Shown: in pieces, positions 1 to 64,000 of the stretch
Layout: every line of letters starts with the position of its first letter
Position numbering within the stretch: the stretch's first letter is position 1
Sequence record: MT612988.1
Length of the DNA: 64,000 nucleotides
Reading direction: 5' to 3' (one strand)
Translations under genes and position numbers: made by a program
Notes under the pieces: generated by a model
Told to the model about the DNA's origin: nothing
Databases searched by the model: none
What the model saw: only the letters and a program-made list of their open reading frames with translations

Positions 1-1239
1 AACATCATCAACCATTTCAGTCACTGGACGTAGACTAGACATGATATTCGGGTGGAATACACGATTCGACTCAGCCATTGTTGAAAATGCAGTCACTGTT
101 TGACGCTCAGGGGTAACACAACCATCGAACGATAGCATAGCTTCAGCAAATGCTTTACAGTCAAAACGTTTCACGCCTTTACGTTCCATCATCGCAATCA
201 TATCAAGAAGCGGGTAACCTGCTTCAGATAATTCAACGCGATATTCTTCACACACACGACCTGCACGCATAGCATGTTCCGCGTTTGTTAGAACAATACT
301 TGTGTTGTTGTGTTTCAGCTTCCAACCGTTGTCAAAATACGCTTCTTTCACATCAACAAGATTTTGCCATGCAGTCGATGTCAGTGGCGCAGTCGCGATT
401 TCTTTCGTGAAAACGTTCTGAGCATGTTCAATCATGGTGATGTTCTGTTTCAGATCGTATGCTTTGAATCCTTCTAGCATCGGCAAGCCAGTATCGTCTT
501 TACGTTCACGAGCGTATGATACGTCTTTCGCTTCTTTTACAATGAACAAGTCCATGATTTTACGGTTCAGTGCAGCCAATGTAAGTGCATTTTTACCAGA
601 CTTGATTTTCATCTCAGTGATGTCAGACAGTTCGGCTTTTGAATCAACCGATTCAACAGTCACATAAACGTCACCAAGCTCGATGTTTTCAGCCATTGAC
701 AGTATTTCAGATGCTGAATTGTCATCAATTGATAGCGATTCAATTACAAGCTTATCAGAATCAGCAAGATTAATTTTCATTTCACGCATAGGGAAAACAA
801 CGTGAATGTCATTTTTCTTATAACCAAGCTTAGTCGCTTCGGCAACAACCTGATCTAAGTAACCGCCTTTAATCACGATGCTAGGAAGACGAGCTTCAGT
901 ACACATGATCATAGACTTAACTTGCTGTAGCTCATGTGCTGGCAATGATAAGAATTCGTTTTCCATAAGCAAGTTGATTGTGCTTACGTTCTCGCTCAGA
1001 TTAATATCGAAGTTTTTCTCATCGACGTTTTTATCTTCAGCAAGTTTAGTACTCATGATAGATTTAAGCTCATTTGCCTTTTCCATCATGCCGATAGTTG
1101 TTTCAACGCCTTTGCCTTTGCTGAACTCAGTAGATGCAGTGCCTAGCTCAACAATAACTTGACCAAACTTAGGGTAGATTTTACCACCCTGAGTTTGACG
1201 GCGATTTTCACTCAGAAATGAGTCAAAGTTACCTAACAT
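1..1239 (-). CDS. Hypothetical protein, >413 aa, runs off the window edge; not in the ORF track
   Basis: Hand translation from ATG 1239 (MLGNFDSFLSENRRQ...) stays open to position 1. AAGGAA SD overlaps the gp55 stop. Confidence 0.85.
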   Translation of the reverse strand, partial: MLGNFDSFLSENRRQTQGGKIYPKFGQVIVELGTASTEFSKGKGVETTIGMMEKANELKSIMSTKLAEDKNVDEKNFDINLSENVSTINLLMENEFLSLPAHELQQVKSMIMCTEARLPSIVIKGGYLDQVVAEATKLGYKKNDIHVVFPMREMKINLADSDKLVIESLSIDDNSASEILSMAENIELGDVYVTVESVDSKAELSDITEMKIKSGKNALTLAALNRKIMDLFIVKEAKDVSYARERKDDTGLPMLEGFKAYDLKQNITMIEHAQNVFTKEIATAPLTSTAWQNLVDVKEAYFDNGWKLKHNNTSIVLTNAEHAMRAGRVCEEYRVELSEAGYPLLDMIAMMERKGVKRFDCKAFAEAMLSFDGCVTPERQTVTAFSTMAESNRVFHPNIMSSLRPVTEMVDDV

Positions 1240-1248
1240 GTTAATTCC

Positions 1249-1761
1249 TTAATCGTAAAATTTCTGTAAGTTAAGTGGTTCTTTCTGTTCATCTGGTTGA
1301 GCTTTAGCAGTCTTGCCAGATTCGTAAGAATTGACACGTTCTAACATCTGTTGAAGAAAATCGAAATCAGTTTCTTCACCATCAATCGAGTAGTTAGACG
1401 AATCACATAAGAATACTTTATATTTAATCGCTGTATCTTTTCTTTCTTTCTTAATACGTTGTACAAACGCATTGAAGCAAATACGAGTGATATAAGCGTG
1501 TGGGTTGTTATACTTGTCAGTGTCGAAGTTCTTGATATAGCGCAAGCAATGTTCAATCGCGTCACCAATCATCTCTTCTTTCCATGTTGCAGTATACCCA
1601 CTAAAATTGTAACGGCGAGATAAATTCTCGCTGATCTTCATGATGCTGATTGCTACCACGTCAGGGACGGGAATTGCAGCATCAGGGTGTTTCTTCATTT
1701 CGTTTTTCCATTCGCACAAAGATGCGTACAGAGCTTTATTATCTACATAATGATTTTTCAT
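1249..1761 (-). CDS. 55: Late-transcription sigma factor gp55
   Basis: NHYVDNK, LSRRYNFSGYT, WKEEMIGDAIE and NPHAYITRICFNAFVQRIKKE are T4 gp55 motifs; 170 aa. Confidence 0.95.
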   Translation of the reverse strand: MKNHYVDNKALYASLCEWKNEMKKHPDAAIPVPDVVAISIMKISENLSRRYNFSGYTATWKEEMIGDAIEHCLRYIKNFDTDKYNNPHAYITRICFNAFVQRIKKERKDTAIKYKVFLCDSSNYSIDGEETDFDFLQQMLERVNSYESGKTAKAQPDEQKEPLNLQKFYD

Positions 1762-1769
1762 GTCACACC

Positions 1770-2669
1770 TTATACCGTTACTGCGTGAGTGTATGACAGC
1801 TTAGAACTGTTCGCAAGAACACCAAGATTATCCCAGTCGATTTCAACGGCACCCGTTTGATTGTCTTCTAATGGGGCTACGGTCAATGCGTATCGAGCAA
1901 TCACACCGTAAATTGGGTGGAATGATTTTGAGTCTTGTGTTTTATATTGATATGCAATACCAGCGTCTGTTGCTTTGTCAAAGTTGTATGGGCTGAATAC
2001 TAAACTTGAGATTTCATAATCACCAAGTTCTTTCTTAACACCAATTGTTACGTAGTCAGTCGTTGCATACTTGTCATGAACTAGATATAACCCAGAGTCA
2101 CATTTATACATGCTAGTATCACCAATCTGTGTAGCCATACCAGTGCCCGTCAATAGACCAAATGCTTCACCACCTGCTACGATATATGTACCTGTACAAC
2201 CCGTCGACTTTTCAATCTCAGCAGCAGATGCATGGACGAGCGAGTATAATTCTCGACCTTTATCAAAACGATTAGTAATCCCAGATAGCGTAATTGCACT
2301 ACCAACAGTTGAAATACTGTTTAGTGCATCGATGATATTAGTGTTGATGTCATCTGCGATTTGGTCAGCAATAGAATCTGTGATAATCGATTCATTGACA
2401 CCAAGTGCTTGCATATCTTGAATTGTTTCAAGTGAGATTTCAGTTTTTAGCTTTGATGATTGAACTTGTGCATACCAGCGATCAAGTCTAAAACCATGGG
2501 GAAGCCAGCCACTCGCGTCATCAGCTTCAGCTACAGATTTGAAACCGAATGCAGTCGCAACCGGTTGAGTTGTTGGCTGTTCTGAAACGATTTGCGTAAA
2601 TATTAACGGGTATAGTCGTTTTTGAACAGAAACAATGTCTGGTAAACCGTTACTATTAGATACAGTCAT
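1770..2669 (-). CDS. 24: Capsid vertex protein gp24 (short, 299 aa)
   Basis: N-terminus NSNGLPDIVSVQKRLYPLIFTQIVSEQPTTQPVA resembles the mature N-terminus of T4 gp24; VFSPY and YGVIARYAL resemble gp23/24 motifs; late promoter upstream. Confidence 0.8.
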   Translation of the reverse strand: MTVSNSNGLPDIVSVQKRLYPLIFTQIVSEQPTTQPVATAFGFKSVAEADDASGWLPHGFRLDRWYAQVQSSKLKTEISLETIQDMQALGVNESIITDSIADQIADDINTNIIDALNSISTVGSAITLSGITNRFDKGRELYSLVHASAAEIEKSTGCTGTYIVAGGEAFGLLTGTGMATQIGDTSMYKCDSGLYLVHDKYATTDYVTIGVKKELGDYEISSLVFSPYNFDKATDAGIAYQYKTQDSKSFHPIYGVIARYALTVAPLEDNQTGAVEIDWDNLGVLANSSKLSYTHAVTV

Positions 2670-2724
2670 TGTATGATTCCTTTAATTTATTGCCGCATTT
2701 CAGCGGAGAGAATGTTATTTTCTT

Positions 2725-2964
2725 TTATTTATATGTCTGGTTATCAACCCATTGCTTGAGTTCTGGAAGATGACCTATGTATGTATCACCATGCATAGCA
2801 AGAGGCACGCGAATGTTGCGCACCCCACCAAGTTTCTCATGCAATTTATCGATATCAGATTGAGACTGTAACTCTATTACAGTGTACGGGACGTTTTTGA
2901 ACTTACAGAGGGAAATTGCGTGACGACAGCCGTCACAGTTGGGAATTGTGTATATCGTTATCAT
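2725..2964 (-). CDS. Glutaredoxin / NrdH-like
   Basis: TIYTIPNCDGC (CxxC), VP motif, YIGH; 79 aa. Confidence 0.85.
   Translation of the reverse strand: MITIYTIPNCDGCRHAISLCKFKNVPYTVIELQSQSDIDKLHEKLGGVRNIRVPLAMHGDTYIGHLPELKQWVDNQTYK
2726..2733 (-). promoter_or_regulatory. Late promoter TATAAATA upstream of gp24-gp55
   Basis: Exact T4 late consensus overlapping the glutaredoxin stop codon. Confidence 0.7.
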
Positions 2965-2981
2965 TTCTTCACCTCGACCTA

Positions 2982-3011
2982 TATTATACGTCTGCCAAGG
3001 TGGTTATTAAA
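2982..3011 (-). promoter_or_regulatory. GTTTAA-18-TATAAT promoter for the glutaredoxin-gp24-gp55 unit
   Basis: Minus strand reads gtttaa taaccaccttggcagacg tataat, then GAGGTGAG SD and ATG 2964. Confidence 0.6.
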
Positions 3012-3020
3012 CAAATCTTA

Positions 3021-3081
3021 CTAATACTTCTAATATTACTAAAAGCACTAATACTACTAAGATGAGACGGAATTTTTCCGC
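3021..3081. repeat. 61-bp dispersed element, copy 1: five 9-bp CTAA-iterons plus CGGAA-ttt-TTCCG hairpin
   Basis: 60/61 identical to the reverse complement of 45710-45770. Units: ctaatactt, ctaatatta, ctaaaagca, ctaatacta, ctaagatga. Confidence 0.95.
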
Positions 3082-3088
3082 TCAAACC

Positions 3089-3110
3089 AAAAAAAGCCCC
3101 TTTCGGGGCT
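3089..3110 (-). terminator. Rho-independent terminator
   Basis: agcccc-gaaa-ggggct followed by a T-run, after the SprT-like gene. Confidence 0.85.
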
Positions 3111-3128
3111 ATAAAGAGAACAACAATG

Positions 3129-3956
3129 TTATAAACCGTGAGATTTTTTGAAAGTGTCTAGACGCTTTTCGATTGTGTGAGCTTCTAGTTCAATAATGAT
3201 GTACCAATCTTTGTATTTACCACGCTGTTCAAATGACACTGACTTACAACCTTTGTGAGTAGTATTCATTACGATTTCTGCGATTGCGTCACGAGCAGCT
3301 TGACCACGTGCGTTTACTTTCTTAGCAGGCTTAGGCGCTTCAGCTTTCTTTTCAGCTTTCGGTGCAGGTGCTGCTACAGGTTCAACTGCTTTAGTATTTT
3401 CAGCTTTCTTAGCTTCGTGATCTGCTTTGATAGCGTTGAATGTTGATGTTGCAACGCAACGAAGTTGACCTTCAGTTTCAGCTTTACGACCTTTCAAGTA
3501 TAGAGCCTTGATGTGTACTGGTTGAAAACGCTTAGTCAAACGATCCATTTTCTGAACTACTTCAAGTTCACCTTGAGCGTTTTCGAAGAAAACAACGTAC
3601 TTGCTATCTACAGCATCAGGGTTAGATACAGTTGAGCAACGCTTTGCATCGCCACCTAGTTGACGGTGTACACGCTTCCAGATAGCACCGTGACCACGTT
3701 CGTTGTAATCAGTGTAAGCAATCGCATGAGCCATTTCGTGAGTGATTGTGTTGATTTGCTCTTCTTTAGTACGAGCGTTCAAGAATTCTTCAGAAATACG
3801 TAGCGTTTTAGTACGGTAGTTACAATCACCTAGTGCAGCTTTACGTTTTGAAAATTCAAATGACCAACCTTCTGCAATCAGATCGCGCTTCATCAAGTTG
3901 TTACCAGACATAAGGTCGATTGCGATAGCTTTCATTTCTGCTTTAGTGATTGTCAT
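3129..3956 (-). CDS. SprT-like zinc metalloprotease
   Basis: TITHEMAHAI (HExxH), HGAIWKRV and LGDCNY SprT-like motifs; A/P/K-rich linker. Confidence 0.85.
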   Translation of the reverse strand: MTITKAEMKAIAIDLMSGNNLMKRDLIAEGWSFEFSKRKAALGDCNYRTKTLRISEEFLNARTKEEQINTITHEMAHAIAYTDYNERGHGAIWKRVHRQLGGDAKRCSTVSNPDAVDSKYVVFFENAQGELEVVQKMDRLTKRFQPVHIKALYLKGRKAETEGQLRCVATSTFNAIKADHEAKKAENTKAVEPVAAPAPKAEKKAEAPKPAKKVNARGQAARDAIAEIVMNTTHKGCKSVSFEQRGKYKDWYIIIELEAHTIEKRLDTFKKSHGL

Positions 3957-4000
3957 AATGTTCTCTCTTTAAGTAGTTCGTATCTCGTCTTGATGTGTTT

Positions 4001-4029
4001 ATTATCGGGGATTGACGTGTTATTGTCAA
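4001..4029 (-). promoter_or_regulatory. Early sigma70-like promoter TTGACA-17-GATAAT
   Basis: -35 at 4024-4029 and -10 at 4001-4006, overlapped by a 9-bp inverted repeat at 4008-4033. Confidence 0.75.
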
Positions 4030-4064
4030 TCCCTAAAACTACTTTTTTCGTGAATTATTTCAAA

Positions 4065-4568
4065 TTATTCACTAATTGACTTCACTTTTTCGATAATTTC
4101 AACGATTTCTTTCGCTGAACGATTCGAAAATATGATTGTCGATTTTTTGCGTCGCTGTACTTCTTTATGCTTTGCTGGGTTTAGATGTCCAAGTTCGCGA
4201 TCAAGTTCCTTATTTGATAATACACTAGAACGAATCATTACGCGATGACTATCAGGCAGTCCAGTAGTCACGTATACATTTAGACCGTGCTCTTCAGAGT
4301 CCATACCAGGCTGAGATTCTCGAATCTCCCAAAAATCTGAAGACTCGCTTTGTAGTTCTGCAAGTAGTTCTTCAGCAGTTGCTTTAGGCTGTGCTTCAGC
4401 GCGTACTTTACGTGCTTTCTTCGTCTTAGCAGATTTCATTGCTTTCTGACGAAGGTCTGTTAAATAATGACGACGACCTTTCTCATCAACAACTTGAAAA
4501 CCGTTTGAGTCTACTGTCATGTTGAAGTAAGCAGCAAGTTGTTCGTTAGTCAGTGATTGTACATTCAT
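4065..4568 (-). CDS. Hypothetical early protein, 167 aa
   Basis: ORF with GAGAGA RBS and an early promoter. Confidence 0.75.
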   Translation of the reverse strand: MNVQSLTNEQLAAYFNMTVDSNGFQVVDEKGRRHYLTDLRQKAMKSAKTKKARKVRAEAQPKATAEELLAELQSESSDFWEIRESQPGMDSEEHGLNVYVTTGLPDSHRVMIRSSVLSNKELDRELGHLNPAKHKEVQRRKKSTIIFSNRSAKEIVEIIEKVKSISE

Positions 4569-4607
4569 AATTATTCTCTCTGTTCGTTAATTCGTTTCGA
4601 TGAAGCT

Positions 4608-4636
4608 ATATTAGGTCTATATTGTTTTTCGTGCAA
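4608..4636 (-). promoter_or_regulatory. Early promoter TTGCAC-17-TAATAT
   Basis: A-tract, GGTTGCAC, 17-nt spacer, TAATAT. Confidence 0.75.
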
Positions 4637-4687
4637 CCTTTTTCTGACAAAAAGTTTAAAATAATTTCAACGGGTGTTATGAGCAAT

Positions 4688-4695
4688 CATAAATA
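4688..4695 (+). promoter_or_regulatory. Late promoter variant CATAAATA
   Basis: TAAATA core about 30 nt before ATG 4727. Confidence 0.6.
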
Positions 4696-4726
4696 CACAT
4701 ATATTTCTAAAGGGTGAGTCTATAAA

Positions 4727-6355
4727 ATGATTGGATTTCAACAATTAAATGAAAACATGAGCGCAACGTACGACTATTATCCGGCTCGCTCGACCAAAGA
4801 AAACAAATTCTTTGTGATCGACATGAAAGGCGAAGCCAGAGACATCGTTGTTTCGTTCACAACTAAAACAAAATCAGATATCGGAAATCGCGGTAAACGT
4901 TCTTGGTTCTGTACTGTATCAGCAATGCGCGGCAAAAAAGGCGGTGTTACTATTCGTGAAATGGGAGATGAACAAAAGCTTCAACAAACTATTGTTAAAG
5001 TGGTTCAAGATTTCATGATCAAACGTCGTGCGAATGTCGTTTCAATGCGTGTGCAGAAACTAGGTACGGGTAAGATGTTCGACTTGCGCGTTAAAACGTT
5101 GTTTAAAAAGCTACGTTACGGCTGTGATACAACTAAGATTATTGGCGTGGGTGGTGAAGAAATTTCGCAAGATTACAGCTTCTTTATTGTAACCAAACCA
5201 GGGTATAATGCCGATAAGCTATTCGAAGCATCTGAAGAAACAATTAACGATATTGCGTTAAAAATGTCACTCGAAACTGATATTTCAAGCAAGAAAACGA
5301 TTATCGTAACTGCCGATGCTGCGTATGACGACTATGAAGATGACGTACTAGGTAAATGGGTAGAAGAAAACCCCGCTGCACGTGTTCCAAATGATGTTCT
5401 TCAAATGCCTCAATATGAAGCGCGTGTAAGTTCGTCTGTTCGTTCTCAATTGAATGAAAGCAATGAACATGTTCTTGCTAATGCTGCGAAAGGTTTAATT
5501 GATATGAGTTTGAATCTTGAAACTGTGGCAGTTTCATTGAATTCATATATCGCCGAATCGAAGAAGCCTCAAAGCGTTCTGAATAGTATCATGGAATCTC
5601 GCTCACGTGCTCATGCAAGTCAGTATGAACGTCTTTCTTTGCAACTTATGCAGGAAGATTCATTTGCGGGTCTATCGTCACTTACACAAGCGGCTATTGC
5701 TAGATACTCCGCGACTCGTTTTTCATGGAAGGTGAATGAAGAGTTATTACACGGAACTGGTGTTGATAAAGAATCACAGATTGTCTCACGCATCGACCAA
5801 GCGTTTTCTGAAGCTGGTATGATTGCTGGTGGAATGACGTTATATCGTGGCTGTGAAATGTCAAGTAAACATGTGCGCTCTATTCTTGAATCTGGCTCGT
5901 TTGTTTCGACTGCGTTTATCTCAACGTCAATCGACCCTCTTGTTGCTTGTAAGTTCGTTGAATCAAGCTCTAAGAACATCATTGATTCAACTGCTAAGAA
6001 TAGTAAATCAGATATGCGTTCTCTGCTTGAGTCAGATAAGAAAATGAATGTTGTATTCATCATAGAAGCGAGCGGCTTGCCTGTTTTAGCTTCAGGTAAA
6101 CACGGTATGAAAGACTCAAAAGAGATTATCATCAACCGTAATACGATGTTTGAAGCTGACGTTGTTCAAATGTCTGAATACGACGCTGTAATTCGATTGA
6201 AAATCAAAGAAGATACGAAGCAAGGTGTATTGTCTGCTTTCAAAAAGCAAGACCGTTTACACGAGCTTTCAGAAGTAGCTAATTTCATGCGTTCTGTTGA
6301 TGTAGATGTCGATGCAGATAGACTAACAAAAGAGCGTAGTCCTCTAACACCATGA
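4727..6355 (+). CDS. Alt-like ADP-ribosyltransferase (R-S-E class), probably virion-packaged
   Basis: C-terminal LYRG (R374), FISTSID (S399-T-S401) and SKEIIINRN (E466); N-terminus MIGFQQLNE; late promoter. Confidence 0.75.
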   Translation: MIGFQQLNENMSATYDYYPARSTKENKFFVIDMKGEARDIVVSFTTKTKSDIGNRGKRSWFCTVSAMRGKKGGVTIREMGDEQKLQQTIVKVVQDFMIKRRANVVSMRVQKLGTGKMFDLRVKTLFKKLRYGCDTTKIIGVGGEEISQDYSFFIVTKPGYNADKLFEASEETINDIALKMSLETDISSKKTIIVTADAAYDDYEDDVLGKWVEENPAARVPNDVLQMPQYEARVSSSVRSQLNESNEHVLANAAKGLIDMSLNLETVAVSLNSYIAESKKPQSVLNSIMESRSRAHASQYERLSLQLMQEDSFAGLSSLTQAAIARYSATRFSWKVNEELLHGTGVDKESQIVSRIDQAFSEAGMIAGGMTLYRGCEMSSKHVRSILESGSFVSTAFISTSIDPLVACKFVESSSKNIIDSTAKNSKSDMRSLLESDKKMNVVFIIEASGLPVLASGKHGMKDSKEIIINRNTMFEADVVQMSEYDAVIRLKIKEDTKQGVLSAFKKQDRLHELSEVANFMRSVDVDVDADRLTKERSPLTP

Positions 6356-6358
6356 TCG

Positions 6359-6384
6359 AAAAAGGGAGCAAATTGCTCCCTTTT
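6359..6384. terminator. Bidirectional terminator
   Basis: aaaaa-gggagc-aaatt-gctccc-tttt between convergent genes; identical 26-mer at 47107-47132. Confidence 0.9.
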
Positions 6385-6387
6385 CTT

Positions 6388-7269
6388 TTATCGAATATCT
6401 TCTAGTTCATAACCCCAGATATTACTAAAATCTTCTTCTGATTCGACGTAATACAATGTATCTTGCTCACATAAAATCATATCACCTGCATCAAGCGCCG
6501 CACCTTTTTCACTAATATCAAATGTACGACCTGTTTTAGTGCGAACTGTAATATCACCTAGCATTGACAGCCAAATGTCAGCCGAATCTAAGTTATTGAA
6601 CTTACCACGCGGAGTTGTTGCTTCAATGTGAATAACATCACTCGATTTTCGCTCTATGTAAACTCGACCGTGTGGCAATCCAAATCGAATGAAATCTCCG
6701 TCGTTGTCTAACCAGAATAACTTAGCCCAAGTGAATGCGTTAGTATTTGGGAAAATAACGTACGTTAGTTCTTCTTCTTTGTGAATCCCGTCGTTATGCA
6801 GTCTGCGAACTTTCGGTGGGTTATTGTTCTTCAATGTGAAGCTATTTCCCATGACGTGAACCGTATAGTCCATCTTGTTCGCGTATCGCTCAGCCATACG
6901 TTTGTACAGTCGGAAACGTTTGTCTGCATCATTGCGATCTTCATCTGAGTACGCACTAAACGCAATCTCATCAGGGTTAATCTCAGACGCTTTTTCAAAC
7001 GTAGCAGCTAGAATCGTACTTAATACTGTCATGGCATCTTTAGGCGATCCTTTTGCAAGCGTGTGCGTCCAATTGCCTGTTTCACGATCTTTTCGTTGGA
7101 AAGCTACATATATGCTTACACCGCGTGGCGTTTCGCGATCTTGAATCGTTGCTAGGTATTGGGTCCCGCCTACTGTGAAACTAGCTTCATTGTGCATAGC
7201 ATCCCATCTATATGGCACTGGTCGGTCGAACGCTTCAATTAACGTTTCTCCATGTTCAAAAATGATCAT
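6388..7269 (-). CDS. Hypothetical late protein; N-terminal AFDRP domain shared with 51609-52529
   Basis: MIIFEHGETLIE|AFDRP; TATAAATA at 7294-7301. Confidence 0.8.
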   Translation of the reverse strand: MIIFEHGETLIEAFDRPVPYRWDAMHNEASFTVGGTQYLATIQDRETPRGVSIYVAFQRKDRETGNWTHTLAKGSPKDAMTVLSTILAATFEKASEINPDEIAFSAYSDEDRNDADKRFRLYKRMAERYANKMDYTVHVMGNSFTLKNNNPPKVRRLHNDGIHKEEELTYVIFPNTNAFTWAKLFWLDNDGDFIRFGLPHGRVYIERKSSDVIHIEATTPRGKFNNLDSADIWLSMLGDITVRTKTGRTFDISEKGAALDAGDMILCEQDTLYYVESEEDFSNIWGYELEDIR

Positions 7270-7293
7270 TTTCGTTATCTCTCTAAATGAAAG

Positions 7294-7301
7294 TATTTAT
7301 A
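7294..7301 (-). promoter_or_regulatory. Late promoter TATAAATA
   Basis: Exact consensus between the ligase terminator and ATG 7269. Confidence 0.8.
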
Positions 7302-7304
7302 CGC

Positions 7305-7327
7305 AAAAAGGGGCATAAGCCCCCTTT
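7305..7327 (-). terminator. Terminator after DNA ligase
   Basis: ggggc-ttat-gcccc followed by a T-run. Confidence 0.8.
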
Positions 7328-7328
7328 A

Positions 7329-8666
7329 TTAACCTTTGAACCCGCTCATTTCTTCAAGCGCATTCGCAACATCTTTGTCATCACGGAATTGCACGAAAAT
7401 AGGCAAGAAACAAGACCATGTTTCTTTATTGCGTGCGCGTGTGATTGCGTTGTAGTTGATTTCAACAATCATACCGATTACTTCATCACGACGTTCCCAA
7501 ATTTCAGCACGCTGTTTATCACTGAAGCCACTACCGACTTTAGTAATCAACATACCGCAAGCTGAACGAAGAAGAAGAGCACCCATTTTGCCTTTGTTCT
7601 TCTTGTCACCTTCGATTACTTCAATGATCTCTAAATCACCATCGTGAACTTCTTTGTATTTCACAAGTGATTTGCTTCGCTTGTTTTCCCAGAGTGCATC
7701 TGGGTCTTTCAAGATGATACCTTCTAGACCTTGAGCAACGTACTGATTGTAGATTTCAGATGCTTGTTCTTTTGTAGAAACAGTCTGCCACGGAATCGGT
7801 TCGATGATACCACGTGCTTTAATAGCAACATCTGCAAGAATCTGTTTACGTTTACTGTACGGCATGTTCAATTCATTCGACTTACCGAAATAAACGTCTT
7901 CAGGGATGATATCCCACACTTGAAATACAATGTCAGCCTGTTCTTTCGGTGTGATTGTACCTTTGCTTGCTTTGTTGACAATGCCATTACCAGTCGAACG
8001 GTCTTCAACCTCATGTAAACCGTTTGGCGCGTACACAAGCTCACCGTCGATAACAAAGCCGTTTACACCCATTTCAGTCAAACCTTTCTCAACTTTGACT
8101 AGACCTTGATAGCGTTTACCGTTACGCGATGTAAGAGTAATGTTACCATCTAAGTCAACATGAGCGAAACAACGAGCACCATCAGCTTTCAATTCAGCGT
8201 ATGCGATTTTAGTTAGAATCGCGTCGATTAGTTTGTCGTTCTTCGGGCTTGCAAGCATTTGAGGTTGTTCTGGAATCAGTTTCTTCCAAACTTTGTTTGC
8301 AGTACCACCCGTACAACCAGTTCGAAGGTCTTTCAATATAACACGACGAATCACTTCCGCGTCGTCTTCAGAAACTGAAGCGAGTATACGAGCAACAAAA
8401 TCTTGTGCAGAATGACCGCGCACTTGATTCACAACCAACGCACTAAACACTTGCTCTAGTGCATCTTCTAGTTCGGTATATTCATGCACATATGCTTCAC
8501 CTGCATTCACTTCAGGCAGTTTCTTCATATTAAACTGATACGTAGGTGTGTATGCAAGCTCAAATACACGCTTTAGCAATTCATTGTCTTTTTCAGACTT
8601 CAGGATTGCTTCTTTTTCAGTGCGTTTAGTCGTTGCTGCTAGTTTATTCAGGATTGGTAGAATCAT
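7329..8666 (-). CDS. 30: ATP-dependent DNA ligase gp30
   Basis: ELKADGAR (KxDG), IDGEL, EGIILK, WENKRS and VGSGF motifs. Confidence 0.97.
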   Translation of the reverse strand: MILPILNKLAATTKRTEKEAILKSEKDNELLKRVFELAYTPTYQFNMKKLPEVNAGEAYVHEYTELEDALEQVFSALVVNQVRGHSAQDFVARILASVSEDDAEVIRRVILKDLRTGCTGGTANKVWKKLIPEQPQMLASPKNDKLIDAILTKIAYAELKADGARCFAHVDLDGNITLTSRNGKRYQGLVKVEKGLTEMGVNGFVIDGELVYAPNGLHEVEDRSTGNGIVNKASKGTITPKEQADIVFQVWDIIPEDVYFGKSNELNMPYSKRKQILADVAIKARGIIEPIPWQTVSTKEQASEIYNQYVAQGLEGIILKDPDALWENKRSKSLVKYKEVHDGDLEIIEVIEGDKKNKGKMGALLLRSACGMLITKVGSGFSDKQRAEIWERRDEVIGMIVEINYNAITRARNKETWSCFLPIFVQFRDDKDVANALEEMSGFKG

Positions 8667-8856
8667 CTGGACCCTCTATATAAATTTCAGGACGAACACG
8701 TGCAACAAAGCACTGCTCGTGTAAATCATTTTTGTACAACACTTTAAGTGCATCTTGCTCTTTCAGGTACAATGCAGGCATTGTAACATCACCGAGATCA
8801 ATAATCGCCACTTCTTGGTTGCTTTTCATTAGTATAGCAAACATCATTTTCCTCAA
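8644..8856 (-). CDS. Hypothetical protein (likely ATG start near 8847)
   Basis: ORF in operon orientation with GAGG SD. Confidence 0.6.
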   Translation of the reverse strand: MRKMMFAILMKSNQEVAIIDLGDVTMPALYLKEQDALKVLYKNDLHEQCFVARVRPEIYIEGPDDSTNPE

Positions 8857-9097
8857 AATATACGTTGCCGTTGTTGATTGTTACTAAGAATGGCTTACCT
8901 GCGATATGATCACCGTAAATGTGAACAATATAATCACAAGCTTCTTTGTTCCATTCTTGCCAATCGGTTTGCAATTCAGCTTCCCATTCTTCTCGATTCG
9001 AAAAGAACGGCTTGCCTTTTGCCTCTCGCTTATCTAACGCAACAGCACGTTTTGCAAGTGCGCTATCAGCATGAATAATATAAGCTCGTTTAATCAT
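8798..9097 (-). CDS. Hypothetical protein, 99 aa
   Basis: ORF downstream of the promoter at 9130-9159. Confidence 0.65.
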   Translation of the reverse strand: MIKRAYIIHADSALAKRAVALDKREAKGKPFFSNREEWEAELQTDWQEWNKEACDYIVHIYGDHIAGKPFLVTINNGNVYFEENDVCYTNEKQPRSGDY

Positions 9098-9107
9098 AAT
9101 TAACCCA

Positions 9108-9159
9108 AAAAAGCCCCGACAGGAGCTTTATTATATGATGAATGTAAGACGTGTTAAAC
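9108..9159 (-). promoter_or_regulatory. GTTTAA-18-TATAAT promoter directly followed by a terminator hairpin
   Basis: -35 at 9154-9159, -10 at 9130-9135, hairpin aagctcc-tgtc-ggggctt plus T-run at 9108-9129. Confidence 0.6.
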
Positions 9160-9160
9160 T

Positions 9161-9754
9161 TTATTCGTGAATAAAATCTAATAGCTTTGACATATGATGA
9201 ACGTCTGCTCGTTCGTCATATCGATTGAGGTGTACCACTTTAAGGTCGTGAAAACACTTCTTGATTTGCTCAGTATTTTCTAACTGATCATCAATGAAAC
9301 CGATCACGTCGTGATCTGATACTAGCTGAGAGACATAACCGACTTTGCTCTCATCACCGCGAATAGTAATCAATTCGCTGAAACAACCCGGGAAGAATGT
9401 TTCTAAGTTGAACTTGCGCACAAGCCAGTGATCAGTTGAATCACCGAATTTAGTCAGCGCAACAAGATTGTATTCTTTCGCGATTTTGTGAACGTTCTCT
9501 ACCGCATCAGGGAACGCAGTCATGTACTTACCGTGCTCAAGATTATACTTCTCAAGTAAGTCAAATGCTATTGAACGCTGCTCGACACCGAATAAATCAC
9601 GTACGTCAACATGCTCTTTAGCAGTGAAGTGTTTTAATGCAAGAACGGGGTCGATACCACATCGCTTGCAGAATAGCGGTAGCTGGCTTGCCCAATCAAT
9701 AAGCACACCATCTACGTCGAAAATTAGAGTAGGTTTTTGTTTCTTGTCTGTCAT
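9161..9754 (-). CDS. HAD-superfamily hydrolase, T4 30.2-like (start ATG 9754)
   Basis: LIFDVDGVLIDW (DxD motif I), ALTKFG, FIDDQLEN (motif IV). Confidence 0.8.
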   Translation of the reverse strand: MTDKKQKPTLIFDVDGVLIDWASQLPLFCKRCGIDPVLALKHFTAKEHVDVRDLFGVEQRSIAFDLLEKYNLEHGKYMTAFPDAVENVHKIAKEYNLVALTKFGDSTDHWLVRKFNLETFFPGCFSELITIRGDESKVGYVSQLVSDHDVIGFIDDQLENTEQIKKCFHDLKVVHLNRYDERADVHHMSKLLDFIHE

Positions 9755-9767
9755 AATATATTTCTCG

Positions 9768-9965
9768 TTACATATATTCAGCGCCCGTGAAGACAATGAA
9801 CATAAAAGTAAAACAAAACACAGCAACAGCTACTAACAATGCAGTTACACTAGCTATCATTGAATCGAATTCGTCTTCAATAATCTTATTGACTACATAT
9901 ACTAATGGCGTTGCTGATACGAATACTAGAATAACACCTAGTGTTGCTAATAAAATTTGAATCAT
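9768..9965 (-). CDS. Small membrane protein with two hydrophobic segments
   Basis: MIQILLATLGVILVFV... and ...ALLVAVAVFCFTFMFIVF; GGAG SD. Confidence 0.7.
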   Translation of the reverse strand: MIQILLATLGVILVFVSATPLVYVVNKIIEDEFDSMIASVTALLVAVAVFCFTFMFIVFTGAEYM

Positions 9966-9991
9966 ATTGTGCTCCTTTATTTGAAGCATCT

Positions 9992-10027
9992 ATGATAATG
10001 AAAAGGGCTGCAAATTGCAACCCTTTT
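9992..10027 (-). promoter_or_regulatory. Early promoter TTGCAA-17-TATCAT with its -35 inside a terminator stem-loop
   Basis: aaaaggg-ttgcaatttgcag-ccctttt; -10 at 9992-9997. Confidence 0.65.
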
Positions 10028-10029
10028 GT

Positions 10030-10539
10030 TTATTTCATCCACTGTTTGCGCTTTTTAGAGCGTTTCCACCCGCGCTGTGGAGATTTGTAAGACGATAGAC
10101 CATCCCAATCTAGAAGACAGCGAACTGTATGAGCACGTTTTTTGCGAACTACTTTACCGTATTCGGCTTCAATCTCGTCTTCACAGAACTTGTTATGATG
10201 CATTTCAGACATCAAACCGTTACCGCGTCGAGCATGAATCCAGTTCTTGTAGCAACCAGTATGTGGCACTGGCGTGTAACGAAACACGTAGTTACCTTTG
10301 TAACGTGCTAGACATTCACCATTTCGAATTAGGTCAATCATACGTCTTGCGCTAGTTGACATGTAAAACCCAACACGTTCTGGGCTCCAGAAGCTCTGAT
10401 AACGAACGTATGTTCTAGCCCACTCAGGTACCCATTCACCATCCCATAATTCGAAAACATGATGAGGTCCCATTTCGCGTGAGTTGTATAGTGGTAGATC
10501 TTTTTCTTTTACGCCTTTGTATTTTTTGACTTCAGTCAT
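10030..10539 (-). CDS. Hypothetical protein with basic C-terminus
   Basis: 169-aa ORF with GGAG SD. Confidence 0.75.
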   Translation of the reverse strand: MTEVKKYKGVKEKDLPLYNSREMGPHHVFELWDGEWVPEWARTYVRYQSFWSPERVGFYMSTSARRMIDLIRNGECLARYKGNYVFRYTPVPHTGCYKNWIHARRGNGLMSEMHHNKFCEDEIEAEYGKVVRKKRAHTVRCLLDWDGLSSYKSPQRGWKRSKKRKQWMK

Positions 10540-10598
10540 CGTTGTTTCTCCAAGTTAAATTACTTAGTGAAACAACTCCTTACGATGAAATTTCTTCA

Positions 10599-10844
10599 TT
10601 ATTCAATTACCTCATACGCTTCGTTAAGGAAGTCATCAACATCATCTACGTTGATTTTGTCTTCATCTATTGCTAGTAAATCACATAGCAATTCTAAAAT
10701 ATCATGTTTACGAATTGTCCCATGACTGAATACAGTCTGACCAATCCATTCGGCTACCGACCAGTAATAGTCTTCAAAATCACCATCGCATTCGTAATTT
10801 GCTAGGTTGTACTGCTCTAGAAGCATATTCAAATCGTGCGTCAT
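10599..10844 (-). CDS. Acidic hypothetical protein, possibly late
   Basis: 81-aa ORF; ATTAAATA at 10878-10885. Confidence 0.7.
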   Translation of the reverse strand: MTHDLNMLLEQYNLANYECDGDFEDYYWSVAEWIGQTVFSHGTIRKHDILELLCDLLAIDEDKINVDDVDDFLNEAYEVIE

Positions 10845-10884
10845 TGTATTACCTTTTATTGTTTTATTTGACGCACGTATTTAA

Positions 10885-11073
10885 TCATTTAATTTTGAAC
10901 AATTTCATCACGATTAGAGCAATCATTAGTACTGGCGTGATGACTGTCGATAATAAATTCACCACGGTTTTACTCGCTTGACCACCGTTTTGGCGGTACG
11001 TTTCGTGTAATGTATCTTGAATCGCAACTGTCAAAAGTGCACCAATCAATAAGTAAACAAAAATAAAAGTCAT
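10885..11073 (-). CDS. Small membrane protein
   Basis: Two hydrophobic segments; ATGA overlap with the upstream gene. Confidence 0.7.
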   Translation of the reverse strand: MTFIFVYLLIGALLTVAIQDTLHETYRQNGGQASKTVVNLLSTVITPVLMIALIVMKLFKIK

Positions 11074-11798
11074 ATGTCGAAAATCCTAAGCCCATATTCT
11101 GGGTTTTCTGAGCCATATGCACGTGGGTTACACAGTACATTACAGCCATTTACGTGATAGTCAAATTCTTGATGAACATGACCGTGAATTGCAAAACTGA
11201 ACCCTTCAAGTAAATGGTCAAGGTCAGTGCAATAAAAACTATTCGTACTTGAATACGCATAGTAAGATGAAATGCTCTTCAGAGAAGGGGCGTGATGTGT
11301 GATTAACACTTTCTTACCTTCAATCTCGCGACATTTCTCAATAAATTTGACTGATTTACAATGAAGTGCATGTACATCTTCACCGTACAAAGGTCGCCAT
11401 TGCGGACCGCGAATCTTACGACGGTCATTCATGTTGTCTTTCCAACGTTGACCCTCAAACCAGTCATTGACTTCGTGCCACAGCGTTGTTCCGCAGAATG
11501 TCACGTCATCAATCTGAACTGTATTTTCAAGCAAAACGTGAACATTGTCAACCGAAGTTTCAAATTTATGTCGCTCGTGAATCGCAAGACCCCACCAATC
11601 GTGATTTCCCGGCACTGCGATAACAGCGCGCCAACGGTCGGCTACAGCTTCTAAATCGCGCACTGTGCGCCCTTTGCTGTTAATGTCACCCGCTACTACC
11701 AATACAGCGTCTTTGTCGCCTGTAATCGATTCTAGCGCGTTCTCTGCGTGATAGTCGTTGTGAATATCACTACAGTAATAAACTTTTAAATTTGCCAT
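11070..11798 (-). CDS. Calcineurin-like metallophosphoesterase
   Basis: SDIH, AGDI, GNHD, THHAP and HGHVH motifs. Confidence 0.92.
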   Translation of the reverse strand: MANLKVYYCSDIHNDYHAENALESITGDKDAVLVVAGDINSKGRTVRDLEAVADRWRAVIAVPGNHDWWGLAIHERHKFETSVDNVHVLLENTVQIDDVTFCGTTLWHEVNDWFEGQRWKDNMNDRRKIRGPQWRPLYGEDVHALHCKSVKFIEKCREIEGKKVLITHHAPSLKSISSYYAYSSTNSFYCTDLDHLLEGFSFAIHGHVHQEFDYHVNGCNVLCNPRAYGSENPEYGLRIFDI

Positions 11799-12070
11799 CG
11801 AATCTCCAAAATATTATCGACATAAAATGCGTTGTAGTTGTGTAAACGCAGATATTCAATCAATAGGCGTTTCATACTATGACTTTCAATACCTGGCAAT
11901 TCGTCTTGCATTCTGATATTAATACCAAAGCGCATTTCATCAGTTGCTTGCGCAATGCGCTCATCTAGATGTTCTAGATCATCAACGGGAAACTTCTCTT
12001 CCATTACTTTGATGCTGCGTGCGCGTGCTTCTTCTGCTTTCATAATCATGCTCATGACTTTCGTCTCCAA
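11786..12070 (-). CDS. Hypothetical protein
   Basis: ORF in a tightly packed operon. Confidence 0.65.
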   Translation of the reverse strand: METKVMSMIMKAEEARARSIKVMEEKFPVDDLEHLDERIAQATDEMRFGINIRMQDELPGIESHSMKRLLIEYLRLHNYNAFYVDNILEIRWQI

Positions 12071-12444
12071 TCAATTATAGTCAATATCATGCGTTCAGAA
12101 CCGTGTTCCATCAACATACGATTCACATAAGCAAGTGCTAAACTGTGAGTCTCGTATTGCAAGTAGCCAATTTCGGACGGCTCGTAAGGGTTGATTCGAT
12201 TTTTAATATCGAATGTATTCTTCACTGCTCTGATATTATAACCTAATTTCTCGAACTCTGCAACCGCTGATTCATAAAATTCAGCTTTTATACCGACTTT
12301 TATCTCAAGCTCTGTATCAGCTATTTTATCAATTGATTTCAAAGTGTTATACAGAAAATCTTGAAATTCTTCGATTTTCTTTAACTGACGGTCGGACGGT
12401 TTCTTCGGCTTATAGCGTGACCGCATACTAGCAGCATCAAACAT
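12052..12444 (-). CDS. Hypothetical protein
   Basis: ORF with GAGAGA RBS. Confidence 0.7.
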   Translation of the reverse strand: MFDAASMRSRYKPKKPSDRQLKKIEEFQDFLYNTLKSIDKIADTELEIKVGIKAEFYESAVAEFEKLGYNIRAVKNTFDIKNRINPYEPSEIGYLQYETHSLALAYVNRMLMEHGSERMILTIIDWRRKS

Positions 12445-12455
12445 AATATTTTCTC

Positions 12456-12722
12456 TCAGAAGTAGTCAGCGTACCTATCTAAGATTCGCTTCGGGATTTT
12501 TAAGTTTACAAATCTCTTACCTTTCAAACCACCATCATATGCGATTTCTGCAATCAGATCTTCGTACATGTCTGGTTCAAGTTCGTCGATAATGTCCTTG
12601 TACTCTTGTGGAAGCTGTCTCTTCAGCTTCTTAACGAGCGCGTGGATCTCATTTATCGTGAGATCACGCAACTCTTGGTATGTCATTTCGTTTAGGGATA
12701 TTTCAATAAAAGACTTTAGCAT
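12456..12722 (-). CDS. Hypothetical protein with CTS-like N-terminus (MLKSFIEISLNE)
   Basis: GGAGG SD; ATTAAATA at 12741-12748. Confidence 0.7.
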   Translation of the reverse strand: MLKSFIEISLNEMTYQELRDLTINEIHALVKKLKRQLPQEYKDIIDELEPDMYEDLIAEIAYDGGLKGKRFVNLKIPKRILDRYADYF

Positions 12723-12739
12723 AATGCCACCTCCGTCTC

Positions 12740-12961
12740 TTATTTAATCCCTAGTAGCTTACCAATTACGGTCATTGGTAGATAAAAAATGACATAAAAC
12801 AAAATGTAAATCGCAATCTGTACGCCGAAACCTAGTGATAGCATAGCGACGTAAAGCTGCACGAGGTAATAATCTACCTCGGCTGTCGCTGCTTCGTTCA
12901 GTTCGCCGCGAAACTCGCGACACATATCTTCTAGAATTCGAATGAAATTGCTCATTACCAC
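12740..12961 (-). CDS. Small membrane protein
   Basis: Hydrophobic C-terminal half. Confidence 0.65.
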   Translation of the reverse strand: MVMSNFIRILEDMCREFRGELNEAATAEVDYYLVQLYVAMLSLGFGVQIAIYILFYVIFYLPMTVIGKLLGIK

Positions 12962-13197
12962 ATCACCTCAAGTTTCTCACCTGTAATGAACGCATCATAG
13001 CCGAGACTAATCAAAATACTACGAATAGTATCGCGCTCACTTTCAGTCAATTTTTCTGTTTTGAAGTCAACTCGCGACTTCGTGGGAGAAGCGACTTGAA
13101 TTGCAAAATCTAGCTCTTCAAGTGACTTCTCAACAGCAGGCGAAAGTTTCTTCCGCTTTGCTCTTGCCTCTTTTGCTGTAATCATTGGGTCATCCAA
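12955..13197 (-). CDS. Hypothetical protein
   Basis: ORF directly after the topoisomerase gene. Confidence 0.65.
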   Translation of the reverse strand: MDDPMITAKEARAKRKKLSPAVEKSLEELDFAIQVASPTKSRVDFKTEKLTESERDTIRSILISLGYDAFITGEKLEVMW

Positions 13198-14987
13198 TCC
13201 TTACGTTTATCAGTGTCATTACCGAACAATAGTTCAAAACAATTTGGGTCATCGATTACAATATCATCAAAAACTGGCTCGTTAATAACTTTTTTGTATT
13301 CTTTTTCAGTCAGTGAACCCAAACCCTTAATGTAACGAATCTTCCACGTTTTACTCAGTTTCGCCTTGCGATACTCTTCAATAGAATAAAACCATTTCGT
13401 TTCTTTATTCTTCGATGCAATGACTACTGGTGTACGAACGAACTTGATTCGCTTCTGCTTGTAAAGCTCTGGCCAGTTGTAGAAAAACGCAAGCAACAAC
13501 GGGAAAATCGAACCTTTACCATCAACGTCCGCATCAACTAAGATACCAATGTCTTTATAGTACATGTCTCGAATGTCGTCATTACCGAGCTGAATGTTCA
13601 GCACTGACATGATATCGCATAGCTCTTTGTTTTTCATGATCTCGGCAGGGCGTTTACCCCATGTGCTCAGTACTTTACCGCGCAACGGAATACCACCATG
13701 CTTTTTACTGTCACGAACTTTAATCAAGTAACCAATCGCTGACTTACCCTCAGTCAAGAACAGCGTACCACCTGGCTGCGAAGCCTTGATATGCTCTGCA
13801 ACTTTCGCTTGTTGAGCTTTCTTCTGCTTGCGTGCTAGTTCTCGCGCTTCGGCTGCTTGTTGTTTAGCAAGTAACGCTTCAATAATCGGCATGATGATAT
13901 CATCTTCTGCCAGAATCTTCTTAGCGATTTTGTCATATGCTAAGTCTTTCAAGTATGGTGACACTTCACCTTGAGAACTAGTTAGACGTTCTTTTGTCTG
14001 ACTGTCAAACTTAGGGTCTGTGAAGTTACGAATGAACAACCCGAGTGTCAAACCATTCTTTAATTGTGGTTTTGGTACATTGATTTTATGCTTGCGCTTA
14101 ATCATCGGGATTAATTCATCTGAAAGTTTATTGATGAAGTAATCTACGTGGGTACCACCATTAGATGTATTTACACCATTGATGAAGCTGTTATGTCTGA
14201 ATTCATCAGACGGCGCGACAAACAGCGCAACGTTGTCAAATTCAAACGCAACTTCTGTGTTAAACATCTTTGCGTATTGCTTCAGCGTAGGGGCGTGTTT
14301 CTTCCCGTTGTACTTGAACGTAATCTCAGGGAATGCGACTGACAACGACGCGAGACGGTCTTTGATGATCTCTTCGTCTTGAGGGGAGATACCAAATACA
14401 CCAAAGCGGTTAAAATCAGGGATGAATTCAACTGAAGTCCCTTTCGTACCGCCTTTCGAAGTTCTAACGAAAATACGATCTGCATTGTTAGAACAGCTTA
14501 CTGTTACTGTGTTTTTACCGTCACACGTCTTACCAATGAATTGATGACTGAAGTAGTTGGTCAGTGCAGCGCCAACACCGTTCATACCAACAGTTGTTCG
14601 GTCATCTTCGAAGTTACTACCTGCTTTAGTACGTGTCCATGCAGCTTCAGGTCGAAGAAGCTCTTTACCATCTGGGTCTAGAACTTTGTCTTGCGGAATA
14701 CCGCGACCGTTATCTGAGATAGTGATTCGATTACCTTCGATTTTCACTTCAATAACATTGGCAAATTTGAACTTAGTTCGAATCGCTTCATCAAGAGAGT
14801 TATCAATAACTTCGTTGATGATCTTCACAAGACCCGGTACGTACTCGATTTTCTTGAAATCACCTAAGACAAAACGCTCATGTTCTTCTCGATCAACTGA
14901 CCCGATGTACATACCCGGTCGTTTAAGAACGTGTTGTTTGTCTGATAAAATTTGAAAGTTGTCTTTTTTAGACATCATGTTCCTCAC
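13182..14987 (-). CDS. 39: Type II DNA topoisomerase large subunit, fused gp39+gp60 (likely start 14978)
   Basis: HVLKRPGMYIGS, NEVIDNSLDE, DNGRG, GMNGVG, LTEGKSA, PLRGK, DADVDG, RYIKGLGS. Confidence 0.97.
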   Translation of the reverse strand: MRNMMSKKDNFQILSDKQHVLKRPGMYIGSVDREEHERFVLGDFKKIEYVPGLVKIINEVIDNSLDEAIRTKFKFANVIEVKIEGNRITISDNGRGIPQDKVLDPDGKELLRPEAAWTRTKAGSNFEDDRTTVGMNGVGAALTNYFSHQFIGKTCDGKNTVTVSCSNNADRIFVRTSKGGTKGTSVEFIPDFNRFGVFGISPQDEEIIKDRLASLSVAFPEITFKYNGKKHAPTLKQYAKMFNTEVAFEFDNVALFVAPSDEFRHNSFINGVNTSNGGTHVDYFINKLSDELIPMIKRKHKINVPKPQLKNGLTLGLFIRNFTDPKFDSQTKERLTSSQGEVSPYLKDLAYDKIAKKILAEDDIIMPIIEALLAKQQAAEARELARKQKKAQQAKVAEHIKASQPGGTLFLTEGKSAIGYLIKVRDSKKHGGIPLRGKVLSTWGKRPAEIMKNKELCDIMSVLNIQLGNDDIRDMYYKDIGILVDADVDGKGSIFPLLLAFFYNWPELYKQKRIKFVRTPVVIASKNKETKWFYSIEEYRKAKLSKTWKIRYIKGLGSLTEKEYKKVINEPVFDDIVIDDPNCFELLFGNDTDKRKDWMTQ

Positions 14988-15150
14988 TCAATTTCACATA
15001 GCAGTACGTTAACAATGCACCTAGTATAGACGCACAGCCTGCTAAAATATACAACTTATCTAGAATGAGTAAAAAAGCTGCTATGAATGACATAACAGCC
15101 CCACTTCCACTAACGATTAACGCTATTCCCTCGATAGTCAAGTAGACCAT
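14968..15150 (-). CDS. Possible small membrane protein (start uncertain, 15150 or 15093)
   Basis: Hydrophobic ORF filling the gap between sir2 and gp39. Confidence 0.45.
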   Translation of the reverse strand: MVYLTIEGIALIVSGSGAVMSFIAAFLLILDKLYILAGCASILGALLTYCYVKLSEEHDV

Positions 15151-15871
15151 TAGGAAAATTGCGTGAAATATGCTCTTCAATGTGCTTATCAATTTCATCG
15201 AATGCCTCAGTGGCTGGCTTATTGATGAATACGTCACACATACGAATCGCTTCGTTTAGTGCAGAATGCTTTTCAGTGTCAATGCCAGTCGGGTTAATAA
15301 GAATGAATTTACAGCCCGTCGCAGACAAATCCCAATGAATCGGGTTAATCTCAAGCGTCGAACCAACAACAATTGCAATGTCAGTCGGCAATAGAGTGTC
15401 AATATCACCCCAGAAGTGAGTGTATAATGGTGCGCCTTCATTGAAGAACACAACACCCGGTTTATCACGACGACCTGTACGCAACTCGTATTCATTGTAC
15501 CCGATGTCAATAACTGTACTGTCTTTTGACGTGTAATCTTGCACGATCTTTGTCAACTCACCGTGAATATGCTTAACGTCTTTACAACCTGCACGCTCAA
15601 GTAAATCTGATACGTTCGCAGTGTAGTTGTCAACGTCGTATTTTTCACACAGTTCAGCAATTTTGTAGTGTGCTGAATTCGGGTGAACTTCAGCTAATTG
15701 TTTACGACGCTCATTGTAGAAACGATGTGTCACTTCATAATTGTTTGCAAATGTGTTGATGTTACACACTTCCATAATGTCGTGGTTTTCCCACAGACCG
15801 TTTGCGTCTCGAAACGTGCTGATACCTGATTCTGCATCAAGACCTGCACCGCTAAAAATAAAAATTCTCAA
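15110..15871 (-). CDS. Sir2/CobB-family NAD-dependent deacylase
   Basis: SGAGLDAESGISTFRD, HIHGE, KPGVVFFNE, VVGST, INP; TTG start with AAGGA SD. Confidence 0.92.
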   Translation of the reverse strand: MRIFIFSGAGLDAESGISTFRDANGLWENHDIMEVCNINTFANNYEVTHRFYNERRKQLAEVHPNSAHYKIAELCEKYDVDNYTANVSDLLERAGCKDVKHIHGELTKIVQDYTSKDSTVIDIGYNEYELRTGRRDKPGVVFFNEGAPLYTHFWGDIDTLLPTDIAIVVGSTLEINPIHWDLSATGCKFILINPTGIDTEKHSALNEAIRMCDVFINKPATEAFDEIDKHIEEHISRNFPNGLLDYRGNSVNR

Positions 15872-16302
15872 AATGATTCCTTAATTGTCGCTGAGGGACC
15901 TTGTTGCCACTCAGAGTATTGTTGCTTAACTAACTCGTCAGGAATATCATAACGCACGAAAAACGTGTTATAAACTTTTCCGTTTACAGTATTTGATTCA
16001 CCGAACCACGTTTCAACTTCTTGAACTTTAAACCATTCTTTGGCTTCGGCTAACGTCATGCCAGTATAGCGGCGAATCTCATTATATACACCATACAATG
16101 CTTCTTTGATGTATATCGAATCCATTTCGCCGTCTTCATGAACAGGAATGGCAAAAATATCACAGTGTAATTCAGGGTCATACACGTCTGAACTGCGATA
16201 TTCATCTGCGAGTCGTTCCATTAAATCATCACTCATGAGCATACCTCGATTAAAGTTTCGACTGCTTGTTTCGTTGGGTTTGCAATGGTTGCTAAATGCC
16301 AC
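15868..16302 (-). CDS. Hypothetical protein (real start likely near 16236-16242)
   Basis: ORF in operon. Confidence 0.6.
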   Translation of the reverse strand: MAFSNHCKPNETSSRNFNRGMLMSDDLMERLADEYRSSDVYDPELHCDIFAIPVHEDGEMDSIYIKEALYGVYNEIRRYTGMTLAEAKEWFKVQEVETWFGESNTVNGKVYNTFFVRYDIPDELVKQQYSEWQQGPSATIKESF

Positions 16303-16493
16303 TCTTCACCGTAAAGCTCATAACACGACCATGTCTGGTCTTCTTCGTTGAAGTAAGGACGATCAGTCCATCCCGTGACGTAACCGTTCCCGTCAACAGT
16401 CACATACTCAGTTTCGTGGTCTACAACTAACGGTATACCGCTCACGTTTACGACAGTTGAACAACCTTTGTTCATTGATAGTAAATAGCTCAT
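16233..16493 (-). CDS. Hypothetical protein
   Basis: 86-aa ORF. Confidence 0.65.
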   Translation of the reverse strand: MSYLLSMNKGCSTVVNVSGIPLVVDHETEYVTVDGNGYVTGWTDRPYFNEEDQTWSCYELYGEEWHLATIANPTKQAVETLIEVCS

Positions 16494-16494
16494 G

Positions 16495-17202
16495 TTATGC
16501 TCCTATTGTTTTCATCATTGCTCGTTTTTGAGCGGGTGTCATGTCCAATTCTTCAATTGAAGTCATGATTTCATCGATTTGACGCGAAGTTACTTGAATG
16601 TTGTCACACGTAATAGGCTTAGAATCGTCTATAACGCGCACTACGCGCTGTTTCATGTTCGGCAGTAGTACTTTACTAACCTGACAGCGTTTACGCGATA
16701 CAGTACGTTTGAAGTCGCCTATCGTGATTTCAAAGTGTTTACCTTGGCGCTGTGCTTCAGTCGCGTACTTCACGTATAGCTTAGTGATCTCAAGATCAGT
16801 CATCGGTGTTTCAATAACTTCACCTTTGTAGCGATCAAGATATGACTGAATAATGCTTTTGACTTTCGTCTCATCTGCAAGAAGACGTTGAATCTGCTTC
16901 AGTGTATGAGCTTCTTCAGCATTTGCTTTACTCACGGGCTGATTCTGCTCGATGTAGTTACACTTTACGTTGTTTGCAAGCTGAGTCACAAGAACACAGT
17001 TCTTTGGTTCATACGGCATAGACTCGTCAATACGCTCAACAGTCGCACGCATTTTCTTGCTGCTTTGATTAAACGGGTGGTTTGTGTATGCACAACGACC
17101 ACCGTTCTTCATGCTTTGTAATGTTTTCCATTGTTCTTCAGTGAAGTTGAATGCAATACCGCGTTTTTCACACTCTGCTTTCTTTGTGTTGTAGCTGCTC
17201 AT
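16495..17202 (-). CDS. srd: Srd-like protein with a tandemly duplicated domain
   Basis: KRGIAFNF...RCAYTNHPF...TVERIDESMPYEPKNCVLV resembles T4 Srd (KRRSKDFNL...CAYSGEPF...SLERFDNNVGYIKGNVIAV, from recall). Confidence 0.65.
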   Translation of the reverse strand: MSSYNTKKAECEKRGIAFNFTEEQWKTLQSMKNGGRCAYTNHPFNQSSKKMRATVERIDESMPYEPKNCVLVTQLANNVKCNYIEQNQPVSKANAEEAHTLKQIQRLLADETKVKSIIQSYLDRYKGEVIETPMTDLEITKLYVKYATEAQRQGKHFEITIGDFKRTVSRKRCQVSKVLLPNMKQRVVRVIDDSKPITCDNIQVTSRQIDEIMTSIEELDMTPAQKRAMMKTIGA

Positions 17203-17205
17203 AAT

Positions 17206-17607
17206 TTATTCCTCAATCATACCTTGGCTTACTAGTGAACCTTTGAAACGTTTAAGAACGCCTTCCCATGCTTCGTCTGTGTAAGCATCAATATTGAACA
17301 CTGCGCGAATCTTGTCAAAAAGTTCTCGACGCTGTTCGAGTGGCATTTCTTTGCAGAATATCATGATTGCACCTTGATATTCACGTGCTGTCTCATGCAA
17401 ACCTTTGTACATAAGATGATGTAGATCTAGACCTTTATGGTCAATTTCATGTGAAATCTCGCGTGATAGATGCTCACGCTTCATTTCAGTTTTGAAAATA
17501 TACTTGCCTTCATCACCAGCAGCAAGTTGACCCATGTCGTAGATTTTCTTGTGCATCTCTTCAAGACGCCCGATTTTCTTTTCCCACATTTGATAAAATT
17601 CTGACAT
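17206..17607 (-). CDS. Hypothetical helical protein
   Basis: 133-aa ORF. Confidence 0.7.
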   Translation of the reverse strand: MSEFYQMWEKKIGRLEEMHKKIYDMGQLAAGDEGKYIFKTEMKREHLSREISHEIDHKGLDLHHLMYKGLHETAREYQGAIMIFCKEMPLEQRRELFDKIRAVFNIDAYTDEAWEGVLKRFKGSLVSQGMIEE

Positions 17608-17609
17608 GA

Positions 17610-17939
17610 TTAACCCTCAAATGATTCGATAAGACGAAAGTTTTCGTAGTCTGCTTCTGAAGCAGCACGCCAATGTTTAAGTGAAACTTTACCCGCTGCT
17701 TTGATTTTGTCAATAAGCTGTGCTGACTCATAACCTGGCCATGCACATTTCTTTTCAACTGTAGTGCTCCACAGTTTGCGACTTTCACAATATGAACCTT
17801 TCGAATCCATGAAAAGCACTTCATGCAGCATGATTGTACCATCTTCAAGGCGCATTGCTACTTTTTGGTGTTCTGCACGCATAGAATAAACGACTTTGAT
17901 TTCAGCAAATTTGATGTCGAATTTAGTTTGGTCAGTCAT
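17610..17939 (-). CDS. Hypothetical early protein
   Basis: AAGAGAGAACATTATG leader and early promoter. Confidence 0.75.
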   Translation of the reverse strand: MTDQTKFDIKFAEIKVVYSMRAEHQKVAMRLEDGTIMLHEVLFMDSKGSYCESRKLWSTTVEKKCAWPGYESAQLIDKIKAAGKVSLKHWRAASEADYENFRLIESFEG

Positions 17940-17983
17940 AATGTTCTCTCTTTGTTTTAGGTCAACATCGTGTTGATGTAGCT

Positions 17984-18020
17984 ATAATACACAAAAGGGC
18001 TGACCGCAGTCAACCCTTTT
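17984..18020 (-). promoter_or_regulatory. Early promoter TTGACT-18-TATTAT embedded in a terminator stem-loop
   Basis: aaaagggttgac-tgcg-gtcagcccttttg; -10 at 17984-17989. Confidence 0.6.
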
Positions 18021-18771
18021 CTTCAAGAATATTCAAATTATATTTCGGCTTCATGTAATGACTCATGTTTGCACAAATGAAATCACATGCCCAATTCTTA
18101 GTAAGCCGTGTAATTGTCTTCTTCAACGCATGATTCCACGCATTCAACGGCATCATTCCGTGAACAATGTATCGTTCAATTGCGATTACCGAAATTTCTT
18201 CGTGGAATAAATTGATCTTGTCTTCGAACGACAATTGTTCGAACTTCTCTTTACTGACTAAAACATCACAGCCGTCTTTGAGAATTTTCTCATACAACGG
18301 GCGGTTAGGTGCTGCGACCATTCGATGAAGCTCATCATGTTCATACACGTATCGAACTTTGTCATTAAAGAAGTCGTCTGCGTCTTTGTTCAAACACAGA
18401 TAATCTTTATTGCCAAGCTCTTTTCGCCAATGATTTGTCAACGCTGCGTATAGCTCAGGCTTGATTTTGCAGAATCGCGATAGCGCCATAACATCACGCT
18501 TGTGCTTGTCCCACAATGTCGAACCACCAAACTGACTGTACCCGACTTTATGCTCATCCCAACCAAGATGACTGCATTTTATCGTGTAGATTTCGTCAGC
18601 AGTTGCTATATCACCGTCGAACATCTGCAATATATCGACGGGCATGACAATAAAATCATCCCCGTCGTTAGCCGAGTCGGGCGAGTCTACGAATACATCT
18701 AGATCTTTAATGGTCTTACGCAGTCGAATACCATTATGATGTAACGCAGTTGACCCGACAACAATACGCAT
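18010..18771 (-). CDS. Pol-beta-like nucleotidyltransferase-family hypothetical protein
   Basis: N-terminal IVVGSTAL...KDLDVF (hGS...DhD). Confidence 0.5.
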   Translation of the reverse strand: MRIVVGSTALHHNGIRLRKTIKDLDVFVDSPDSANDGDDFIVMPVDILQMFDGDIATADEIYTIKCSHLGWDEHKVGYSQFGGSTLWDKHKRDVMALSRFCKIKPELYAALTNHWRKELGNKDYLCLNKDADDFFNDKVRYVYEHDELHRMVAAPNRPLYEKILKDGCDVLVSKEKFEQLSFEDKINLFHEEISVIAIERYIVHGMMPLNAWNHALKKTITRLTKNWACDFICANMSHYMKPKYNLNILEEKG

Positions 18772-19067
18772 TACTGAGGAGTGCTCACGTATTGGGTGAT
18801 TGTAACTTGCTTTGGGTAAACTTCAACGAAGTGGTCCCCGTAGTTGTCGTAACCGTGGTAGCTGTAGTAGCTGTATTCAGTCTTGAAGTAACGACCGTCT
18901 TTTTCAAGAATCGTGTAGCAGTACTCAGAACCACCTTCACCACCGCCGTCTTGGTCGATGAACTTCACACCAGGGAAGTCACCATAACCATCTAGTAGAA
19001 AGTCAAGATAGTCTTTGTCGTCGTAGTCTTCACCAAGAATTTCTTCAAATGTATAACGATTTGTCAT
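18771..19067 (-). CDS. Hypothetical acidic, Tyr-rich protein
   Basis: Translationally coupled ORF. Confidence 0.7.
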   Translation of the reverse strand: MTNRYTFEEILGEDYDDKDYLDFLLDGYGDFPGVKFIDQDGGGEGGSEYCYTILEKDGRYFKTEYSYYSYHGYDNYGDHFVEVYPKQVTITQYVSTPQ

Positions 19068-19390
19068 TTATTTTCACCATTTTTTTCAGTTTTTGCTTTG
19101 TGTTCGTTTTCCTTTCGCTCCCATTTAGCGAGCTTGTTACGAACAACGTTCATGATTTCAGCTTCAGTGATGTTCGGGTTATCGACGTAAATTAGGTCAA
19201 TTAGACACAGAATACCATCAACCGATTCACCTAGAATCCCGTCAACGTCAGCGTTTTTGTACGACGTACCGTACTTGACGCGAACTTCAGTTGCTAGTTC
19301 GCCTACTTCTTCAACAACGCTCATGTGAACGTCTTTTACTGTTCGACCGTTGTCGATTCGCTTACTTGAAGCTAGAATTTCATTGATCAT
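19064..19390 (-). CDS. MazG-like NTP pyrophosphohydrolase
   Basis: VVEEVGELA...GESVD (EExxE...ExxD). Confidence 0.8.
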   Translation of the reverse strand: MINEILASSKRIDNGRTVKDVHMSVVEEVGELATEVRVKYGTSYKNADVDGILGESVDGILCLIDLIYVDNPNITEAEIMNVVRNKLAKWERKENEHKAKTEKNGENK

Positions 19391-19677
19391 AGAGTATTCA
19401 ACACATCAACAATTTGAATTTTTTCAACAGTGTGAAATCCGTATTCACAGTAAGGCATTTGTTCAGAAATGAACTGAATATCATCTTCACTGAACTCAGG
19501 GTATACTTCTGAGTTCGGACGCTCTTGACATTCGCCTTCTGTCCAACTCGCCAGAGAATCACCAGAAAGATGTACGAGCGTTTCAAATCGCTCAACTTCT
19601 TCACTCGATGCCGGTTTCAAATCGCCAACGTAATCACCATCATTGGTGTCAACTTCTACGTAAATATGTAACGCCAT
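19387..19677 (-). CDS. Hypothetical protein (start ATG 19677, MALHIY...)
   Basis: GAGG SD; overlaps the stop of the upstream gene. Confidence 0.65.
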   Translation of the reverse strand: MALHIYVEVDTNDGDYVGDLKPASSEEVERFETLVHLSGDSLASWTEGECQERPNSEVYPEFSEDDIQFISEQMPYCEYGFHTVEKIQIVDVLNTL

Positions 19678-19907
19678 TACAAATTCCTCATTATTGTGCC
19701 TATTAAAGCGAAAACAATCGCCGAGATGAACAATACAACCCACCCAGCGACTGTATGACCCGAAATGATGAGCCATGCACCGAAGATAAGCCCGCCAACT
19801 GACAATCCGAGAATAACCAACATTGCGACGATACCGAACGCAATCAATGTCAACAACCCCGTTACGAACTCACCTAAGTTCATGTTACTCACCAATTTCA
19901 AAGTCAA
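19677..19907 (-). CDS. Membrane protein
   Basis: Two to three hydrophobic segments. Confidence 0.7.
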   Translation of the reverse strand: MTLKLVSNMNLGEFVTGLLTLIAFGIVAMLVILGLSVGGLIFGAWLIISGHTVAGWVVLFISAIVFALIGTIMRNL

Positions 19908-20079
19908 AAAGATAGTGAATCTTGCCGTCAGTTAGCGAATCGCCGATGAGCGGGTCGTTAGCTGCAACAACTTTGCTGTACGGAAGTTTGATAAGCTCAC
20001 CGTCGATTGTGTCAATTCGCTCAATTACAATGATCGGCGTACCTGTTTTCAGTTCAAAATAATCTGTTTTACTAATCAC
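19885..20079 (-). CDS. Hypothetical protein
   Basis: ATGA-coupled to td. Confidence 0.6.
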   Translation of the reverse strand: MISKTDYFELKTGTPIIVIERIDTIDGELIKLPYSKVVAANDPLIGDSLTDGKIHYLFDFEIGE

Positions 20080-20978
20080 GACATTTTACCTTTTAGGGTT
20101 GGGTATGGGTCATAGTCATATACGCGAAAATCACTTGCGCGTTTAGTTAACAACTGTGACAACGTTTCAAATTCAGGAAGTTCAATCTGAGGTAGCGCAC
20201 GCGGCGTACGTCTCATTTGCTTCATTACTTGTATTAGATGATCTTCATAAATGTGAACATCACCACCAGAGAAAATCAATTCACCGACACCTAAGCCAGT
20301 CAATTTAGCTAGTATATGCACTAGCAAAGCATACGATGCGATATTGAACGGTAGACCTAAGAATGTGTCAACTGAACGCTGATTCCATTTCAAGCTGATC
20401 TTACCATTACGCACGAACACTTGAAAGCCGTAATGACATGGCGGTAGAGCTACGTCAACTGAGTTACTTTCAGTATGGAAGTACGGGTCCCATGCTTCAA
20501 CAAGCATACGACGTTGCGCACTTTGCGTCGGGTCTTCATTAACCGCTGCAATATCGCACAGCAATTGATGAATCTGGTCAAACTCAACAATTTCTCGCTC
20601 TGCATTTACAGATAGACGTTTACGCCACACTTTGCCATAGACATAACCAAGGTCGTCTTCATTGCGAACAATACCTGCTTCTTTCGCACGCTCGTTCAGC
20701 TCGTCGAGATTTTGTTGCCAGATACAGAAATCTTCGTCTGATAATTCAGTGTATTTTCTCAGTTCAGAAATCGAACCTGAACCGCTCAAGAACCATAGCA
20801 ACTCACCGAAAATAGCTCTTGTCGCCATTTTCTTAGTCGTTAGCAACGGGAAACCTTTTTCTAAGTCCCATCGAAGCTCACGCGAAACAACACTAACAGT
20901 ATTCGTGCCTGTTCTATTCTCAAGAAAATCACCATTTTCTAGAATATCTTTACAAAGTTCCAAGTAGTTTTTCATCAA
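20076..20978 (-). CDS. td: Thymidylate synthase (uninterrupted)
   Basis: FPLLTTKK, ELLWFLSG, LPPCH, QRSVD, LGLPFNIASY, HIY. Confidence 0.97.
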   Translation of the reverse strand: MMKNYLELCKDILENGDFLENRTGTNTVSVVSRELRWDLEKGFPLLTTKKMATRAIFGELLWFLSGSGSISELRKYTELSDEDFCIWQQNLDELNERAKEAGIVRNEDDLGYVYGKVWRKRLSVNAEREIVEFDQIHQLLCDIAAVNEDPTQSAQRRMLVEAWDPYFHTESNSVDVALPPCHYGFQVFVRNGKISLKWNQRSVDTFLGLPFNIASYALLVHILAKLTGLGVGELIFSGGDVHIYEDHLIQVMKQMRRTPRALPQIELPEFETLSQLLTKRASDFRVYDYDPYPTLKGKMS

Positions 20979-20984
20979 TTACCT

Positions 20985-21188
20985 TTAAAAATCATCGTCC
21001 CATACTGCTTGCACGGGAGTACATTGCATCAACTGACCGTCAATTTCATAAGTCTCTGATTGCGGTTGAGTACTGTAAGATGTAGGTTGTTCAGCCCCAA
21101 ACAACGTACCAGCAGCTACCGACGCTAGAATCCCTAGAATCGCAATCAAAACAATCAATTCGATCAGAGTAAAACCTTTAGATTTCAT
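20985..21188 (-). CDS. Mini type IV prepilin-like protein, 67 aa
   Basis: MKSKG|FTLIELIVLIAILGILASVA: basic leader, G|F cleavage site, E at +5, hydrophobic helix. Confidence 0.85.
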   Translation of the reverse strand: MKSKGFTLIELIVLIAILGILASVAAGTLFGAEQPTSYSTQPQSETYEIDGQLMQCTPVQAVWDDDF

Positions 21189-21224
21189 AATATTACACTC
21201 ACAAAGTTAGTTAATAAACAGTTT

Positions 21225-21455
21225 TTACGGCAGTTTGCTCGTTTTGCGTGCTTGCTTTGCCGTTTCAGGTAGTTTCACTTCAAAGTGCTCTGCTTGTGAA
21301 ACGTACAATACGCGCTCTGCAAGTAATTCACCGTTCTCGTAAACAGTCGTAATGAATTCAGGACCAGAAGAGCTATTTTTAACATCAACACCTGGTTTTG
21401 TCATTAGCTCTTCAAAGCGAGTCGCAGTAGTCAATTTAAGATTTAAGTTATCCAT
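21225..21455 (-). CDS. Hypothetical protein
   Basis: 76-aa ORF. Confidence 0.65.
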   Translation of the reverse strand: MDNLNLKLTTATRFEELMTKPGVDVKNSSSGPEFITTVYENGELLAERVLYVSQAEHFEVKLPETAKQARKTSKLP

Positions 21456-21891
21456 GATGAGAATGAAACCCCTCTAAGTATTTTGCAAGTTCATATGTTC
21501 GACCGTATTTGTAGAACATATCTGAATCAAAGTCGCGACGCTTTAGACCTTCGCCGATCTTACGCAGTTCACGCCATTCTTTCATTTCGGCTTGAACTTG
21601 CATTAGCGTGTCGTCGCCAATGAATGCTACACCTGTTAGTGAGTGATGTAAACCTTCTTCTTGAAAAAATGTAATGTCTTCAACAACACCCATTTCACGA
21701 ATTGTCTCTTCGATTTCTTCAAGATGGTCATGACTAGCCGCTGACAGAACACAAATCGTCTCGTGATCATTCAGCCACTTATTGAAAACTGGGTTATCTG
21801 CTTTACGCGCAAGACGTAGAAGCGCATGTGCACCTTGAATACCAGCTTGAATACCTTTACAATAGCGATTTACAAATACGTAACCTTTCAA
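21448..21891 (-). CDS. PTH2 (peptidyl-tRNA hydrolase 2)-like protein
   Basis: YVFVN...GIQGAHA...W...HETICVL...FQE...LTGVAF follows the PTH2 pattern (AQxAHA, W, KIVL, T); GTG start. Confidence 0.5.
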   Translation of the reverse strand: MKGYVFVNRYCKGIQAGIQGAHALLRLARKADNPVFNKWLNDHETICVLSAASHDHLEEIEETIREMGVVEDITFFQEEGLHHSLTGVAFIGDDTLMQVQAEMKEWRELRKIGEGLKRRDFDSDMFYKYGRTYELAKYLEGFHSHHG

Positions 21892-22133
21892 ATCTTTTCC
21901 TCACAATACATAAAGCCATGAGCGTTTCTAGTTAATTCACTCACAACTGTGCCATTAATCATGTCGATGTTCACAGTGTTCAATTGAACTTCATTACCTG
22001 CGTCATCAACAAGTCGTAGAAAATCACCACGTGCCCATAGACACGGTGCAATATCAACCAACTGACCAAAAAAGCTCTCTTGGTCTAGTCTTTCAGTGAC
22101 CTCGATATAGTCACCAAGTCTAATTTGCTTCAT
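21888..22133 (-). CDS. Hypothetical protein
   Basis: Coupled ORF. Confidence 0.65.
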   Translation of the reverse strand: MKQIRLGDYIEVTERLDQESFFGQLVDIAPCLWARGDFLRLVDDAGNEVQLNTVNIDMINGTVVSELTRNAHGFMYCEEKI

Positions 22134-22518
22134 TTTGCTTTCTGCTTATATCAATCAAAAAGAATTTATCATGGTTTTGCTTATTTTCATTACGATATAT
22201 CGTCGTAATCAAAATACAACCTTTAATTCCCTTCTCAAATATTATGTAAATATCTTCACGCTTGATAGCAAGCTCACGCTTTTCAGCACTGTAATACCAA
22301 TACAGAACTTCACCTAAGTGCTTGTTTACTGTATGATACAGCATTCTACGCAATGTTGAATGTTCAGCAGCACAGAATCGGTCATATACTCGATGTGTGA
22401 AGTGTTTCTTCATCACAAAGTCAACAGTCCCGACTAAGCCACGCTGCTTCTCAATCGCGTAATTGTTGAATTCAAATGAAAATCTTTTCCATTTGTACAT
22501 GAACGAATGCAAATTCAT
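22120..22518 (-). CDS. Hypothetical protein
   Basis: Coupled ORF. Confidence 0.65.
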   Translation of the reverse strand: MNLHSFMYKWKRFSFEFNNYAIEKQRGLVGTVDFVMKKHFTHRVYDRFCAAEHSTLRRMLYHTVNKHLGEVLYWYYSAEKRELAIKREDIYIIFEKGIKGCILITTIYRNENKQNHDKFFLIDISRKQNEAN

Positions 22519-22652
22519 AACGTTTTTTCAAACTCATTGATTTGCGAATTAAGCTCTTCGCGAGTACGAGCAACTAAAACAGTACCGTCTTTGTATGTCG
22601 CGATGAACTGAGCTTTCTTTTCGATTGTCCAATCTAAGCGATTCGTTGTCAT
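22515..22652 (-). CDS. Small early protein (MTTNRLDW..., 45 aa)
   Basis: AAGAGAAC leader; early promoter at 22685-22713. Confidence 0.65.
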   Translation of the reverse strand: MTTNRLDWTIEKKAQFIATYKDGTVLVARTREELNSQINEFEKTL

Positions 22653-22684
22653 AATATTGTTCTCTTTTCGTTGTCGATGTGAGT

Positions 22685-22713
22685 ATATTACACAAGTCAC
22701 ATCGACAACGCAA
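22685..22713 (-). promoter_or_regulatory. Early promoter TTGCGT-17-TAATAT
   Basis: A-tract, GGTTGCGT, 17-nt spacer. Confidence 0.75.
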
Positions 22714-22720
22714 CCACTTT

Positions 22721-22882
22721 TTACATATTTTCTGTAATTCTGAAAATATTAATCAGTGGGTATTTGTAAACCATACCGTCTTTCATCATCAAGCAGTAAA
22801 GACCGTCTTTGGTGTAAGCGTTCTTTACATTATCATGAACAACTGGCTTGGCTTGTGATAGTAAATGTACAGCAATCATCAT
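22721..22882 (-). CDS. Hypothetical 53-aa protein missed by the ORF track (MMIAVHLLSQ...)
   Basis: ATGA overlap with the dexA stop; open to TAA at 22721. Confidence 0.65.
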   Translation of the reverse strand: MMIAVHLLSQAKPVVHDNVKNAYTKDGLYCLMMKDGMVYKYPLINIFRITENM

Positions 22883-23571
22883 AGTAGCCCAAGTTCCTCT
22901 TTCTCTTCGTCAGTGAAATCAACCGATACTTCATGACATTCCATTTTCTCGGGTAGTTCTTCTAAATCAAGTGCGTAACGCGCTGCCATGATAAGCATCA
23001 TTGCATCTTTCGCACAGTCGTGTACGCCGTTGTGGTGAATGAAACCTGGCATTGCGTCACGACGAATTGGCACTTTACACATGTCACGTTGTAACATCAA
23101 TGCTTCAATACGAGTACGAACATCACGGAATTTCCAGAATCGTTCGATGACTGCATGACGCAAGCCGCTGTACTTGAAGCAATCTGCCATTAACGGGATA
23201 TCGTAGTTATTACCGCGACAGTACAAGTGTGAACGACCGTCGTAGCGAGTGTTTTCTTCGATCCACTCAATGAACAACTTGTGACCTTCTTCAACCGACA
23301 CGTCTTCTGCGCTAGGTATTAGAATTTCTTTCGCTTCTTTTGATTGCTCAGACCACCATTGCACAGTAGCTTTGTTAATGCTTCGCTTACCTTTCTGAGT
23401 TTTGATCTCAAACTTGCAACGAAAAGAGTTTTTCACAAGCTCTTGGTAGTCAGGGACTTTCGTAAAATCGTGCTCGAATTCAACTGCACCTAGTTCAATA
23501 ACCGCTGCGTCGGGAGTCACGTCGAATCCCTCATAGTCGATTAGAATGTCATAGACGGGTTTATCACTCAT
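22879..23571 (-). CDS. dexA: DexA-like 3'-5' exonuclease (DEDDh)
   Basis: LIDYEG, YCRGNNYD, FWKFRDVRT, HNGVHDCAKD. Confidence 0.85.
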   Translation of the reverse strand: MSDKPVYDILIDYEGFDVTPDAAVIELGAVEFEHDFTKVPDYQELVKNSFRCKFEIKTQKGKRSINKATVQWWSEQSKEAKEILIPSAEDVSVEEGHKLFIEWIEENTRYDGRSHLYCRGNNYDIPLMADCFKYSGLRHAVIERFWKFRDVRTRIEALMLQRDMCKVPIRRDAMPGFIHHNGVHDCAKDAMMLIMAARYALDLEELPEKMECHEVSVDFTDEEKEELGLL

Positions 23572-23804
23572 GATATTTCCTTCTTCACGTCAAGTAATGT
23601 ATGTAGCAAATCGAGCTTAGATTCGATTCTGCTTTGTTGTTTGTCAATGTCGCAAATCTTAGTTCGATTCGAAATCAACATCTTTTCTTTTTGCTCTTGG
23701 TCACGTGCAATATCCATTCGAAGAGAAGCTTCAATGCGCTCGTCCATGAGCACTGAACGCATTGAACCTAGAATCTCACCAGTTTTAGAAATAGGCGTGT
23801 GCAT
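23568..23804 (-). CDS. Hypothetical coiled-coil protein
   Basis: Coupled ORF. Confidence 0.65.
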   Translation of the reverse strand: MHTPISKTGEILGSMRSVLMDERIEASLRMDIARDQEQKEKMLISNRTKICDIDKQQSRIESKLDLLHTLLDVKKEIS

Positions 23805-24301
23805 TATTTCACCCCGCTCTCACCGAACCCACTAGCACCGCGGTCAGTTTCTTCGTCGAAATCATCAACTACTTCAAACTGCACGTTTTTCACGTAAGTG
23901 TGGAAAATCAACTGACAGATACGATCACCGCGCTCAATATGCAGCACGTCGTCGCCTTCGTTGCGAATCTTGATCATGATTTCGCCTTGATAGTTCGCGT
24001 CGATAATCCCGATTGTGTTTGCAAGGCGTAAGAAGTGCTTGAACCCAAGACCGCTTCGCGGTGCAATCGCGCCGTATACACCTAAATCAGTGAATACTCG
24101 ATGTAGTGGGTGCGAACCAATATGAATCTTGACACCAGACGGGATAACGACTGAATCACCCGGTTGTAGCTCGATTGACTCTTCAATTGCAGCACGCAGA
24201 TCAATACCCGCGTCATCTGGGTCTTTCACACCAATTGGCTCAATTGCTTTTAGACCAAGTTCTTTGTTTTCTTTGTAGTGAGGCAGGTAAATAATCTTCA
24301 T
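23804..24301 (-). CDS. dut: Trimeric dUTPase
   Basis: AGIDL, PRSGLG, GIIDANYQGEI, RICQL, RGASGFGESG. Confidence 0.95.
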   Translation of the reverse strand: MKIIYLPHYKENKELGLKAIEPIGVKDPDDAGIDLRAAIEESIELQPGDSVVIPSGVKIHIGSHPLHRVFTDLGVYGAIAPRSGLGFKHFLRLANTIGIIDANYQGEIMIKIRNEGDDVLHIERGDRICQLIFHTYVKNVQFEVVDDFDEETDRGASGFGESGVK

Positions 24302-25359
24302 TAAATTTTCTTCCATCTGTTAAGTCGATTTGTAGCCATTAGACCGCTAACGGCATTTTCATAAATGTATTGCTGAATGAACTCAGCAGATACACCAGCT
24401 TTGACAAAATCATTGATGTCTTTCTTATCAATAATTTGAGGTGGGAGCTTATCCCAAATAACAACACGCTCACCCGCTCTGATTAGAACTTGAAGACGCT
24501 TTACAACGTCTGGGTGGCGAGGCTCATTATCAAGCGCCCAAATGCGATTCCCCGCATAGGGTGCATTTTGTGGACTGACTTGTCCACCTACTATAGCACA
24601 GCAATTGTAGAGGAATAAACTATCAATCGGGCCCTCAACGAAAATAACAGGGTCATCTTCATTGATACGCTCTGTGCCGTATATCTTGTTGAAATCGTCG
24701 TCAATTTTAATGGTCATGTATCGTTGAGCATGTTTGTTTGTCAACGCACGACCTTGAACAGCAATCAAACCTTCTTTGTTATAGATAGGTATTACCAATC
24801 GAGGGTGGTCATTTCTAATCTCACCTTCGTACAAATCTGGGCGAAGCGTCTTAGCCATTTGAGACCAGCCACGAGTAAACCCAAGCAAATGCCACTTGTC
24901 TTTAGGGATTTTTCTAGATTCGAGGTATTTGTGCATCACATGACCATCTTTAAGGGCAGTGATATTATAGAAAAGTTGCTCTTCTTGTTCTTTCTCAACG
25001 ACAGTCGCTTCTTTCTTTTCAACGACTGGTTCAGGTTCGCGTTCTTTACGCTCACGAGAATTGCGCTCTTTGAATAACTCGACGCGATACTGAGAAAACA
25101 ACGATGGTTCGTGATCTTTCAAAAAAGTATACAGCGATTCGTTATAGTCACAGTTCCAGCAACTACAACGTAAATGAATCTCACCAGAACGTGTCTTAAC
25201 TTCATTAATCCAGAAACGTGTCTTGTACTTGTTCTTTTTCGAGTCACCACAAATCGGGCATCTTGCATTGATTTTGAATGGACGATGACTATGCACCGTA
25301 GGGAGTAGTAATCGATGCTGAAGCATCTTGGCGTATTGTATATCAATCAATATTTGCAT
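24301..25359 (-). CDS. 61: DNA primase gp61
   Basis: RCPICGDS...CWNC zinc finger, QGRAL, VEGPIDSLF, DNEPRH, KDIND. Confidence 0.96.
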   Translation of the reverse strand: MQILIDIQYAKMLQHRLLLPTVHSHRPFKINARCPICGDSKKNKYKTRFWINEVKTRSGEIHLRCSCWNCDYNESLYTFLKDHEPSLFSQYRVELFKERNSRERKEREPEPVVEKKEATVVEKEQEEQLFYNITALKDGHVMHKYLESRKIPKDKWHLLGFTRGWSQMAKTLRPDLYEGEIRNDHPRLVIPIYNKEGLIAVQGRALTNKHAQRYMTIKIDDDFNKIYGTERINEDDPVIFVEGPIDSLFLYNCCAIVGGQVSPQNAPYAGNRIWALDNEPRHPDVVKRLQVLIRAGERVVIWDKLPPQIIDKKDINDFVKAGVSAEFIQQYIYENAVSGLMATNRLNRWKKI

Positions 25360-25379
25360 AATTCAACCTCCGTGTAGTG

Positions 25380-25408
25380 ATTATACACGGCATCACGATA
25401 CGATAAAC
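25380..25408 (-). promoter_or_regulatory. GTTTAT-17-TATAAT promoter for primase
   Basis: -35 at 25403-25408, -10 at 25380-25385, GGAGG SD. Confidence 0.7.
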
Positions 25409-25410
25409 AT

Positions 25411-25432
25411 AAAAAAGCCCCGTTTCCGAGGC
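25411..25432 (-). terminator. Terminator of the late 3-gene operon
   Basis: gcctcg-gaaa-cggggc followed by T6. Confidence 0.8.
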
Positions 25433-25438
25433 GTTTTA

Positions 25439-25918
25439 TTATTCGAAATGTCTGAACTTCTTCAGCTTTTTCTTTTTCTTTTTCTTACCGATAGTTTCAG
25501 GACCTGCATTAGTTACAGCACCAGTCGTTTCACCAGAAGCAATCGACTCTGGTGAGCTACTACCGTCACCCGCATCACCTGCAACAACAGCTTCTTCGAC
25601 TCGAATACACTCTTTCGCGAAATCTTCAGATAACCCGTATTCTTTTGCAAGCTCAATCAGCAACAAATAAGACGCGCCATAATCAAGTGCTGTTTTACCA
25701 CCTGGTAATGCACCAACCATGCGCTTGATATTTCTCACAGTAACATGAAACATCGTCCAGTTACTTTTCTCTTGTGCAGTTACAGGGTCACGCAACTTCT
25801 TACCATCTGCGTCGATGATACCCATTCGATATGCTTCCCAACGTTCAAAACGAAGATGAAGCAAACGAGACAGACGAAGAGCATAAAAACCATCTGCACC
25901 ACGTTTAGCTACACTCAT
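25439..25918 (-). CDS. gp61.1-family protein with C-terminal gp23 N-arm-like segment and poly-Lys tail
   Basis: FYALRL...WEAYRMGIIDADG...TMFH...RNIKR recalled from the T4-like 61.1 family; adjacent to gp61. Confidence 0.7.
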   Translation of the reverse strand: MSVAKRGADGFYALRLSRLLHLRFERWEAYRMGIIDADGKKLRDPVTAQEKSNWTMFHVTVRNIKRMVGALPGGKTALDYGASYLLLIELAKEYGLSEDFAKECIRVEEAVVAGDAGDGSSSPESIASGETTGAVTNAGPETIGKKKKKKKLKKFRHFE

Positions 25919-26742
25919 TATGCCCCCAAGATTTGCTCAAGTTGACGATCAAAGATCTTCTCTGCTTCATCAAGTGGTAATGGTACGCTGCGCATGAATT
26001 CGTGCAGATTATCTTCGCGAATCAGATTTTCAATAGTACTAGATGGTACTTTGTTCTTGACTTCAACGATCTCGAATCGTGTTCCACCTACACGTAGGAA
26101 GTGACGACCTAGACGGCGATACTCAGCTACTTTGTTCGCTTCTACAAATGCAAACACGCGAGTGATACCTTTTTGAATCATAGTCTCTACTTCAGCAAAC
26201 ATCACGCCTTTCGGTGCAACATCGACATCAGAGAACGATTCAAATAATTCAACGCGCTCTTGAAGTGATAAAACCTTGTTCTGAGCCTCAGGTACAAACA
26301 CTTTACCAACAGCACCAACGTGTTCACACGCTTCAGATAATGTTTTAGTCAATTCTTTATGACCAACTGAAGGAATGCTTGAATCCACGTCCATGATACA
26401 CGCAGCGTCAATCGCACACTCATTCACAACGGTTTCATGTTCGAAGAAATCTTTTTCCGAAACGACAAATAGACCCTCATCAAGTTTAGCTGCAATTGCT
26501 TCAGCTTCTTGTTGTTGTTTCTTCATCGTTGCTTCTTCTTTTTCAGCAGCAGATTCTTTGTCAAACATGGTGATTTTGCCGCGAATTGCGTCTCGAACAC
26601 GAATGTCCATCATCGGTGTGATGTTCGCCCCGAGTTCTTTTTTCTTTTGCGTATATAGTTTCTCGATTTCAACTACACCGTCTTTGGTAGTACATTGGTG
26701 AACCGACGCAATAAGTTCTTCCAATTTATCTTTGATAGCCAT
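25918..26742 (-). CDS. UvsW.1-like domain fused to a degenerate cytidylyltransferase-like domain
   Basis: IASVHQCTTKDGVVEIEKLY...DIRVRDAIRGK versus T4 UvsW.1; C-terminal PSVGHKEL and SSTIENL...EFMRSVP. Confidence 0.55.
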   Translation of the reverse strand: MAIKDKLEELIASVHQCTTKDGVVEIEKLYTQKKKELGANITPMMDIRVRDAIRGKITMFDKESAAEKEEATMKKQQQEAEAIAAKLDEGLFVVSEKDFFEHETVVNECAIDAACIMDVDSSIPSVGHKELTKTLSEACEHVGAVGKVFVPEAQNKVLSLQERVELFESFSDVDVAPKGVMFAEVETMIQKGITRVFAFVEANKVAEYRRLGRHFLRVGGTRFEIVEVKNKVPSSTIENLIREDNLHEFMRSVPLPLDEAEKIFDRQLEQILGA

Positions 26743-26745
26743 TAG

Positions 26746-27591
26746 CTACTCCTCGTAAACAATCGTATTTTTAGTAATTCTTGATTCGAATACAACTTCA
26801 ACACGTACACCATAAGGCAATGCCTTAGAACGGCGACATGCATCATTTCTAATCAACATATACGGGTGATATACAGTATCTTTAATATCTTTCGCGTTCA
26901 ACAAAACATCACCGTTAATATGCAAGGTACCGCGTTTGAATACAAAATCATCTAGTGTAAAGCTATTGACTACAACAAGACCGTTATTGAGAATGTCTGA
27001 ACCAAATACAACATGATTTATTTCGTCGTCTCGTAGTCTGCGTGCGATTGGCTGGCTAAGTCTCTTCACTTTACCATCGTCAGAATAGTCCGATAATGTA
27101 ACCATCTTCTTGACTATCATTTGTGATAAAAGCTTACGAGCTTCAGTGCCGTGAATAACGTCAGTACTAGCCCAACGCTCGGCATTTGATTTTTTAATCG
27201 AAATCGGAAAATCGCCGCTTACGGTCTTCAATACCATATCGGCTTTTTTGTTGTTTTTTGTGTCGTGACCAGTCATTTCAATCGACTGAACACCTTTTAT
27301 TACTCGTCGACCAATTTTAATCCGAGTACAGCCAGAATCAATGTGTTGCTTTACAATATTATAGAAATTGCGTTCATTCTCGATGCCCGGATTAGATGTT
27401 GGTTTGACGTATACTCTGCATTTTTCCATCTGTATACAACCAATTGAACTGCCTGGGTCGCACTTCTTGTACGTCCCGTCAAGCTCTTTCGCAAGTTTAA
27501 CAATTAGACCAAGTCGATTTTCATCTGTGTAGATAACGATCTTTCGGCTATTGATAATTCTCGCGTCATATCTTAACAAAACATCTATCAT
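26746..27591 (-). CDS. PD-(D/E)xK nuclease-like late protein
   Basis: ENERNF...KADMVL...PISIKK pattern; late promoter and RBS-occluding hairpin upstream. Confidence 0.5.
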   Translation of the reverse strand: MIDVLLRYDARIINSRKIVIYTDENRLGLIVKLAKELDGTYKKCDPGSSIGCIQMEKCRVYVKPTSNPGIENERNFYNIVKQHIDSGCTRIKIGRRVIKGVQSIEMTGHDTKNNKKADMVLKTVSGDFPISIKKSNAERWASTDVIHGTEARKLLSQMIVKKMVTLSDYSDDGKVKRLSQPIARRLRDDEINHVVFGSDILNNGLVVVNSFTLDDFVFKRGTLHINGDVLLNAKDIKDTVYHPYMLIRNDACRRSKALPYGVRVEVVFESRITKNTIVYEE

Positions 27592-27593
27592 AG

Positions 27594-27642
27594 TGCATGA
27601 ACACCATCTTTAATACCATACCAGTATTTAGATGTTCATGCA
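27594..27642 (-). promoter_or_regulatory. Late promoter TCTAAATA (27625-27632) inside an RBS-sequestering hairpin
   Basis: Perfect 10-bp arms tgcatgaaca (27594-27603) and tgttcatgca (27633-27642), plus inner pairing. Confidence 0.8.
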
Positions 27643-27655
27643 GATAGACTACCAC

Positions 27656-28180
27656 TTAGAAGTCGTAACTTACCTCTTTGGACTCACGACGTTTGTCAAG
27701 AAGTTGTCGCAGATCAGTTAAACGAATCATCGGCTGACCGATGTTACGCTGCAAGTTATCACAACAAACGTTCACGTAACGATAGTCATCAATCGTTGCG
27801 TAATGCACGTGCCCGTGAATGCTGAAATGACCACGCAGTTCATCGGGGTGTAATGGAAAATGACTCAACCAACCCAACTTTTTGTACTTTTCACAACCGC
27901 GAATCACGTCAAACGCACGCATGTAGCTTGAAACAGGAAGATCGTCATGATTCCCGCCATATTGTACTTTACGACCCGGCAAACCAGCAAGAATTCCAAC
28001 AGCTTCTTCAGTAAATGCAGTATCACCAAGCATAATCACAGTGTCACGCTTGCGAACGTTCTTCAACCAGAAGTCAACAATCCAGTCGGTATTCGCTTGA
28101 GTGTCTTCAATGTCATCCCGAAACTTACCAATATTTTTGTGACCTAAATGCAGATCACTTGTAATCCAAACACAACTCAT
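27656..28180 (-). CDS. Calcineurin-like phosphoesterase
   Basis: SDLHLGH, LGD, GNHD, SHFP, HGHVH. Confidence 0.9.
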   Translation of the reverse strand: MSCVWITSDLHLGHKNIGKFRDDIEDTQANTDWIVDFWLKNVRKRDTVIMLGDTAFTEEAVGILAGLPGRKVQYGGNHDDLPVSSYMRAFDVIRGCEKYKKLGWLSHFPLHPDELRGHFSIHGHVHYATIDDYRYVNVCCDNLQRNIGQPMIRLTDLRQLLDKRRESKEVSYDF

Positions 28181-28656
28181 TAATTTCTCTCTTTATCAAT
28201 AACCATTTCATCATTTACCCGAACGTACAAGATTTGATTATCAGAGCCGCGCCACGCTTTCTGCGTTGGTTGATGTCTCTTGTATCGTCCGTCAATGAAA
28301 ACATCAATATAATTCATTATCTCTAAATGATAAACATGAGATAATTTGTAACCGCTCCACAACCAAATGTCTTTATCGGGATATCGCTCTTTCACTGATT
28401 TACAAATACGCAATATTTCGTCGCGATTGCTCGGGTGCAACGGGTCACCTCCTGAAAGACTCAGCCCATCGTGCTGCTCTAAGCTCGTCAAAACGTCTCT
28501 AAGCGTTTCTTCAGTGAAATCGATACCATCGTTCGAGTCCCACGTAGATTCGTTGTAGCAGCCCTTACAGCGATGCTCACAACCAGAAACGAAGATGCTC
28601 AATCGAACACCTTCGCCGTTTGCAAAATCAAATTCGTTAATCTTCTGATACTTCAC
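28180..28656 (-). CDS. nrdG: Anaerobic ribonucleotide reductase activase (radical SAM)
   Basis: NGEGVR, SGCEHRCKGCYN, LSGGDPL, DGRY, RGSDNQ. Confidence 0.95.
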   Translation of the reverse strand: MKYQKINEFDFANGEGVRLSIFVSGCEHRCKGCYNESTWDSNDGIDFTEETLRDVLTSLEQHDGLSLSGGDPLHPSNRDEILRICKSVKERYPDKDIWLWSGYKLSHVYHLEIMNYIDVFIDGRYKRHQPTQKAWRGSDNQILYVRVNDEMVIDKERN

Positions 28657-29239
28657 TTACCTGCCATCCCGCAAAAACATCAATATTGAGGCGACAAGAT
28701 TTTTTGATACCATCATTCGATACATGAACAATATTTTTGTTCATAGCTTCGCGTCGAGAAAATGTAAACGGTACATCATCTGCAACAACTGTGATGAAAT
28801 CATCATTACAAAACACAACTGTTGCTTCTTCTTGTCTCGGCTCGAATTGACAGTTCAAGTATACGTCAATCGTGTCACCTTCGTTGATACGAACATATTC
28901 CATCTTCGTTTCAATCGTTTCTTTATTGTATGACAGCACACCGTCGTGATTAAACAATTCTTGAAACGTTTCTCGTTCTTCAAAACGTGAAATGATACCA
29001 AAGCTAGAATTATCGCTGACTCGACTGCCTTGAACAATAAACGTCAAAGAACTCATATAATCATACAAAACACAGTCGCCAGTTTCGTCTTGATATATAA
29101 ATCGAGCATCTATAGTATCACTCGCACTTAAACTCAAGCTGCTACTACTCATAGGTTCGACGTATACTCTAACATCTTTACCAATTTCTAAAGCTGTCGG
29201 CGTGTATGTAGGTATTCTTCGTTCTTTTTGCGTAAACAT
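28637..29239 (-). CDS. Hypothetical protein
   Basis: 200-aa ORF. Confidence 0.7.
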   Translation of the reverse strand: MFTQKERRIPTYTPTALEIGKDVRVYVEPMSSSSLSLSASDTIDARFIYQDETGDCVLYDYMSSLTFIVQGSRVSDNSSFGIISRFEERETFQELFNHDGVLSYNKETIETKMEYVRINEGDTIDVYLNCQFEPRQEEATVVFCNDDFITVVADDVPFTFSRREAMNKNIVHVSNDGIKKSCRLNIDVFAGWQVSEVSED

Positions 29240-29240
29240 T

Positions 29241-29657
29241 TTAAAACTCCCAATTTATTTTAGACGTGTGACCATGTACTAACGTGCAACAGCCGCCCCG
29301 AACCCATTGACCAGACAACTTACGGCGATAGTATTTGCCACCCGTTGATGTCGTGATCATCTTCATTGTTTTTGAAATCTTCGTGATTACACCGTCGGGA
29401 TGACTGTCACCATTGAAACAATAGCTAACTGAATCACCTACACGTGGCTTTTTGATAATGTCAAAGCGCGGCAAGCAACCTGAACCTGCGTCCACAACCA
29501 TGTATAAATCTTGGTCGAGCATGTTGCAAACTTCAGTAACTCGCTCTAATGTTTTCCAATCTCTACGAGATTCAACAGTGTGACCCTCTTGGCGCCACTG
29601 TTCAGCTACTGAGTGTTCGTCGATAACGCTGCAAGTTGTCAAGTTGATGTATAGCAT
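29241..29657 (-). CDS. Hypothetical early protein (start ATG 29657)
   Basis: GAGAGAGAAACATTATG leader. Confidence 0.7.
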   Translation of the reverse strand: MLYINLTTCSVIDEHSVAEQWRQEGHTVESRRDWKTLERVTEVCNMLDQDLYMVVDAGSGCLPRFDIIKKPRVGDSVSYCFNGDSHPDGVITKISKTMKMITTSTGGKYYRRKLSGQWVRGGCCTLVHGHTSKINWEF

Positions 29658-29700
29658 AATGTTTCTCTCTCTGTTAGTCGATGTCGTCTCGATGAAGTTA

Positions 29701-29729
29701 ATATTACGCACTTATGATTCGTGTTGCAA
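29701..29729 (-). promoter_or_regulatory. Early promoter TTGCAA-17-TAATAT
   Basis: A-tract, GGTTGCAA, 17-nt spacer. Confidence 0.8.
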
Positions 29730-29748
29730 CCTTTTTCTTCGTCAAAAA

Positions 29749-29773
29749 CAAAAAAAGCGCCCGAAGGCGCTTT
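29749..29773 (-). terminator. Terminator after nrdD
   Basis: agcgcc-ttcg-ggcgct followed by a T-run. Confidence 0.85.
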
Positions 29774-29774
29774 C

Positions 29775-31610
29775 TTAACAGTGTTTAACTCGATTTTGCA
29801 TTTCGACAGTCTTGCCGTGATTCCACCCACGAGCACCCGGGTTACCGAGATAACCGCAGACACGTCTCGTTACATTGAGCTTTTCAGGGTCGCGTTCACC
29901 ACAAACAGGACAAGAATAACCCAGCGAATCACCATGAGCTTCACCAGACCAACCACACGTACACTGATCAATCGGGGTATTCGTACCGAAGTAAGCTACT
30001 TTAGTGTAAGCATAATCCCATACGCGCTCTAGACCTTTGATGTTATCTCGCATATTCGGGAACTCAGCATAACAGATGAAACCACCGTTTGCATGAATTG
30101 GGTATGCAGCTTCAAAATCAATTTTCTCAAATGGGTTAACTTTCTTGAACACGTCTAAGTGAAACGAGTTTGTGTAATAGTCTTTGTCATTGATACCTGT
30201 AATGACACCGTATTTCTCTTGGTCGAGACGACAGAAACGATCACACAGCGATTCACTTGGTGTACTGTACAGACTGAAACCGTAGCCCGTCAGTTCTTTC
30301 CATGCATCTGTGTACGCTCTAAGAGTTTCCACAATCTTTTCAGCGAGGAATTGTTTGTGCTGTGACTCAAACGTATGCATGTCTTTATCTGGCGAAAGCA
30401 ACGTTACTGCTTCGTGTAACCCGATATAACCAAGCGAGATACTTGAACGACCGTGTTTGAAAACTTCACTGACTTTATCAGTTGGCTTCAAGCGCACGCC
30501 CATTGCACCTTCACAGTATAGAATCGGAGCAACTGATGCAGTTACATCATCAAAACGCTTAATACGCAACATCAATGCTTCGTAAGCTAGTGTACAACGC
30601 TCGTGTAAGATCTCGAAGAAGCGTTCAGTATCACCCGATGCTTCAATAGCAATACGCGGGATATTGATTGAGACGACGCCTAAGTTATTACGACCATCGA
30701 ATACCGTTTCACCATCTTCGTTCTTCCAGTCACCCAAGAATGAGCGACAGCCCATTGGAGACTTAAACCCACCAGTCGTTTCAACTAGTTTGTCATAGTT
30801 CAAAATGTCTGGGTACATACGCTTACTTGCACATTCAAGAGCTAACTTTTTGATGCCGTAGCACGGGTCGCCTTCTTTTAGGTTCACGCCGTCTCTCAAT
30901 GTGAAAACAAGCTTAGGGAAAATAGCAGTTTTCTTAGTCTTACCTAGACCTGCAATACGATTCTGAAGAATACTTTTTTGAATAAGTTTTTCTTCCCACG
31001 ACGTACCTAACCCGAAGTTGATTGTCGTGAATGGTGTCTGACCGTTTGAAGTCTGCATCGTATTGACTTGATATTCAAACGTCTGGAATGCATCGAACGT
31101 TTCCTTTTCAACACGCTTTCGTGCAAAGATAGCAGCTTTAGAATCAGAGTCGGGATGTTCTTCGCGACCTACTTCGAGCCATTTATAATATGACTTACGA
31201 ACATAAGGTGCTAGGACTTCGTCGATTCTATTGATCGTGTTACCGCCGTAGATATGGCTACTTACTTGCTGAATAATCTGAGTTACAACAGTGGCAGCAG
31301 TGCTAATACTGTTTGGTTCTTCGATTTCAGCATTACCCATTTTGAAACCGCCTTCAAACATGCCTTTGATATCAATAAGCATACAGTTGAATTGCGGGAA
31401 TAATGGGCTGTAGTCAAGGTCATGAAAATGAATATCGCCGTCGATATGTGCATCTGCAATATGCTTCGGTAGATAGTCTTCAAGTGCGTAATGTTTCGAC
31501 ACTGTGCCAGCTACTAAGTCACGCATTGTAGGGATTACTTTCGAATCTTTATTTGCATTCTCTTTGTTGTTACCCGAACCGCTAACAATGTCTAAAATGT
31601 CGTGTTTCAT
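29775..31610 (-). CDS. nrdD: Anaerobic ribonucleoside-triphosphate reductase (uninterrupted)
   Basis: IHFHDLDY, NCMLI, PMGCRSFL, GRNNLGVVSIN, PSESLC, CPVCG, RRVCGYLG. Confidence 0.97.
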   Translation of the reverse strand: MKHDILDIVSGSGNNKENANKDSKVIPTMRDLVAGTVSKHYALEDYLPKHIADAHIDGDIHFHDLDYSPLFPQFNCMLIDIKGMFEGGFKMGNAEIEEPNSISTAATVVTQIIQQVSSHIYGGNTINRIDEVLAPYVRKSYYKWLEVGREEHPDSDSKAAIFARKRVEKETFDAFQTFEYQVNTMQTSNGQTPFTTINFGLGTSWEEKLIQKSILQNRIAGLGKTKKTAIFPKLVFTLRDGVNLKEGDPCYGIKKLALECASKRMYPDILNYDKLVETTGGFKSPMGCRSFLGDWKNEDGETVFDGRNNLGVVSINIPRIAIEASGDTERFFEILHERCTLAYEALMLRIKRFDDVTASVAPILYCEGAMGVRLKPTDKVSEVFKHGRSSISLGYIGLHEAVTLLSPDKDMHTFESQHKQFLAEKIVETLRAYTDAWKELTGYGFSLYSTPSESLCDRFCRLDQEKYGVITGINDKDYYTNSFHLDVFKKVNPFEKIDFEAAYPIHANGGFICYAEFPNMRDNIKGLERVWDYAYTKVAYFGTNTPIDQCTCGWSGEAHGDSLGYSCPVCGERDPEKLNVTRRVCGYLGNPGARGWNHGKTVEMQNRVKHC

Positions 31611-31856
31611 TCATTCCTCTTCTAACAATTTGTCGATGCGAGATAAGACGCTCACACCCTCGCCTAGACATTCGCCATTGTAAAACGCTATTGGGTGGGC
31701 AATATAACCATCATCTTCAGCGATTTTCTGAAGTTCTTTATAGCGTTCACTAGGAACAAATGCGTCATAAAAAATATGTTTAATGTTTCTATCATTTAGC
31801 GAGTCGCACAACTTGCGACAAGCTAAACAATATTTTGACCCGATAATCTCTACCAA
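31611..31856 (-). CDS. Glutaredoxin/thioredoxin-like protein
   Basis: GSKYCLACRKL (CxxC), HPIAFYNG; next to nrdD; GTG start. Confidence 0.75.
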   Translation of the reverse strand: MVEIIGSKYCLACRKLCDSLNDRNIKHIFYDAFVPSERYKELQKIAEDDGYIAHPIAFYNGECLGEGVSVLSRIDKLLEEE

Positions 31857-33250
31857 TTTACCGCCTCTGCTTTCTGCGTCTGTTCTTTCTTCTGCGCGAA
31901 AGGAGTCGCCGATTGCGTTTGAGATTGAGCAGGCGCCGTATAACTCGCAGTACCATCTACATCACCCCAACGTTGTTTACCTTTGTTAACAGCAATCATA
32001 AATGTCTGGTCTTGGTTACGGTCAGCATAACGAGACTTAATCTGTTTCACTCGTTGTTGCCCGAGCGCGACAGTTTCTTCAGTTTCCATAATACCGAGAA
32101 TCAAGTCAGCAGTATGAGCAAGACCAGCCGATTCAGCAATATCACCCATTCCCATGTCACTTGCATCCCATGCGTTACGTGTAGTCTGAGCAGCAGACCA
32201 AACAGCAACGTTATGTTCAACAGCAAAACCACGAATTTCTTCAGCAATAGCTTTAACGTGAACGTATGTATTTTCTGAACTTGCAACACGTGAACTTGCA
32301 CAGATACCAAGATAATCGACAATCACAATGTCTGGGATTACGTCTTTCTTGGTGCGAAGCTCATTCATCAACGTATTGAAGTGAGTTACATTCGCGCCCG
32401 CAGTCGGGAACTGTTTAATGAATAATTTACCTTGAGTTTTCTTCTCAAGATTCTGAATCTTAGTGCCGTATGTTTTTTCAGTAATAGTATCGAAATCGTC
32501 CATACTGATGTCCATTAAGTTGGCATCAATACGCTTCGACACTGCCGCTTCACTCATTTCCATACTGATGTATAGAACGTTGTAGCCTTGTAGAAGATAC
32601 TCAGTTGCTAAATGACACAACGCAAGTGATTTACCCACGTTAGAACCCGCTAGAAGTAGGTTCAGAGTACTTCTTTCAACACCACCTTGAGTGATCTTGT
32701 TTAAAATGTTCATTTTGAATGGGATTTTTGCTGCTTTCTCGATATACGATTTGTATCGAGGTTCCCAATCTGCAAAATAATCATGACCAACTGATGTGTC
32801 AAAACAAACGTTCAATGCATCACGCATCAAATCGGGAATCGCACCAAGCGTTTTCATTCGTTTGTTTTGTTGATCAAGTGGTTTAGCTGCATTCTCTTGA
32901 ATAGCAAGTGATTCACTAAGCGCGTTAAAAACGCTCTGTTCGATACAGAACTGTTCAGTCGTGTCAATCAACCATCTCAGGTCGTGACTCGGGTGAGGTT
33001 CTAGTTCATTTATTGTTTGTTGTATCTCTGCATAGTCGTATTCACTAATCCCTGTCAATGACTCAAGACATACTTTCAAAACTTCAGGTGTCGCACGACG
33101 TTTGTACTCGTCTGCGTGGTTCTTAATCATCATAAAGATATGCTGATGAGCAGTTGACTGAAAGTATTCTTTTTTCAAGTGAGGGATTACGGTAGCAAAG
33201 TACTCTTGATTTTCGATAAGATTTGAGAAAATCGACTTCTCGATTTGCAT
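31850..33250 (-). CDS. 41: Replicative helicase gp41
   Basis: AGSNVGKS (Walker A), LYISMEM, IVDYLGI, SAAQTTR, KQIKSRY. Confidence 0.97.
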   Translation of the reverse strand: MQIEKSIFSNLIENQEYFATVIPHLKKEYFQSTAHQHIFMMIKNHADEYKRRATPEVLKVCLESLTGISEYDYAEIQQTINELEPHPSHDLRWLIDTTEQFCIEQSVFNALSESLAIQENAAKPLDQQNKRMKTLGAIPDLMRDALNVCFDTSVGHDYFADWEPRYKSYIEKAAKIPFKMNILNKITQGGVERSTLNLLLAGSNVGKSLALCHLATEYLLQGYNVLYISMEMSEAAVSKRIDANLMDISMDDFDTITEKTYGTKIQNLEKKTQGKLFIKQFPTAGANVTHFNTLMNELRTKKDVIPDIVIVDYLGICASSRVASSENTYVHVKAIAEEIRGFAVEHNVAVWSAAQTTRNAWDASDMGMGDIAESAGLAHTADLILGIMETEETVALGQQRVKQIKSRYADRNQDQTFMIAVNKGKQRWGDVDGTASYTAPAQSQTQSATPFAQKKEQTQKAEAVNW

Positions 33251-33525
33251 TGTTCTTTTACCCCATTCTTGTTCTGTTCTTCACGAATAAGTTTCATAAT
33301 ACACGCCTCAACATGCGGACGAATTTGTTCTTCTTTGTCTGGATGTTGAGTTACAAATTCAATTTTGAGTCTGCCGCTATTATCTACTAGAATGTCAGTA
33401 ATATAAACTTCAATATCGTCAATCATTATACTAAATTTCACGCGCTCTTGAAGCTCGGTTAGCATTTCTGTTACTTGGTTCGGAGTCATACGATTCGTCC
33501 CGTCTAAGGTGAAAAAGACCCGCAA
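33187..33525 (-). CDS. 40: Head vertex assembly chaperone gp40 (likely start near 33489)
   Basis: RPHVEACI resembles T4 gp40 APHVEKCI; uvsX-40-41 synteny. Confidence 0.75.
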   Translation of the reverse strand: MRVFFTLDGTNRMTPNQVTEMLTELQERVKFSIMIDDIEVYITDILVDNSGRLKIEFVTQHPDKEEQIRPHVEACIMKLIREEQNKNGVKEQCKSRSRFSQILSKIKSTLLP

Positions 33526-33543
33526 TTAAGCGGGCCAGTATCG

Positions 33544-34644
33544 TTAATCGAATAAGCTATCGATTTCATCATTCAATTCAGACTCGTCTAACTGACCTAA
33601 GCAGTAAAGTCGTTTCACGCCTTCTTTGAAAGTCGGTGAATTGATGATGTCTTTCCAGAAAGAAAGCGTTTGTGTTTCTTTCGCTCGATATTTCTTTTCT
33701 TCGACGATCATTTCGCCAGTTTCTTCATCAACAGTTGCACGTTGATACCAACCATTAGATGGTTTAACAACATGACCGGTTTGAAGTGCAATATCAAGTA
33801 GACCAGAGAACATATCGATACCGTTTTCGTATGTAACTGTCAACGGAACTTTCATCTTCTCTTTCACGAAACGTGATTTCTCGATATTCATAATGAAGTG
33901 ATAGCCGACAATCTCTTTGCCGTCTTTTTCTTGCTGTTTACCGAGAATGATTACCGTATCAGCAGAGTACATGATACCCGTACCACCAGACATGACAGTT
34001 TTAGAGTACATTTCTTGAGTTTGATACGTGTGGTTGATCGCGATACAAGGAATATCGAGCATTGTGAAATATGGTGTGATGATACGGAACAATGATTTCA
34101 ATTGTTTCGCACGAGACATATCAGCAACTGACTTTTCGTTTTGCGCGTCATCGATTTCTTTTGCAGAAGCAACGTTACCTACCGAGTCAATAAAGAAAAT
34201 TACGCGGTCTGGTTCGTCACCCGCTTTCTTAGCTCGCTTACGTTCTGCAAGGTCTTTAAGCTGATTCGCCATTTCGAATTTCATACGCTCAACGCTCTCA
34301 CATTGTATATGAAGAACACGGTCTGGGTCAACACCTTGTGAGCGCAAATAAGACGGTGTGATACCGAATTCTGTATCAATGAATACACAAATTGCCTCAG
34401 GGTATTTCTTCAAGTAAGCAGCTACGCCAACTAGACCCAAGTTCGATTTAAAGTGCTTTGACGGTCCCGCTAGTACTGTCAACCCAGAAGTTAAACCACC
34501 ATCTACTTCACCACTAAAAGCAATGTTAATCGCAGGCACGTAAGTACGTGTATGATCTTTTTCGAACATAAACTGACTTTCTGATAACACTTGCGCGTAA
34601 CCAGATGTGCTTGATTTTTTCAACGATTTCATTAAATCTGACAT
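33544..34644 (-). CDS. uvsX: RecA-like recombinase UvsX
   Basis: GPSKHFKS, IDTEFG, IDSVGN, SGGTG, IEKSRFVKE. Confidence 0.96.
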   Translation of the reverse strand: MSDLMKSLKKSSTSGYAQVLSESQFMFEKDHTRTYVPAINIAFSGEVDGGLTSGLTVLAGPSKHFKSNLGLVGVAAYLKKYPEAICVFIDTEFGITPSYLRSQGVDPDRVLHIQCESVERMKFEMANQLKDLAERKRAKKAGDEPDRVIFFIDSVGNVASAKEIDDAQNEKSVADMSRAKQLKSLFRIITPYFTMLDIPCIAINHTYQTQEMYSKTVMSGGTGIMYSADTVIILGKQQEKDGKEIVGYHFIMNIEKSRFVKEKMKVPLTVTYENGIDMFSGLLDIALQTGHVVKPSNGWYQRATVDEETGEMIVEEKKYRAKETQTLSFWKDIINSPTFKEGVKRLYCLGQLDESELNDEIDSLFD

Positions 34645-34662
34645 TATTTTACCTTCTAACTA

Positions 34663-34690
34663 AGAAAGGAGCAGCAAAATGCTACCCCTT
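34663..34690 (-). terminator. Possible imperfect terminator
   Basis: ggggtagca-ttt-tgctgctcc followed by tttctt. Confidence 0.45.
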
Positions 34691-34710
34691 AAATTACAAC
34701 TGAGATTAAA

Positions 34711-35427
34711 TTAAGCTTTCTTTGCAGCACGCTTGCGTTTTGGCTTTACGGGCTCATCTTCAACTTCTTCATCTTCAGGGTCGACCTTTAGTTTGCGAAG
34801 CTCTTCAGCTACGCGCTCTTGAATCTGTTCTTCAAGTTGAGATTCAATGTCACCTGCAAGTTGAGCTTCAGCTTCTTTCATTTCATCTTCGAACTTCTTC
34901 GACATTTCTTGAAGACGTTCTGTAACCTCTTCTGGCGTCAGCCATAAGTCTTGGTTATGGTTGATGATTTCGTCGATCTCGTCAGCATCAAAGAACGGTT
35001 CATAAAGAAGACCACATACGCGGTTTAAATGCTCTTCGTGAGATTTAGCTTGTTTCAACGTGTCTGGCATTTTACCAATTTGACCGCCGCTCGATGTATG
35101 GAACATGAACGTTGCAAATGGGGATACGTGCCAACCATTACAAGCTAAGAAAATCATTGTACCTGCGCTGCACACTTCACCCTCTGCGCACGCGATGACT
35201 GCACCTGCTTTAGATTGCATAATTGCATCACAAATTTGACATGCAGCATAGAAGTTACCACCAGGTGTATTCAAGTGCAAGTAAATCACGTCTGTTTCGG
35301 AAGCCGTATGCAGAATTTGAAGCATTTCTTCATAATCATTCGGCTCTTCAATCGCACCGTTGATGTAGAAATCATGACGTACAGAACCAGCCCCTGCGTA
35401 CCATCCAATGTTATTTTTAAAAATCAT
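34711..35427 (-). CDS. ClpP-like serine protease with acidic/basic tail
   Basis: LHLNTPGG, EVCSAGTMIF (nucleophile Ser), FMFHT (His). Confidence 0.85.
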   Translation of the reverse strand: MIFKNNIGWYAGAGSVRHDFYINGAIEEPNDYEEMLQILHTASETDVIYLHLNTPGGNFYAACQICDAIMQSKAGAVIACAEGEVCSAGTMIFLACNGWHVSPFATFMFHTSSGGQIGKMPDTLKQAKSHEEHLNRVCGLLYEPFFDADEIDEIINHNQDLWLTPEEVTERLQEMSKKFEDEMKEAEAQLAGDIESQLEEQIQERVAEELRKLKVDPEDEEVEDEPVKPKRKRAAKKA

Positions 35428-35969
35428 AAGTCACCCTTTGTTAACTTTTCGATGAAAATCGTAGAGCCGTTCTGGCATTCGACGATCTCTGATTCCCCGT
35501 TGTGTGGGAAATACCAGAAAATTTTAGTTAAATCAATCGTAACGTCGTACGCTTCGATTTCATCAACGATTGTAGTTTTATATATGTGGTCTGCAAAAGG
35601 TAATGCAGACTCGATAACACTAGGGCCACCGATAACACTTATTTTATCAAAACCTTCTATCAGATAAACATTTTCGATGTTCTTAATCAGGTCTTGAAAG
35701 GAGTCACACTTGCAGTAAACATCGGCTTTTTGACCGTTTTTTGCAGTCGCTGTATCGCTGCTACTGAGCACAACGTGCGGGCGGTCTGCTAGTTTACCGG
35801 GAAGTGATTCGAATGTCTTAGAGCCCATTACAAGCACGCTATTCATAGTAACTGCTTTAAATCGAGCCAAGTCTTCTTTGTTATGTTTCCAAGGGAGTTT
35901 GTTTTGATTGCCGAAGGGCGCGTGCGGGGATTTACTCATACCGTGAGCGAAAACGATTTGAACTTTCAT
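35424..35969 (-). CDS. frd: Dihydrofolate reductase
   Basis: FGNQNKLPW, DLARFK, VMGSKTFESLP...R, VIGG. Confidence 0.92.
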   Translation of the reverse strand: MKVQIVFAHGMSKSPHAPFGNQNKLPWKHNKEDLARFKAVTMNSVLVMGSKTFESLPGKLADRPHVVLSSSDTATAKNGQKADVYCKCDSFQDLIKNIENVYLIEGFDKISVIGGPSVIESALPFADHIYKTTIVDEIEAYDVTIDLTKIFWYFPHNGESEIVECQNGSTIFIEKLTKGDL

Positions 35970-35990
35970 TTAATCTCCTATAAAGAGAAC

Positions 35991-36012
35991 AAAGGGGCAA
36001 TTAAGCCCCTTT
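35991..36012 (-). terminator. Terminator after gp32
   Basis: aggggc-ttaatt-gcccct followed by tt; the same stem-loop occurs at 63228. Confidence 0.8.
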
Positions 36013-36018
36013 AAATCA

Positions 36019-36945
36019 TTACTCGTCTAGCTCTAGGTCAGCTAGTAGTGCGTCTAGCTCGTCATCGACAGAATCAGTCACTGGCTCTTGTGAAGCAGGA
36101 GTGTCGTCAGTGTCGATAGTTGCGCTTGGTTTAGCAACTGTACGAGGTGCATTTGCTTGAGCAGGAGCACCAGTGTTCAGTTGAGCTTCAAGATTTTGAG
36201 CAGCCGTAGATGCTTTAGACTGAGCAGCGCCAGTCACTTGAAGAAAACGCTTCTGAAGGTCAGCTTCAGATTTAAACGCAGACGGTGCAATGATTGCGTT
36301 TAGGTCGTGCATTTGGTCCCAGACTTCTTTCAGTTTAGCTTCGTCACCGCCGTATAGCTCAGTGCTTGGGCCGAATTTAGAGTCGTCGTAGTTAGGGAAA
36401 CCAGATACTTTCTTAGCTTTCAAGCTGAAGTTAGCACCATCGAATACACAAGTCACGTCCATGCCCGGTACACCTAGATCTTCATCTGCTTGAGCAGCTT
36501 GAGTGATCTTGTCAAGAATTTTCTTACCGAAACGGTATTTGAAAACTTTGCCTTCATTTTCTGGTGCAGCTTCATCTTTGATTACAACGATGTTAGCCCA
36601 GTAAGAAAGAGTACGCTTGCGTTTACGTGCAATGTTTTGGTTATCTTCGTTTTCAGTTTTCCAAAGCTCGCCGTTAGCTTGGCAGCATGGACATGGAAGA
36701 TCGATAGTCGAAGGACAGTTTTCGATGTACCAGTTACCGTTTTCTTTGAAACCGTGTGTGAAGATTTTTACAAATGGTAGGTCGTCTTCGCCTTTAGCAG
36801 GCAGGAAGCGAATCACCGCAGAACCATTACCAAGCTTGTCAGTAGAAAGTTTCCACTCGTCAGCATTGTCGAATGACTTTTTGCTTGACATTTGCTCTAG
36901 TTTTTCTTGAAGTTTTGCTGGAGATTTGCGTTTGAACATAGACAT
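36019..36945 (-). CDS. 32: Single-stranded DNA-binding protein gp32
   Basis: MFKRKS, AVIRFLP, HGFK, CP...CPCC zinc site, acidic tail. Confidence 0.97.
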   Translation of the reverse strand: MSMFKRKSPAKLQEKLEQMSSKKSFDNADEWKLSTDKLGNGSAVIRFLPAKGEDDLPFVKIFTHGFKENGNWYIENCPSTIDLPCPCCQANGELWKTENEDNQNIARKRKRTLSYWANIVVIKDEAAPENEGKVFKYRFGKKILDKITQAAQADEDLGVPGMDVTCVFDGANFSLKAKKVSGFPNYDDSKFGPSTELYGGDEAKLKEVWDQMHDLNAIIAPSAFKSEADLQKRFLQVTGAAQSKASTAAQNLEAQLNTGAPAQANAPRTVAKPSATIDTDDTPASQEPVTDSVDDELDALLADLELDE

Positions 36946-37008
36946 ATTGTATTTTACCTTGTATTTTATAGTATGATATAGTATCGTATAGTGTGTTATT
37001 GTATTTTA
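36946..37008 (-). promoter_or_regulatory. A/U-rich repetitive gp32 leader, likely autogenous translational operator
   Basis: Three copies of TAAAATACAA and 10-nt periodic repeats. Confidence 0.5.
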
Positions 37009-37649
37009 CTTTGATTTTTTATTTGAATAAACATTTCTTTAGCAAGAACTTCGTCGATTTTCAGCAACTTATCGTATGCTAAAGCTCGTGTCTTGAACTC
37101 GTGCCAGAAGATATCGTCTCCGTAATCTTTGTCGATTACAGGTACGAAGTTCAATAATCTATTCAGAATTACGAACGTCTCAATTGAGATAGTATTTCGT
37201 AACACGAGTTGCATTATAACGGGATGCCCTTCGCCTCTAAACAAATCTTTGAATTTTTTATTCTCTCTATTTATAAGAGTAAAAATCGAAAGTAGTTCAT
37301 TTTTGTAGTGTTGACTGTAAATTTCCATAAATCCCGTATGTTTCAACCAGAATTCATGAGCGTCAGCACCTGCAATCTCATAAGAAATCGCATTTGGGTT
37401 CGCTGCTAAGTTACTAACAAGCAACTGATAGCAATCATTCAATGTTAGCCGTTTGGCTAGCCGTTCAAAAAACACCTTATCTGAACGCTTCTCGAACGCA
37501 GATCTAGGTGTTTTCATTCCGAGTTTATACTTGGAGATGTCGTACTTTCCGCCCATATGCGCCTTTACAGCACAATAAACACGAAATACGCTATACCCAT
37601 TGACCCAAGTCCGAGGCAGAACCAAATCGACTTCTAATAGTCTTTTCAT
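36996..37649 (-). CDS. 59: Helicase loader gp59
   Basis: YCAVKAHMGGKYDISKY, FEKRSDKVFF, TISIETFVIL. Confidence 0.92.
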   Translation of the reverse strand: MKRLLEVDLVLPRTWVNGYSVFRVYCAVKAHMGGKYDISKYKLGMKTPRSAFEKRSDKVFFERLAKRLTLNDCYQLLVSNLAANPNAISYEIAGADAHEFWLKHTGFMEIYSQHYKNELLSIFTLINRENKKFKDLFRGEGHPVIMQLVLRNTISIETFVILNRLLNFVPVIDKDYGDDIFWHEFKTRALAYDKLLKIDEVLAKEMFIQIKNQSKIQ

Positions 37650-37899
37650 TTATCGCCTCAGTCTCAATTTTGTCTTTCAACGTCTGATTAATCAGATACG
37701 GGAAGCGACTAATGTCGTAATCGTATTGCTCAATGAAGAACAGACACGCTTCAAGATAGGTCATGGCGGGACAGCTATTATAAATCTCTTCAATTTCTAG
37801 AGAGATTTGCTGTCTAAGACTGCCTTTAATAGGCGGAACTAAATCACCAAGCTCTTCTTTTAAAACGTAGTTGTCTTTATTCATCATCTGCATCGTCAA
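37591..37899 (-). CDS. 33: Late transcription coactivator gp33 (likely start 37887)
   Basis: EIEEIY, TYLEA, LKDKIETEA; dsbA-33-59 synteny. Confidence 0.85.
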   Translation of the reverse strand: MTMQMMNKDNYVLKEELGDLVPPIKGSLRQQISLEIEEIYNSCPAMTYLEACLFFIEQYDYDISRFPYLINQTLKDKIETEAINEKTIRSRFGSASDLGQWV

Positions 37900-38158
37900 A
37901 AAGCTTCTCGTATAGATTGTCTACCTTTTCATACTTCGCCTGTTCTTCTTGGCGGTTTTGTTTGTGATACATCTTCACAACTTTGTTGAAATCGGCAGGT
38001 TTGATTTCGAACTCTTCTTTTGCGCGATTCGCAATGTCTTTCATTAGATCGCGTTCAGAATCAATGCGCAACATGGAAGCAGACGCTTCTTTAACCATGT
38101 TAACTACTTCTTGCTTATCTTGCGGAGTAGAGATTGTTTCGTATTCAAGAATGTCCAT
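37877..38158 (-). CDS. dsbA: dsDNA-binding protein DsbA
   Basis: KEAS...KDIANRAKEE...FNKVVKMYHKQ; synteny. Confidence 0.88.
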   Translation of the reverse strand: MDILEYETISTPQDKQEVVNMVKEASASMLRIDSERDLMKDIANRAKEEFEIKPADFNKVVKMYHKQNRQEEQAKYEKVDNLYEKLFDDADDE

Positions 38159-38204
38159 CGTTACCTCAATATGTTTTGTTCAATGTCGTTGTTTCGTGCT
38201 GCTC

Positions 38205-38233
38205 ATTATACAGCAGCACATGTTGTTCTAAAC
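38205..38233 (-). promoter_or_regulatory. GTTTAG-17-TATAAT promoter for dsbA-33-59
   Basis: -35 at 38228-38233, -10 at 38205-38210. Confidence 0.7.
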
Positions 38234-38240
38234 AATTTTT

Positions 38241-39173
38241 TTAGAATTCGCTCATACTTTCAATAAGCTTATCTAACTTCTTAGAAGCAAAATACATCAT
38301 GATTTTACTTCTAGGCGCTGGCTTCTGCGCTTCAAACTGTTCGATTATGCTATCACTGATATTCTTAGGAATAAACGCAAAATCTAACAATTTTCTGTTT
38401 TCTTCATAACGAGCAAATTGCTCTTCAGTTAAGAGCTTTTTAAGCTCATCTGGCGTTGATGTCATTAGCGTGCGCAACTCTTCTTTGCGAACAGATGGTG
38501 CACGACGACCATCGCCATGTGTGTAGTGATCATTCGGCGCTTTCAACGGTGCAATACCGTCTTTTTTATCGCCTTTTATGCATTTAAACATGATGTCCAT
38601 TTCTGGTGAACCATGCTTCGGCTTGACCCATTTCTTCTGAATCGGAGACCATTGACGTACAAGCTTGCTTGTGTGTAACTGAGTAAAGTCACCATCTGAA
38701 GAAGTAATCAAAACTGGAACGTTTTTACTCACGTAATAATTAGTCAAAACACCAATATGGTCATCGGCTTCAACGCCTTCAATGTCCATTACGTAATACG
38801 GCATGTTTTCTTTGATTTCTTCTTTAATCTGCGCCATTGCATTGAAAATCGTTTCGAAATCCCAGCCAGAGTCATCACGCTGCTCACTACGTTTGTATTT
38901 GTAGTACCAAGCTTCTTTCTTGCGCCAATAACCGCCTTTACCGTTATCAATACACAAGATAATACGCGGGTATTTGAGTTTGTTCTTTAGCACGTTACTA
39001 CGTAGCGTGTTAAGAACGATATGACGAATCAAATCAACTGTTAGTAGATCAGTCGGTTTGTATGTTGCCATGATTGTACTCAAGACAATCTGACTGAAGT
39101 CAACGAGATTAACACCCGCTGGCATACCATCAAACGATTTTGTCTTTCGCTTGAAGAACCCCTCTAAACTCAT
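38241..39173 (-). CDS. rnh: RNase H / 5'-3' exonuclease
   Basis: VDFSQI, YWRK, YKYKR, EADD, SSDGDFTQL, KGDKKDGI. Confidence 0.95.
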   Translation of the reverse strand: MSLEGFFKRKTKSFDGMPAGVNLVDFSQIVLSTIMATYKPTDLLTVDLIRHIVLNTLRSNVLKNKLKYPRIILCIDNGKGGYWRKKEAWYYKYKRSEQRDDSGWDFETIFNAMAQIKEEIKENMPYYVMDIEGVEADDHIGVLTNYYVSKNVPVLITSSDGDFTQLHTSKLVRQWSPIQKKWVKPKHGSPEMDIMFKCIKGDKKDGIAPLKAPNDHYTHGDGRRAPSVRKEELRTLMTSTPDELKKLLTEEQFARYEENRKLLDFAFIPKNISDSIIEQFEAQKPAPRSKIMMYFASKKLDKLIESMSEF

Positions 39174-39203
39174 GTGTCGTTTCCTATATGTTTATATCGT
39201 GTG

Positions 39204-39211
39204 TCTAAATA
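39204..39211 (+). promoter_or_regulatory. Late promoter variant TCTAAATA for gp34-35
   Basis: TAAATA core about 40 nt before ATG 39252. Confidence 0.7.
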
Positions 39212-39251
39212 TATCATAGCGAATTGCATATCTAAACAAAGGAGCAATGAA

Positions 39252-42200
39252 ATGTCAGAATTCCGCAGAGCATTTCGTGCGTCAGGTCTTGATGCAAGTG
39301 GTCAGAATGTCATTAACGTAGCAGACCCACGAGCAAATGAATTGTTCGACGGTATTAACCAAGGCTACTTTATTGAAGAGAACACTGTTCAAGAGTATGA
39401 CCCAACACGAGATCACTATAAAGTAGACTTTATCGTTGAGTTCAATCAACGTCTATACAAAAACATTACCGAAATCAATGCACCTGAACCTTTTGACTCG
39501 CAGAAGTGGCAGAAAATGCGTACCGACCCTGAATGGGAAGATACTGATTCATCGGTAGGCGCAAACGTCGGTGACTTCTTGTTGTTAACAGCAAGCTCGG
39601 CAATCACTATTACACTGCCTGAAACACCATTAACAGGTGACACAGTTACAATCAAAGACGGTAAAGGCGTTCTTACAACTTACCCTTGTACGATTGCAGC
39701 AGCGGGCGGCTTGACGATTCAACATTACGGCATTGACGGTTCAATTGAGTCTAAACCGAGTATTTCATTCAATACCCCTAACAGCACTATATTCTTAGTG
39801 TACAACGGTATTGCATGGACATATCAGATCAATCAAGAGTTATACAATACGTATATTGACGACAGTCACCCAACTCAACAGGGTGGGTACTTATCAACTG
39901 GTGGTTATTTCACTAACGTTGGCGAGACAGTCACATATGACGGTTCAGTTAAGAAAATTGCAATTTCTGTACCACTGAACCCGAACGTGGGCGATACAAT
40001 TCATCTTAAAGATGTTGCGTATCTTGAGAATCAAACGTCGATTCAAATCGGTGTGAACCCGACTGCTACGGGTCAGGTTATTCAAGACCCTATTTCAGGC
40101 GAACGTAGTTCTGTTATCAGTCTTGATACTATCGGCGGCGCTGATATCACATTTATCGATGATAACGGTACTGGCGTATGGGTAATCACAATCGCGAACA
40201 ACCCGCATTTATGGAACTATGTCGGTGATTCAAGCGCGGTTGAATTGAAGCCTCGTTCTCGTTACGCTATCGAAATCGCAGATGCTGTTCCTGCAATGAC
40301 GATCACACTACCAGAAAAACCAGCAGATGGTGACTGGATTGAGATCTCACACAACAAAACAGCTCATAAGAAAGTAACGATTCAAGTTCACCCGAATTTC
40401 GGTGATGATGACCCAGGTCACGGCCCCGATGAATACAAAGTATTCTTGGACTTTGAAACATATCGTTATCAAAAATACCGTCATTACGTTGATTTCGTTC
40501 CATTCTTCGTTGAATCATTCGAAATTAGTGATTATGACAGCGGTTATTCACTAGTTCTATACTACGACGCGAGTCGTAAAGTATGGTCGTTCGGTAACAT
40601 CGCGACTCGTATCGATATCGCTGATGAACTATACCGTAAACGCCCGGGTATCGTGCCATTAGCTGACCCAACGGAAGCTCTAGCACACGGGATTGAATAT
40701 GCGCACCCTGAAGATGCAGCAGACCCTTGGGCTGATCAAAACCCACTGAAAGACCACGTAATCACGGTAGAGACGCTTGACGCTCGTCGTGCAGGTGAAC
40801 AGCAAGTTGGTATGGCTCGTGTTGCTACTCTTGGAACTGATGAAGCTCTTGAAGAATCGCGTTCTGGTACGTTTGTTCGTTACCCAGATACAAACTTCAG
40901 ACATGATCTGTTCATAACACCACGTAGTTTGAATGCGCGTACAGCAACTGAAACACGTCGCGGTGTAGTTGAAATCGCAACTCAAAACGAGACGCGAAGC
41001 ACAACTAACGATGTTCAAGTTCTAACACCGATGAAATTCCACGCTGCACAAGCTGAAGAAGATCTAACAGGTGTTGCAAAACTAGTCGAAGCGTCGAACA
41101 ACATCAATGCTGGTGGTATTGTTACATCAACAGCGAATATGCGTTCAGACCGTTCAGTAAATGGTCTTGACAATACAGTATATGATAAAACTGATCATCT
41201 GCGTATCGTAACGCCAAAAATGCTTGATGAGTATCGTGCTACAGAGAATCAACCTGGTACATTATGGGTTGCTAAGAGCAGTGAACTCCGCATCAACGAC
41301 TCAACAGTTGATAACGCGATCATCACGCCTAAGAAATTAGCAGCGTGGAAAGCAAGCTCAACGGTTCGTGGTATTGCTCGTTCTGCCACACAGTCTGAAG
41401 CAAATGCAACAACAGGAACTGGTGAATCGTGGACAACAGTCTTCATCACACCAGAAACGTTGAATAGCAGAACAGCAACTGAATCACGTCGTGGTGTTGC
41501 TGAAATCGCAACTCAAACTGAAGTTGACTCAGGGACAGACGATACTCGTATTGTTTCACCACTTAAACTGAAGACATGGCTTGATCGTGACCATTTCGTG
41601 ACGGCAGGAACAGATGGTCTATCGCATACTGGTACAGTGTGGGGCGACGTTACATTCAGCATCGCGTCAGCGACTGAAACACAACGTGGTACACTACAAG
41701 TTGCGACTCAAGTAGAAGCGAATGCTCAAACTGGTGCGCTTGATGATGTAATCATCACACCACAGAAGTTAAATGCGCGTCGTGCTACAGAAACGCAAAC
41801 CGGTATCGTGCGTCTTGCGACTCAAGCTGAAGTCGAAGCAGCGACAGCTAGTAATGAAATTGTTATTACTCCGAGTGATTTGCTACACTGGACTCGTTAC
41901 TCTGACAGCTCACGTGCAAATGAAAGTCGTTATGGTAACGTACAAATCGCAACACCAGCAGAAACATTTGTTGGTAACAGTACAGACGGTTCAACACAAG
42001 CGTATACGTCGTACTTGCGTGTTCCGTATGCAGTTTCACCTTACGGTCTGCATTATGCATTGCGCAACTACTTACCGCTAAACGCTAAAGCTGATGACTC
42101 AGAATTACTAGATGGCTTGAACAGTACACAATTTGCACGTCGTGACATCGACCAAACAATCAATGGCACGTATACGTTTAGTGGCGAATTCGTGCAAACG

Positions 42201-42959
42201 AAAGGTGGCGGTTATTTCTTAGTTGCAAACCCAACGAACGACGCAGCGAGTGTAAAACTCGACTGGTTTAATGACGAACCTCGCATTCGTGTGGGCGGTA
42301 GTGGTAACGGGTCTTCTTCACCATTCTCAATCGCAGGGACAGGTGACACAACTCGATGGCAAGTAAACTCAACTGGTTATACGACTCAACCAGGTGGGGC
42401 ATCGTTCGGTGATACAATATATGAAAATGAAGCGACTGCTAACGTTGATACAACATACGGGTCTTATTCGAGCCCGTCAAGCGGTTCACTTCGTCAGAAG
42501 TACTTGGGTATTAACAACGTAGCTAAAGCGTCTGAGAAGTGGGTTACAGCGCGTACAGTAACGTTCACCGGCGACTTGTCTGGTAACTTTACGTTAGATG
42601 GTAGCGGAAACGTTACTACAAACATTCAAGTTAATGATTACAGTCACGCTCACTCAGGTGAGAACATCACAACGGGTACAATTAACAATGATCGTCTGCG
42701 CAAATCAAGCCGCACGAATCAAGGTATTGTACAAGTAACAAGTGACGTGCGTACAGCAGACCCAGTGAATGCTTCAGACCCACACCAAGCTCTATCGGCT
42801 GGTGCTGGTAAGACGCTATCTGAGCGTATCGACTTGTTCACGCCAGACGGTGGTACAGGTGAGAGCGTTAAATACAGAGACTACATTCAAGTTGGTTCTG
42901 TAAGAATGTCAACTAATAATCAAGGCGTGTTGGAGTTTACGTACGGACACGCTATATAA
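39252..42959 (+). CDS. 34: Long tail fiber proximal subunit gp34
   Basis: FRASGLDA...INVADP N-terminus; repeated TPxxL...ATETRRG.AEIATQ units; divergent from rnh as in T4. Confidence 0.92.
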   Translation: MSEFRRAFRASGLDASGQNVINVADPRANELFDGINQGYFIEENTVQEYDPTRDHYKVDFIVEFNQRLYKNITEINAPEPFDSQKWQKMRTDPEWEDTDSSVGANVGDFLLLTASSAITITLPETPLTGDTVTIKDGKGVLTTYPCTIAAAGGLTIQHYGIDGSIESKPSISFNTPNSTIFLVYNGIAWTYQINQELYNTYIDDSHPTQQGGYLSTGGYFTNVGETVTYDGSVKKIAISVPLNPNVGDTIHLKDVAYLENQTSIQIGVNPTATGQVIQDPISGERSSVISLDTIGGADITFIDDNGTGVWVITIANNPHLWNYVGDSSAVELKPRSRYAIEIADAVPAMTITLPEKPADGDWIEISHNKTAHKKVTIQVHPNFGDDDPGHGPDEYKVFLDFETYRYQKYRHYVDFVPFFVESFEISDYDSGYSLVLYYDASRKVWSFGNIATRIDIADELYRKRPGIVPLADPTEALAHGIEYAHPEDAADPWADQNPLKDHVITVETLDARRAGEQQVGMARVATLGTDEALEESRSGTFVRYPDTNFRHDLFITPRSLNARTATETRRGVVEIATQNETRSTTNDVQVLTPMKFHAAQAEEDLTGVAKLVEASNNINAGGIVTSTANMRSDRSVNGLDNTVYDKTDHLRIVTPKMLDEYRATENQPGTLWVAKSSELRINDSTVDNAIITPKKLAAWKASSTVRGIARSATQSEANATTGTGESWTTVFITPETLNSRTATESRRGVAEIATQTEVDSGTDDTRIVSPLKLKTWLDRDHFVTAGTDGLSHTGTVWGDVTFSIASATETQRGTLQVATQVEANAQTGALDDVIITPQKLNARRATETQTGIVRLATQAEVEAATASNEIVITPSDLLHWTRYSDSSRANESRYGNVQIATPAETFVGNSTDGSTQAYTSYLRVPYAVSPYGLHYALRNYLPLNAKADDSELLDGLNSTQFARRDIDQTINGTYTFSGEFVQTKGGGYFLVANPTNDAASVKLDWFNDEPRIRVGGSGNGSSSPFSIAGTGDTTRWQVNSTGYTTQPGGASFGDTIYENEATANVDTTYGSYSSPSSGSLRQKYLGINNVAKASEKWVTARTVTFTGDLSGNFTLDGSGNVTTNIQVNDYSHAHSGENITTGTINNDRLRKSSRTNQGIVQVTSDVRTADPVNASDPHQALSAGAGKTLSERIDLFTPDGGTGESVKYRDYIQVGSVRMSTNNQGVLEFTYGHAI

Positions 42960-42967
42960 GGTGATTT

Positions 42968-45661
42968 ATGTACGAAAGACTTAAACGTGACGGCGATTGG
43001 CTATTAATCTTTCGCCATGATTCAACAGGAGGTGTGTTTTTCACCTCCGATGCTGAAGCACGCAGCGTCGGGACAGATCCCGACGTTGAACAAAAATTCA
43101 GTGCGTTGAACTCACTTGAGGAATTTCGCCGTGAAGACGGAAAATTCCAATTCAAGCTTCATTACCCTGAATTAGATGTAACAAACATCTGGAAGCAAAG
43201 TAGTAACTTTGCAGCTATTGATGTAGGTCAATATCTTACAAACGGTAACTTAGCGGGTGGGGAATACGTCACTGAACAAAATGCAAAAATCGGCTCTTGG
43301 GTTATTGTTGAGAAAGAAAACCCAGGGTCATCAAAATACGTTGTAGAACAACCAACTGCGGCACTCGAAGATCAATTGCGATTTCAAGTGCCACAATCGC
43401 GTTTAAAACCAAACAAAACATACACATTGTCATGTTGGGTTGGGTATGAAATAGACGCTGATCACGACACAGCAGCTATATTTCACGCTCGTTGGTATGA
43501 CGGTTCCAATAATGATTATACATTAGGCGAACATACTGCGGGTGACGTGTTCGAATCAGCAGGAAACGAAATAATAGTTGACGGGATTCTTTGGAAACGT
43601 CACTATGCTCGTTTCACAACGCCTAGTACTCTTTCATCAAGTAGCATGTACTGGTATTGTTGTTATACAACTGATACAGGTAAATTACCAACAGGTAAGC
43701 GTTGGCTTACAAACTTCATGATCACAGACTCGCAAATCGTCAAAAACTATACTGGCGATTACGACGCTACAACTCGCGGCGTTAGAGGCTATGAACCGAT
43801 TTACATCGAAAGCACTGCAAATGATTGGGGTGGAATAGAATATAGTGTTTCAGCCAGTACGTTAGCAGACGGTTCAGTTGACATATCAAATTGGTATTGG
43901 GCTATCGGTGCGAAACGTTCTTGGCCAGACGGGGCTACTACATTCCCGGGACCGGGTATAAACGTCAATCAAGCTGAATTGTGGGTATATGCTCCTGTTG
44001 GTTCTAGAATCGGTGAATATGAAGTGTCAGCTAGGCATATCAGAGATTTTTCAAACAATAATATCAGACTGTTAGCAACAGGTGTCGCGAACGGAAGTTC
44101 AAACCTAGCATCATGTTATATAAACGATGTTAGCGTATTTACACCCGAAGCTAAACAACAATATCAAGTTCGTTTGATTATATTCAACGACGATATGACA
44201 GTCAAAACTAATAGAAAATATCTTCTGAGTAGTTCAACAGAACGTAGCAACTTCATCAACGGTCTGAACGGGTTGACAACAGAGCCGTTTGTTATTTTAT
44301 CAAATGGGTCAATGTACGCAGATTCTGCGGTAGATGCTGCAATTCAACAGTATCACCCGATTGAGTATCGCGGTAGCTCTTACTTCAGTCAATACAGTTA
44401 TAGTTACTGTGCATTCGGGACAGGTCAATTAGGTATTGTATATGATCGTTGTATGTTCGACCATGAATCTGACGGTGACAGTGTTGTTGATACTGCATTC
44501 GAAGATAAAGCAGGGATTGGTTCAAACGGGTACGGAATTCCTTTACTCGAAACAATGACTGTTCCTACTGATAAACGTTATCTTCTTTCAGATTATGGTG
44601 TAATCGACGGACAGTACTTGATTTACAAAGCTCGTGCATGTATTGATCGAAATTCAGCAATCGCGAATGCAGACAAAATGGCGAATCTTCGATTCTACAA
44701 CGTAGTTGGCGATGAAGTAGGCAGACAGAATATTCATTTTTACAGTGCAGAGAAAAAAGAAACTCAAGAATTTTTCGTACAAGTACCAACAGGTGCAGTT
44801 AAATTTGGAGTTTGGTCTGACTTACAACCAGAGTACTTTGATTACGTCATATTGACTAAAGGCGGAATGTCAACCCCGAGTGGTATACCTCATATGATTT
44901 CGAACATAAACGGTATCGCTGCTCAAGAGATTGTCAATTCACCGATTACAGGTAACGTAGTTGATGACGATAGCTGGTGGCGAGCATATAACGCAGATTC
45001 AAACTTGTATGCAGGTATTAATATGCCAGTACAAGAAATTGACAACGTTCAATGGGGTAATTATGTACTTTCAGGCGGTGAAAAGTGTTTCACACGTACA
45101 GCAGGCTCATCATCTCCAATTGAAATGCAAGAAGTATCAATCGATCCATCTCGACCGTATTTCCTATCATTGTGGGTTAATGCTATCGACAAACAAAATA
45201 GCTTCTTATACTTCAGTGTACGAGTCAAAAATTCAACAGGTGATTATAGAACTCTGAGATTGTCAGACGGTAGCAGAACATCTACATATATCAATATTGA
45301 TAGAGTGTATGGGTTCCCTGCATCAAATAATCAGTGGATATTGCTACAAGGGTATATTTTACCACACGATTGGACTGATGCACAACATCAAGCGTTTGCT
45401 GATAAGTTTAACAACTATTTCGGTGTTATAAACCCTGAAGATGATCCAAGTTACCAAACGTCAAAGGGTGTTGGTTACTATACAACAGATGCAGACAAGT
45501 CATTTAGATGGAATAGTGATGATGATAAGTTGATACTTCGATATAAAGACGAAACAGCCGTTGAGAATCAAGTAATGTGGGCTTTCCCAATTGTTACTGA
45601 AGTCAATGTTGCTAGTTCGTTTGAAGACAACTTCACTGCAATCGACTTTGCAATGAAATAA
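42968..45661 (+). CDS. 35: gp35-position tail fiber hinge protein, 897 aa, multi-domain
   Basis: Follows gp34; fibrinogen-like segments, beta-sandwich inserts. Confidence 0.65.
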   Translation: MYERLKRDGDWLLIFRHDSTGGVFFTSDAEARSVGTDPDVEQKFSALNSLEEFRREDGKFQFKLHYPELDVTNIWKQSSNFAAIDVGQYLTNGNLAGGEYVTEQNAKIGSWVIVEKENPGSSKYVVEQPTAALEDQLRFQVPQSRLKPNKTYTLSCWVGYEIDADHDTAAIFHARWYDGSNNDYTLGEHTAGDVFESAGNEIIVDGILWKRHYARFTTPSTLSSSSMYWYCCYTTDTGKLPTGKRWLTNFMITDSQIVKNYTGDYDATTRGVRGYEPIYIESTANDWGGIEYSVSASTLADGSVDISNWYWAIGAKRSWPDGATTFPGPGINVNQAELWVYAPVGSRIGEYEVSARHIRDFSNNNIRLLATGVANGSSNLASCYINDVSVFTPEAKQQYQVRLIIFNDDMTVKTNRKYLLSSSTERSNFINGLNGLTTEPFVILSNGSMYADSAVDAAIQQYHPIEYRGSSYFSQYSYSYCAFGTGQLGIVYDRCMFDHESDGDSVVDTAFEDKAGIGSNGYGIPLLETMTVPTDKRYLLSDYGVIDGQYLIYKARACIDRNSAIANADKMANLRFYNVVGDEVGRQNIHFYSAEKKETQEFFVQVPTGAVKFGVWSDLQPEYFDYVILTKGGMSTPSGIPHMISNINGIAAQEIVNSPITGNVVDDDSWWRAYNADSNLYAGINMPVQEIDNVQWGNYVLSGGEKCFTRTAGSSSPIEMQEVSIDPSRPYFLSLWVNAIDKQNSFLYFSVRVKNSTGDYRTLRLSDGSRTSTYINIDRVYGFPASNNQWILLQGYILPHDWTDAQHQAFADKFNNYFGVINPEDDPSYQTSKGVGYYTTDADKSFRWNSDDDKLILRYKDETAVENQVMWAFPIVTEVNVASSFEDNFTAIDFAMK

Positions 45662-45684
45662 AAGAGCCCTTCGGGGCTTTTTTT
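45661..45684 (+). terminator. Terminator after gp35
   Basis: agccc-ttcg-gggct followed by a T-run. Confidence 0.9.
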
Positions 45685-45709
45685 ATACGCGAAGCGAAAA
45701 CGGTAAGAG

Positions 45710-45779
45710 GCGGAAAAATTCCGTCTCATCTTAGTAGTATTAGTGCTTTTAGTGATATTAGAAGTATTAGAGGGATTAG
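45710..45779. repeat. Iteron element, copy 2 (inverted), upstream of uvsY
   Basis: 45710-45770 matches copy 1 at 60/61; a sixth in-phase unit (ctaatccct on the minus strand) lies at 45771-45779. Confidence 0.95.
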
Positions 45780-45780
45780 T

Positions 45781-45810
45781 GTTTAAGCAACCAATGATGA
45801 AATGTATACT
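45781..45810 (+). promoter_or_regulatory. GTTTAA-18-TATACT promoter for uvsY
   Basis: gtttaa gcaaccaatgatgaaatg tatact; GAGG SD. Confidence 0.65.
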
Positions 45811-45828
45811 TGATGACGCGAGGTTATT

Positions 45829-46242
45829 ATGAAGCTACAAGATTTAAAAATTGAATATCACGAAGACGTGAAAATTGACACAACTGCTTTAGAAACAGCA
45901 GCTATTCGAATTCCCGTTCTTCATGCGAAGTGGCTTGCATACCGAGCCGATGCAAGACAACTACTTATCAAAGCTGAAATGAAAATGGAAGCTGTGAGAA
46001 AAGACCGCTGGCTCTTTTATAGCGGCAAACATGACGATGAAGTTTGTGATTTCATCGTAGAAAAGAGTGAAATGAAATATGCTCTTGCGGGTGATGAATA
46101 TCTTCAACGTGCAATTGCTACTTTTCAACACATGAAAGATGTGTTATCATTCATCGAAGAAGCTTTGAAAGGCATTAGTCAAATGGGCTTCACAATCAAA
46201 CACATTATTGACAACAGAAAAATTGAGAGTGGTATAGTATGA
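45829..46242 (+). CDS. uvsY: Recombination mediator UvsY
   Basis: IPVLHAKWL, YSGK, KSEMK...LAGD, MGFTIKHII. Confidence 0.92.
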   Translation: MKLQDLKIEYHEDVKIDTTALETAAIRIPVLHAKWLAYRADARQLLIKAEMKMEAVRKDRWLFYSGKHDDEVCDFIVEKSEMKYALAGDEYLQRAIATFQHMKDVLSFIEEALKGISQMGFTIKHIIDNRKIESGIV

Positions 46243-46652
46243 TCATCGAAACAATTAAAACAACACGCCTACAAGCTCGTAAAGACCGTAACAACGCAGT
46301 TGCGTCTGTACTCGGTGTCATTATGGGTGAACTTGACCGTCGTCAAAAACACGATGATGAGTCTTGCATCAAAGTAATCTCAAGCGCGATTGACAACAAC
46401 AAACTTGCTCTTGAACACGCACAAGGCGACCATGTAGACATTCTGAACGCAGAAAACGCAGTTCTTGAGTCTCTACTACCTGCAAAAATCTCTGAATCAG
46501 ATCTAGACACGTTCGTTTCTAACTTTGTTCTAGAAACTGGTGCTGATTCTATGCGTGACATGGGTAAACTAATGGGCGCTCTAAAAGCTACAGGTAAAGT
46601 TTTCGATGGTGGTAAAGCGTCTCAGTTGTTCAAACTAGCAATCGGTCTGTAA
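46239..46652 (+). CDS. GatB/YqeY-domain protein
   Basis: ARKDR...LGVIMGEL, E..VLESLLP..ISE, MRDMGKLMGALK...DG. Confidence 0.85.
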   Translation: MIIETIKTTRLQARKDRNNAVASVLGVIMGELDRRQKHDDESCIKVISSAIDNNKLALEHAQGDHVDILNAENAVLESLLPAKISESDLDTFVSNFVLETGADSMRDMGKLMGALKATGKVFDGGKASQLFKLAIGL

Positions 46653-46653
46653 T

Positions 46654-46818
46654 ATGCAGACTGATTACATTAAATACAAAGTAGTGCATGGCAATAATTC
46701 AAGAACTTTTGAAGAAGAAGTGCAGAAACTACTTAACGAGGGATGGGAACTTCATGGCTCTTTACAAGTCGATGGGTTTTATCTCTATCAATCACTTATA
46801 AAAAAGGGGTTAGACTAA
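46654..46818 (+). CDS. 54-aa DUF1737-like protein missed by the ORF track
   Basis: MQTDYIKYKVVHGNNSRTFEEEVQKLLNEGWELHGSLQVDGFYLYQSLIKKGLD. Confidence 0.65.
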   Translation: MQTDYIKYKVVHGNNSRTFEEEVQKLLNEGWELHGSLQVDGFYLYQSLIKKGLD

Positions 46819-46988
46819 TGGCACATTGTGTTGTATGTAAACAACCTATTAAAGAAGGCGATGTCACTATTGATACGCCACAAGGCACAGTTCACGCAGG
46901 TCAATGTCAGCAACATTTATCAGAAATGTCTATTTCTGAGTCTGGTGGCGAAACGCAACTTGTAGAAACACAACTACTAAACGGGTAA
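46818..46988 (+). CDS. UvsY.-2-like zinc-binding protein, 56 aa (start ATG 46818)
   Basis: CVVCKQPI...TPQGTVHAGQC...SES...ETQLL resembles T4 UvsY.-2 (from recall). Confidence 0.8.
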   Translation: MAHCVVCKQPIKEGDVTIDTPQGTVHAGQCQQHLSEMSISESGGETQLVETQLLNG

Positions 46989-46992
46989 AGAT

Positions 46993-47103
46993 ATGAGTAA
47001 GAATCGTAAACGAGATCGCGGGTTCTTCGACTGGCTATGGGCGCCATTTGAATTATTTTTTGAGTTAATCGGTGCGATTCTCTCAGCAATCTTTTCAGAC
47101 TAA
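46993..47103 (+). CDS. 36-aa amphipathic/membrane peptide missed by the ORF track
   Basis: MSKNRKRDRGFFDWLWAPFELFFELIGAILSAIFSD; stops just before the terminator. Confidence 0.55.
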   Translation: MSKNRKRDRGFFDWLWAPFELFFELIGAILSAIFSD

Positions 47104-47104
47104 T

Positions 47105-47133
47105 AAAAAAAGGGAGCAAATTGCTCCCTTTTT
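47105..47133. terminator. Bidirectional terminator
   Basis: Same 26-mer as 6359-6384; lies between convergent genes. Confidence 0.9.
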
Positions 47134-47138
47134 CGTAT

Positions 47139-48671
47139 CTATGCGGCAAGATCTACTTTCTTGACTGCGTATTTGAACTCTTCTTGGTTGTAAAGCTCAA
47201 TACGTTGCATACCATGCTTCATAGTATAATTTACGTGAGTGTACGGCTTCTTAGCGTTCTTGCGTTTCGGCTTGATTGCTAAGTTGTCGATAATATCAAA
47301 CAGCTTCGCAGTTACCTTCGAACCGTGCTTACGTAGAATACGACCAATCGACTGTAAGTTGATGATCTTGCTCTTCGTTGGGTGCGCAAAGATTACATTG
47401 TGCAGTTTCTTGATACTGATACCAGTAGAAAACACACCATACGATGCTACGATAATAGCCCCGTCAATATCTTCTGCAATCTTCTTCACATGCGTACGGT
47501 CGTCTGTTTTAGTCTCACCAGATACGTAGAACACTTTCTCTGGGTCATATACGCTCTTCAATGCTTCGTAAAGCAATTTACCGTGTTTGATGTTCTTGAA
47601 CAGCAATAGCGTGTTTTCGCCTTTCTTCGCGCTCAAGTGATGCGCAAGCTTAATCAAGTAACGATTTCGCTGCTTGTTCTCAAGAATGAATTTCATTTCT
47701 TCTTGATATGAACTGCCCTTCATTTCATCACGTAACGGCTGTGGGTATTCAAGCATTAAACAGTTTATCTTCAGATCTGTTACTTGCCCTTCTTCCATTA
47801 GCTGTGCAGTCGAAACAGGTCGGAAAATATCACCGAATGAACCAACGTACTGTAGAATATTCGCTTTACCGTCTCGAAGTGAGCCAGTAAGACCGATTTT
47901 GTATTCACAGTTTGTCATTTTCTTGATGATGCCGTCTAATGACTTACCTGTTGCTAAGTGACACTCATCGACTAAAAGCATACCGAATTGGTCAAACCAT
48001 TCTTTCGGTTGTTTTACAGCAGATTGCCATGTAGATACAACGATTCGGCAGTCACCGATTGCGTCTCGATCAACCCCACCACGAATCTGATAAATGTCGT
48101 TGTGTTCGAATAAACGATAATCTAAGAAGTCATCGCGCATTTGCTGGACAAGTGCAGTTGTAGGTACAATCACTAATACTTTCTGAAGTTCGTGCTCTTC
48201 TTGTGCTAAGAACCATTTAGTAATCAGCGACTGAATTAATGATTTACCCGCAGATGTTGGTAGATTCAATAGACTGTGTTGGTTGTTAATTCCGTGAAAC
48301 ACAGAGTCCATCTGATACCAATACGGTGAAATCTTATTCGACCCTGAGTAGATGTCAATAGACTCAACCCATGCTTCGAAATCTTCACGAGAAATTTTCT
48401 CAATCGGATCTAGCATTGGATCGGTTTCAATCGTATACATCATATTTGATGCAAACGCTTTAGCTTGTCCGACTAGACCGTATGGTAATAGACCTTGATA
48501 CGTCATTAGTCGAATTTTGCCATCCCAAATGCCCATTTTAAATTTCGGGTTAAATTTGTACCCATCTGTTAGAAATGAGAAATAGTCAATCATTTCGTGA
48601 GTGATGCTTGGCTCGGCTACGACTCTCGCATAACTCTCATCGTGGTACTCAATTTTAATGTCACATGTCAT
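47139..48671 (-). CDS. uvsW: SF2 DNA helicase UvsW (start ATG 48671)
   Basis: LPTSAGKS, VDECH, LTGS, QSIGRILR. Confidence 0.96.
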   Translation of the reverse strand: MTCDIKIEYHDESYARVVAEPSITHEMIDYFSFLTDGYKFNPKFKMGIWDGKIRLMTYQGLLPYGLVGQAKAFASNMMYTIETDPMLDPIEKISREDFEAWVESIDIYSGSNKISPYWYQMDSVFHGINNQHSLLNLPTSAGKSLIQSLITKWFLAQEEHELQKVLVIVPTTALVQQMRDDFLDYRLFEHNDIYQIRGGVDRDAIGDCRIVVSTWQSAVKQPKEWFDQFGMLLVDECHLATGKSLDGIIKKMTNCEYKIGLTGSLRDGKANILQYVGSFGDIFRPVSTAQLMEEGQVTDLKINCLMLEYPQPLRDEMKGSSYQEEMKFILENKQRNRYLIKLAHHLSAKKGENTLLLFKNIKHGKLLYEALKSVYDPEKVFYVSGETKTDDRTHVKKIAEDIDGAIIVASYGVFSTGISIKKLHNVIFAHPTKSKIINLQSIGRILRKHGSKVTAKLFDIIDNLAIKPKRKNAKKPYTHVNYTMKHGMQRIELYNQEEFKYAVKKVDLAA

Positions 48672-48696
48672 GATTTTTCTCTCTATGCGAGTTTTG

Positions 48697-48722
48697 TCTA
48701 AATATGTATAACTGTATTTATA
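48697..48722. promoter_or_regulatory. Overlapping divergent late promoters: TCTAAATA (+, 48697-48704) and TATAAATA (-, 48715-48722)
   Basis: Motifs lie in the uvsW / 48736 intergenic region. Confidence 0.7.
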
Positions 48723-48735
48723 GAGGTCTAAATTC

Positions 48736-48945
48736 ATGACAAGAGACGAAATGTTTTACAAGATGAAAGATGGTTGCTTTAAGTTTGAGCATAAAGGCAA
48801 GAAATATCACGCGACTTTATGCAAGCATTATCTACCACATCTTGATTGCAATCGAGAAGAACAACGTAAAAATGAAAACGGTGCAGATAATGAACTTACA
48901 TTTTTCGATTTAAATCGAAATGTGTGGGTAACAATTGAATGCTAA
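48736..48945 (+). CDS. Small WYL_2/SH3-like hypothetical protein
   Basis: FKF..K...HATL...LP...FFDL...W pattern. Confidence 0.45.
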   Translation: MTRDEMFYKMKDGCFKFEHKGKKYHATLCKHYLPHLDCNREEQRKNENGADNELTFFDLNRNVWVTIEC

Positions 48946-48954
48946 GGTAAAACT

Positions 48955-49467
48955 ATGATTAAAGAATATCTAAAGAAACAAACCAAGCGCGTAGTTGCAG
49001 AATTTGCAAAAGAGTACTACGACATCGAACTTGATAAATCGCTGACTAAAAGCAAGATGATCGACGAGTTATTCACACACGAGCTACGCGAGGTTAAAGA
49101 ACTACCACTAGAATGCTCTGTAATCGAGTCTGAGACGCGCTGTGAATCAGTCGATGAATCGGACGCGATTGTAGTCAAAGAGCTTTCAGACGACGTTAAG
49201 AAAGAATTAGAAGGTGTTTCTGCTAATGCCCCTTTAGGTGATGAAAACGTAACATTAGTAATCAAGGACGAATTCAAGCCTAAATGGATGCCTACTTATC
49301 GCCGTGGTGATGAGCTATATCAGCCAGTTGCGCATGATGTGATTCATGATTGGAATATAGGTCGACGCGACTCTCACGAATTGAAGACGATTGAATATTG
49401 GGTTAAGCGAAATGGTCATCTTTTAGTTCACGACCGTCTTTCGAACAGCTTCATTTATCTGAGGTAA
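48955..49467 (+). CDS. Inh-like paralog
   Basis: EFAKEYYDIELD..LTKSKM matches 54288-54782; similar C-terminus. Confidence 0.7.
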   Translation: MIKEYLKKQTKRVVAEFAKEYYDIELDKSLTKSKMIDELFTHELREVKELPLECSVIESETRCESVDESDAIVVKELSDDVKKELEGVSANAPLGDENVTLVIKDEFKPKWMPTYRRGDELYQPVAHDVIHDWNIGRRDSHELKTIEYWVKRNGHLLVHDRLSNSFIYLR

Positions 49468-49470
49468 TTT

Positions 49471-49959
49471 ATGTTACGATTTAATGAATATGAAAACACG
49501 CTTTACGGTATCGAACTGAGTTTATCACTTGAAGAGGGGTGGGGTAATCATAACCTAGCCAAACTAATCCCTGAGCCGAAAATCGATGAGTTACTAGAAA
49601 CGAAACCGAAGCACCCGTGGAAGATTGCTGCGAATGCTGCTCAATACCAGAACTTGCTCTTCAATATTGATTCAAGTCGAATCGTATTCAAGAACACTGT
49701 ATATCAAGTTGCGTATCTAGGTAACTTATACCCGCCAGAAGAAGTCGGTAAACCTGAAGGTGGGTATAAGTTCGCAGTTAAAAAGTCGATTTATCACTCA
49801 CACCCTAGTAGTGAATTTTATTCAGGGAAAAACCCAAAAGACCCTAAGTTAAATGATACTATTTCATTGGTCTGGTGGTTTCAGAGAGGTACAATCGTAT
49901 TCGACTTATGGAAGCATAGCGAATATGATGAAAAACTTGAGAGATGGCGAAGAAAGTAG
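49471..49959 (+). CDS. Hypothetical late protein with CTS-like N-terminus
   Basis: MLRFNEYE...LEE|G; GAGG SD; in the late unit. Confidence 0.7.
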   Translation: MLRFNEYENTLYGIELSLSLEEGWGNHNLAKLIPEPKIDELLETKPKHPWKIAANAAQYQNLLFNIDSSRIVFKNTVYQVAYLGNLYPPEEVGKPEGGYKFAVKKSIYHSHPSSEFYSGKNPKDPKLNDTISLVWWFQRGTIVFDLWKHSEYDEKLERWRRK

Positions 49960-49988
49960 TTGACAACTCAAATGTTTTTGCTTATTAT
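49960..49988 (+). promoter_or_regulatory. Early promoter TTGACA-17-TATTAT
   Basis: Exact spacing; AAGAGAG RBS downstream. Confidence 0.8.
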
Positions 49989-50025
49989 AGTCATCGTTAA
50001 CACAACATAACTAAGAGAGCAGAAT

Positions 50026-50292
50026 ATGAACAAACTCGAAACAGCTTTTGCTGAACATAACGCTGTACAAGTTCCTGTTGAAAAACCTAGAGAGTTTTAT
50101 ACACCGTGTGGCGTTAAATTCACAACTGAACCGATGTTTAATACTGCAACTGGTAAATATGACAGTATTTTATATTCATTTGATACTGGTGAAAAAATAA
50201 TTGTTGACGATGAACTTGACAGCTTTCATGAAGCATATCAAGAATTCACTGGCAAGACATTCATGGCTATTCAAGAGCCAATCGTAATTTAA
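50026..50292 (+). CDS. Hypothetical early protein
   Basis: 88-aa ORF. Confidence 0.75.
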   Translation: MNKLETAFAEHNAVQVPVEKPREFYTPCGVKFTTEPMFNTATGKYDSILYSFDTGEKIIVDDELDSFHEAYQEFTGKTFMAIQEPIVI

Positions 50293-50307
50293 TGAGAGAA
50301 ATATATT

Positions 50308-50934
50308 ATGAAAGATTTAGACATCGTACGTAAAGCACTTGCAACTAACGAGTCACCTAAGCGTCGTAACTTCCGCAAAGCAGTAATTCAATTGCTTGAA
50401 AAGCGTGACTTGACAGTTGCAGAGATTGTATATTCACTTAATGGTGGTGAATATGATGAGCGTCTTCGTCGTCGTGTTCAAGCTAACGTTCAGAATGCAC
50501 CTGAAATCATGGTCACTCGATTCGAAACGTTCGGTCACACCGAGATTCCTGTATACACGTTGAAAGGTGACGGTAAATTAGAAGTACTCATGCCAAAACG
50601 CGAGTCGCCACGTAAGCCTGTATTAGGGATGGAATCTCTATTGACACGTGTTCTCAATCTTGGTCTGGGGCGTGCAGTAGCTGTTGCGGGTCCACAAGCG
50701 GTTGATGCATTTAAAAAACTTGAACCGAAACAGCAAGCTCGTTATATTTCAACGCTTGCATTGTCAGATCACGCACGTTCTATTCTTACGCTTGTACATA
50801 GCGCGAACTTGTCAAAAGAGCAGTTGAAAGAACTGAACGTTAAACAACTTGTTCGTCAGAATGCATCGTATGTTGTAGCGAAACTACACGGTTCAACTGC
50901 GTTTTTCGACAATATCAAATCAGTATACGGTTAA
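50308..50934 (+). CDS. Early protein with possible N-terminal winged-HTH
   Basis: AVIQLLEKRDLTVAEIVYSL...RRRVQANV pattern; 208 aa. Confidence 0.55.
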   Translation: MKDLDIVRKALATNESPKRRNFRKAVIQLLEKRDLTVAEIVYSLNGGEYDERLRRRVQANVQNAPEIMVTRFETFGHTEIPVYTLKGDGKLEVLMPKRESPRKPVLGMESLLTRVLNLGLGRAVAVAGPQAVDAFKKLEPKQQARYISTLALSDHARSILTLVHSANLSKEQLKELNVKQLVRQNASYVVAKLHGSTAFFDNIKSVYG

Positions 50935-50946
50935 ATTAAACAATTT

Positions 50947-50974
50947 AAAAGGGTGACTTCGGTCGCCCTTTTTT
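50947..50974 (+). terminator. Terminator
   Basis: gggtgac-ttcg-gtcgccc followed by T6. Confidence 0.9.
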
Positions 50975-50982
50975 CGTTTGCG

Positions 50983-50990
50983 TCTAAATA
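50983..50990 (+). promoter_or_regulatory. Late promoter TCTAAATA
   Basis: Directly after the terminator, 22 nt before ATG 51013. Confidence 0.75.
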
Positions 50991-51012
50991 ATAGTAAACA
51001 AAGGGGTTAACA

Positions 51013-51606
51013 ATGATAGAATTTTTAACAGAAATGGACAAAGCTAAACAAACCGGTAGATGGGCTCAATTTAAAGCAGCAACATCGGGTTCGAAAGGTG
51101 AAGTTAAAAAGCGTATGCAGCGCAAAGGTGGCTTCTGGGGTGTGTTTGCAGGTTTGATCGCGAGTGCGACAGCATCGGGTGAACTTAGAAAGCACAATAA
51201 GTCACTAGAAGACCATAAGCTAAGAATGGAGCGTGCAGCAGTGAACACAATTCACAGTCTGAATGTTCTTAAAGACGTAATCGAGCTTGAACGTCCTCGT
51301 GACGAAGTAATGAAAGCTGCAAAGCGTTTAAAGCTTGATAACATGGAAATGAAGAAATACGCAACCGAAATGATTCGTGTCGTAGATGAATACAAGCGTG
51401 TTCATGACGAAGATAAGAAGGCAGGTGCGTTTCGTTTTAATGTGAAAGAATACGACCGTCATGATTTTCGTGAGATTTACCATCACTTGAACATGATTGA
51501 AGATAGCACATTTTACGTCGATAAAGCAGCGTCATCGGCTATGACTGGCGATACTGAATACGCAATTCGTATGATTCGCAATATTACAAACGCAGCAACG
51601 AGGTAA
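51013..51606 (+). CDS. Hypothetical late helical protein with CTS-like N-terminus (MIEFLTE)
   Basis: FLTE is the sequence preceding the T4 gp23 cleavage site; late promoter. Confidence 0.75.
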   Translation: MIEFLTEMDKAKQTGRWAQFKAATSGSKGEVKKRMQRKGGFWGVFAGLIASATASGELRKHNKSLEDHKLRMERAAVNTIHSLNVLKDVIELERPRDEVMKAAKRLKLDNMEMKKYATEMIRVVDEYKRVHDEDKKAGAFRFNVKEYDRHDFREIYHHLNMIEDSTFYVDKAASSAMTGDTEYAIRMIRNITNAATR

Positions 51607-51608
51607 TA

Positions 51609-52529
51609 ATGAGCATAATTTTTGAACGCGCTACATTGAAAACTCGAAAAGGTAGTGCAGTAAAACGCAGCAAGTGGGGCGTGGGTAAAGACATTGGCGG
51701 TTCATTATATGTTCACATTGACTATATACCAGATGAGTTCAAGCAAATGGTTGCTGATGCTCGTACTCAAGTATCAATTGCAAACCCACAATTTACTCCG
51801 AATGTAGTACGAATTGACTACAAGAAAGGTGGAGTTGCCTTCTACGATTCAGTTGAATTTGATACTGTACAAGAACCAGCCGCGGGTATGATGATTACTT
51901 ACAGAGACGGTGTTGTTTCTAAACCACGTCAAGTAAACCAAATATGGCATCACAAATGGTTGTGGGTTGGTGATGATTATAGAGGGTTTGATACTTCTCA
52001 GTCATATGACCGCTCGGCTCAGTGGCTAGATCATGACGATATCCCATTTGCCAAGATCGGTAATAAGAAGACATGGCGTGAATGGTTATCTTCAGTTAAC
52101 TTGACTGAGGCATTTGACCGACCATCTAAAATACACTGGGTTGAGAAGAGAATTCACAGTTGGGGTGGTACGTTCACGGTAAACGGGGACGAATACGCGA
52201 TTGCAATACAGTATCAAGAACAAAACGATGCATGGGAACTTGTGTTCTTAGGTATGAACAGTTCGGGTGATTATACTTACAGCGCAACAGGTCGAGGCAA
52301 TATGTATGGTGTGTTTGCGACAGTAATGAGCGGTATGCGTGAATTTATAGACGAGCGAGAGCCAGAAACAATTTATTTCAGTGCAGAGCGAGATATAAAA
52401 AACGACAGTGATTCGAGAATAAAACTATACAATCGTTTAGTAAAACGATATGCTGATACATTACCGAATTACACATATAAAACGGTCGAAGGGAAAGTCT
52501 CGACTAAAACATATTTCATTAGAAAATAA
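51609..52529 (+). CDS. Two-domain late protein: PT-associated-MTase-like domain plus AFDRP domain
   Basis: VGKDIGGSLYVH...IWHHK...IGNKKTW; internal LTE167|AFDRP. Confidence 0.75.
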   Translation: MSIIFERATLKTRKGSAVKRSKWGVGKDIGGSLYVHIDYIPDEFKQMVADARTQVSIANPQFTPNVVRIDYKKGGVAFYDSVEFDTVQEPAAGMMITYRDGVVSKPRQVNQIWHHKWLWVGDDYRGFDTSQSYDRSAQWLDHDDIPFAKIGNKKTWREWLSSVNLTEAFDRPSKIHWVEKRIHSWGGTFTVNGDEYAIAIQYQEQNDAWELVFLGMNSSGDYTYSATGRGNMYGVFATVMSGMREFIDEREPETIYFSAERDIKNDSDSRIKLYNRLVKRYADTLPNYTYKTVEGKVSTKTYFIRK

Positions 52530-52536
52530 GAGAGCA

Positions 52537-52591
52537 ATGAAAACATTTCAAGATTTTCATGAATTCAGCAGATTTCGTACCTGCTTGATAA
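52537..52591 (+). pseudogene. CTS-like stub MKTFQDFHE; possibly a frameshifted 16-aa micro-ORF
   Basis: AAGAGAG RBS; the +1 frame ends TGA TAA just before the terminator, while frame 0 reads through the terminator. Confidence 0.4.
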
Positions 52592-52593
52592 TT

Positions 52594-52619
52594 AAAAAGC
52601 GCATTTTTGCGCTTTTTTT
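52594..52619 (+). terminator. Terminator
   Basis: aaaaagcgca-tttt-tgcgcttttttt. Confidence 0.85.
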
Positions 52620-52630
52620 GTATCTATTGG

Positions 52631-52659
52631 TTGACGACAACACCAAAAAGCCGTAATAT
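52631..52659 (+). promoter_or_regulatory. Early promoter TTGACG-17-TAATAT
   Basis: GGTTGACG, 17-nt spacer; AAGAGAGAACATTATG leader. Confidence 0.8.
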
Positions 52660-52701
52660 CTCTATCAACGAAACGAATCGTCCATTACAAGAGAGAACAT
52701 T

Positions 52702-53886
52702 ATGACTTCACTAAACAAATTCGAAAACACTTACACAATCAAATCAATCTACATGAGCGAGTTTGAAGCGCGTATTGCATCTACTAACAAGATTGCAAAA
52801 CGTCTCGGTGTTGCTGAAATTACATTTGAGTTCGGTGAAGTGTACTCAAAAGTCATTATTATCAATCACCAAAAGCATCGTGAATACTACGTTGATGTTA
52901 CTATTCGCGGTGAATACCCGTCAACTAAAGGTTGGTCTTTCTTGACTCAACTTGACCACGCGACAAATCTTATTCGTTCAAACAACGAAACAAATCACCG
53001 TCATCTTCTAGGCGACACAACATGCGATCACTGTAACTCTAATCGTCAACGCAATGTAACTTACGTCATTCAGAATGAAGAGACTAAAGAAGAAATGCGC
53101 GTCGGTGGTTCATGCTTGAAATACTACTTGCCGACTAAATCTATCGACTCACTAGCGACGTTCTACACTGCAATCGCTGATTTCGGTGATGAAGAGTCTT
53201 GGGGTGGTGGTTCTCGTAAAATTTCATATAACGCGCTTCAGATTCTTGCTTGGGCTGCTATGTATGTTGAACACAAAGGTTGTTATCACGGTGGCGGTGT
53301 GACTCGTCAATGGGTTCTTGACATGATTAATGCAGGTACACCTGCACTTCGTACCGAACGCGATGCAATGTTAGATGAATATGATTACGACAATTGTGAA
53401 GAGCAAGCAAAAGAGATTTTAGAATGGGTTGCAACTCAAGAAGCGACTAACGATTTCATGCATAACGTCATCGCGTCTTGTTCTGCACCATTCATCGAGT
53501 ACAAACAAACTGGTTACATTGCAGCGGCTATCTTAGCTTTCAACAAAGCAAAAGAGCGCGAGATTCTAGCTAAACGCGAAGCTGAACGTAAAGCAGATTT
53601 GCCAGAATCTGAGTACGTCGGTACTATCAAAAAACGCGAGAACTTTAATGTCACTCTTGAAGCGGTTATCGTTTCTGAAGGCTACTACGGTGACACGTTC
53701 ATTCACAAGTTTCGCGATGAACAAAACAATCTAATCGTGTGGTTTGGTTCAAAGCGTCTACGTGATAACGACGGCGAAGCGATTGAGAAAGGCGTTTCAG
53801 TAACTGTAAAAGCGACTGTAAAAGCGCACGAAGAGTTTCGCGACGAAAAACAGACAATCGTACAGCGTGTAGCGTTCGTCGCTTAG
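52702..53886 (+). CDS. Early protein with Cys motif (CDHC...SCL) and C-terminal OB-fold-like domain
   Basis: CDHCNSNRQRN; YVGTIKKR...YGDTFIHKF...VKATVKAH..FRDEKQT. Confidence 0.6.
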   Translation: MTSLNKFENTYTIKSIYMSEFEARIASTNKIAKRLGVAEITFEFGEVYSKVIIINHQKHREYYVDVTIRGEYPSTKGWSFLTQLDHATNLIRSNNETNHRHLLGDTTCDHCNSNRQRNVTYVIQNEETKEEMRVGGSCLKYYLPTKSIDSLATFYTAIADFGDEESWGGGSRKISYNALQILAWAAMYVEHKGCYHGGGVTRQWVLDMINAGTPALRTERDAMLDEYDYDNCEEQAKEILEWVATQEATNDFMHNVIASCSAPFIEYKQTGYIAAAILAFNKAKEREILAKREAERKADLPESEYVGTIKKRENFNVTLEAVIVSEGYYGDTFIHKFRDEQNNLIVWFGSKRLRDNDGEAIEKGVSVTVKATVKAHEEFRDEKQTIVQRVAFVA

Positions 53887-53915
53887 AAACGCATACAGCT
53901 CGATTTAGAGACAAT

Positions 53916-53942
53916 AAAAAGCCCGCACTGAGCGGGCTTTTT
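53916..53942. terminator. Bidirectional terminator
   Basis: aaaaa-gcccgc-actga-gcgggc-ttttt between convergent genes. Confidence 0.9.
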
Positions 53943-53943
53943 A

Positions 53944-54279
53944 TTATTCAGCAGGTGTAATAACAGTCCAAGCGATTCGGAAGAATCGGCTATTGGTATG
54001 TTCTCTGCAAAGTGTAGTTGTTGAATCAACCGCGCCTGCAAGAATGTCAACGCATTCTTGAGAAAGACCAGTAATTGAACTCAACGGACTAGCAGTTTCA
54101 ATCGCAGCTTTAAGCTCTTCATAAGTTTGCTTGTCTACGATAATGTAAGATTCGCCTGAGTGATTAAGCACAGACGTTGTTACATCATCGTACCCACTTT
54201 TCGCAGCGTCTGCCGCTGCTACAGTCGCATCATCAAGTTCGACTGCAAGGTTCATATCAGTATAGATTGGTGTTGTCAT
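53944..54279 (-). CDS. Hypothetical late protein
   Basis: 111-aa ORF after inh. Confidence 0.7.
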   Translation of the reverse strand: MTTPIYTDMNLAVELDDATVAAADAAKSGYDDVTTSVLNHSGESYIIVDKQTYEELKAAIETASPLSSITGLSQECVDILAGAVDSTTTLCREHTNSRFFRIAWTVITPAE

Positions 54280-54287
54280 TTCAGTTC

Positions 54288-54782
54288 CTATTTAATTGTG
54301 ATGAATTGACTGTTGCGAGTTTCACGCACTAGCACCTTGCCGTCTTTATCGACATAATGCAAGATTGATTTAACTACGCGAAGATCTGATGCAAGTACAT
54401 CATCAAGCGAACCATCCCCTGCGATAATAGCTTTCGCAGATTTAACCGCGCTATCAGAAGCAGTCATGAAAAATTCACGACCACGACGGAATGGCAATGG
54501 CATAGGTTCGAATGAATCATCTTTTGGTAATTCAACTACCACTTCTTTCGTCTCGACTGGTTTAGTCTCAACAATCGGATCAGGTTTATCTTCAGTTTCC
54601 ACTAGAAGTTCTTCCCACGGTAATTGTTTAAGAGGCGTTTTAGTCTCAGCTTCTTCGACAAGCTTCTTAGCCATTGCGCCTTTTGATTTACGACGATCAA
54701 GTTCGACGCCGTAATATTCTTTTGCAAACTCATCAAGTTCAGCTTTCGTTAATGACTCTGCATGTGTTTTCAATTGACTCAT
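54288..54782 (-). CDS. inh: Inhibitor of prohead protease Inh
   Basis: C-terminal ILHYVDKDGKVLVRETRNSQFITIK resembles T4 Inh; AATAAATA upstream at 54813-54820. Confidence 0.82.
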   Translation of the reverse strand: MSQLKTHAESLTKAELDEFAKEYYGVELDRRKSKGAMAKKLVEEAETKTPLKQLPWEELLVETEDKPDPIVETKPVETKEVVVELPKDDSFEPMPLPFRRGREFFMTASDSAVKSAKAIIAGDGSLDDVLASDLRVVKSILHYVDKDGKVLVRETRNSQFITIK

Positions 54783-54818
54783 TGTGAATCTCCAATTTAT
54801 TTCATTCAGTTATATTTA

Positions 54819-56273
54819 TTACGGGATGCGCAACGTTGCGTCTGTGACGATGACCCCTGCACTACTAGTTCTATTCTCGACGAATATTTCTATGTAGTCG
54901 CCTTCAGAAATATCCAATTGCCATGATATAGACAAGTTTGACGGATCCCCGTTATCAACCGTAGTAGTTTTAGCACTAGCGACAATCGGTACACCATTCT
55001 TGGCAAGATAACAGCGTATATTAATACCGTTACCGGTAGCAGGCTCAACACTTATTGAAGCATCTACGCTAGTCGAAATCGTTCTGATGATCTGAGAAGT
55101 CAATCTCCCCGCCGTGGATGGCTCGAAGTGCGATGTTTCTTGTATATCCCACACACCCGCTGCTAATGTTGGTGTGTTAATAGCGCCCACCACCGTGGGA
55201 GTTGTGTTATCGGTAAGTGATAGTAAGCCACCATGTACTGTGTTACCGATTAGTGTGTTACCGATACTTTCAAATTTGTAATCGCGAGGTGTCAAACTTC
55301 CCGGTGCAAATATCGTACCATTCAATGCACCGCGTAACGTACAGTTACGAACGTTGATTGTATCAATAGTATCTTGAATATTCGGATCGAAATTAAAGAT
55401 CGTCTCGTTTGTACCTAGTGAGCACGTAACTGTATCTATGTTAATTGAACCAGTTGACGATGTACCCTGTACAGTGAAATAAGTACAACCTGCTTGGTTA
55501 TTACCAAACACAAAGAACGTATTAACTTCGAAAAAGCCAGGGTCATGAACAATCAATCCCTGATTGAAGTTTCTAAATGTACCGTTATTGAACACGATAG
55601 TCGAAAGACCACCACAATAAACCTCACCTAGACTTGCACAGTTGTTGAATCGGTCTGCATATCTCGACTGAAACGAGAACCCACCTGCACCTGAAATCAA
55701 ATTGAACATATCAGCATTCGGCGCATTAAACTCAGTCTGACCAGCAATTTCAATGTTTCCTTGAGCGCCTAGATCGTGGAACATTGCATCTGTCCCTGTG
55801 TAAGTTAGCACTGAACGATTGACTGCTTTGATTGTCGCGCTGATGCCCGGTCCCGGGAACCCTAGAGCATTCGATATATCAACGTCACCATCAATTACAT
55901 ACTCTTTCCCTTCGAGTTTATGGGTAAGAACCCCGTTGATTAGCTGAGGTGAAGGTAAATCGGCTTCACTTCGAACGTAAACAACATTTAGCGGGTCGTT
56001 GTAATAAAGCTCTTCAAGTGCATCATGAACGTTAATTGAATCTAATAGCGTAGATGTCAATGTAATGTCATTTGCTGTATATGTCGGGTACGTTGGTAAA
56101 ACCCATTGAAAGTCTTTTCTTACGTATTCTTGCCCGTCGGCAGGTGCTTCAAGTACACCATCTGAGAGAGCGATTAACTCCCATGTGGCATTTCGTCTAC
56201 CGTATAGCTGACCGTCATTTGGTGATTCAGGTACAGCAGAATAGCCGAAGCCAGGTATATTAATACTTGACAT
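54819..56273 (-). CDS. Putative virion surface/adhesin-like protein in the hoc position
   Basis: Two E.P.DG..Y.R....W repeats; beta-rich body; late operon. Confidence 0.55.
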   Translation of the reverse strand: MSSINIPGFGYSAVPESPNDGQLYGRRNATWELIALSDGVLEAPADGQEYVRKDFQWVLPTYPTYTANDITLTSTLLDSINVHDALEELYYNDPLNVVYVRSEADLPSPQLINGVLTHKLEGKEYVIDGDVDISNALGFPGPGISATIKAVNRSVLTYTGTDAMFHDLGAQGNIEIAGQTEFNAPNADMFNLISGAGGFSFQSRYADRFNNCASLGEVYCGGLSTIVFNNGTFRNFNQGLIVHDPGFFEVNTFFVFGNNQAGCTYFTVQGTSSTGSINIDTVTCSLGTNETIFNFDPNIQDTIDTINVRNCTLRGALNGTIFAPGSLTPRDYKFESIGNTLIGNTVHGGLLSLTDNTTPTVVGAINTPTLAAGVWDIQETSHFEPSTAGRLTSQIIRTISTSVDASISVEPATGNGINIRCYLAKNGVPIVASAKTTTVDNGDPSNLSISWQLDISEGDYIEIFVENRTSSAGVIVTDATLRIP

Positions 56274-56282
56274 AGTATTCCC

Positions 56283-56624
56283 TTAATAAATTAGTGTTAT
56301 TTTACCTGCACCTCGCAGCCATACGCGCAAGTTGCTGTTAAACATTCTCCCCTGAGCCTCGAAATGTCCCTGAGAGCCGATTAGATGAAAATCGGTATCT
56401 TCTGGTATCGGGTCTCGCTCGCCCTCAGTTTCGTTATAAAACCCTCCAAAGGCAATCTCAACTGCGATTTGTTCTTCACTATTCAGAACTGCAAAATAGT
56501 TACTATCAGACCCACATGGGCTACTAGGCAAATCGATGTAAATCGCACCTTTATAATCAGGCAAATTAATCCCGTGACTACGACGGCTACGATATTTTTG
56601 AATCTCGTATTTTGTATATTCCAT
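56283..56624 (-). CDS. Hypothetical late protein
   Basis: ACTAAATA at 56655-56662. Confidence 0.7.
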   Translation of the reverse strand: MEYTKYEIQKYRSRRSHGINLPDYKGAIYIDLPSSPCGSDSNYFAVLNSEEQIAVEIAFGGFYNETEGERDPIPEDTDFHLIGSQGHFEAQGRMFNSNLRVWLRGAGKITLIY

Positions 56625-56643
56625 GATCTTCCCATAAATCTGG

Positions 56644-56672
56644 TTGACTTATATTATTTAGTCTTGTACAGT
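56644..56672. promoter_or_regulatory. Overlapping divergent promoters: early TTGACT-17-TACAGT (+) and late ACTAAATA (-, 56655-56662)
   Basis: Motifs lie in the 71-bp intergenic region. Confidence 0.55.
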
Positions 56673-56695
56673 ATAGGTTCACTAAGGAGAATAAA

Positions 56696-57793
56696 ATGAA
56701 AGCGAAAATGAACTTAATGCGAAAATACATTGTCGGTGGCGCAGTACGCGACTCTATACTGAAACACGTAGAGGGCTGGTCTAGATTCCCGAAAGATATT
56801 GATTACGTCGTCACTGGTTGTACACACGAACAAATGATGGCTATGTACGGCGAACCTATCGGTGCTGATTTCCCTGTTTGGCTAGATCGAAACAACAATG
56901 AAGTCGCGCTTGCTCGTGTTGAACGTAGCACTGGTGACAAAACTACTGACTTCACTTTCACAACTGATGGGGTCACGTTAGAAGATGACTTATCACGTCG
57001 AGATCTGACTATCAACTCAATGGCTATACCTGACATGACGCCAAATAGTCTGTTTATGTTTGGTTCAACTGATGATGTCATCGACCCGTACGGCGGTCTA
57101 GATGACTTGAAGAACAAGATTCTCCGTCATACAACTGAAGCGTTTGCCGAAGACCCGTTGCGTGTTCTGCGCGTCGCTCGTTTCTATGCTCGATACTACA
57201 GCATGGGATTTACAGTCGCAGAAGAGACAGTTGAGCTATGCAAGAAAATGATCAACGACGGTATGCTTGAGAATCTGCCGAAAGAACGTGTTTGGCTTGA
57301 AACACAAAAAGCACTGTCAGAAAAAGACGCGCACATGTACTTTGCATTCTTAGGTCAAGTGGGATTCTGTGCTGCACCATCTGCACGCGAACTACTTGAG
57401 TTGAAGTACTACAACCGTATGCCATTTAAATGCGAAGACGTTCAGATGATTGCTAAGTGGGCATCGTTTGATCATCGTAATCGTTACACTCGTAAGTTCG
57501 GTGCGACTAAGCAGTATGACAAAGCATCTGAGTTGCTGATGTCACTTAACGTTGCAAATGTATTCGACGAGACTATTGTAATTGTATTGCGTAAGCTAGG
57601 TGCATATAAAGAAGGTCTTCCGTTTGAAGTTGCGCTATCACAAGTGAAAGATGTTGTGAAGCGTCAAATTATTACCGATTTGATTGAACTGACACGCAAT
57701 GTCAAAGTAGACGTTGAGCCGGGCCCTGAATATGGTGCAGCATTAGAAGACGCACGAATGACAATCGCATACGATTATTTGCATTGTCTATAA
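56696..57793 (+). CDS. cca: Class II tRNA nucleotidyltransferase (CCA-adding)
   Basis: VGGAVRD, DIDYVV, EDDLSRRDLTINSMA, DPYGGLDDL, EDPLRVLRVARF. Confidence 0.93.
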   Translation: MKAKMNLMRKYIVGGAVRDSILKHVEGWSRFPKDIDYVVTGCTHEQMMAMYGEPIGADFPVWLDRNNNEVALARVERSTGDKTTDFTFTTDGVTLEDDLSRRDLTINSMAIPDMTPNSLFMFGSTDDVIDPYGGLDDLKNKILRHTTEAFAEDPLRVLRVARFYARYYSMGFTVAEETVELCKKMINDGMLENLPKERVWLETQKALSEKDAHMYFAFLGQVGFCAAPSARELLELKYYNRMPFKCEDVQMIAKWASFDHRNRYTRKFGATKQYDKASELLMSLNVANVFDETIVIVLRKLGAYKEGLPFEVALSQVKDVVKRQIITDLIELTRNVKVDVEPGPEYGAALEDARMTIAYDYLHCL

Positions 57794-57797
57794 ACGC

Positions 57798-57824
57798 AAA
57801 AAGGGACTCCGAAGAGTCCCTTTT
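57798..57824. terminator. Bidirectional terminator (UUCG loop on the gp23 strand)
   Basis: aaaaa-gggactc-cgaa-gagtccc-tttt. Confidence 0.9.
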
Positions 57825-57849
57825 GTTGTCTGTTTCAATTAAGAGTCTA

Positions 57850-59394
57850 TTATAGACCCTTAACGAATACACGACGGAAGTAAGCGTTTTTACCCATTGA
57901 AGCTGCAACAGGCGCGCCGTTACCAACTTTTTCAGCAGCCTTAGTAGGATCTGCGAATGGGTTAACTTGAATACCGTAACGAGTTTTGAAACCAATTACA
58001 GGTTGGAAGTTCTTGCTGTCTGAACCACGTAGTGGAGTCAGCGGTACGTATGGTGAGTAGAACACACCCGCGTCCATTTCAGTAGAACCTTTGAAACCAA
58101 CTGTGAAGTAATCGTTCACTGCGTATTGGTCGATGAACACTTTGAAGCGACCACCTAGAACACCCGCGAACACAGTTTGGTTTGTGTCAGTGTTCATTGA
58201 ACCGTCTTGCATACCTTGTGCAGCAGGGCCAACAAGAGTATCAGTCATTGATAGTGCAGAAACTACGTTGCGTGATGCAATGATGAAGTTACCGTTACCA
58301 CGACCAGTTTGACGACCGATTTCGTTCGCTTCTTTCTCAATTTGAATTAGTAGAGCTTTGTAAGCTTCACCAGCCCAACGAGCACCTTTAACGTCTACAG
58401 CGTCTGCGAAGTCGAATACACCCGCTGCGCCTTGACCTTGAGTCCAACCAGACTTACCGATTTGCGCTTGAGAGTTAACTAGGTTAACGATTTCGCGGTT
58501 AAGCTCAACCATAACTTCGTTAGCAAGAATACCGCTAAGTTCAGCGTCAGCGTCTAGACCGTGTACAGCACGTAGATCTTGTGCAAGCTCGATTGAGTAT
58601 TGAGCTTTCAATTGACGTGATTTCGCTTCAACAACTTGTTTGTCGATGCGGAATGACATCTCGTTCCACTCGTTGTTGCTTGAACCGTTGAAGTTCTCTT
58701 GTAGTTCAGCCTGAGATGTTGCCATACCAGCGTCGATCTCAACTAGAAGACCACCTGCAACTGCGTCAGTGTATTCTGTAGCAGTCATTTCACCTGCAAC
58801 TGCTAGAGTAACAGCGCCAAGTGCTAGGAAGTAACGAGTGTCAACGTCGCCGCCAGAAGTAGTTACTTCAGCTTTGTACGGAGTACCGTCAGTTGCAGCA
58901 CCAGTAGTTGGGAAATCTGCAATTGTTGATGCAGCAGCTTGACCAGAGAACGAAGCGTCAGCTTGACGAGTCGGGTGGAAAGCTTCTTTACCAGTTAGCG
59001 GGTCTTTACCGTATACTGAGCGAAGTGTGAATACTTGGCTAGTTGGGCCAGTCATTGGCTGAACACCAGCGATATCGAATGCGATAAGCTGAGGAATAGC
59101 ACGACGAACCATACCCATTACAGTCGGACCGATGTTTGTTACTGCACCAGTAGTAACACCTTGAGCGATGTTAGACGGATCGTAACCATGGTCACCGTTA
59201 ACTACAGCTTCGTTTAGACCAGCATTGAATGCTTCGATTAACTGTGGGTCACGGTACATTGGATCGTTGTTGATGTCGCGATCTTGGTTTTCAAAGATTT
59301 TCGACATGATTTTTTGCTTAGTTGCAGTCGCAATCTCTGGCATTTCCGCACCGTCTGCTTCAAGCAATTCTTTCCATTTTTCAGTTAGGTTCAT
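57850..59394 (-). CDS. 23: Major capsid protein gp23
   Basis: LNE|AVVNGDHGY, VQPMTGPT, WNEMSFRIDK, YSIELAQDLRAVHG, YSPYVPL, GFKTRYG. Confidence 0.98.
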   Translation of the reverse strand: MNLTEKWKELLEADGAEMPEIATATKQKIMSKIFENQDRDINNDPMYRDPQLIEAFNAGLNEAVVNGDHGYDPSNIAQGVTTGAVTNIGPTVMGMVRRAIPQLIAFDIAGVQPMTGPTSQVFTLRSVYGKDPLTGKEAFHPTRQADASFSGQAAASTIADFPTTGAATDGTPYKAEVTTSGGDVDTRYFLALGAVTLAVAGEMTATEYTDAVAGGLLVEIDAGMATSQAELQENFNGSSNNEWNEMSFRIDKQVVEAKSRQLKAQYSIELAQDLRAVHGLDADAELSGILANEVMVELNREIVNLVNSQAQIGKSGWTQGQGAAGVFDFADAVDVKGARWAGEAYKALLIQIEKEANEIGRQTGRGNGNFIIASRNVVSALSMTDTLVGPAAQGMQDGSMNTDTNQTVFAGVLGGRFKVFIDQYAVNDYFTVGFKGSTEMDAGVFYSPYVPLTPLRGSDSKNFQPVIGFKTRYGIQVNPFADPTKAAEKVGNGAPVAASMGKNAYFRRVFVKGL

Positions 59395-59432
59395 TTGAAT
59401 GATTCCTTAATTTGTTCTAAAATTTATAGATG

Positions 59433-59440
59433 TATTTATA
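59433..59440 (-). promoter_or_regulatory. Late promoter TATAAATA (gp23)
   Basis: Exact consensus. Confidence 0.85.
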
Positions 59441-59464
59441 TAACGCTTTTTGACGTTTTATTGC

Positions 59465-60322
59465 TTATCGATTAGTACGAGCAGCTTTCAAGTATGCAGC
59501 CATAGATGGTACTGCGGATTCTTTCATATCTTTGTCGTCTTTCTTGTCAGCGTCGTCTTCACCGTCTTTTTTATCAGCCGGTTTTTTGTCGTCATCACTT
59601 GGCATATCTTCTTTTTCAGCAAGTTTGATGCCTGATGCGAACTTGATAACACTATTTAGATTGTCTTCAAAGTTCTCGTCGAAGCGAATTGATTCAGCTA
59701 GGTCAGAAACTTTCTCTTTTTGAGAGTCAGCCATACCAGCAGTCACGCGCTCGATGATGATATTTTTTTCTACGTAGTTAGCGTATTCTTTGTGTTGACG
59801 GTTCTCGATAACAACTGTATCTAGACGACCTTCAAGATCTTGAATGTTTTCTTCAAGAGCTTCGATCATATCGATCTTCTCGTCTGGGCAGTGAACGTTG
59901 TTCTCAATGAATACATTCTTCATGCCTTCCATCAACCCGTCGAACATTGAAACTTTTAGACCGTTTTCAACAGCTAGTTTGTTTTCAGTCATCCATGTTT
60001 CAACAACGTGGTCTAGATATGAATCTAGTTTATTCGACATTTGCTCTGCTAGATGTTCACCGTATTTTTCAGCGGCTTCATCAAGCTCTGCTTTGTGTTC
60101 GTTGATTACTGCTTCTGCCTTTTCAGCAGCTTCAGCGATATGTGCTTCAGCAAGCTCAACGGCTTTAGTTTTGATTACACTTTCGAAAACAGTGCTGAAC
60201 TTATTACGAACATCTTCGGAAAGTTCAACTGATTCAAAAATGCCATCCAAAGCAGTAGTGATTTTTGCATCGTCTTGCGATACAGCTTCAAGTAGTTGCT
60301 CTTTGATTTGCATCTTCTTCAA
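59465..60322 (-). CDS. 22: Prohead core scaffold gp22 (likely start ATG 60313)
   Basis: IFESVELS...FSTVFE; Glu-rich helical protein; 21-22-23 synteny. Confidence 0.92.
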   Translation of the reverse strand: MKKMQIKEQLLEAVSQDDAKITTALDGIFESVELSEDVRNKFSTVFESVIKTKAVELAEAHIAEAAEKAEAVINEHKAELDEAAEKYGEHLAEQMSNKLDSYLDHVVETWMTENKLAVENGLKVSMFDGLMEGMKNVFIENNVHCPDEKIDMIEALEENIQDLEGRLDTVVIENRQHKEYANYVEKNIIIERVTAGMADSQKEKVSDLAESIRFDENFEDNLNSVIKFASGIKLAEKEDMPSDDDKKPADKKDGEDDADKKDDKDMKESAVPSMAAYLKAARTNR

Positions 60323-60342
60323 TTCCTTAAATATGTTTTATA

Positions 60343-60350
60343 TATTTATA
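60343..60350 (-). promoter_or_regulatory. Late promoter TATAAATA (gp22)
   Basis: Exact consensus overlapping the gp21 stop. Confidence 0.8.
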
Positions 60351-60987
60351 AGAGAGTTTTTAACGTTTCCGCTAGTTTCGCAAATTCAGCGTCATTACTT
60401 TCTGTAATTTCTTCTGTTTTTACTGACTTAGCAGCTTCATTTGACTCAGTTACTGGTTTAACGTAAGCAGCAGGTGCACTAGGACCCCACACTACATCAA
60501 CGCCTACTGTAAGACGGAAATCTTGCACTTCGTTGATGCCGTCAACTTGCTTAACTGAACCAAGACCTCTTGAACTCACGCCCGGTACCCAACCACCTTC
60601 GATCAGACCTCGAACTATTTGTCCCTTCGGTGTATTTAGTACGATAGCTTTACCCATTACGTTATCGCCGTCCCACCACAACTCAGTAATTCGAATCGCA
60701 GCTTCAGCGGGGTCAACGTTTGAACGACTTGGGTGATTAAGCTCGCCCAACGCTTGATTCGTGTTGACTTGTTCTTTCATGTATTTAGATACAGCATTTT
60801 CCATGACTTTTTTCGGGTATCGACGACCATTACGGTTTACGACATTCGATTGCATGAAAATACCTTCGATGTACAAGTCACCGCCCTTTTCCGTGGGCAT
60901 TTTCGCTTCAACAAGAGGCTTTTCACCGAAGCTATCAGCGCAACCGCTAGATAAACCCCAGTCTTCAATTAAGAGTTGTAATTCCAT
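60346..60987 (-). CDS. 21: Prohead protease gp21
   Basis: IEGIFMQ, NRNGRRY, GELNHP, GVSSRGLGS, DVVWGPSAP. Confidence 0.97.
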   Translation of the reverse strand: MELQLLIEDWGLSSGCADSFGEKPLVEAKMPTEKGGDLYIEGIFMQSNVVNRNGRRYPKKVMENAVSKYMKEQVNTNQALGELNHPSRSNVDPAEAAIRITELWWDGDNVMGKAIVLNTPKGQIVRGLIEGGWVPGVSSRGLGSVKQVDGINEVQDFRLTVGVDVVWGPSAPAAYVKPVTESNEAAKSVKTEEITESNDAEFAKLAETLKTLL

Positions 60988-60989
60988 AA

Positions 60990-61481
60990 TTAAAGCCCCA
61001 TTTGTTGACGCTTCTTCATCGACTTCTTACGCAATTTTTTTGCTTTACGATCTGCACTAGTGCCTTTCATACGCTTGCGTGTTTTAGCCGCTTTTCGCGC
61101 TGTTTTTTGTCTCTTCGATTTACTTAGACCAGTTGTTTGAGTCGCTTTTCGCGCTCTGGTTTTTCGGTCTTTGCGCTTCGTAATTAAACTACCGCCAGCT
61201 TTTTTGTTAGCAATAGAAACTTGCTTAACTAGCTTTTCGGAAAGTTCGAATTTTTCACACGCTTCATCGATTGATAACCCGTCTTCAAGAGAACTTAGCA
61301 CGTCAAGTACAACTTCAACTTCGTTCGTGATGTCTTTATTGCTGTGAACGCCGATATCTTCAGCTTCAGCAAACGCTTTGATAGTGTCGCTGATATCTTG
61401 GCGATCTAACTGACCACCAAGAACTGCTTCTACCAAATCTTCGACGATTTTCTCTTGAACGGCTTCGGAAATGAACTTCAT
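60990..61481 (-). CDS. 68: Prohead core protein gp68
   Basis: Acidic N-terminal half, basic RKTRARKATQTTGLSKS...KA C-terminal half; synteny. Confidence 0.88.
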   Translation of the reverse strand: MKFISEAVQEKIVEDLVEAVLGGQLDRQDISDTIKAFAEAEDIGVHSNKDITNEVEVVLDVLSSLEDGLSIDEACEKFELSEKLVKQVSIANKKAGGSLITKRKDRKTRARKATQTTGLSKSKRQKTARKAAKTRKRMKGTSADRKAKKLRKKSMKKRQQMGL

Positions 61482-61649
61482 TTAGTCCTCCTGATTGATT
61501 TCACCGTCTACTGTAATTGAACGACCAAGTTCTTGCTTCATGTCGTCAATACGCGCCGCTACACGCTGACCGATTTCTTGGCGAAATTGAGATTCAAAAT
61601 CTGCCAATTTACCGTCTCGTGCCGCTGCTACCATTGTTTCTAAGCTCAT
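61482..61649 (-). CDS. 67: Prohead core protein gp67 (55 aa; missed by the ORF track)
   Basis: MSLETMVAAARDGKLADFESQF...; between gp20 and gp68. Confidence 0.8.
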   Translation of the reverse strand: MSLETMVAAARDGKLADFESQFRQEIGQRVAARIDDMKQELGRSITVDGEINQED

Positions 61650-61662
61650 TATGTGCTACCTC

Positions 61663-63213
61663 TTAAAATCCGTGATCGTCTTGTTGGAACCTTGGGTTTG
61701 TCTCTTCTTCGTCAATCTCACTCTGCATAGCAGTGATTTGATCGTCAGACAAACGTAAAATGTTCTTCTGAATGTATTTATGACTGTAATATTTGCCCGC
61801 GTACTCTTGCACGTCGCGCATTGCGTTCATACGACTATTTAGAATCTCTAATTCCTTAGCTTCTTCAAAATACGAGTCTTGGTTGAAAACAACATACAGT
61901 TTTTCGTGGTTTGCATCCCACTCTTCTTCTGTTATGATGTTATTTACAATCAACTGATGTTTTAACGGGTCAGTGATTACAGTTTCGAATTTCGTCTGCA
62001 AACGCTTAACGAATTTCGTGAATTTCAGCTCATCACGCGAAATTTCAGTGCCTTGACCGAAGTTGATACCACCATTTTGATCTTCTGTCGCTGCGCGTGA
62101 TGTAGGAATACGCATCGCTTTGTACAACTTACGATTGAAGTACAGAACGTCTTCGATGTCACCAAGTGACTGACCGCCAGGTAGTGTGCTTACTTCTGTA
62201 CCCTTCGAACCTTCTCGGCGAGGAAGATAGTAATCTTCAAGCATTGACATTGCGTTAGTCGTATTCTTGACTTTACCTGTTGATGTATCATACACAATGC
62301 GGTTTTTAACGTTTTGCATGATGCCGTTTACGTATTGCTGTGCTTTCTGAGTTGGCAAGTTACCTACGTCAACATAAAACACTCGACGTTCAGGTGCACG
62401 TGCTAGACGGTATATTACCAATGCGTCTTCTAGCATCTTCAACTGGTTCGCAGGTTTAATTGCGCGATCTAAGTAGCCGATAATATACGGCTCGTCAGCA
62501 CATCCCTTCATTAACCCGCTGTGAGCAAATACGATAGCATCTTTCGGAATTCTGAATGATGATTGTGAGCGAGAAGAACCACTCATCCATGACGGCATTT
62601 TGTAATCAGATTGCTTGTAAACGTAATACTCAAGCGTGCCCTTTACAACTTCAACACCATCAATAGTCTCTTTTTGAATTTCGCGAACTAGTTCCATTTT
62701 TGTCGGGTCTAGCGGGCGCAACTCAATGATATTATCTTCTTTGTCTAGAATTTTGTGAAAGTAGATTCGAGAATCAACGTACCATTTTCGAAACCACTTG
62801 TAGCCGTGCTTACGCATCTGTAGTAAGCCAACCACTCGATCAAATTCTTCGTTAATTTTAGTCTTGATATTTTCTGAGAAGTCAGTGTTGTCTAAGTTCA
62901 ACCACACAACTTCTTTATCGTTTTCATAAACGATAGCCTCATCGACGATTTCTTGAATAGCATCATCGACTTCGTGATATTCTGCTAGTGCTCGATATCC
63001 CTTTATCAACTCTTTTACGGGTACTGTCCCTTGAGCAGATTGACCGTCAGTCGGGATAAAGTTAGTTCCCATTTGAGGTGCTAATAAGTTAGTATGAATC
63101 TCTTTAGCACCATCTACGTTATCTGGCGCAGAAAACGAACGGACAGGGTTTTTATCGATTTGTTGTATTTCCTGTTCTTCTTCTTTCGCCCAGAATTTCA
63201 TAAACTCTAACAT
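61663..63213 (-). CDS. 20: Portal protein gp20
   Basis: DDAIQEIV, WYVDSRIYFH, YRLARAPERRVFYVDVGNLP, EDYYLPRREG. Confidence 0.98.
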   Translation of the reverse strand: MLEFMKFWAKEEEQEIQQIDKNPVRSFSAPDNVDGAKEIHTNLLAPQMGTNFIPTDGQSAQGTVPVKELIKGYRALAEYHEVDDAIQEIVDEAIVYENDKEVVWLNLDNTDFSENIKTKINEEFDRVVGLLQMRKHGYKWFRKWYVDSRIYFHKILDKEDNIIELRPLDPTKMELVREIQKETIDGVEVVKGTLEYYVYKQSDYKMPSWMSGSSRSQSSFRIPKDAIVFAHSGLMKGCADEPYIIGYLDRAIKPANQLKMLEDALVIYRLARAPERRVFYVDVGNLPTQKAQQYVNGIMQNVKNRIVYDTSTGKVKNTTNAMSMLEDYYLPRREGSKGTEVSTLPGGQSLGDIEDVLYFNRKLYKAMRIPTSRAATEDQNGGINFGQGTEISRDELKFTKFVKRLQTKFETVITDPLKHQLIVNNIITEEEWDANHEKLYVVFNQDSYFEEAKELEILNSRMNAMRDVQEYAGKYYSHKYIQKNILRLSDDQITAMQSEIDEEETNPRFQQDDHGF

Positions 63214-63227
63214 ATTTTTACCTCAAT

Positions 63228-63247
63228 AAAGGGGCAATTAAGCCCCT
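63228..63247 (-). terminator. Terminator/stem-loop after gp19
   Basis: aggggc-ttaatt-gcccct followed by tt. Confidence 0.7.
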
Positions 63248-63252
63248 AGTCT

Positions 63253-63753
63253 TTAGTCCATTGTGAAGTAGTCTAGGCTGAATGTTACTTCAAACGTTTC
63301 GATTTCGTTGTTTGAGTCCCAATCAAGCGCAACTTCACCGACCATTGTTGGGAAGATACCGAATACAGTTGCTGAAGTAGTCGGGTCGCCATTACGGTCT
63401 AATTGCGTGATTGTACCAGTACGCTTGTACTGATCTGGCGTCTCACCTGAAATGTCTTTACCTAAGCCTACTGCACGAGCTTGCCATGCCAAGATAGCTT
63501 TACGAATGTCGTGATTCTCATCATTGTAAACCGTAACGTTCCAATCATCGAAAGTACGATCACCTGCGATGTTGTATTTACGGTTCTGATATGAGACCTC
63601 AAGCTTTTCAACGCTGCCCGGTGGCATAGAAGAAGCTCGACATTGGAATTTAAAATTTTGTCCCAGATACGGAATCTCAACTTCGAACAAGTTTGGACGA
63701 GCGAAATCACCGTTACTGAAAGCTCTTTTAATGTTGTCTACATTAAGTGCCAT
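63253..63753 (-). CDS. 19: Tail tube protein gp19
   Basis: GDFARPNLFEV, NIAGDRTFDDW, LDWDSNNEI. Confidence 0.97.
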   Translation of the reverse strand: MALNVDNIKRAFSNGDFARPNLFEVEIPYLGQNFKFQCRASSMPPGSVEKLEVSYQNRKYNIAGDRTFDDWNVTVYNDENHDIRKAILAWQARAVGLGKDISGETPDQYKRTGTITQLDRNGDPTTSATVFGIFPTMVGEVALDWDSNNEIETFEVTFSLDYFTMD

Positions 63754-63768
63754 TTTCTCTTACCTTAT

Positions 63769-63794
63769 TATTTAGAGGGGCTAAAAAGCCCCTC
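63769..63794 (-). promoter_or_regulatory. Stem-loop after gp18 overlapping late promoter TCTAAATA (63769-63776)
   Basis: gaggggct-tttt-agcccctc followed by taaata. Confidence 0.7.
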
Positions 63795-63804
63795 GTGATT
63801 GCTC

Positions 63805-64000
63805 TTAGCCGATGATTTCTGCAAAGTCAGCGTCAGTTGACGTTGCTACGAAGTTCAGCGTAATGTAGTTGATTGACTTAGCAGGTTTCACGTAGATACT
63901 TGCTACAAACTCGTTTCTGTCGATGACAGACCCTGGGTTGTTTGTCTCATCACATACAACACGGAAATCGTAAATACCGCCTAGATCTTGAATGTTAGTC
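63805..64000 (-). CDS. 18: Tail sheath gp18, C-terminal fragment (partial)
   Basis: GGIYDFRVVCDETNN...IDRNEFVASIYVKPAKSINYITLNFVAT. Confidence 0.95.
   Translation of the reverse strand, partial: TNIQDLGGIYDFRVVCDETNNPGSVIDRNEFVASIYVKPAKSINYITLNFVATSTDADFAEIIG

Follow-up and report, generated by a model that had tools for sequence, protein, structure and literature searches.

A UvsW.1 domain fused to a nucleotidyltransferase-fold domain with eroded motifs in the replication cluster of a KVP40-like Vibrio phage

In the 64,000-nucleotide stretch of sequence record MT612988.1 analysed here (hereafter the window), a minus-strand gene (25918..26742, defined from the ORF list and its translation) encodes a 274-amino-acid protein in which a complete UvsW.1 domain is joined to a nucleotidyltransferase (NTase)-fold domain that, judging from its eroded motifs, is most likely a pseudoenzyme. 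We consider it about an even call that this protein is a two-domain accessory to T4-type replication and recombination, with a pseudoenzyme NTase domain, acting late with UvsW; it probably assists late phage DNA metabolism without catalysis of its own, and should not be taken for a helicase or an established head protein. The gene is the orthologue of KVP40.0018. Its product matches phrog_14207 over its entire length (1–274 of 274, E = 3.5e-188) and shows 95% identity to its KVP40 counterpart and 100% identity to those of VH7D, ValKK3 and R10Z; the source of the ORF is a KVP40-like Vibrio phage. Word-index searches returned fused relatives only, and a search of the ESM Atlas gave no usable match.

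The UvsW.1 domain spans residues 14–69 (26536..26703, minus strand) and consists of three helices. The Pfam profile PF11637 (UvsW-1; gathering cut-off 25 bits) aligns to these residues from end to end (model positions 1–56 of 56, E = 2.5e-33, 114.4 bits). Using phmmer, residues 6–64 were aligned to T4 UvsW.1 (PDB 2JPN; phrog_1143; E = 0.0023), pairing exactly the strings that the first-pass annotation had cited for T4 UvsW.1, and a profile of the family matched 2JPN with an E-value of 1.2e-11. The first 70 residues amount to a complete family member with a high score, sharing with the T4 protein the helical pattern and the conserved strings C..T..G and DI.VRDA..G. Helices were placed by AF2 at residues 3–15, 20–40 and from 43 onward (pLDDT 80–88), and dN/dS of the domain against KVP40 was 0.0. 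T4 UvsW.1 is, however, a stand-alone 76-amino-acid protein encoded directly behind uvsW, whereas here the domain forms the N-terminus of a 274-amino-acid protein whose gene lies 20 kb from uvsW, in the interval bounded by the helicase (41) and primase (61) genes. The uvsW helicase gene of the window (47139..48671, minus strand, assigned from the annotation of VH7D gp220 and the ORF list) is, as had been pointed out, not followed by uvsW.1: convergent plus-strand genes come next, and the fused ORF is the sole PF11637 match in the near-identical genome of VH7D (G001) and in KVP40. Each genome carries a single UvsW.1, either behind uvsW (T4) or fused (KVP40, VH7D, EniLVp02). Describing the domain as relocated from uvsW, as was done initially, presupposes a direction of evolution that these data do not give. 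UvsW.1 appears dispensable to either partner, UvsW or NTase, because cyanophages carry both of them and no UvsW.1. The T4 protein is reported to have an HRDC-like helical fold (Kerr et al. 2007) and reportedly forms a complex with UvsW, whose strand annealing it suppresses (Nelson and Benkovic 2007). In the fusion protein, the UvsW.1 domain would keep its T4 role, with the UvsW helicase, branched DNA or both as its docking partner. UvsW.1 has also been described as a potential DNA-binding partner of UvsW (Iyer et al. 2021, PMC7824862). If this docking role is retained, the fusion protein would therefore act late, together with UvsW, itself expressed late, in replication or repair that depends on recombination.

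The C-terminal domain (residues 91–274; 25921..26472, minus strand) has a HIGH/NMNAT-like nucleotidyltransferase fold with eroded motifs. Profile searches of the two domains had different outcomes: PF11637 recovered UvsW.1, whereas PF01467 (CTP_transf_like, cut-off 21 bits) matched neither the 25918–26742 protein nor its locus in a six-frame search, and Pfam and NCBIfam gave nothing for the NTase domain beyond a sub-threshold TIGR00125 match (E = 0.13). Its homology emerged from family comparison. Aligning the fused family with Syn19_174 by hhalign yielded a probability of 96.4% (E = 1.4e-9), in a register where ACIMDVDSSIPSVGHKEL faces ISITFGRFNPPTVGHERL of Syn19_174 and FGRFN is missing from the fused side, in agreement with the original proposal that the C-terminus tracks the cytidylyltransferases of marine phages without this string. 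The window protein's own C-terminus, used as a phmmer query, found metagenomic proteins P0012 (E = 8e-11) and P0017 (E = 3e-4); the latter matches phrog_3041 'cytidyltransferase' (1.5e-37), phrog_14207 (4e-32) and cyanophage genes (up to 9e-23). The KVP40 clade alone gave, with the register unchanged, a weak profile link to the cyanophage NTases (E = 0.016 to 0.0016). These sequence comparisons make the NTase domain a homologue of T4-GC190, a core gene of cyanophages (e.g. Syn19_174, S-PM2 Q5GQJ8; phrog_395, phrog_3041), with which it shares the Rossmann domain and a neighbourhood downstream of gene 41. Structure prediction agreed: AF2 together with Foldseek and VIA confirmed the fold, a five-stranded Rossmann-like alpha/beta arrangement common to this domain, NMNAT and PPAT, and BFVD TMq values against the T4-GC190 family were 0.66–0.75. 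Among solved structures, the closest folds belong to NMNATs (NadR, NadM and an archaeal enzyme); identity to these types and to PPAT (CoaD) is, however, 9–18%, and GRFxPxHxGH and SxTxxR are not conserved. The T4-GC190 proteins differ from the window protein in passing PF01467 and in keeping FGRFNPPTxGH, GGDR and MSxSKxR; they are without UvsW.1, have other extensions and adjoin DUF6267, whereas the window protein has eroded motifs, a UvsW.1 domain and no DUF6267. PF01467 was passed by P0020 (21.6 bits), Syn19_174 (23.7) and Melnitz (27.4), and P0017 (20.8) fell just under it.

The gene lies within the uvsX-40-41...61.1-61-dut-dexA replication cluster, which is conserved in every relative examined with the order 41...[DUF6267 or 0017]-fusion-61.1-61. 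Upstream is a gene of the KVP40.0017 family (26746..27591, minus strand, 281 amino acids, phrog_12709), homologues of which (47–49% identity) stand upstream of the Group II fusions in L017 and L019. Downstream, a member of the 61.1 family (25439..25918, minus strand, phrog_2086) overlaps the fusion gene at its start and stop codons; in L006 the same family likewise follows the fusion. A terminator-like hairpin with a T-run, read directly from the sequence (25411..25434, minus strand), comes after the 61.1-like gene and ends this three-gene unit, ahead of the primase gene's own TATAAT promoter. The KVP40.0017 family fills the slot that DUF6267 occupies in relatives with intact NTase motifs: DUF6267 adjoins the NTase in Syn19, EniLVp02, L006 and L015, is merged with it in phrog_455 and is always adjacent to the motif-intact fusions of marine T4-like phages, whereas the KVP40-like clade has the 0017 gene in its place. 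The possibility that KVP40.0017 is a diverged DUF6267 was rejected, BLAST and hhalign both being negative. T4 gp61.2, in the equivalent slot beside 61.1, was also rejected as a homologue of the fusion protein and of the 0017 family (hhalign probability <1% in each case). The strings KWDG, HEGFVI and KLVDR were observed in the DUF6267 alignment (A5). A profile search against the PDB and an hhalign comparison with T4 Rnl2, examining DUF6267 as a ligase-like enzyme, gave nothing.

Late expression of the gene is plausible from the promoter-like sequence ahead of the unit. A predicted RNA hairpin (27583..27649, minus strand; -26.2 kcal/mol, z = -3.66) contains the late-promoter-like box TCTAAATA (27625–27632) and the start of the upstream gene; the CTAAATA of this box is invariant in the window, KVP40, L017 and L019, while its flanks diverge. 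Boxes with one mismatch are common, with 44 on the minus strand, the strand of the gene, and the two one-mismatch versions of TATAAATA at 26766–26773 and 27549–27556 are no more than expected by chance. Just upstream of uvsW, TATAAATA at 48715–48722 is an exact, canonical late-promoter match, so that late-type boxes precede both uvsW and the 0017-fusion-61.1 unit.

This timing bears on a different reading, in which 0017, 0018 and 61.1 form a late module whose products enter the prohead, the fusion protein being trimmed by the prohead protease (e.g. at LDE|G) and delivered with the DNA. In its favour, besides the conserved CTAAATA box before the unit and the terminator closing it, the adjacent 61.1-like protein carries at residues 107–148 a copy of the gp23 cleavage region (gp23 residues 60–98, E = 3e-8), and purified S-SM1 virions yielded 25 peptide counts for T4-GC190 (PMC3037559), which points away from a purely intracellular role. 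T4-GC190 was, however, found in one of three virion proteomes, being undetected in S-PM2 and Syn9, and the proteome papers on RaK2, phAPEC6 and Atu_ph07 make no mention of a cytidyltransferase. A search for virion proteomes of KVP40-like phages found none. The N-terminus of the fusion protein is helix 1 of UvsW.1, with no recognisable capsid-targeting leader. The LDE|G site noted between the domains is indeed present (residues 87–90; 26473–26484, minus strand), but the 274-residue protein has nine [LI]xE sites, this one included, so that it is no more than chance would give, and its first position is M or F in relatives. The site ends an acidic helix that joins UvsW.1 to the NTase domain, about 30 residues in all: AF2 models an unbroken helix from 43 to 87 running into the linker (residues 70–90, ending KLDEG; 26473..26535, minus strand), which has a pI of 4.5 and a dN/dS of 0.18, differs among family members in both length and sequence and is missing from P0016 and P0027. 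Co-function with UvsW would account for late timing equally well, since uvsW has its own canonical late promoter, and the gene sits in the replication cluster of all relatives. The initial statements that UvsW.1 here belongs to a head-related module and is not a helicase appendage were accordingly not upheld, synteny pointing to replication. The S-SM1 virions and the 61.1-like copy of the gp23 cleavage region remain an indirect hint of a head-related role, and we regard a late head-associated protein as unlikely, at about one chance in five. Somewhat less probable still is that DUF6267 or 0017, UvsW.1-NTase and 61.1 form a conserved late module and that their products are packaged into the T4-type head for injection, a suggestion made because the cyanophage NTase homologue occurs in virions and 61.1 mimics a capsid protein cleavage site. 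Were this true, UvsW.1 would be more than a helicase subunit: it would serve as the handle by which a packaged system for nucleic-acid processing docks onto DNA or a helicase, and loss of the chemistry in the KVP40 lineage would have left the packaged scaffold in place.

The reading of the C-terminal domain as a pseudoenzyme draws on its motifs. At the canonical (F)GR(F/M)NPPTxxH position, alignment A3 and hhalign against Syn19_174 placed the loop MDVDSSIPSVGH (residues 117–128; 26359..26394, minus strand), in which Gly is replaced by Val119, Arg by Asp120 and Asn by Ser122, S-V-G-H being kept at the N-terminus of helix alpha1 according to the alignment and the secondary structure of the model. 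In the same alignment, EANK (residues 201–204; 26131..26142, minus strand) replaces G-x-D-R after beta4, and PSSTIEN (residues 233–239; 26026..26046, minus strand) replaces (M/I)SSTxxR, the final Arg being gone and the preceding 9-residue loop deleted. MDVDSS, EANK and SSTIEN thus stand where GRxNP, GxD(R) and SxTxxR would be, and three of the four signature elements are eroded relative to the fused and stand-alone relatives that retain them, in line with the early view that the domain is degenerate and may be inactive. These features (MDVDSSIPSVGH, VEANK, no final Arg, the 9-residue loop deletion) characterize the KVP40 clade. The canonical motifs GRxNPPTxxH, GxDR and SSTxxR are kept by fused relatives in other marine T4-like phages, namely Vibrio phage EniLVp02 (gp0207) and the metagenomic P0012, P0017, P0024–26 and P0028. 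These share the two-domain architecture, the synteny fusion-61.1-primase and the match to phrog_14207 (4e-32 for P0017, as above), but they keep (F)ARMNPPTxAH, GxDR and SSTxxR, are preceded by DUF6267 and have 23–34% identity to the window protein in the C-terminal domain. In the tree, the KVP40-like group is a clade with 100/100 support on a stem of 1.5 substitutions per site, and a second group lacking the motifs is placed opposite, with the canonical forms. As the sequences place them, the motifs were eroded in two separate lineages of the fusion, and the fusion predates the KVP40 lineage. The eroded domain is nevertheless under very strong purifying selection (dN/dS 0.023). It would no longer transfer nucleotides and would instead act in binding or as a scaffold.

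Some catalysis or nucleotide binding may persist, as (S/T)xGH and, in the phage at hand, SST are still present, and the domain might even be a still-active nucleotidyltransferase whose divergent active site of (S/T)xGH and SS(T) is targeted by UvsW.1 to UvsW or DNA. PPAT uses T-x-G-H, S/T-x-G-H (mostly T-x-G-H) is present in 11 of the 13 KVP40-clade sequences, and the very strong purifying selection on the domain speaks for this reading as well. Against activity stand the replacement of Gly and Arg of the GRxNP loop, the change of GxDR to EANK and the lost Arg and loop at SSTxxR, together with variation within the clade of what remains (GH is GT in P0006 and TT in P0011; SST is SNI, SRV or TEA), the long stem branch, which implies changed constraint, and two bona fide PF01467 enzymes elsewhere in the phage genome; we rate continued activity as improbable. 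Least likely, and in our view a slim prospect, is a nucleotide or ligand sensor or 'sponge', in which the NMNAT-like pocket, no longer catalytic, would capture nucleotide signals, NAD-related or otherwise, for instance to blunt host NAD-based defence or to regulate UvsW: the nearest solved folds are NMNATs, the fold is conserved while catalytic residues are lost, and KVP40-type phages invest in NAD metabolism and have the other PF01467 genes, but the lost elements are the phosphate-binding ones that usually hold the nucleotide and no matches were found in a defence or anti-defence context.

Taken as a UvsW.1-NTase fusion, the protein corrects a mis-annotation: RefSeq and PHROG label it 'DNA helicase' for no other reason than that uvsW and uvsW.1 are still merged in the T4 reference record. 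It also links three uncharacterised families of T4-like phages, UvsW.1, the T4-GC190 cyanophage core 'cytidylyltransferase' and DUF6267. That this one fusion occurs both with intact motifs and, in two separate lineages, with eroded ones makes for a natural experiment. Comparison of the EniLVp02-type and KVP40-type proteins could reveal both the activity of the enzyme and its non-catalytic function, and would bear on the role of UvsW.1 in recombination-dependent replication.

The fusion gene (25918-26742, minus strand; 274 codons) is the orthologue of KVP40.0018, with 95% amino-acid identity. Over the 3.2 kb tested, the window matches the Vibrio phage vB_ValM_R10Z at 100% identity; the figures are 99.6-99.9% for VH7D, ValKK3 and phi-ST2, and 86% for KVP40 (genus Schizotequatrovirus, Straboviridae). 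Public records call the gene product 'hypothetical protein', 'DNA helicase' or 'ATP-dependent DNA helicase', the helicase label coming from PHROG families 14207 and 1143. In T4, uvsW and uvsW.1 are two ORFs (Nolan et al. 2006, PMC1524935), and it is because the T4 reference record still merges them into one 587-codon uvsW ORF, UvsW.1 included, that the label reaches these PHROGs. The 274-aa fusion protein has no helicase domain, and the helicase labels on it are annotation artefacts.

Residues 14-69 of the fusion protein match the Pfam UvsW-1 family over the whole model (E 2.5e-33; 114 bits for a cut-off of 25), and its N-terminus aligns with the solved T4 UvsW.1 (2JPN) through the very strings given in the first-pass annotation, whose assignment of a UvsW.1 domain is thus borne out; the family profile also matches 2JPN (E 1.2e-11). 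The same holds for the claim that no UvsW.1 ORF follows uvsW: in the window, convergent plus-strand genes lie behind uvsW (47139-48671, minus strand, corresponding to VH7D gp220), with no uvsW.1 there, and a six-frame PF11637 search of the near-identical VH7D genome returned the fusion ORF as sole match. KVP40 and EniLVp02 likewise gave one match each, the fusion ORF, and T4 a single copy, at uvsW; the search had zero matches in cyanophage Syn19 and Methylophilales phage Melnitz. P0030, a 272-aa metagenomic protein, pairs a UvsW.1 domain (60 bits) with a C-terminal part not alignable with the nucleotidyltransferase (NTase) family, the alignment covering only 33% of the query; UvsW.1 may thus occur in a second type of fusion.

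The C-terminal 180 residues gave zero Pfam hits and a sub-threshold match to TIGR00125 (E 0.13). Profile searches per domain upheld UvsW.1 in Pfam; the NTase domain, unsupported by Pfam, was recovered when the fused family was compared by hhalign with Syn19_174, a cyanophage 'cytidyltransferase' (probability 96.4%, E 1.4e-9). The register sets ACIMDVDSSIPSVGHKEL against ISITFGRFNPPTVGHERL, reproducing the alignment on which the C-terminus had been said to track the cyanophage cytidyltransferases. A first AF2 model, built from eight close homologues only, was mediocre (pLDDT 72.7) and already matched phosphopantetheine adenylyltransferase (PPAT) and FAD synthetase. An exhaustive phmmer search with the fusion protein's own C-terminal domain brought in more distant relatives, namely P0012 (8e-11), P0013 (9e-9), P0016 (5e-5) and P0017 (3e-4), all of which contain UvsW.1; after a profile word search, the fused family comprised 22 clusters. 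A second domain model, based on 24 sequences, reached pLDDT 92.5 and pTM 0.87. Foldseek ranked PPATs at the top of the PDB (E 3e-5, TM about 0.6), and the best viral-model matches were the cyanophage cytidyltransferases of S-RIM2, S-PM2, P-TIM68 and P-HM2 (TMq 0.66-0.75), in agreement with the cytidyltransferase-like fold first proposed. The bridge at the sequence level is P0017, which matches phrog_3041 'cytidyltransferase' (1.5e-37), phrog_14207 over its full length (4e-32) and 570 phage records, about 430 of them cyanophages. The profile of the KVP40 clade alone matches cyanophage proteins weakly (E 0.016 and 0.0016, register unchanged), and the link to cyanophage NTases therefore rests on intermediates and structure. 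Outside the window, the VH7D genome carries two bona fide PF01467 NTase genes (G001:C1:28956-29129 and 53901-54224, in open frames of 347 and 327 aa), which presumably encode the NAD-salvage type enzymes already known from KVP40-like phages.

According to alignment A3 and a motif table, the fused family falls into three groups. Group I (P0012, P0017, P0024-26, P0028, EniLVp02, plus the stand-alone P0020) has (F)ARMNPPTxAH after beta1, GxDRxxEF after beta4 and SSTxxR before the last helices. Group II (the window protein, all KVP40-like phages, P0010, P0011 and P0021-23) has IMDVDSSIP(S/T)xGH, VE(A/S/E)xK and PSSxVE at these places, with a 9-residue loop deletion at the last element; GH varies inside this group, being GT in P0006 and TT in P0011. 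Group III (P0013, P0016, P0027, P0029) has lost all three motifs. In the window protein, Val119, Asp120 and Ser122 replace Gly, Arg and Asn in the post-beta1 loop, E201-A-N-K204 replaces GxDR, and SST is retained with the final Arg changed to Asn239, which supports the earlier suggestion that the NTase domain may be inactive. In the maximum-likelihood tree, a long stem of 1.5 substitutions per site leads to Group II, a clade with 100/100 support; on the other side lie Group III (support 90/94), Group I and the stand-alone enzyme P0020, itself a long branch. A root among the canonical forms, which is an unproven placement, would mean two losses of the catalytic motifs. The eroded domain is maintained under strong constraint and is not decaying: compared with KVP40 it shows 12 non-synonymous and 75 synonymous changes (dN/dS 0.023), with dN/dS at 0.0 in UvsW.1 and 0.18 in the linker. 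Across the whole fused family, conservation is highest in the block EYRRxGxHFLRxGGxRFEIV.

The synteny check in other T4-like phages showed that all relatives examined keep the fusion gene at its place in the replication cluster. Gene order runs uvsX, 40, 41, nrdD, nrdG, phosphoesterase, 0017, fusion gene, 61.1-like, 61, dut, dexA ... td in KVP40 and VH7D, uvsX-40-41-x-x-DUF6267-fusion-61.1-primase in EniLVp02, and 43-uvsX-41-x-x-DUF6267-fusion-phrog_2086-primase at locus L006, an arrangement that on the 160-kb scaffold L015 continues to dUTPase, dexA and td. DUF6267 precedes every Group I fusion examined and, in Syn19, its gene (Syn19_173) is immediately before the NTase gene (Syn19_174), downstream of gene 41. 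PHROG 455 (764 positions) covers both, positions 7-345 matching Syn19_173 and 343-724 Syn19_174, implying that some phages encode them as one protein. In the window (26746-27591, minus strand), L017 and L019, the Group II fusion follows a member of the 0017 family, which is unrelated to DUF6267 (47-49% identity among the members), and the gene upstream of the Group III fusion at L018 belongs to neither family; in this small sample, motif loss therefore accompanies DUF6267 loss. In the presumed ancestral form, Group I, the domain was probably catalytically active as a nucleotidyltransferase, in partnership with DUF6267. T4 gp61.2, in the corresponding slot, is unrelated. Alignment A5 of DUF6267 (cyanophage T4-GC71; L006:6853-7995, L015:7896-9008, L010:3871-4950, L009:3791-4762) contains invariant strings (S-x-KWDG, HEG(F)V, VKLV-R) that recall the covalent nucleotidyltransferase motifs of ligases or capping enzymes; neither a profile search of the PDB nor an hhalign comparison with T4 Rnl2 found such a relationship.

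The 0017, fusion and 61.1-like genes are tightly packed. A terminator-like hairpin with a T-run (25411-25434, minus strand, within 25360-25438) directly follows the 61.1-like gene and ends this three-gene unit; beyond it, a separate TATAAT promoter box lies about 20 nt ahead of the primase start, arguing that primase is transcribed apart. Upstream of 0017, a strong hairpin (27583-27649, minus strand; z -3.66) contains TCTAAATA and sequesters the 0017 start region. The CTAAATA core is invariant across the window, KVP40, L017 and L019, with diverging flanks; since one-mismatch late boxes are by themselves common, the late-box argument rests on this conservation and not on the match. The uvsW open frame (47139-48737, minus strand) begins 22 codons 5' of position 48671, where the start is annotated. 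This extension contains an exact TATAAATA (48715-48722, about 45 nt before the annotated start), which supports both a shorter 510-aa UvsW product and a late promoter for uvsW. From these signals, late expression of UvsW and the fusion protein together is plausible.

The first-pass annotation had assigned the fusion protein to a late, head-related module. The unit does look late, and two further observations favour a place in the head. T4-GC190, the cluster of Syn19_174, was detected in purified virions of S-SM1 (25 peptide counts) but not in those of S-PM2 or Syn9 (Sullivan et al. 2010, PMC3037559). Residues 107-148 of the neighbouring 61.1-like protein (25439-25918, minus strand) resemble residues 60-98 of the major capsid protein gp23 (50% identity, E 3e-8), a stretch that takes in the maturation cleavage region; this accounts for the label 'major capsid protein' or 'capsid vertex protein' in some records. 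However, the gene keeps its place among replication genes, and the fusion protein begins with helix 1 of the UvsW.1 fold, without a recognisable capsid-targeting leader. The LDE|G site reported between the domains does exist (LDEG, residues 87-90), but it is one of nine [LI]xE sites in the protein and its first position is M or F in relatives, so that it is uninformative. As T4 UvsW.1 is a binding partner of UvsW and modulates annealing by this helicase, we consider a head-related role unlikely.

The original observation is thus confirmed and its interpretation partly supported. In the fusion protein, a UvsW.1 domain is joined through an acidic helix to a domain of NMNAT-like fold whose signatures are eroded. 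The protein is under strong constraint, sits at a conserved position and, as a domain fusion, probably includes a pseudoenzyme. We propose that the UvsW.1 domain would dock to UvsW and/or branched DNA, that the presumably dead NTase domain would offer a binding or scaffold surface, and that the fusion protein may serve as a non-catalytic accessory in late recombination-dependent replication or repair.

Follow-up and report, generated by a model that had tools for sequence, protein, structure and literature searches.

A KVP40-type Vibrio phage (MT612988.1) probably carries a conserved late operon that is built around gene 61.1, a late gene shared across T4-like phages, and in which the first ribosome site appears to be gated by RNA structure. 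This reading is based on the sequence of a 64,000-nt stretch of the record, called the window here, and on comparison with related phages. The operon comprises three genes on the minus strand, which encode the proteins P1, P2, and P3.

Organization of the operon

27591-26746, minus strand: P1, homologue of KVP40.0017, 281 aa, phrog_12709
26742-25918, minus strand: P2 (KVP40.0018), 274 aa, with a UvsW.1 domain (about residues 1-70), a long helix (43-89), and a nucleotidyltransferase-like fold (113-271)
25918-25439, minus strand: P3, gp61.1 homologue (KVP40.0019), 159 aa, with an N-terminal domain of about 105 residues and then a gp23-like tail
25432-25411, minus strand: intrinsic terminator with a 6-pair stem (25432-25417), a GAAA loop, and a T-run
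25390-25359, minus strand: leader of the primase gene (gene 61), with an extended -10-like element TGTATAAT at 25387-25380, GGAGG, and the ATG at 25359

The operon is located in the uvsX-40-41...61 replication cluster, downstream of the nrdG and phosphoesterase genes. It is bounded by the late-promoter motif TCTAAATA and by the GAAA-loop terminator, and the primase gene (phrog_47, E 1.5e-83) comes next. P1 and P2 are separated by a 3-nt gap (TAG cta ATG), P2 and P3 overlap by 1 nt (TAATG), and the Shine-Dalgarno sequences of P2 and P3 (GAGGAG or GGGGG) lie within the gene ahead of each. All elements named in the initial annotation of this region, namely the promoter, hairpin, three open reading frames, junctions, terminator, and primase promoter, were found at their positions. 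Its proposal that the genes are co-regulated as a single late unit is supported by the promoter, the gating hairpin, the coupled junctions, and the terminator. The three-gene operon is real and is probably translated only late in infection. The position of the terminator is kept, with compensatory changes in the stem, in KVP40, nt-1, 1.081.O, D479, and L012, and this element is predicted to insulate the operon from the primase gene.

Late promoter and proposed gating hairpin

27632-27625, minus strand: T4-type late-promoter motif TCTAAATA, 33 nt ahead of the P1 ATG, invariant in six relatives
27649-27583, minus strand: predicted RNA hairpin of 19 pairs (-25.3 kcal/mol, z -3.6)

The window holds 8 copies of the 8-mer TCTAAATA, where 2.8 are expected, and 0 of 100 shuffles reached this number. 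The 8-mer is also found upstream of the tail-tube and proximal tail-fibre (gp34-like) genes. Because it is enriched and stands ahead of these tail genes, it is a credible late-promoter variant in this phage. The motif differs at position 2 from TATAAATA, which precedes uvsW in the same window. The KVP40 genome paper reportedly lists 33 late promoters.

The outer stem of the hairpin pairs 27649-27643 with 27589-27583, and the inner stem pairs 27642-27631 with 27605-27594. In the predicted structure, the Shine-Dalgarno-like GGUG is paired, as is the G of the P1 start codon. TCTAAATA lies inside the hairpin and overlaps the 3' end of its 5' arm, and the same overlap is present in seven relatives. 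An RNA that starts at about 27619 is predicted to be nearly unfolded (-7.1 kcal/mol, z -0.4). Counterpart hairpins occur in KVP40, F86, 1.081.O, L012, L013, L014, and D479 (z -3.1 to -8.2). Those of L012 (z -8.2), L014, and D479 occupy the same place with wholly different stem sequences, and the hairpin of 1.081.O carries one compensatory and one wobble change.

These features suggest a mechanism in which read-through RNAs from the nrdG and phosphoesterase genes would carry the full hairpin, so that initiation at P1 would be blocked. A gp55-type late polymerase would start a few bases past TCTAAATA and produce RNA without the 5' arm, from which P1 could be translated. Translation of P2 and P3 may then follow that of P1 by coupling, as judged from the gene junctions.

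Translational gating by a hairpin is established for T4 gene e and I-TevI (reviewed in PMC3014915), and T4 omics data show e, segB, and ipI-III as early RNA and late protein. The Vibrio phage locus resembles e and I-TevI in that the ribosome site is locked in a hairpin and a late promoter lies within or beside the 5' strand of that hairpin. It also resembles them in that long early RNAs are silent and late RNAs lacking the 5' strand are translated, a behaviour that is predicted here. It differs in that the predicted hairpin heads a three-gene operon, the promoter motif is TCTAAATA, and the P1 start codon is placed at an internal loop between two stems.

Distribution and ancestry of the genes

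The order P1-P2-P3-primase was found in 49 Vibrio phage records, in the divergent phage D479, and in metagenomic relatives with as little as 49% identity. The P1 locus and its neighbours are constant from 91% to about 30% identity within gp41-gp61 intervals. Almost every T4-like phage has gp61.1 (tblastn gave matches in 655 phage records), and the gene is located directly upstream of the primase gene in T4, RB43, Ac42, Ah1, and Merlin, and with one gene between in phiN3. On this comparison, the adjacency of gp61.1 and primase is the ancestral state in T4-like phages.

The gp61.1 gene of Aeromonas and Acinetobacter phages forms a unit by itself, between a late-promoter-like motif (CATAAATA in Ah1 and GATAAATA in Ac42) and a terminator before the primase gene; Ah1 has a further terminator upstream of the motif. 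In contrast to this single-gene form, P3 occupies the third place in a longer late operon. The comparison indicates that P1 and P2 are lineage-specific additions that joined the gp61.1 unit in marine lineages. The initial annotation regarded the operon as inserted, which holds for P1 and P2 only, as gp61.1 beside primase is ancestral.

The same annotation described the genes as a self-contained module. A P2-type fusion is followed by gp61.1 in 7 of 7 cases, with a P1-family gene upstream in all 6 that could be assessed. In another respect the genes are partly independent in relatives, because cyanophage-like contigs and Stenotrophomonas phages have P1 but neither P2 nor P3, and most T4-like phages have gp61.1 but neither P1 nor P2. 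P1 and P2 are also separated by other genes (DUF6267 and small open reading frames) in EniLVp02, L057, and L059. The independent occurrence of genes in relatives is part of what the annotation named as speaking against its proposal, and the description as a self-contained module is only partly right.

P1, a putative endonuclease

P1 had been annotated as nuclease-like, and its probable PD-(D/E)xK fold and its motif support this. The AF2 model (pLDDT 90) shows a small N-terminal alpha/beta domain (residues 1-66) and a PD-(D/E)xK restriction-endonuclease-like domain (67-270). The best structural matches of the latter are the monomeric type II enzymes HhaI, MspI, and HinP1I, with modest Z scores (VIA) of 6.9, 6.7, and 5.9, respectively, over 146-170 residues, all below 8 and so not decisive. 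The best Foldseek match, HinP1I, was weak (E 0.1), and the list consisted mostly of PD-(D/E)xK enzymes. Four residues, E73, D118, S131, and K133, are invariant in 30 of 30 aligned sequences. E73 is on helix 68-85, D118 stands ahead of strand 119-123, and S131-I-K133 closes strand 126-133, which gives the catalytic E / D / (D,E,Q,N,S)xK pattern of PD-(D/E)xK nucleases. The acidic residue of (D/E)xK is replaced in P1 by a polar one (SxK); HinP1I and MspI presumably have QxK and NxK, respectively, at this position.

Unlike these type II enzymes, P1 has an extra N-terminal domain and no adjacent methyltransferase gene, and its gene lies behind a late promoter. P1 matched no Pfam nuclease family (e.g., PF11463), and the sole sequence-family pointer was an Atlas feature neighbour, 14% of whose members carry R-HINP1I. 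P1 probably cleaves DNA in a Mg-dependent manner, as an endonuclease structurally akin to HinP1I, MspI, and HhaI. A weak Pfam/PDB match to ribosomal L18 was judged spurious, as the fold results point elsewhere. P1 was rejected as a substitute for Endo VII because a near-identical genome already has an Endonuclease_7 gene. T4 gp61.2 shows no similarity to P1 or P2, and the DUF6267 protein of EniLVp02 is not a P1 relative; the gene preceding it is the P1 homologue.

P1 could instead be a selfish endonuclease or one that acts in exclusion, whether homing-like or aimed at co-infecting phages or host DNA. It would be gated in the manner of the T4 homing endonucleases so that the phage is protected early, with P2 and P3 as unrelated passengers downstream. 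The gating design is like that of I-TevI, the fold resembles that of a restriction enzyme and no methyltransferase gene is adjacent, and P1 is patchy across phage groups. However, the locus is stable over a wide range of identity, unlike mobile homing genes, and neither a target-site duplication nor a disrupted host gene was seen. In addition, P1-family genes elsewhere mostly have late-promoter-like motifs similar to TATAAATA upstream and no gating hairpin. Such a role is considered unlikely.

P2, a UvsW.1 fusion protein

The second product had been annotated as a fusion of UvsW.1 and a nucleotidyltransferase-like domain, and both parts were recovered. The N-terminal 70 residues are a clear UvsW.1 domain (PF11637, E 2.5e-33, 114 bits against a cut-off of 25). 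The P2 family profile matches the T4 UvsW.1 structure 2JPN at E 2.7e-11, and the structures agree with a Z score of 8.0 at 26% identity. UvsW.1 usually accompanies the recombination helicase UvsW. P2 differs from T4 UvsW.1 in that it is about 21 kb from uvsW and not downstream of it, and in that the domain is fused through the long helix to the nucleotidyltransferase-like domain. This genome type lacks a free-standing UvsW.1, and P2 contains the sole UvsW.1 domain in the near-identical genome.

The C-terminal domain of P2 (AF2 model, pLDDT 85.6) shares a Rossmann-like fold of about 140-150 residues with the NMN/NaMN adenylyltransferases and PPAT of PF01467 (Z 10-11.6). The match to NMNAT 1F9A has a Z score of 11.6 over 140 of 164 residues, and that to PPAT has a Foldseek E of 8e-5 (prob 1.00). 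In contrast to those enzymes, the H/TxGH and ISSTxxR signatures of HIGH-type nucleotidyltransferases are not intact in P2, which has P-S-V-G-H and S-S-T without an in-register Arg, and in most of the family they have decayed or are missing. Several members have another residue in place of the His, and both motifs are intact only in two distant ones. The PF01467 match of one distant member (E 4.8e-4) falls short of the cut-off. The conserved residues of the P2 family lie elsewhere than in the PF01467 motifs, around R210-F223. As the two motifs are eroded, P2 is therefore not classed as an active member of PF01467, and its modelled nucleotidyltransferase-like fold is probably non-catalytic or altered. 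A weak Pfam match to UPF0102 was judged spurious, as the fold results point elsewhere, and Moby gp050 shows no similarity to P2.

P3 is gp61.1 with a gp23-like tail

25600-25475, minus strand: gp23-like segment of P3 (residues 107-148), with a V-E-E|A site, about 35 N-arm-like residues, and the start of a lysine run

P3 is a full-length member of the T4 gp61.1 family, with profile matches to phrog_2086 (E 1.6e-53, residues 1-153) and phrog_1823. Like T4 gp61.1, it is encoded upstream of gene 61 and shares the conserved tail motif. The T4 form differs in having only 54 residues, a leader and a 44-residue tail. The third product had been called an N-arm mimic, and the likeness of the P3 tail to the prohead-protease site and N-arm of gp23 agrees with this name. 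The V-E-E|A of P3 aligns with the L-N-E|A prohead-protease site of gp23, and the tail ends in the lysine run. The tail is 50% identical to residues 60-98 of the gp23 of its own type (BLASTP, E 3e-8), and the own gp23 in turn matches the gp61.1 PHROGs. Alignment of the gp61.1 and gp23 families by hhalign gave a probability of 97% (E 8.5e-11), and gp23 was the sole match of the gp61.1 profile in the PDB (E 4.5e-5).

The likeness covers about 45 residues only. P3 does not match PF07068 (gp23) and lacks an HK97-type body; database entries that name this gene "major capsid protein" or "capsid vertex protein" are accordingly mis-annotated. Homology of the gp61.1 N-terminal domain to the gp23 delta domain was also rejected, as the likeness stops about 10 residues ahead of the cleavage site.

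A gene for a gp21-type protease is present in this phage. An aliphatic-x-Glu stands three residues ahead of the conserved V-A-G-D in 13 of 13 aligned gp61.1 proteins, and the Glu is at least 90% conserved. T4 gp61.1 starts with MKTFKEFIKE, which is identical in 8 of 10 residues to the leader of the internal proteins IPII and IPIII (MKTYQEFIAE), and it shares with IPI-III an I-x-E cleavage motif; all gp61.1 proteins retain the aliphatic-x-Glu site. The long forms, P3 included, differ in that a 100-residue N-terminal domain replaces the 10-residue leader of T4. The N-terminus of P3 itself resembles neither the T4 IPII/IPIII leader nor the capsid-targeting-like leaders of its own phage. No TATAAATA is present near 61.1 in T4, where the 61.1 RNA is classed as early and the gp61.1 protein was undetected in a proteome (PMC9697503).

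Possible roles of the three products

Among the three products, a head or packaging role is plausible for gp61.1 only, the short T4 form of which begins with a capsid-targeting-like leader. The most likely interpretation is that P3 gets into proheads or makes contact with them, and that cleavage takes place there. More specifically, it is tentatively proposed that the heads of T4-like phages contain gp61.1 as a component so far overlooked. It would be a separate copy of the N-arm that is delivered to the prohead and cut by the protease at the gp23-like site, with the tail staying in the shell. Delivery would depend on the N-terminal domain or, in T4, on the capsid-targeting-like leader. The tail may, for example, fill empty N-arm sites around the portal or at the gp24 vertices, where the lysine run would be in contact with DNA. 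In KVP40-type phages, a late nuclease and a UvsW.1 protein would be produced alongside gp61.1. No proteomic record of gp61.1 in proheads or heads was found in the literature, and to our knowledge its presence in heads has never been reported.

The initial annotation assigned all three products to one module for head maturation or DNA packaging, in which the nuclease would process DNA ends and P2 and P3 would be capsid-internal partners. The single late unit, the coupled junctions, the linkage of the P2 fusion to gp61.1 and P1, and the capsid protein cleavage site and N-arm of gp61.1 are in its favour. The proposal is nevertheless improbable as a whole, as P1 and gp61.1 occur independently elsewhere, P1 and P2 are interrupted by other genes in three phages, and UvsW.1 goes with UvsW and points to recombination rather than to heads. 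Furthermore, P1 and P2 have neither a capsid-targeting leader nor a conserved protease site.

The whole unit could alternatively serve late DNA metabolism, with P1 and P2 acting with UvsW in recombination-dependent replication and gp61.1 modulating primase, its gp23-like tail being a relic. This would fit the location in the replication cluster, the nearly universal adjacency of gp61.1 and primase, and the likewise late uvsW. However, a terminator parts gp61.1 from primase here, in the relatives, and in Ah1 and Ac42, and T4 retains only the supposed relic, which is also the best conserved region of gp61.1. The phage also already has Endo VII. It is doubtful that this account applies to all three genes.

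Least likely of all, gp61.1 may be a soluble mimic that competes as a substrate of the prohead protease or of a chaperone, or regulates either of them, or that serves as a decoy for a host defence which senses the N-terminal region of gp23: only the cleavage site and N-arm segment are copied, the phiN3 tail resembles the differing gp23 arm of phiN3 itself (E 0.003), and the T4 protein escaped detection in a proteome, but co-evolution of the tail with its own gp23 arm was not significant within Straboviridae (p 0.20; the overall p of 0.023 depends on phiN3 alone), and the leader of T4 gp61.1 is like a capsid-targeting sequence, which points into the head. A Gol decoy in particular is not supported, because the copied segment ends where what we take to be the Gol region of T4 gp23 begins.

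It is more likely that P1 and P2 work together with the late helicase UvsW on DNA that undergoes late replication or recombination. P1 and P2 share timing with gp61.1, from which a shared function does not follow.

Significance

Few conserved open reading frames of T4-like phages are still without function, and 61.1 and uvsW.1 are among them (PMC1524935). The locus described here assigns a late regulatory class to both genes. The copy of the gp23 cleavage site and of the first 35 mature residues in gp61.1 makes a head-related role testable, also in T4. The hairpin-gating design of T4 is extended to a marine phage lineage and to an entire operon, and the recurring mis-annotations of operon genes as "major capsid protein" and "DNA helicase" are corrected.

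Operon layout and late-promoter motif

The source phage is a T4-like Vibrio phage of the KVP40 type. Over the operon stretch, identity is 100% for R10Z and R11Z, 99.7–99.9% for VH7D, ValKK3 and phi-ST2, and 86% for KVP40. The operon lies upstream of primase (gene 61) and encodes three proteins, P1, P2 and P3.

27591-26746, minus strand: P1 ORF
26742-25918, minus strand: P2 ORF, UvsW.1 fusion
25918-25439, minus strand: P3 ORF, gp61.1 homologue

P1 and P2 are separated by a 3-nt gap, P2 and P3 overlap in TAATG, and the Shine-Dalgarno sequences of P2 and P3 each lie within the preceding gene. Downstream of P3 are a GAAA-loop hairpin of six pairs and a T-run, and the primase ATG is preceded by an extended -10-like TGTATAAT and GGAGG. 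The position of the terminator hairpin is kept in KVP40, nt-1, F86, 1.081.O, D479 and L012 (a locus from a more distant relative); the stems vary and complementarity is retained, which supports a real boundary ahead of primase. A 7-bp inverted repeat (CCGTGTA ... TACACGG; window 25370-25390, minus strand) spans TGTATAAT and ends at GGAGG. It is also found in KVP40, nt-1, F86, 1.081.O and D479 and may be a regulatory hairpin or operator for gene 61.

The motif 5' of P1, TCTAAATA, departs from the canonical TATAAATA. The window contains 8 copies where 2.8 would be expected, and none of 100 shuffles gave as many. The copies are intergenic, two of them directly 3' of terminators, and the motif precedes the tail-tube gene and a gp34-like proximal tail-fibre gene. 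Because of this enrichment, its placement and the genes it precedes, TCTAAATA was accepted as a late-promoter variant of the source phage on sequence grounds. Canonical TATAAATA is located upstream of gp23 (major capsid protein) and of the UvsW-like helicase gene.

Proposed gating hairpin

RNA 27649-27583 is predicted to fold into a hairpin of 19 pairs (-25.3 kcal/mol, z -3.6). The last two bases of its 5' arm are the first two of the promoter motif, its 3' arm spans GGUG Shine-Dalgarno-like bases, and the outer stem pairs the G of AUG and the following codons. RNA begun a few bases past the motif (~27619) showed no significant predicted structure (-7.1 kcal/mol, z -0.4). KVP40, nt-1 and F86 retain the hairpin, and the 1.081.O version carries two pair substitutions, C:G to U:A and A:U to G:U. 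Three more distant relatives have the same design with different stems. L012, with a P1 at 57% identity, has a ten-pair stem (z -8.2) that is unrelated in sequence and whose 5' arm again ends in TCTAAATA; the stem of L014 includes a CCTAAATA motif; and in D479 a nine-pair stem covers the Shine-Dalgarno and AUG immediately past GATAAATA.

This is the design described for T4 lysozyme and I-TevI, in which the inhibitory structure loses its 5' strand in late RNAs (PMC3014915). T4 genes with early RNA and late protein in omics data include e, segB and the internal proteins (PMC9697503 supplement). We infer a late gating mechanism at P1, in which late RNAs started from the promoter inside the hairpin would lack the 5' arm and hence be ungated. 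Sequence and comparison lend good support to the operon anatomy and to late gating; the ORFs, junctions, terminator, promoter-like primase site, and late-promoter motif plus hairpin of the initial annotation are all present at their positions.

P1, a nuclease-like protein

P1 matched no Pfam family and belongs to PHROG 12709, whose function is unassigned. AlphaFold modelled it with high confidence (pLDDT 90), and the structural matches of residues 67-270 are led by HhaI (Z 6.9), MspI (6.7) and HinP1I (5.9), with Hjc, SwaI and I-Ssp6803I further down the list. HinP1I is also the top Foldseek match (E 0.1) in a list of mostly PD-(D/E)xK enzymes, and the R-HINP1I family occurs in 14% of members of an Atlas neighbour cluster. 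Among 30 aligned homologues, E73, D118, S131, K133 and further motifs are invariant, and in the model the invariant residues occupy the expected nuclease-motif places (helix, before strand 2, end of strand 3). Fold matches, family pointer and residue placement make the nuclease-like description proposed initially reasonable, at modest structural scores.

P1-family genes are also found in EniLVp02 (hhalign E 1.5e-40), in Stenotrophomonas phage Moby, and alone in cyanophage-like contigs, where they neighbour genes for heme oxygenase and bilin reductase. In Moby (L015 4986-7193), the P1 homologue is followed by one gene and a free-standing cytidylyltransferase-like protein (PF01467, E 8.9e-10), which, in an unrelated phage group, recalls the window's combination of P1 with an NTase fold. 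Of seven P1-family genes in these other settings, five have an upstream TATAAATA-like motif, and none has a hairpin with it. A substitute role for Endo VII was ruled out for P1, since a public genome nearly identical to the window encodes Endo VII. The whole EniLVp02 and Moby records gave no Endonuclease_7 (T4 gp49) match, though each has a P1-family gene; the window's phage type, unlike them, has both.

P2, a UvsW.1 fusion

Residues 14-69 of P2 form a UvsW.1 domain (E 2.5e-33; profile against 2JPN, E 2.7e-11), the sole one of the near-identical genome. The UvsW-like helicase gene behind TATAAATA is ~21 kb away. Just eleven of 1.8 billion representatives are related to the C-terminal part, and the genuine ones are all UvsW.1 fusions of 260–300 residues. 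In the model (pLDDT 85.6), residues 113-271 adopt a HIGH-type nucleotidyltransferase fold, matching NMNAT (Z 11.6 over 140 residues), NadR (11.2) and PPAT (Foldseek E 8e-5). H/TxGH and ISSTxxR are intact in two distant family members only; the other members, P2 of the window among them, have eroded versions, and the conserved residues of this part lie around 210-223. The modelled NTase-fold protein is probably not a standard enzyme. The domain match and predicted fold bear out the UvsW.1/NTase-like fusion suggested earlier. Public records label this gene (25918-26742) 'DNA helicase' or 'ATP-dependent DNA helicase', a transfer error.

P3, the gp61.1 homologue

P3 belongs to the gp61.1 family (phrog_2086, E 1.6e-53), with matches in 655 phage records; a 2006 listing counts gp61.1 among conserved ORFs that had no assigned function (PMC1524935). 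P3 residues 107-148 are 50% identical to residues 60-98 of the phage's own gp23 (E 3e-8). The family profiles match at 97% probability (E 8.5e-11), gp23 is the sole PDB match of the gp61.1 profile (E 4.5e-5), and in reverse gp23 matches both gp61.1 PHROGs. The P3 tail thus copies gp23, as the proposed mimic of its N-arm (mature N-terminal segment) would. The aligned stretch begins at the prohead-protease site, a position at which 13/13 aligned gp61.1 proteins have aliphatic-x-Glu, and the source phage encodes a gp21-type protease. The tail of phiN3 gp61.1 resembles the different gp23 arm of phiN3 itself (E 0.003); cognate matching of gp61.1 tails with their own gp23 was not significant once phiN3 was excluded.

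Public records label P3 (25439-25918) 'major capsid protein', 'capsid vertex protein' or 'capsid protein', which are transfer errors. The Gp23 Pfam model also matches other small ORFs (136–200 aa frames) via its first 30–90 positions only, and these may be extra capsid-N-arm-like proteins besides gp61.1:

D479 record 222621-222746 (L049): Gp23-N-terminal-like small ORF, Gp23 Pfam match
Merlin record 163767-163853 (L037): Gp23-N-terminal-like small ORF, Gp23 Pfam match
Ah1 record 96890-97147 (L036): Gp23-N-terminal-like small ORF, Gp23 Pfam match

In Aeromonas phage Ah1 (L029), the long gp23 frame does not open until the conserved M-G-L-V-R-R, and the N-terminal part lies in another frame or piece; the break might reflect an intron, the insertion of a homing gene or a problem in sequencing.

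Ancestry of the unit and a possible head-related role

In T4, RB43, Ac42, Ah1 and Merlin, gp61.1 lies directly before primase, and in phiN3 one gene away. HMM searches of all fetched loci placed gp61.1 immediately 3' of the P2-type fusion in all seven contigs having the fusion, and a P1-family gene upstream of it in 6/6 contigs with assessable upstream sequence. Genes intervene between P1 and P2 in some phages: EniLVp02 and L057 have DUF6267 there, and L059 has four small ORFs.

L011 3871-4953 and L057 3853-4998: DUF6267 protein (360–381 aa) between P1 homologue and UvsW.1 fusion, EniLVp02-type phages

In L059, TATAAATA upstream of the fusion (4940-5000) is followed by a GC-rich hairpin and T-run, a promoter-then-terminator-like arrangement. 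The upstream neighbour of P1 is variable (phosphoesterase, RNase H, others). The linkage counts, intervening genes and variable neighbour therefore indicate, from gene order, that the unit is a gene neighbourhood conserved among marine T4-like phages and built on an ancestral gp61.1-primase pair, not a three-gene insertion. The synteny of P1-P2-P3 held in these phages; the view of three inserted genes did not, as the gp61.1-primase pair is ancestral; the genes also occur independently.

In T4, gp61.1 is just the tail preceded by MKTFKEFIKE, which resembles MKTYQEFIAE, the IPII/IPIII leader known as the capsid targeting sequence. Upstream of the gene, Ah1 has a terminator followed by CATAAATA and Ac42 has GATAAATA, and in both a terminator precedes primase; gp61.1 thus resembles an insulated late gene in lineages beyond this one. 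Against a head-related role, T4 61.1 RNA was classed as early and the protein was undetected (PMC9697503), no TATAAATA lies near T4 61.1, and the P3 N-terminus differs from the leader-like N-termini of the source phage. Support for the three protein descriptions is graded. A joint function in head maturation or packaging was not supported, as parts of the unit occur separately; for gp61.1 alone, a head-related role is a reasonable hypothesis.

What the first reader, a model, noticed from the sequence alone, without database searches (positions are those of the whole stretch)
26746..27642. Hairpin-gated, late-only PD-(D/E)xK-like ORF: the control logic of T4 homing endonucleases
Seen: a 49-nt stem-loop (perfect 10-bp outer arms plus inner pairing) buries the putative RBS (GATGGTG) on read-through transcripts. 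The late promoter TCTAAATA sits in the 5' arm, so late transcripts lack that arm. The protein has E...(K)AD...ISIK. Known: this arrangement restricts T4 I-TevI, gene 49, e and soc to late translation. Inference: a toxic nuclease, either a free-standing homing endonuclease of an unusual fold or a packaging-stage nuclease.
Basis: partly seen in the sequence, partly recalled or inferred. Interest (0 to 1): 0.7.

Follow-up and report, generated by a model that had tools for sequence, protein, structure and literature searches.

The report
Hairpin-gated late restriction-like phage nuclease gene
A KVP40-type Vibrio phage keeps a conserved gene for a restriction-enzyme-like protein silent early in infection with an RNA hairpin that only late transcripts lack; it is a core gene of T4-like phages, not a selfish homing endonuclease.

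Summary
On the minus strand, a 65-nt stem-loop (27648..27584) pairs the Shine-Dalgarno-like GGTG and part of the AUG of a 281-aa ORF (27591..26746). A late-promoter-like TCTAAATA (27632..27625) ends the 5' arm, so transcripts starting near 27619 lack both 5' arms. The fold is stronger than shuffles (z -4.8). It persists in five diverged lineages, with compensatory changes at 8 of 11 stem positions and no broken pair. TCTAAATA is enriched in the window and precedes tail-tube and tail-fibre genes.

The protein has two predicted parts. The first is an N-terminal nucleotidyltransferase-like domain without catalytic acids. The second is a C-terminal domain whose best structural matches are the monomeric restriction enzymes HhaI, MspI and HinP1I, with invariant E73, D118 and K133 (AD-x12-SIK).

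The homing-endonuclease reading fails: the gene is present with the same neighbours in all 48 complete KVP40-like genomes. It also occurs in Stenotrophomonas, Xanthomonas, cyanobacterial and uncultured marine T4-like phages.

Late gating is family-wide: 63% of relatives carry a late-promoter motif upstream, against 12% of other ORFs. In marine relatives the gene often carries a T4 capsid-targeting-like N-terminal peptide and sits among genes that do. Function, timing and activity remain untested.

The parts
26746..27591 (-). ORF, 281 aa (homologue of KVP40.0017; phrog_12709, unknown function)
   Evidence: homologues
27394..27591 (-). Residues 1-66: small alpha/beta domain with a Pol-beta-type nucleotidyltransferase-like fold and no conserved catalytic carboxylates
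   Evidence: VIA-align Z 5-6.2 to TUTases and CD-NTases. The same domain in relative P0012 reaches Z up to 9.4. No conserved acidic pair in alignments A1 and A7.
26749..27393 (-). Residues 67-281: restriction-endonuclease-like (PD-(D/E)xK) domain. E73 is at 27375..27373, D118 at 27240..27238, S131 at 27201..27199 and K133 at 27195..27193.
   Evidence: AF2 model with pLDDT 88.8. Matches: HhaI Z 6.9, MspI 6.4, HinP1I 5.8, I-Ssp6803I 5.3. ESM feature neighbours carry PF11463/PF09208. E, D and K are invariant in 77 diverse members.
27584..27648 (-). Stem-loop: basal stem 27648..27643 / 27589..27584; outer stem 27641..27631 / 27605..27595; inner stem 27628..27623 / 27617..27612
27625..27632 (-). 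TCTAAATA, a late-promoter-like motif (T4 consensus TATAAATA at -13..-6). The predicted late start is A27619.
   Evidence: The same 8-mer precedes the tail tube gene (63776-) and the tail fibre gene (39204+). A CTAAATA late-promoter type is described for Aeh1 (PMC1524935).
27602..27608 (-). GATGGTG, a weak Shine-Dalgarno-like element. Only TGGTG is invariant among relatives, and GGTG lies in the 3' arm.
27656..28180 (-). Upstream gene on the same strand: calcineurin-like phosphoesterase (phrog_547). It follows nrdG, and no terminator lies between it and the ORF.
25918..26742 (-). Downstream gene, 3 nt after the ORF's stop, with its own GAGGAG Shine-Dalgarno inside the ORF's last codons. It is a UvsW.1-domain protein, adjacent to the ORF in all KVP40-likes and in L016-L018.
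29751..29776 (-). Intrinsic terminator after nrdD: upstream limit of the transcription unit that holds the ORF
25417..25432 (-). Intrinsic terminator before the primase gene: downstream limit of the unit

Best explanation
The ORF is a conserved gene of T4-like phages. It encodes a two-domain protein: an inactive nucleotidyltransferase-like N-domain and a restriction-endonuclease-fold C-domain of the MspI/HinP1I/HhaI type. It is most likely a metal-dependent DNA endonuclease.

In KVP40-type phages the gene sits inside a transcription unit with nrdG, a phosphoesterase and a UvsW.1-domain gene.
- Transcripts that read through from upstream fold a 65-nt stem-loop that pairs the Shine-Dalgarno-like GGTG and part of the AUG. 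The ORF is therefore skipped, while the flanking genes, which have their own ribosome sites, are translated.
- After replication begins, gp55-directed RNA polymerase starts at the TCTAAATA promoter, at about 27619. This start lies downstream of both 5' arms, so the late mRNA cannot form the structure and is translated.

Shown here: the structure, its conservation and covariation, the promoter motif and its use before late genes, the fold and the invariant residues, and the gene's phylogenetic distribution.

Inferred: transcript ends, timing, nuclease activity and substrate.
For: Hairpin:
- z -4.8 in the window and -5.1 to -8.0 in three diverged relatives.
- Across five lineages, 8 of 11 outer-stem positions show changes on both sides and none is broken. 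The 5' arm always ends at the C of CTAAATA, and the AUG lies 35-40 nt after it.
- Opening the -15..+5 region costs 12-21 kcal/mol on read-through RNA against 5.6-8.8 on RNA started at the predicted late +1.
- Among 10 late-promoter/gene pairs in the window, this ORF has the highest read-through cost, 16.1 kcal/mol; gp19, gp22, gp23 and gp24 have 0.9-6.0.

Promoter:
- TCTAAATA occurs 8 times against 2.8 expected.
- It stands before the tail tube and tail fibre genes.
- Published T4-family late promoters include CTAAATA.

Family-wide late signal:
- [AC]TAAATA lies within 90 nt upstream in 22/35 family genes against 43/358 other ORFs, Fisher p 6.5e-11.
- The gap in opening energy between read-through and late-start RNA has a median of 4.3 kcal/mol against 0.6, p 0.0012.

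No terminator lies between nrdG and the ORF, and terminators bracket the unit.

Protein:
- Two independent AF2 models (pLDDT 88.8 and 95.2) both match MspI, HinP1I and HhaI over about 150-180 residues.
- Protein-language-model neighbours carry the R-HINP1I and Endonuc-MspI families.
- D118 precedes strand 119-123 and K133 ends strand 126-133, after helix 68-85 that carries E73. This mirrors HhaI's SD-x11-EAK, with D at the start of beta2 and K at the end of beta3 (PMC7026639).
- E, D and K are invariant in 77 members.

Against: - No transcriptome or 5'-end data could be found, so the promoter, its timing and the read-through are all inferred.
- The structural Z-scores (5.7-6.9) are within the range the tool calls common.
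- No Pfam or PDB sequence match exists.
- The middle catalytic position is serine, not D/E, so activity is not assured.
- The Shine-Dalgarno is weak (GGTG, 10-nt spacing), and the late-start RNA still costs about 8 kcal/mol to open.
- The family-wide statistics use related loci and automatic start-codon choice.
Confidence: 0.62

Rival explanations
1. The protein is made late because it is a virion passenger: it is packed into the head and injected to act at the start of the next infection, as T4 internal proteins and Alt are.
For: - About a quarter of family members begin with a T4 capsid-targeting-like decapeptide. Example: P0012 MKTFKTFITE against T4 IPIII MKTYQEFIAE and IPI MKTFKEF. 41 of 177 members have it, against 2.6% in shuffles.
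- The peptide also heads short forms that lack the N-domain (P0082 in L023).
- In marine loci, unrelated neighbouring genes (DUF6267, a HAD-like gene and others) start with the same peptide.
- Residues 4 and 7 (targeting) and 8 and 10 (cleavage) match what is published for IPIII (PMC9026906).
Against: - The window's protein and all KVP40-like copies lack the peptide. The ORF cannot be extended upstream.
- In the P0012 model the peptide is the start of helix 1 of the N-domain.
- No virion proteome was found.
Confidence: 0.17
2. It is a free-standing homing endonuclease with a PD-(D/E)xK fold.
For: - The control logic equals that of I-TevI, segB and mobE.
- A PD-(D/E)xK homing endonuclease exists, I-Ssp6803I, and it is a weak structural match (Z 5.3).
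Against: - Present in 48 of 48 complete KVP40-like genomes at the same place.
- The gene has diverged to a degree similar to its neighbours (about 86% DNA identity to KVP40).
- It is found in several T4-like lineages near the uvsX/gp41/nrd replication genes.
- The family has about 300 clusters at 50% identity.
Confidence: 0.03
3. It is a packaging-stage or recombination nuclease that trims branched DNA late in infection.
For: - Late gating resembles that of T4 gene 49.
- Weak matches to Hjc-type resolvases.
- The gene is always adjacent to a UvsW.1-domain gene in the KVP40 clade.
Against: - KVP40 and phi-pp2 encode gp49 endonuclease VII.
- The best matches cover both sheets of monomeric sequence-specific restriction enzymes.
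- The UvsW.1 adjacency is lost outside the clade.
Confidence: 0.1
4. The stem-loop is not a translational gate. It would instead be a terminator, attenuator, processing or stability element. A further possibility is that the protein is a catalytically dead DNA binder.
For: - In some relatives (S-8S55, L058, L061) the hairpin next to the late motif is a true terminator with a T-run.
- Serine replaces the usual acidic residue.
Against: - In the window no T-run follows the stem, and the terminator scan did not call it.
- The 3' arm covers the SD-like element, and the basal stem covers the AUG, in all four diverged versions.
- E73, D118 and K133 are invariant.
Confidence: 0.08

Closest known systems
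T4 genes e, soc, 49 and I-TevI (also I-TevII/III, segB, Aeh1 mobE): an RBS-sequestering hairpin with a late promoter in or near its 5' strand (PMC3014915, PMC2988022)
   Same: - The gene is embedded in an earlier transcription unit.
- The stem pairs the SD and/or the AUG.
- The late promoter is placed so that late RNA lacks the 5' strand.
- The arrangement is conserved among relatives.
   Different: - The promoter is TCTAAATA rather than TATAAATA.
- The host gene is a conserved core-like gene of KVP40-type phages, of unknown role.
- The gate is kept across lineages by covariation and, in other lineages, replaced by terminator-type hairpins.
- Nothing has been tested experimentally.
Monomeric Type IIP restriction endonucleases MspI, HinP1I and HhaI (PDB 1SA3, 1YNM, 6UKE)
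   Same: - Best structural matches over both beta-sheets.
- Similar size for the matching part (about 215 of 281 residues).
- Helix followed by three strands, with D at the start of one strand and K at the end of the next.
- Spacing AD-x12-SIK against HhaI's SD-x11-EAK.
   Different: - No detectable sequence similarity.
- Serine at the D/E position.
- An extra N-terminal nucleotidyltransferase-like domain.
- No neighbouring methyltransferase.
- Phage-encoded and late-gated.
- Z only 5.7-6.9.
T4 internal proteins IPI/IPII/IPIII and their capsid targeting sequence
   Same: - Many relatives of the ORF, and their gene neighbours, begin with M-x-x-F/Y-x-x-F-I/L-x-E.
- They are preceded by late promoters.
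   Different: - The window's own protein has no such peptide.
- T4 internal proteins are small basic proteins or anti-restriction factors, not nuclease folds.
Virion-associated restriction endonucleases of chloroviruses (recalled from memory: Agarkova et al. 2006, J Virol; not checked here)
   Same: - A virus-encoded restriction-type enzyme, made late and carried in the particle, would be the closest functional analogue if the capsid-delivery reading is right.
- ESM neighbours of the ORF include giant-virus clusters with HinP1I/MspI-type families.
   Different: - Chlorovirus enzymes come with cognate methyltransferases and known sites.
- Neither is seen here.

Membership tests
T4-type late-promoter/hairpin translational gate | [quoted passage not shown] | tested here: met
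   z -4.8. GGTG and the G of the AUG are paired. The opening cost is 16 kcal/mol on read-through RNA.
T4-type late-promoter/hairpin translational gate | A late promoter positioned so that late transcripts lack the 5' strand | tested here: met
   TCTAAATA at 27632..27625. The predicted +1 at 27619 lies in the apical loop. The motif is validated only by enrichment and by its position before late genes. The 5' end is not mapped.
T4-type late-promoter/hairpin translational gate | The gene lies inside an early or middle transcription unit that reads through it | tested here: inconclusive
   Same-strand nrdG and phosphoesterase genes lie upstream with no terminator between them and the ORF, and terminators bracket the unit. 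No expression data.
T4-type late-promoter/hairpin translational gate | Structure conserved with compensatory changes | tested here: met
   8 of 11 stem positions are changed on both sides across five lineages, with none broken. The covariance model finds L017.
T4-type late-promoter/hairpin translational gate | Translation repressed early and allowed late | not testable with these tools
   Needs reporters or ribosome profiling.
PD-(D/E)xK nuclease superfamily | alpha-beta-beta-beta-alpha-beta core | tested here: met
   Predicted elements: H68-85, E90-93/96-99/101-106, E119-123, E126-133, E139-142, H144-160. The same core appears in the P0012 model.
PD-(D/E)xK nuclease superfamily | Invariant Asp at the start of beta2, and Lys of the (D/E)xK motif on beta3 | tested here: met
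   D118 and K133 are invariant in 37 and in 77 sequences.
PD-(D/E)xK nuclease superfamily | An acidic residue two positions before the Lys | tested here: not met
   S131 is nearly invariant. An acid may instead come from the invariant E73 or from E138. From memory, non-acidic residues occur at this position in some restriction enzymes.
PD-(D/E)xK nuclease superfamily | Metal-dependent phosphodiester cleavage | not testable with these tools
   Needs an enzyme assay.
MspI/HinP1I/HhaI-type monomeric restriction enzymes | Two-sheet fold superposable on solved members | tested here: inconclusive
   They are the top matches outside the N-terminal domain for two models, but with Z of only 5.7-6.9 and rmsd 3.9-5.8. 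Foldseek E is 0.2-0.9.
MspI/HinP1I/HhaI-type monomeric restriction enzymes | Sequence membership in PF11463, PF09208 or a related family | tested here: not met
   No Pfam hit for any of 37 members, even at E 10. The only link is language-model neighbours.
MspI/HinP1I/HhaI-type monomeric restriction enzymes | A cognate methyltransferase gene next to it | tested here: not met
   The neighbours are a phosphoesterase and a UvsW.1-domain protein.
Free-standing homing endonuclease | Sporadic presence or absence among close relatives | tested here: not met
   48 of 48 complete KVP40-like records have it, with the same flanks.
Free-standing homing endonuclease | Cleaves the endonuclease-free allele of a neighbouring gene | not testable with these tools
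   No endonuclease-free relative was found to serve as a target.
T4 capsid-targeted internal proteins | An N-terminal peptide with aromatics at about positions 4 and 7 and (I/L)-x-E at 8-10 | tested here: not met
   The window protein starts MIDVLLRYDA. The feature is met in many relatives.
Pol-beta-type nucleotidyltransferase (N-domain) | The fold, plus the G[SG] and [DE]x[DE] catalytic motifs | tested here: not met
   The fold matches: Z 6.2 for the window protein and 9.4 for P0012. No conserved acidic pair follows the GSS(I)G.

The most novel reading that the evidence does not exclude
This is one branch of an undescribed, phage-only family of restriction-enzyme-fold proteins. In many marine T4-like phages these proteins would be loaded into the capsid through a T4-type targeting peptide, together with a cluster of other peptide-tagged proteins (DUF6267 and others). 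They would then be injected with the DNA. That would be a bacteriophage counterpart of the virion-borne restriction enzymes of chloroviruses, aimed at host or rival DNA. The KVP40 clade has lost the peptide but keeps strict late-only synthesis through a covarying hairpin.
Probability: 0.2. Interest if true: 0.8.

Novelty: new variant of a known kind. Interest (0 to 1): 0.55.

Why it matters
The control device is textbook T4 biology. Here it is shown by covariation to be maintained over long divergence on a conserved gene outside the T-even group. Across lineages the same outcome, late-only synthesis, is reached with different hairpins: some sequester the RBS and some are terminators. This suggests selection against early expression of this protein. 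The protein gives a first structural assignment to phrog_12709 / KVP40.0017. That family has hundreds of members in marine T4-like phages and no annotation. If its relatives really travel in the capsid, marine myoviruses carry a nuclease-fold passenger, which bears on host take-over and phage-phage competition in the sea.

Tried and rejected
- **RNA evidence.** One run holds the region, but only as contigs of a near relative. It shows no transcript ends. No KVP40-type transcriptome or virion proteome turned up in the literature. The KVP40 genome paper is not held.
- **Sequence-level family assignment.** Pfam shows nothing real on the protein or on 37 members. The PDB profile search gave only chance ModA hits.
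- **Covariance model.** It recovered L017 but not L018. Its alignment was contaminated by reverse-strand matches of the palindromic hairpin, so I tabulated the pairs from per-sequence folds instead.
- **Possible paralogue.** The equal-length 378-aa gene in L011 is unrelated.
- **C-terminal part of the downstream UvsW.1-domain protein.** No informative neighbour.
- **The roughly 410-aa neighbour in marine loci.** DUF6267 / phrog_455, with no solved relative.
- **Palindrome avoidance as a clue to a recognition site.** Many palindromes are depleted, so nothing is specific.

Full report
**Identity of the window.** The 2.3 kb around the finding is 100% identical to Vibrio phage vB_ValM_R10Z (MT612988.1; window position = record position minus 62000). 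It is 87% identical to KVP40, the type Schizotequatrovirus, a T4-like myovirus. The ORF runs 27591..26746 (281 aa). It is annotated 'hypothetical' and corresponds to KVP40.0017 and phrog_12709, of unknown function.

**The observation.** The mRNA-sense sequence reads ...TCTATC-T-GCATGAACATC-TA-AATACT-GGTAT-GGTATT-AAAGAT-GGTGTTCATGC-ACTAT-GATAGA...
- Outer stem: 27641..27631 with 27605..27595, 11 bp including one G-U.
- Inner stem: 27628..27623 with 27617..27612.
- Basal stem: 27648..27643 with 27589..27584. It includes the G of the AUG (27591-27589).

The MFE is -21.6 kcal/mol against -11.0 +/- 2.2 for shuffles, z -4.83. TCTAAATA (27632..27625) closes the 5' arm and runs into the loop. With the T4 rule that the 8-mer occupies -13..-6 (PMC1524935), the late start falls on A27619, beyond both 5' arms.

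**Is the structure selected?**
- In ten KVP40-like phages the intergenic stretch is nearly invariant, although the flanking genes are only 77-87% identical. Phage 1.081.O shows C-G to U-A and A-U to G-U in the stem, and the apical loop varies.
- Three metagenomic relatives encode proteins 69%, 56% and 49% identical to the ORF (L016, L017, L018). All three keep a hairpin at the same place, with z -5.1, -8.0 and -5.3. Their stems differ: GGGCACTTC/GAAGTGCTC in L017 and GAACCC/GGGTTC in L018.
- Pairs were tabulated relative to the C of CTAAATA. Eight of eleven outer-stem positions change on both sides somewhere among the five lineages, and none is broken. The 5' arm always ends at that C. The AUG follows 35-40 nt later.
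- A covariance model built from the close sequences finds the L017 element at the right place.
- Opening the -15..+5 window costs 16.0, 12.3, 21.5 and 20.1 kcal/mol on read-through RNA. On RNA starting at the predicted +1 it costs 8.8, 8.0, 6.6 and 5.6.

**Is TCTAAATA a late promoter here?**
- It occurs 8 times in the window against 2.76 expected; no shuffle reaches 8.
- Five copies lie 20-55 nt before gene starts on the right strand. These include the tail tube gene (63776, minus strand) and the large tail-fibre gene (39204, plus strand).
- TATAAATA stands before gp22, gp23 and gp24.
- A C at -12 is the rule in Aeromonas phage Aeh1.
- Of ten promoter/gene pairs in the window, the target ORF has the highest read-through opening cost: 16.1 kcal/mol, against 0.9-7.8 for the structural genes.

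**Transcriptional context.** On the minus strand, a strong terminator follows nrdD (29776..29751) and another precedes the primase gene (25432..25417). Between them lie two small ORFs, nrdG, the phosphoesterase, the target ORF, the UvsW.1-domain gene and one more ORF. No terminator lies next to the hairpin and no T-run follows it. The downstream gene has its own GAGGAG, 7 nt before its ATG. Early translation of the flanking genes therefore need not involve the ORF. This is the published T4 arrangement for e, soc, 49, I-TevI and others. No transcript data exist to confirm the timing.

**The protein.**
- HMMER against 1.8 billion representatives finds 297 clusters at E below 0.001, mostly 280-380 aa. 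None has a Pfam domain.
- AlphaFold2 gives confident models for the window protein (pLDDT 88.8) and for a 32%-identical relative, P0012 (pLDDT 95.2).
- Residues 1-66 (1-90 in P0012) match the core of Pol-beta-type nucleotidyltransferases, with Z up to 6.2 and 9.4. The family has no conserved acidic pair after its GSS-G motif, so this domain is not expected to be catalytic.
- The rest matches HhaI (Z 6.9), MspI (6.4), HinP1I (5.8) and I-Ssp6803I (5.3) for the window protein. For P0012 it matches MspI (6.6), HinP1I (5.8) and HhaI (5.7), over 140-180 residues. Foldseek lists the same enzymes, along with Hjc, Mrr and HincII, at weak E-values. These Z-scores are not above the tool's stated background.
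- The theme recurs in two models and in a sequence-based embedding search, whose neighbours include clusters carrying PF11463 (R-HINP1I) and PF09208 (Endonuc-MspI).
- E73 sits on helix 68-85. D118 precedes strand 119-123. S131-I-K133 ends strand 126-133. HhaI has SD-x11-EAK, with D at the start of beta2 and K at the end of beta3. E73, K116, D118 and K133 are invariant in 77 diverse members, and S131 is nearly so.
- I conclude that this is a restriction-endonuclease-fold domain that is probably active. The serine at the usual acidic position is the main doubt.

**Not a homing endonuclease.** All 48 complete KVP40-like records carry the gene between the phosphoesterase and the UvsW.1-domain gene. 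Homologues also occur in Stenotrophomonas Menderavirus phages, Xanthomonas phages X1 and BUDD, Synechococcus phages S-8S55 and Sf-FR1, and many uncultured marine T4-like contigs. They often lie near uvsX, gp41 or a Metallophos gene. That is vertical, core-like behaviour. KVP40-type phages also already have gp49, which weakens the packaging-nuclease idea.

**Family-wide regulation.** Among 78 further loci from IMG/VR, 22 of 35 non-redundant family genes have [AC]TAAATA within 90 nt upstream on the sense strand. Among other ORFs of the same loci the figure is 43 of 358 (Fisher p 6.5e-11). The antisense rate is 6%. With a looser start-codon rule the count is 40 of 55.
- Typical arrangements are a terminator followed by TATAAATA and then the gene (for example L027, L028, L044, L084, L085, and L022).
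- In S-8S55, L058 and L061 the motif abuts or sits inside an intrinsic terminator directly before the start codon.
- For family genes the read-through versus late-start gap in opening energy has a median of 4.3 kcal/mol, against 0.6 for other late-motif ORFs (p 0.0012). It is at least 4 in 22/35 against 5/22.
- Relatedness among loci and automatic start choice limit these numbers.

**An unexpected lead.** Many relatives start with a peptide like the T4 capsid targeting sequence.
- T4 IPIII and IPII begin MKTYQEFIAE, and IPI begins MKTFKEF.
- Relatives begin MKTFKTFITE, MKSFLEFLTE, MLSFKTFIAE, MRSKEFIFE, MAKTFAQFLNE and similar.
- A simple pattern is met by 41 of 177 members, against 2.6% of shuffles.
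- The peptide also heads short forms that lack the N-domain, for example P0082, whose start overlaps the stop of a lysozyme gene.
- In the marine loci the genes next to the family gene encode unrelated proteins: DUF6267 of about 410 aa, plus proteins of 262, 201 (HAD-like), 184 and 148 aa. These start the same way.
- Published work places targeting at residues 4 and 7 and gp21 cleavage at residues 8 and 10.
- This looks like an internal-protein gene cluster. However, in the P0012 model the peptide is the first turns of helix 1, and the window's own protein lacks it. I therefore keep capsid delivery as a rival for this gene and as the most novel open reading for the family.

**Verdict.** It is wrong about homing, and its claims of toxicity and of a packaging role are unproven.

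Noticed in passing
window 50983-51606 (+): A 197-aa gene (phrog_16422, unknown function) starts MIEFLTE, which resembles a capsid-targeting peptide. A TCTAAATA lies 23 nt before its ATG. It is a candidate KVP40-type internal head protein.
   Followed up: partly
window 1-1239 (-), runs off the window: A 481-aa hypothetical protein (phrog_14490), just downstream of the gp55 late sigma gene, starts MLGNFDSFLSE. Six of eight residues match the N-terminus NFKSFLKE of an unrelated 413-aa protein next to the family gene in marine locus L062. The rest of the two proteins is unrelated.
   Followed up: partly
window 48697-48729, both strands: TCTAAATA on the plus strand and TATAAATA on the minus strand form an inverted repeat, so two late-promoter motifs face away from each other. 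The small gene at 48751 (+) has the second largest read-through versus late-start opening gap in the window (8.4 kcal/mol).
   Followed up: partly
whole window: Strong palindrome avoidance. Observed/expected ratios are GATC 0.54, GGCC 0.26 and CCGG 0.49. CTGCAG, ACGCGT, AGCGCT, CAGCTG, GACGTC and GAGCTC are absent against 9-19 expected.
   Followed up: no
window 25439-25918 (-): A 159-aa ORF is annotated 'major capsid protein' in MT612988.1. It matches only unknown-function phage families and ends in a lysine run (KKKKKKKLKK). The real major capsid gene is at 57850-59394 (-). The annotation looks wrong.
   Followed up: no
window 25918-26742 (-): The downstream partner has a UvsW.1 domain (residues 14-69) and about 200 further residues of unknown fold, with a weak UPF0102/YraN-like hit at E 0.011. 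It stays adjacent to the ORF in all KVP40-likes and in L016-L018, but not in other lineages.
   Followed up: partly
L021 4514-5716; L027 3340-4566 and many IMG/VR loci: A DUF6267 / phrog_455 protein of about 400 aa lies directly downstream of the family gene in cyanophage S-8S55 and in many marine contigs. In the contigs it carries the capsid-targeting-like peptide. In S-8S55 it starts at the conserved KNTH, without the peptide.
   Followed up: partly
L021 3445-3476; L058 about 2160-2197; L061 about 2405-2443: In these relatives the late-promoter-like motif abuts or lies inside an intrinsic terminator hairpin directly before the start codon. Late transcripts would start inside the terminator and escape it. 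This is a transcriptional version of the same gate.
   Followed up: partly
window 27596-27598 (-): An out-of-frame ATG inside the 3' arm opens a 10-codon ORF that overlaps the real start. It is lost in phage 1.081.O (ATA), so it is probably not functional.
   Followed up: no
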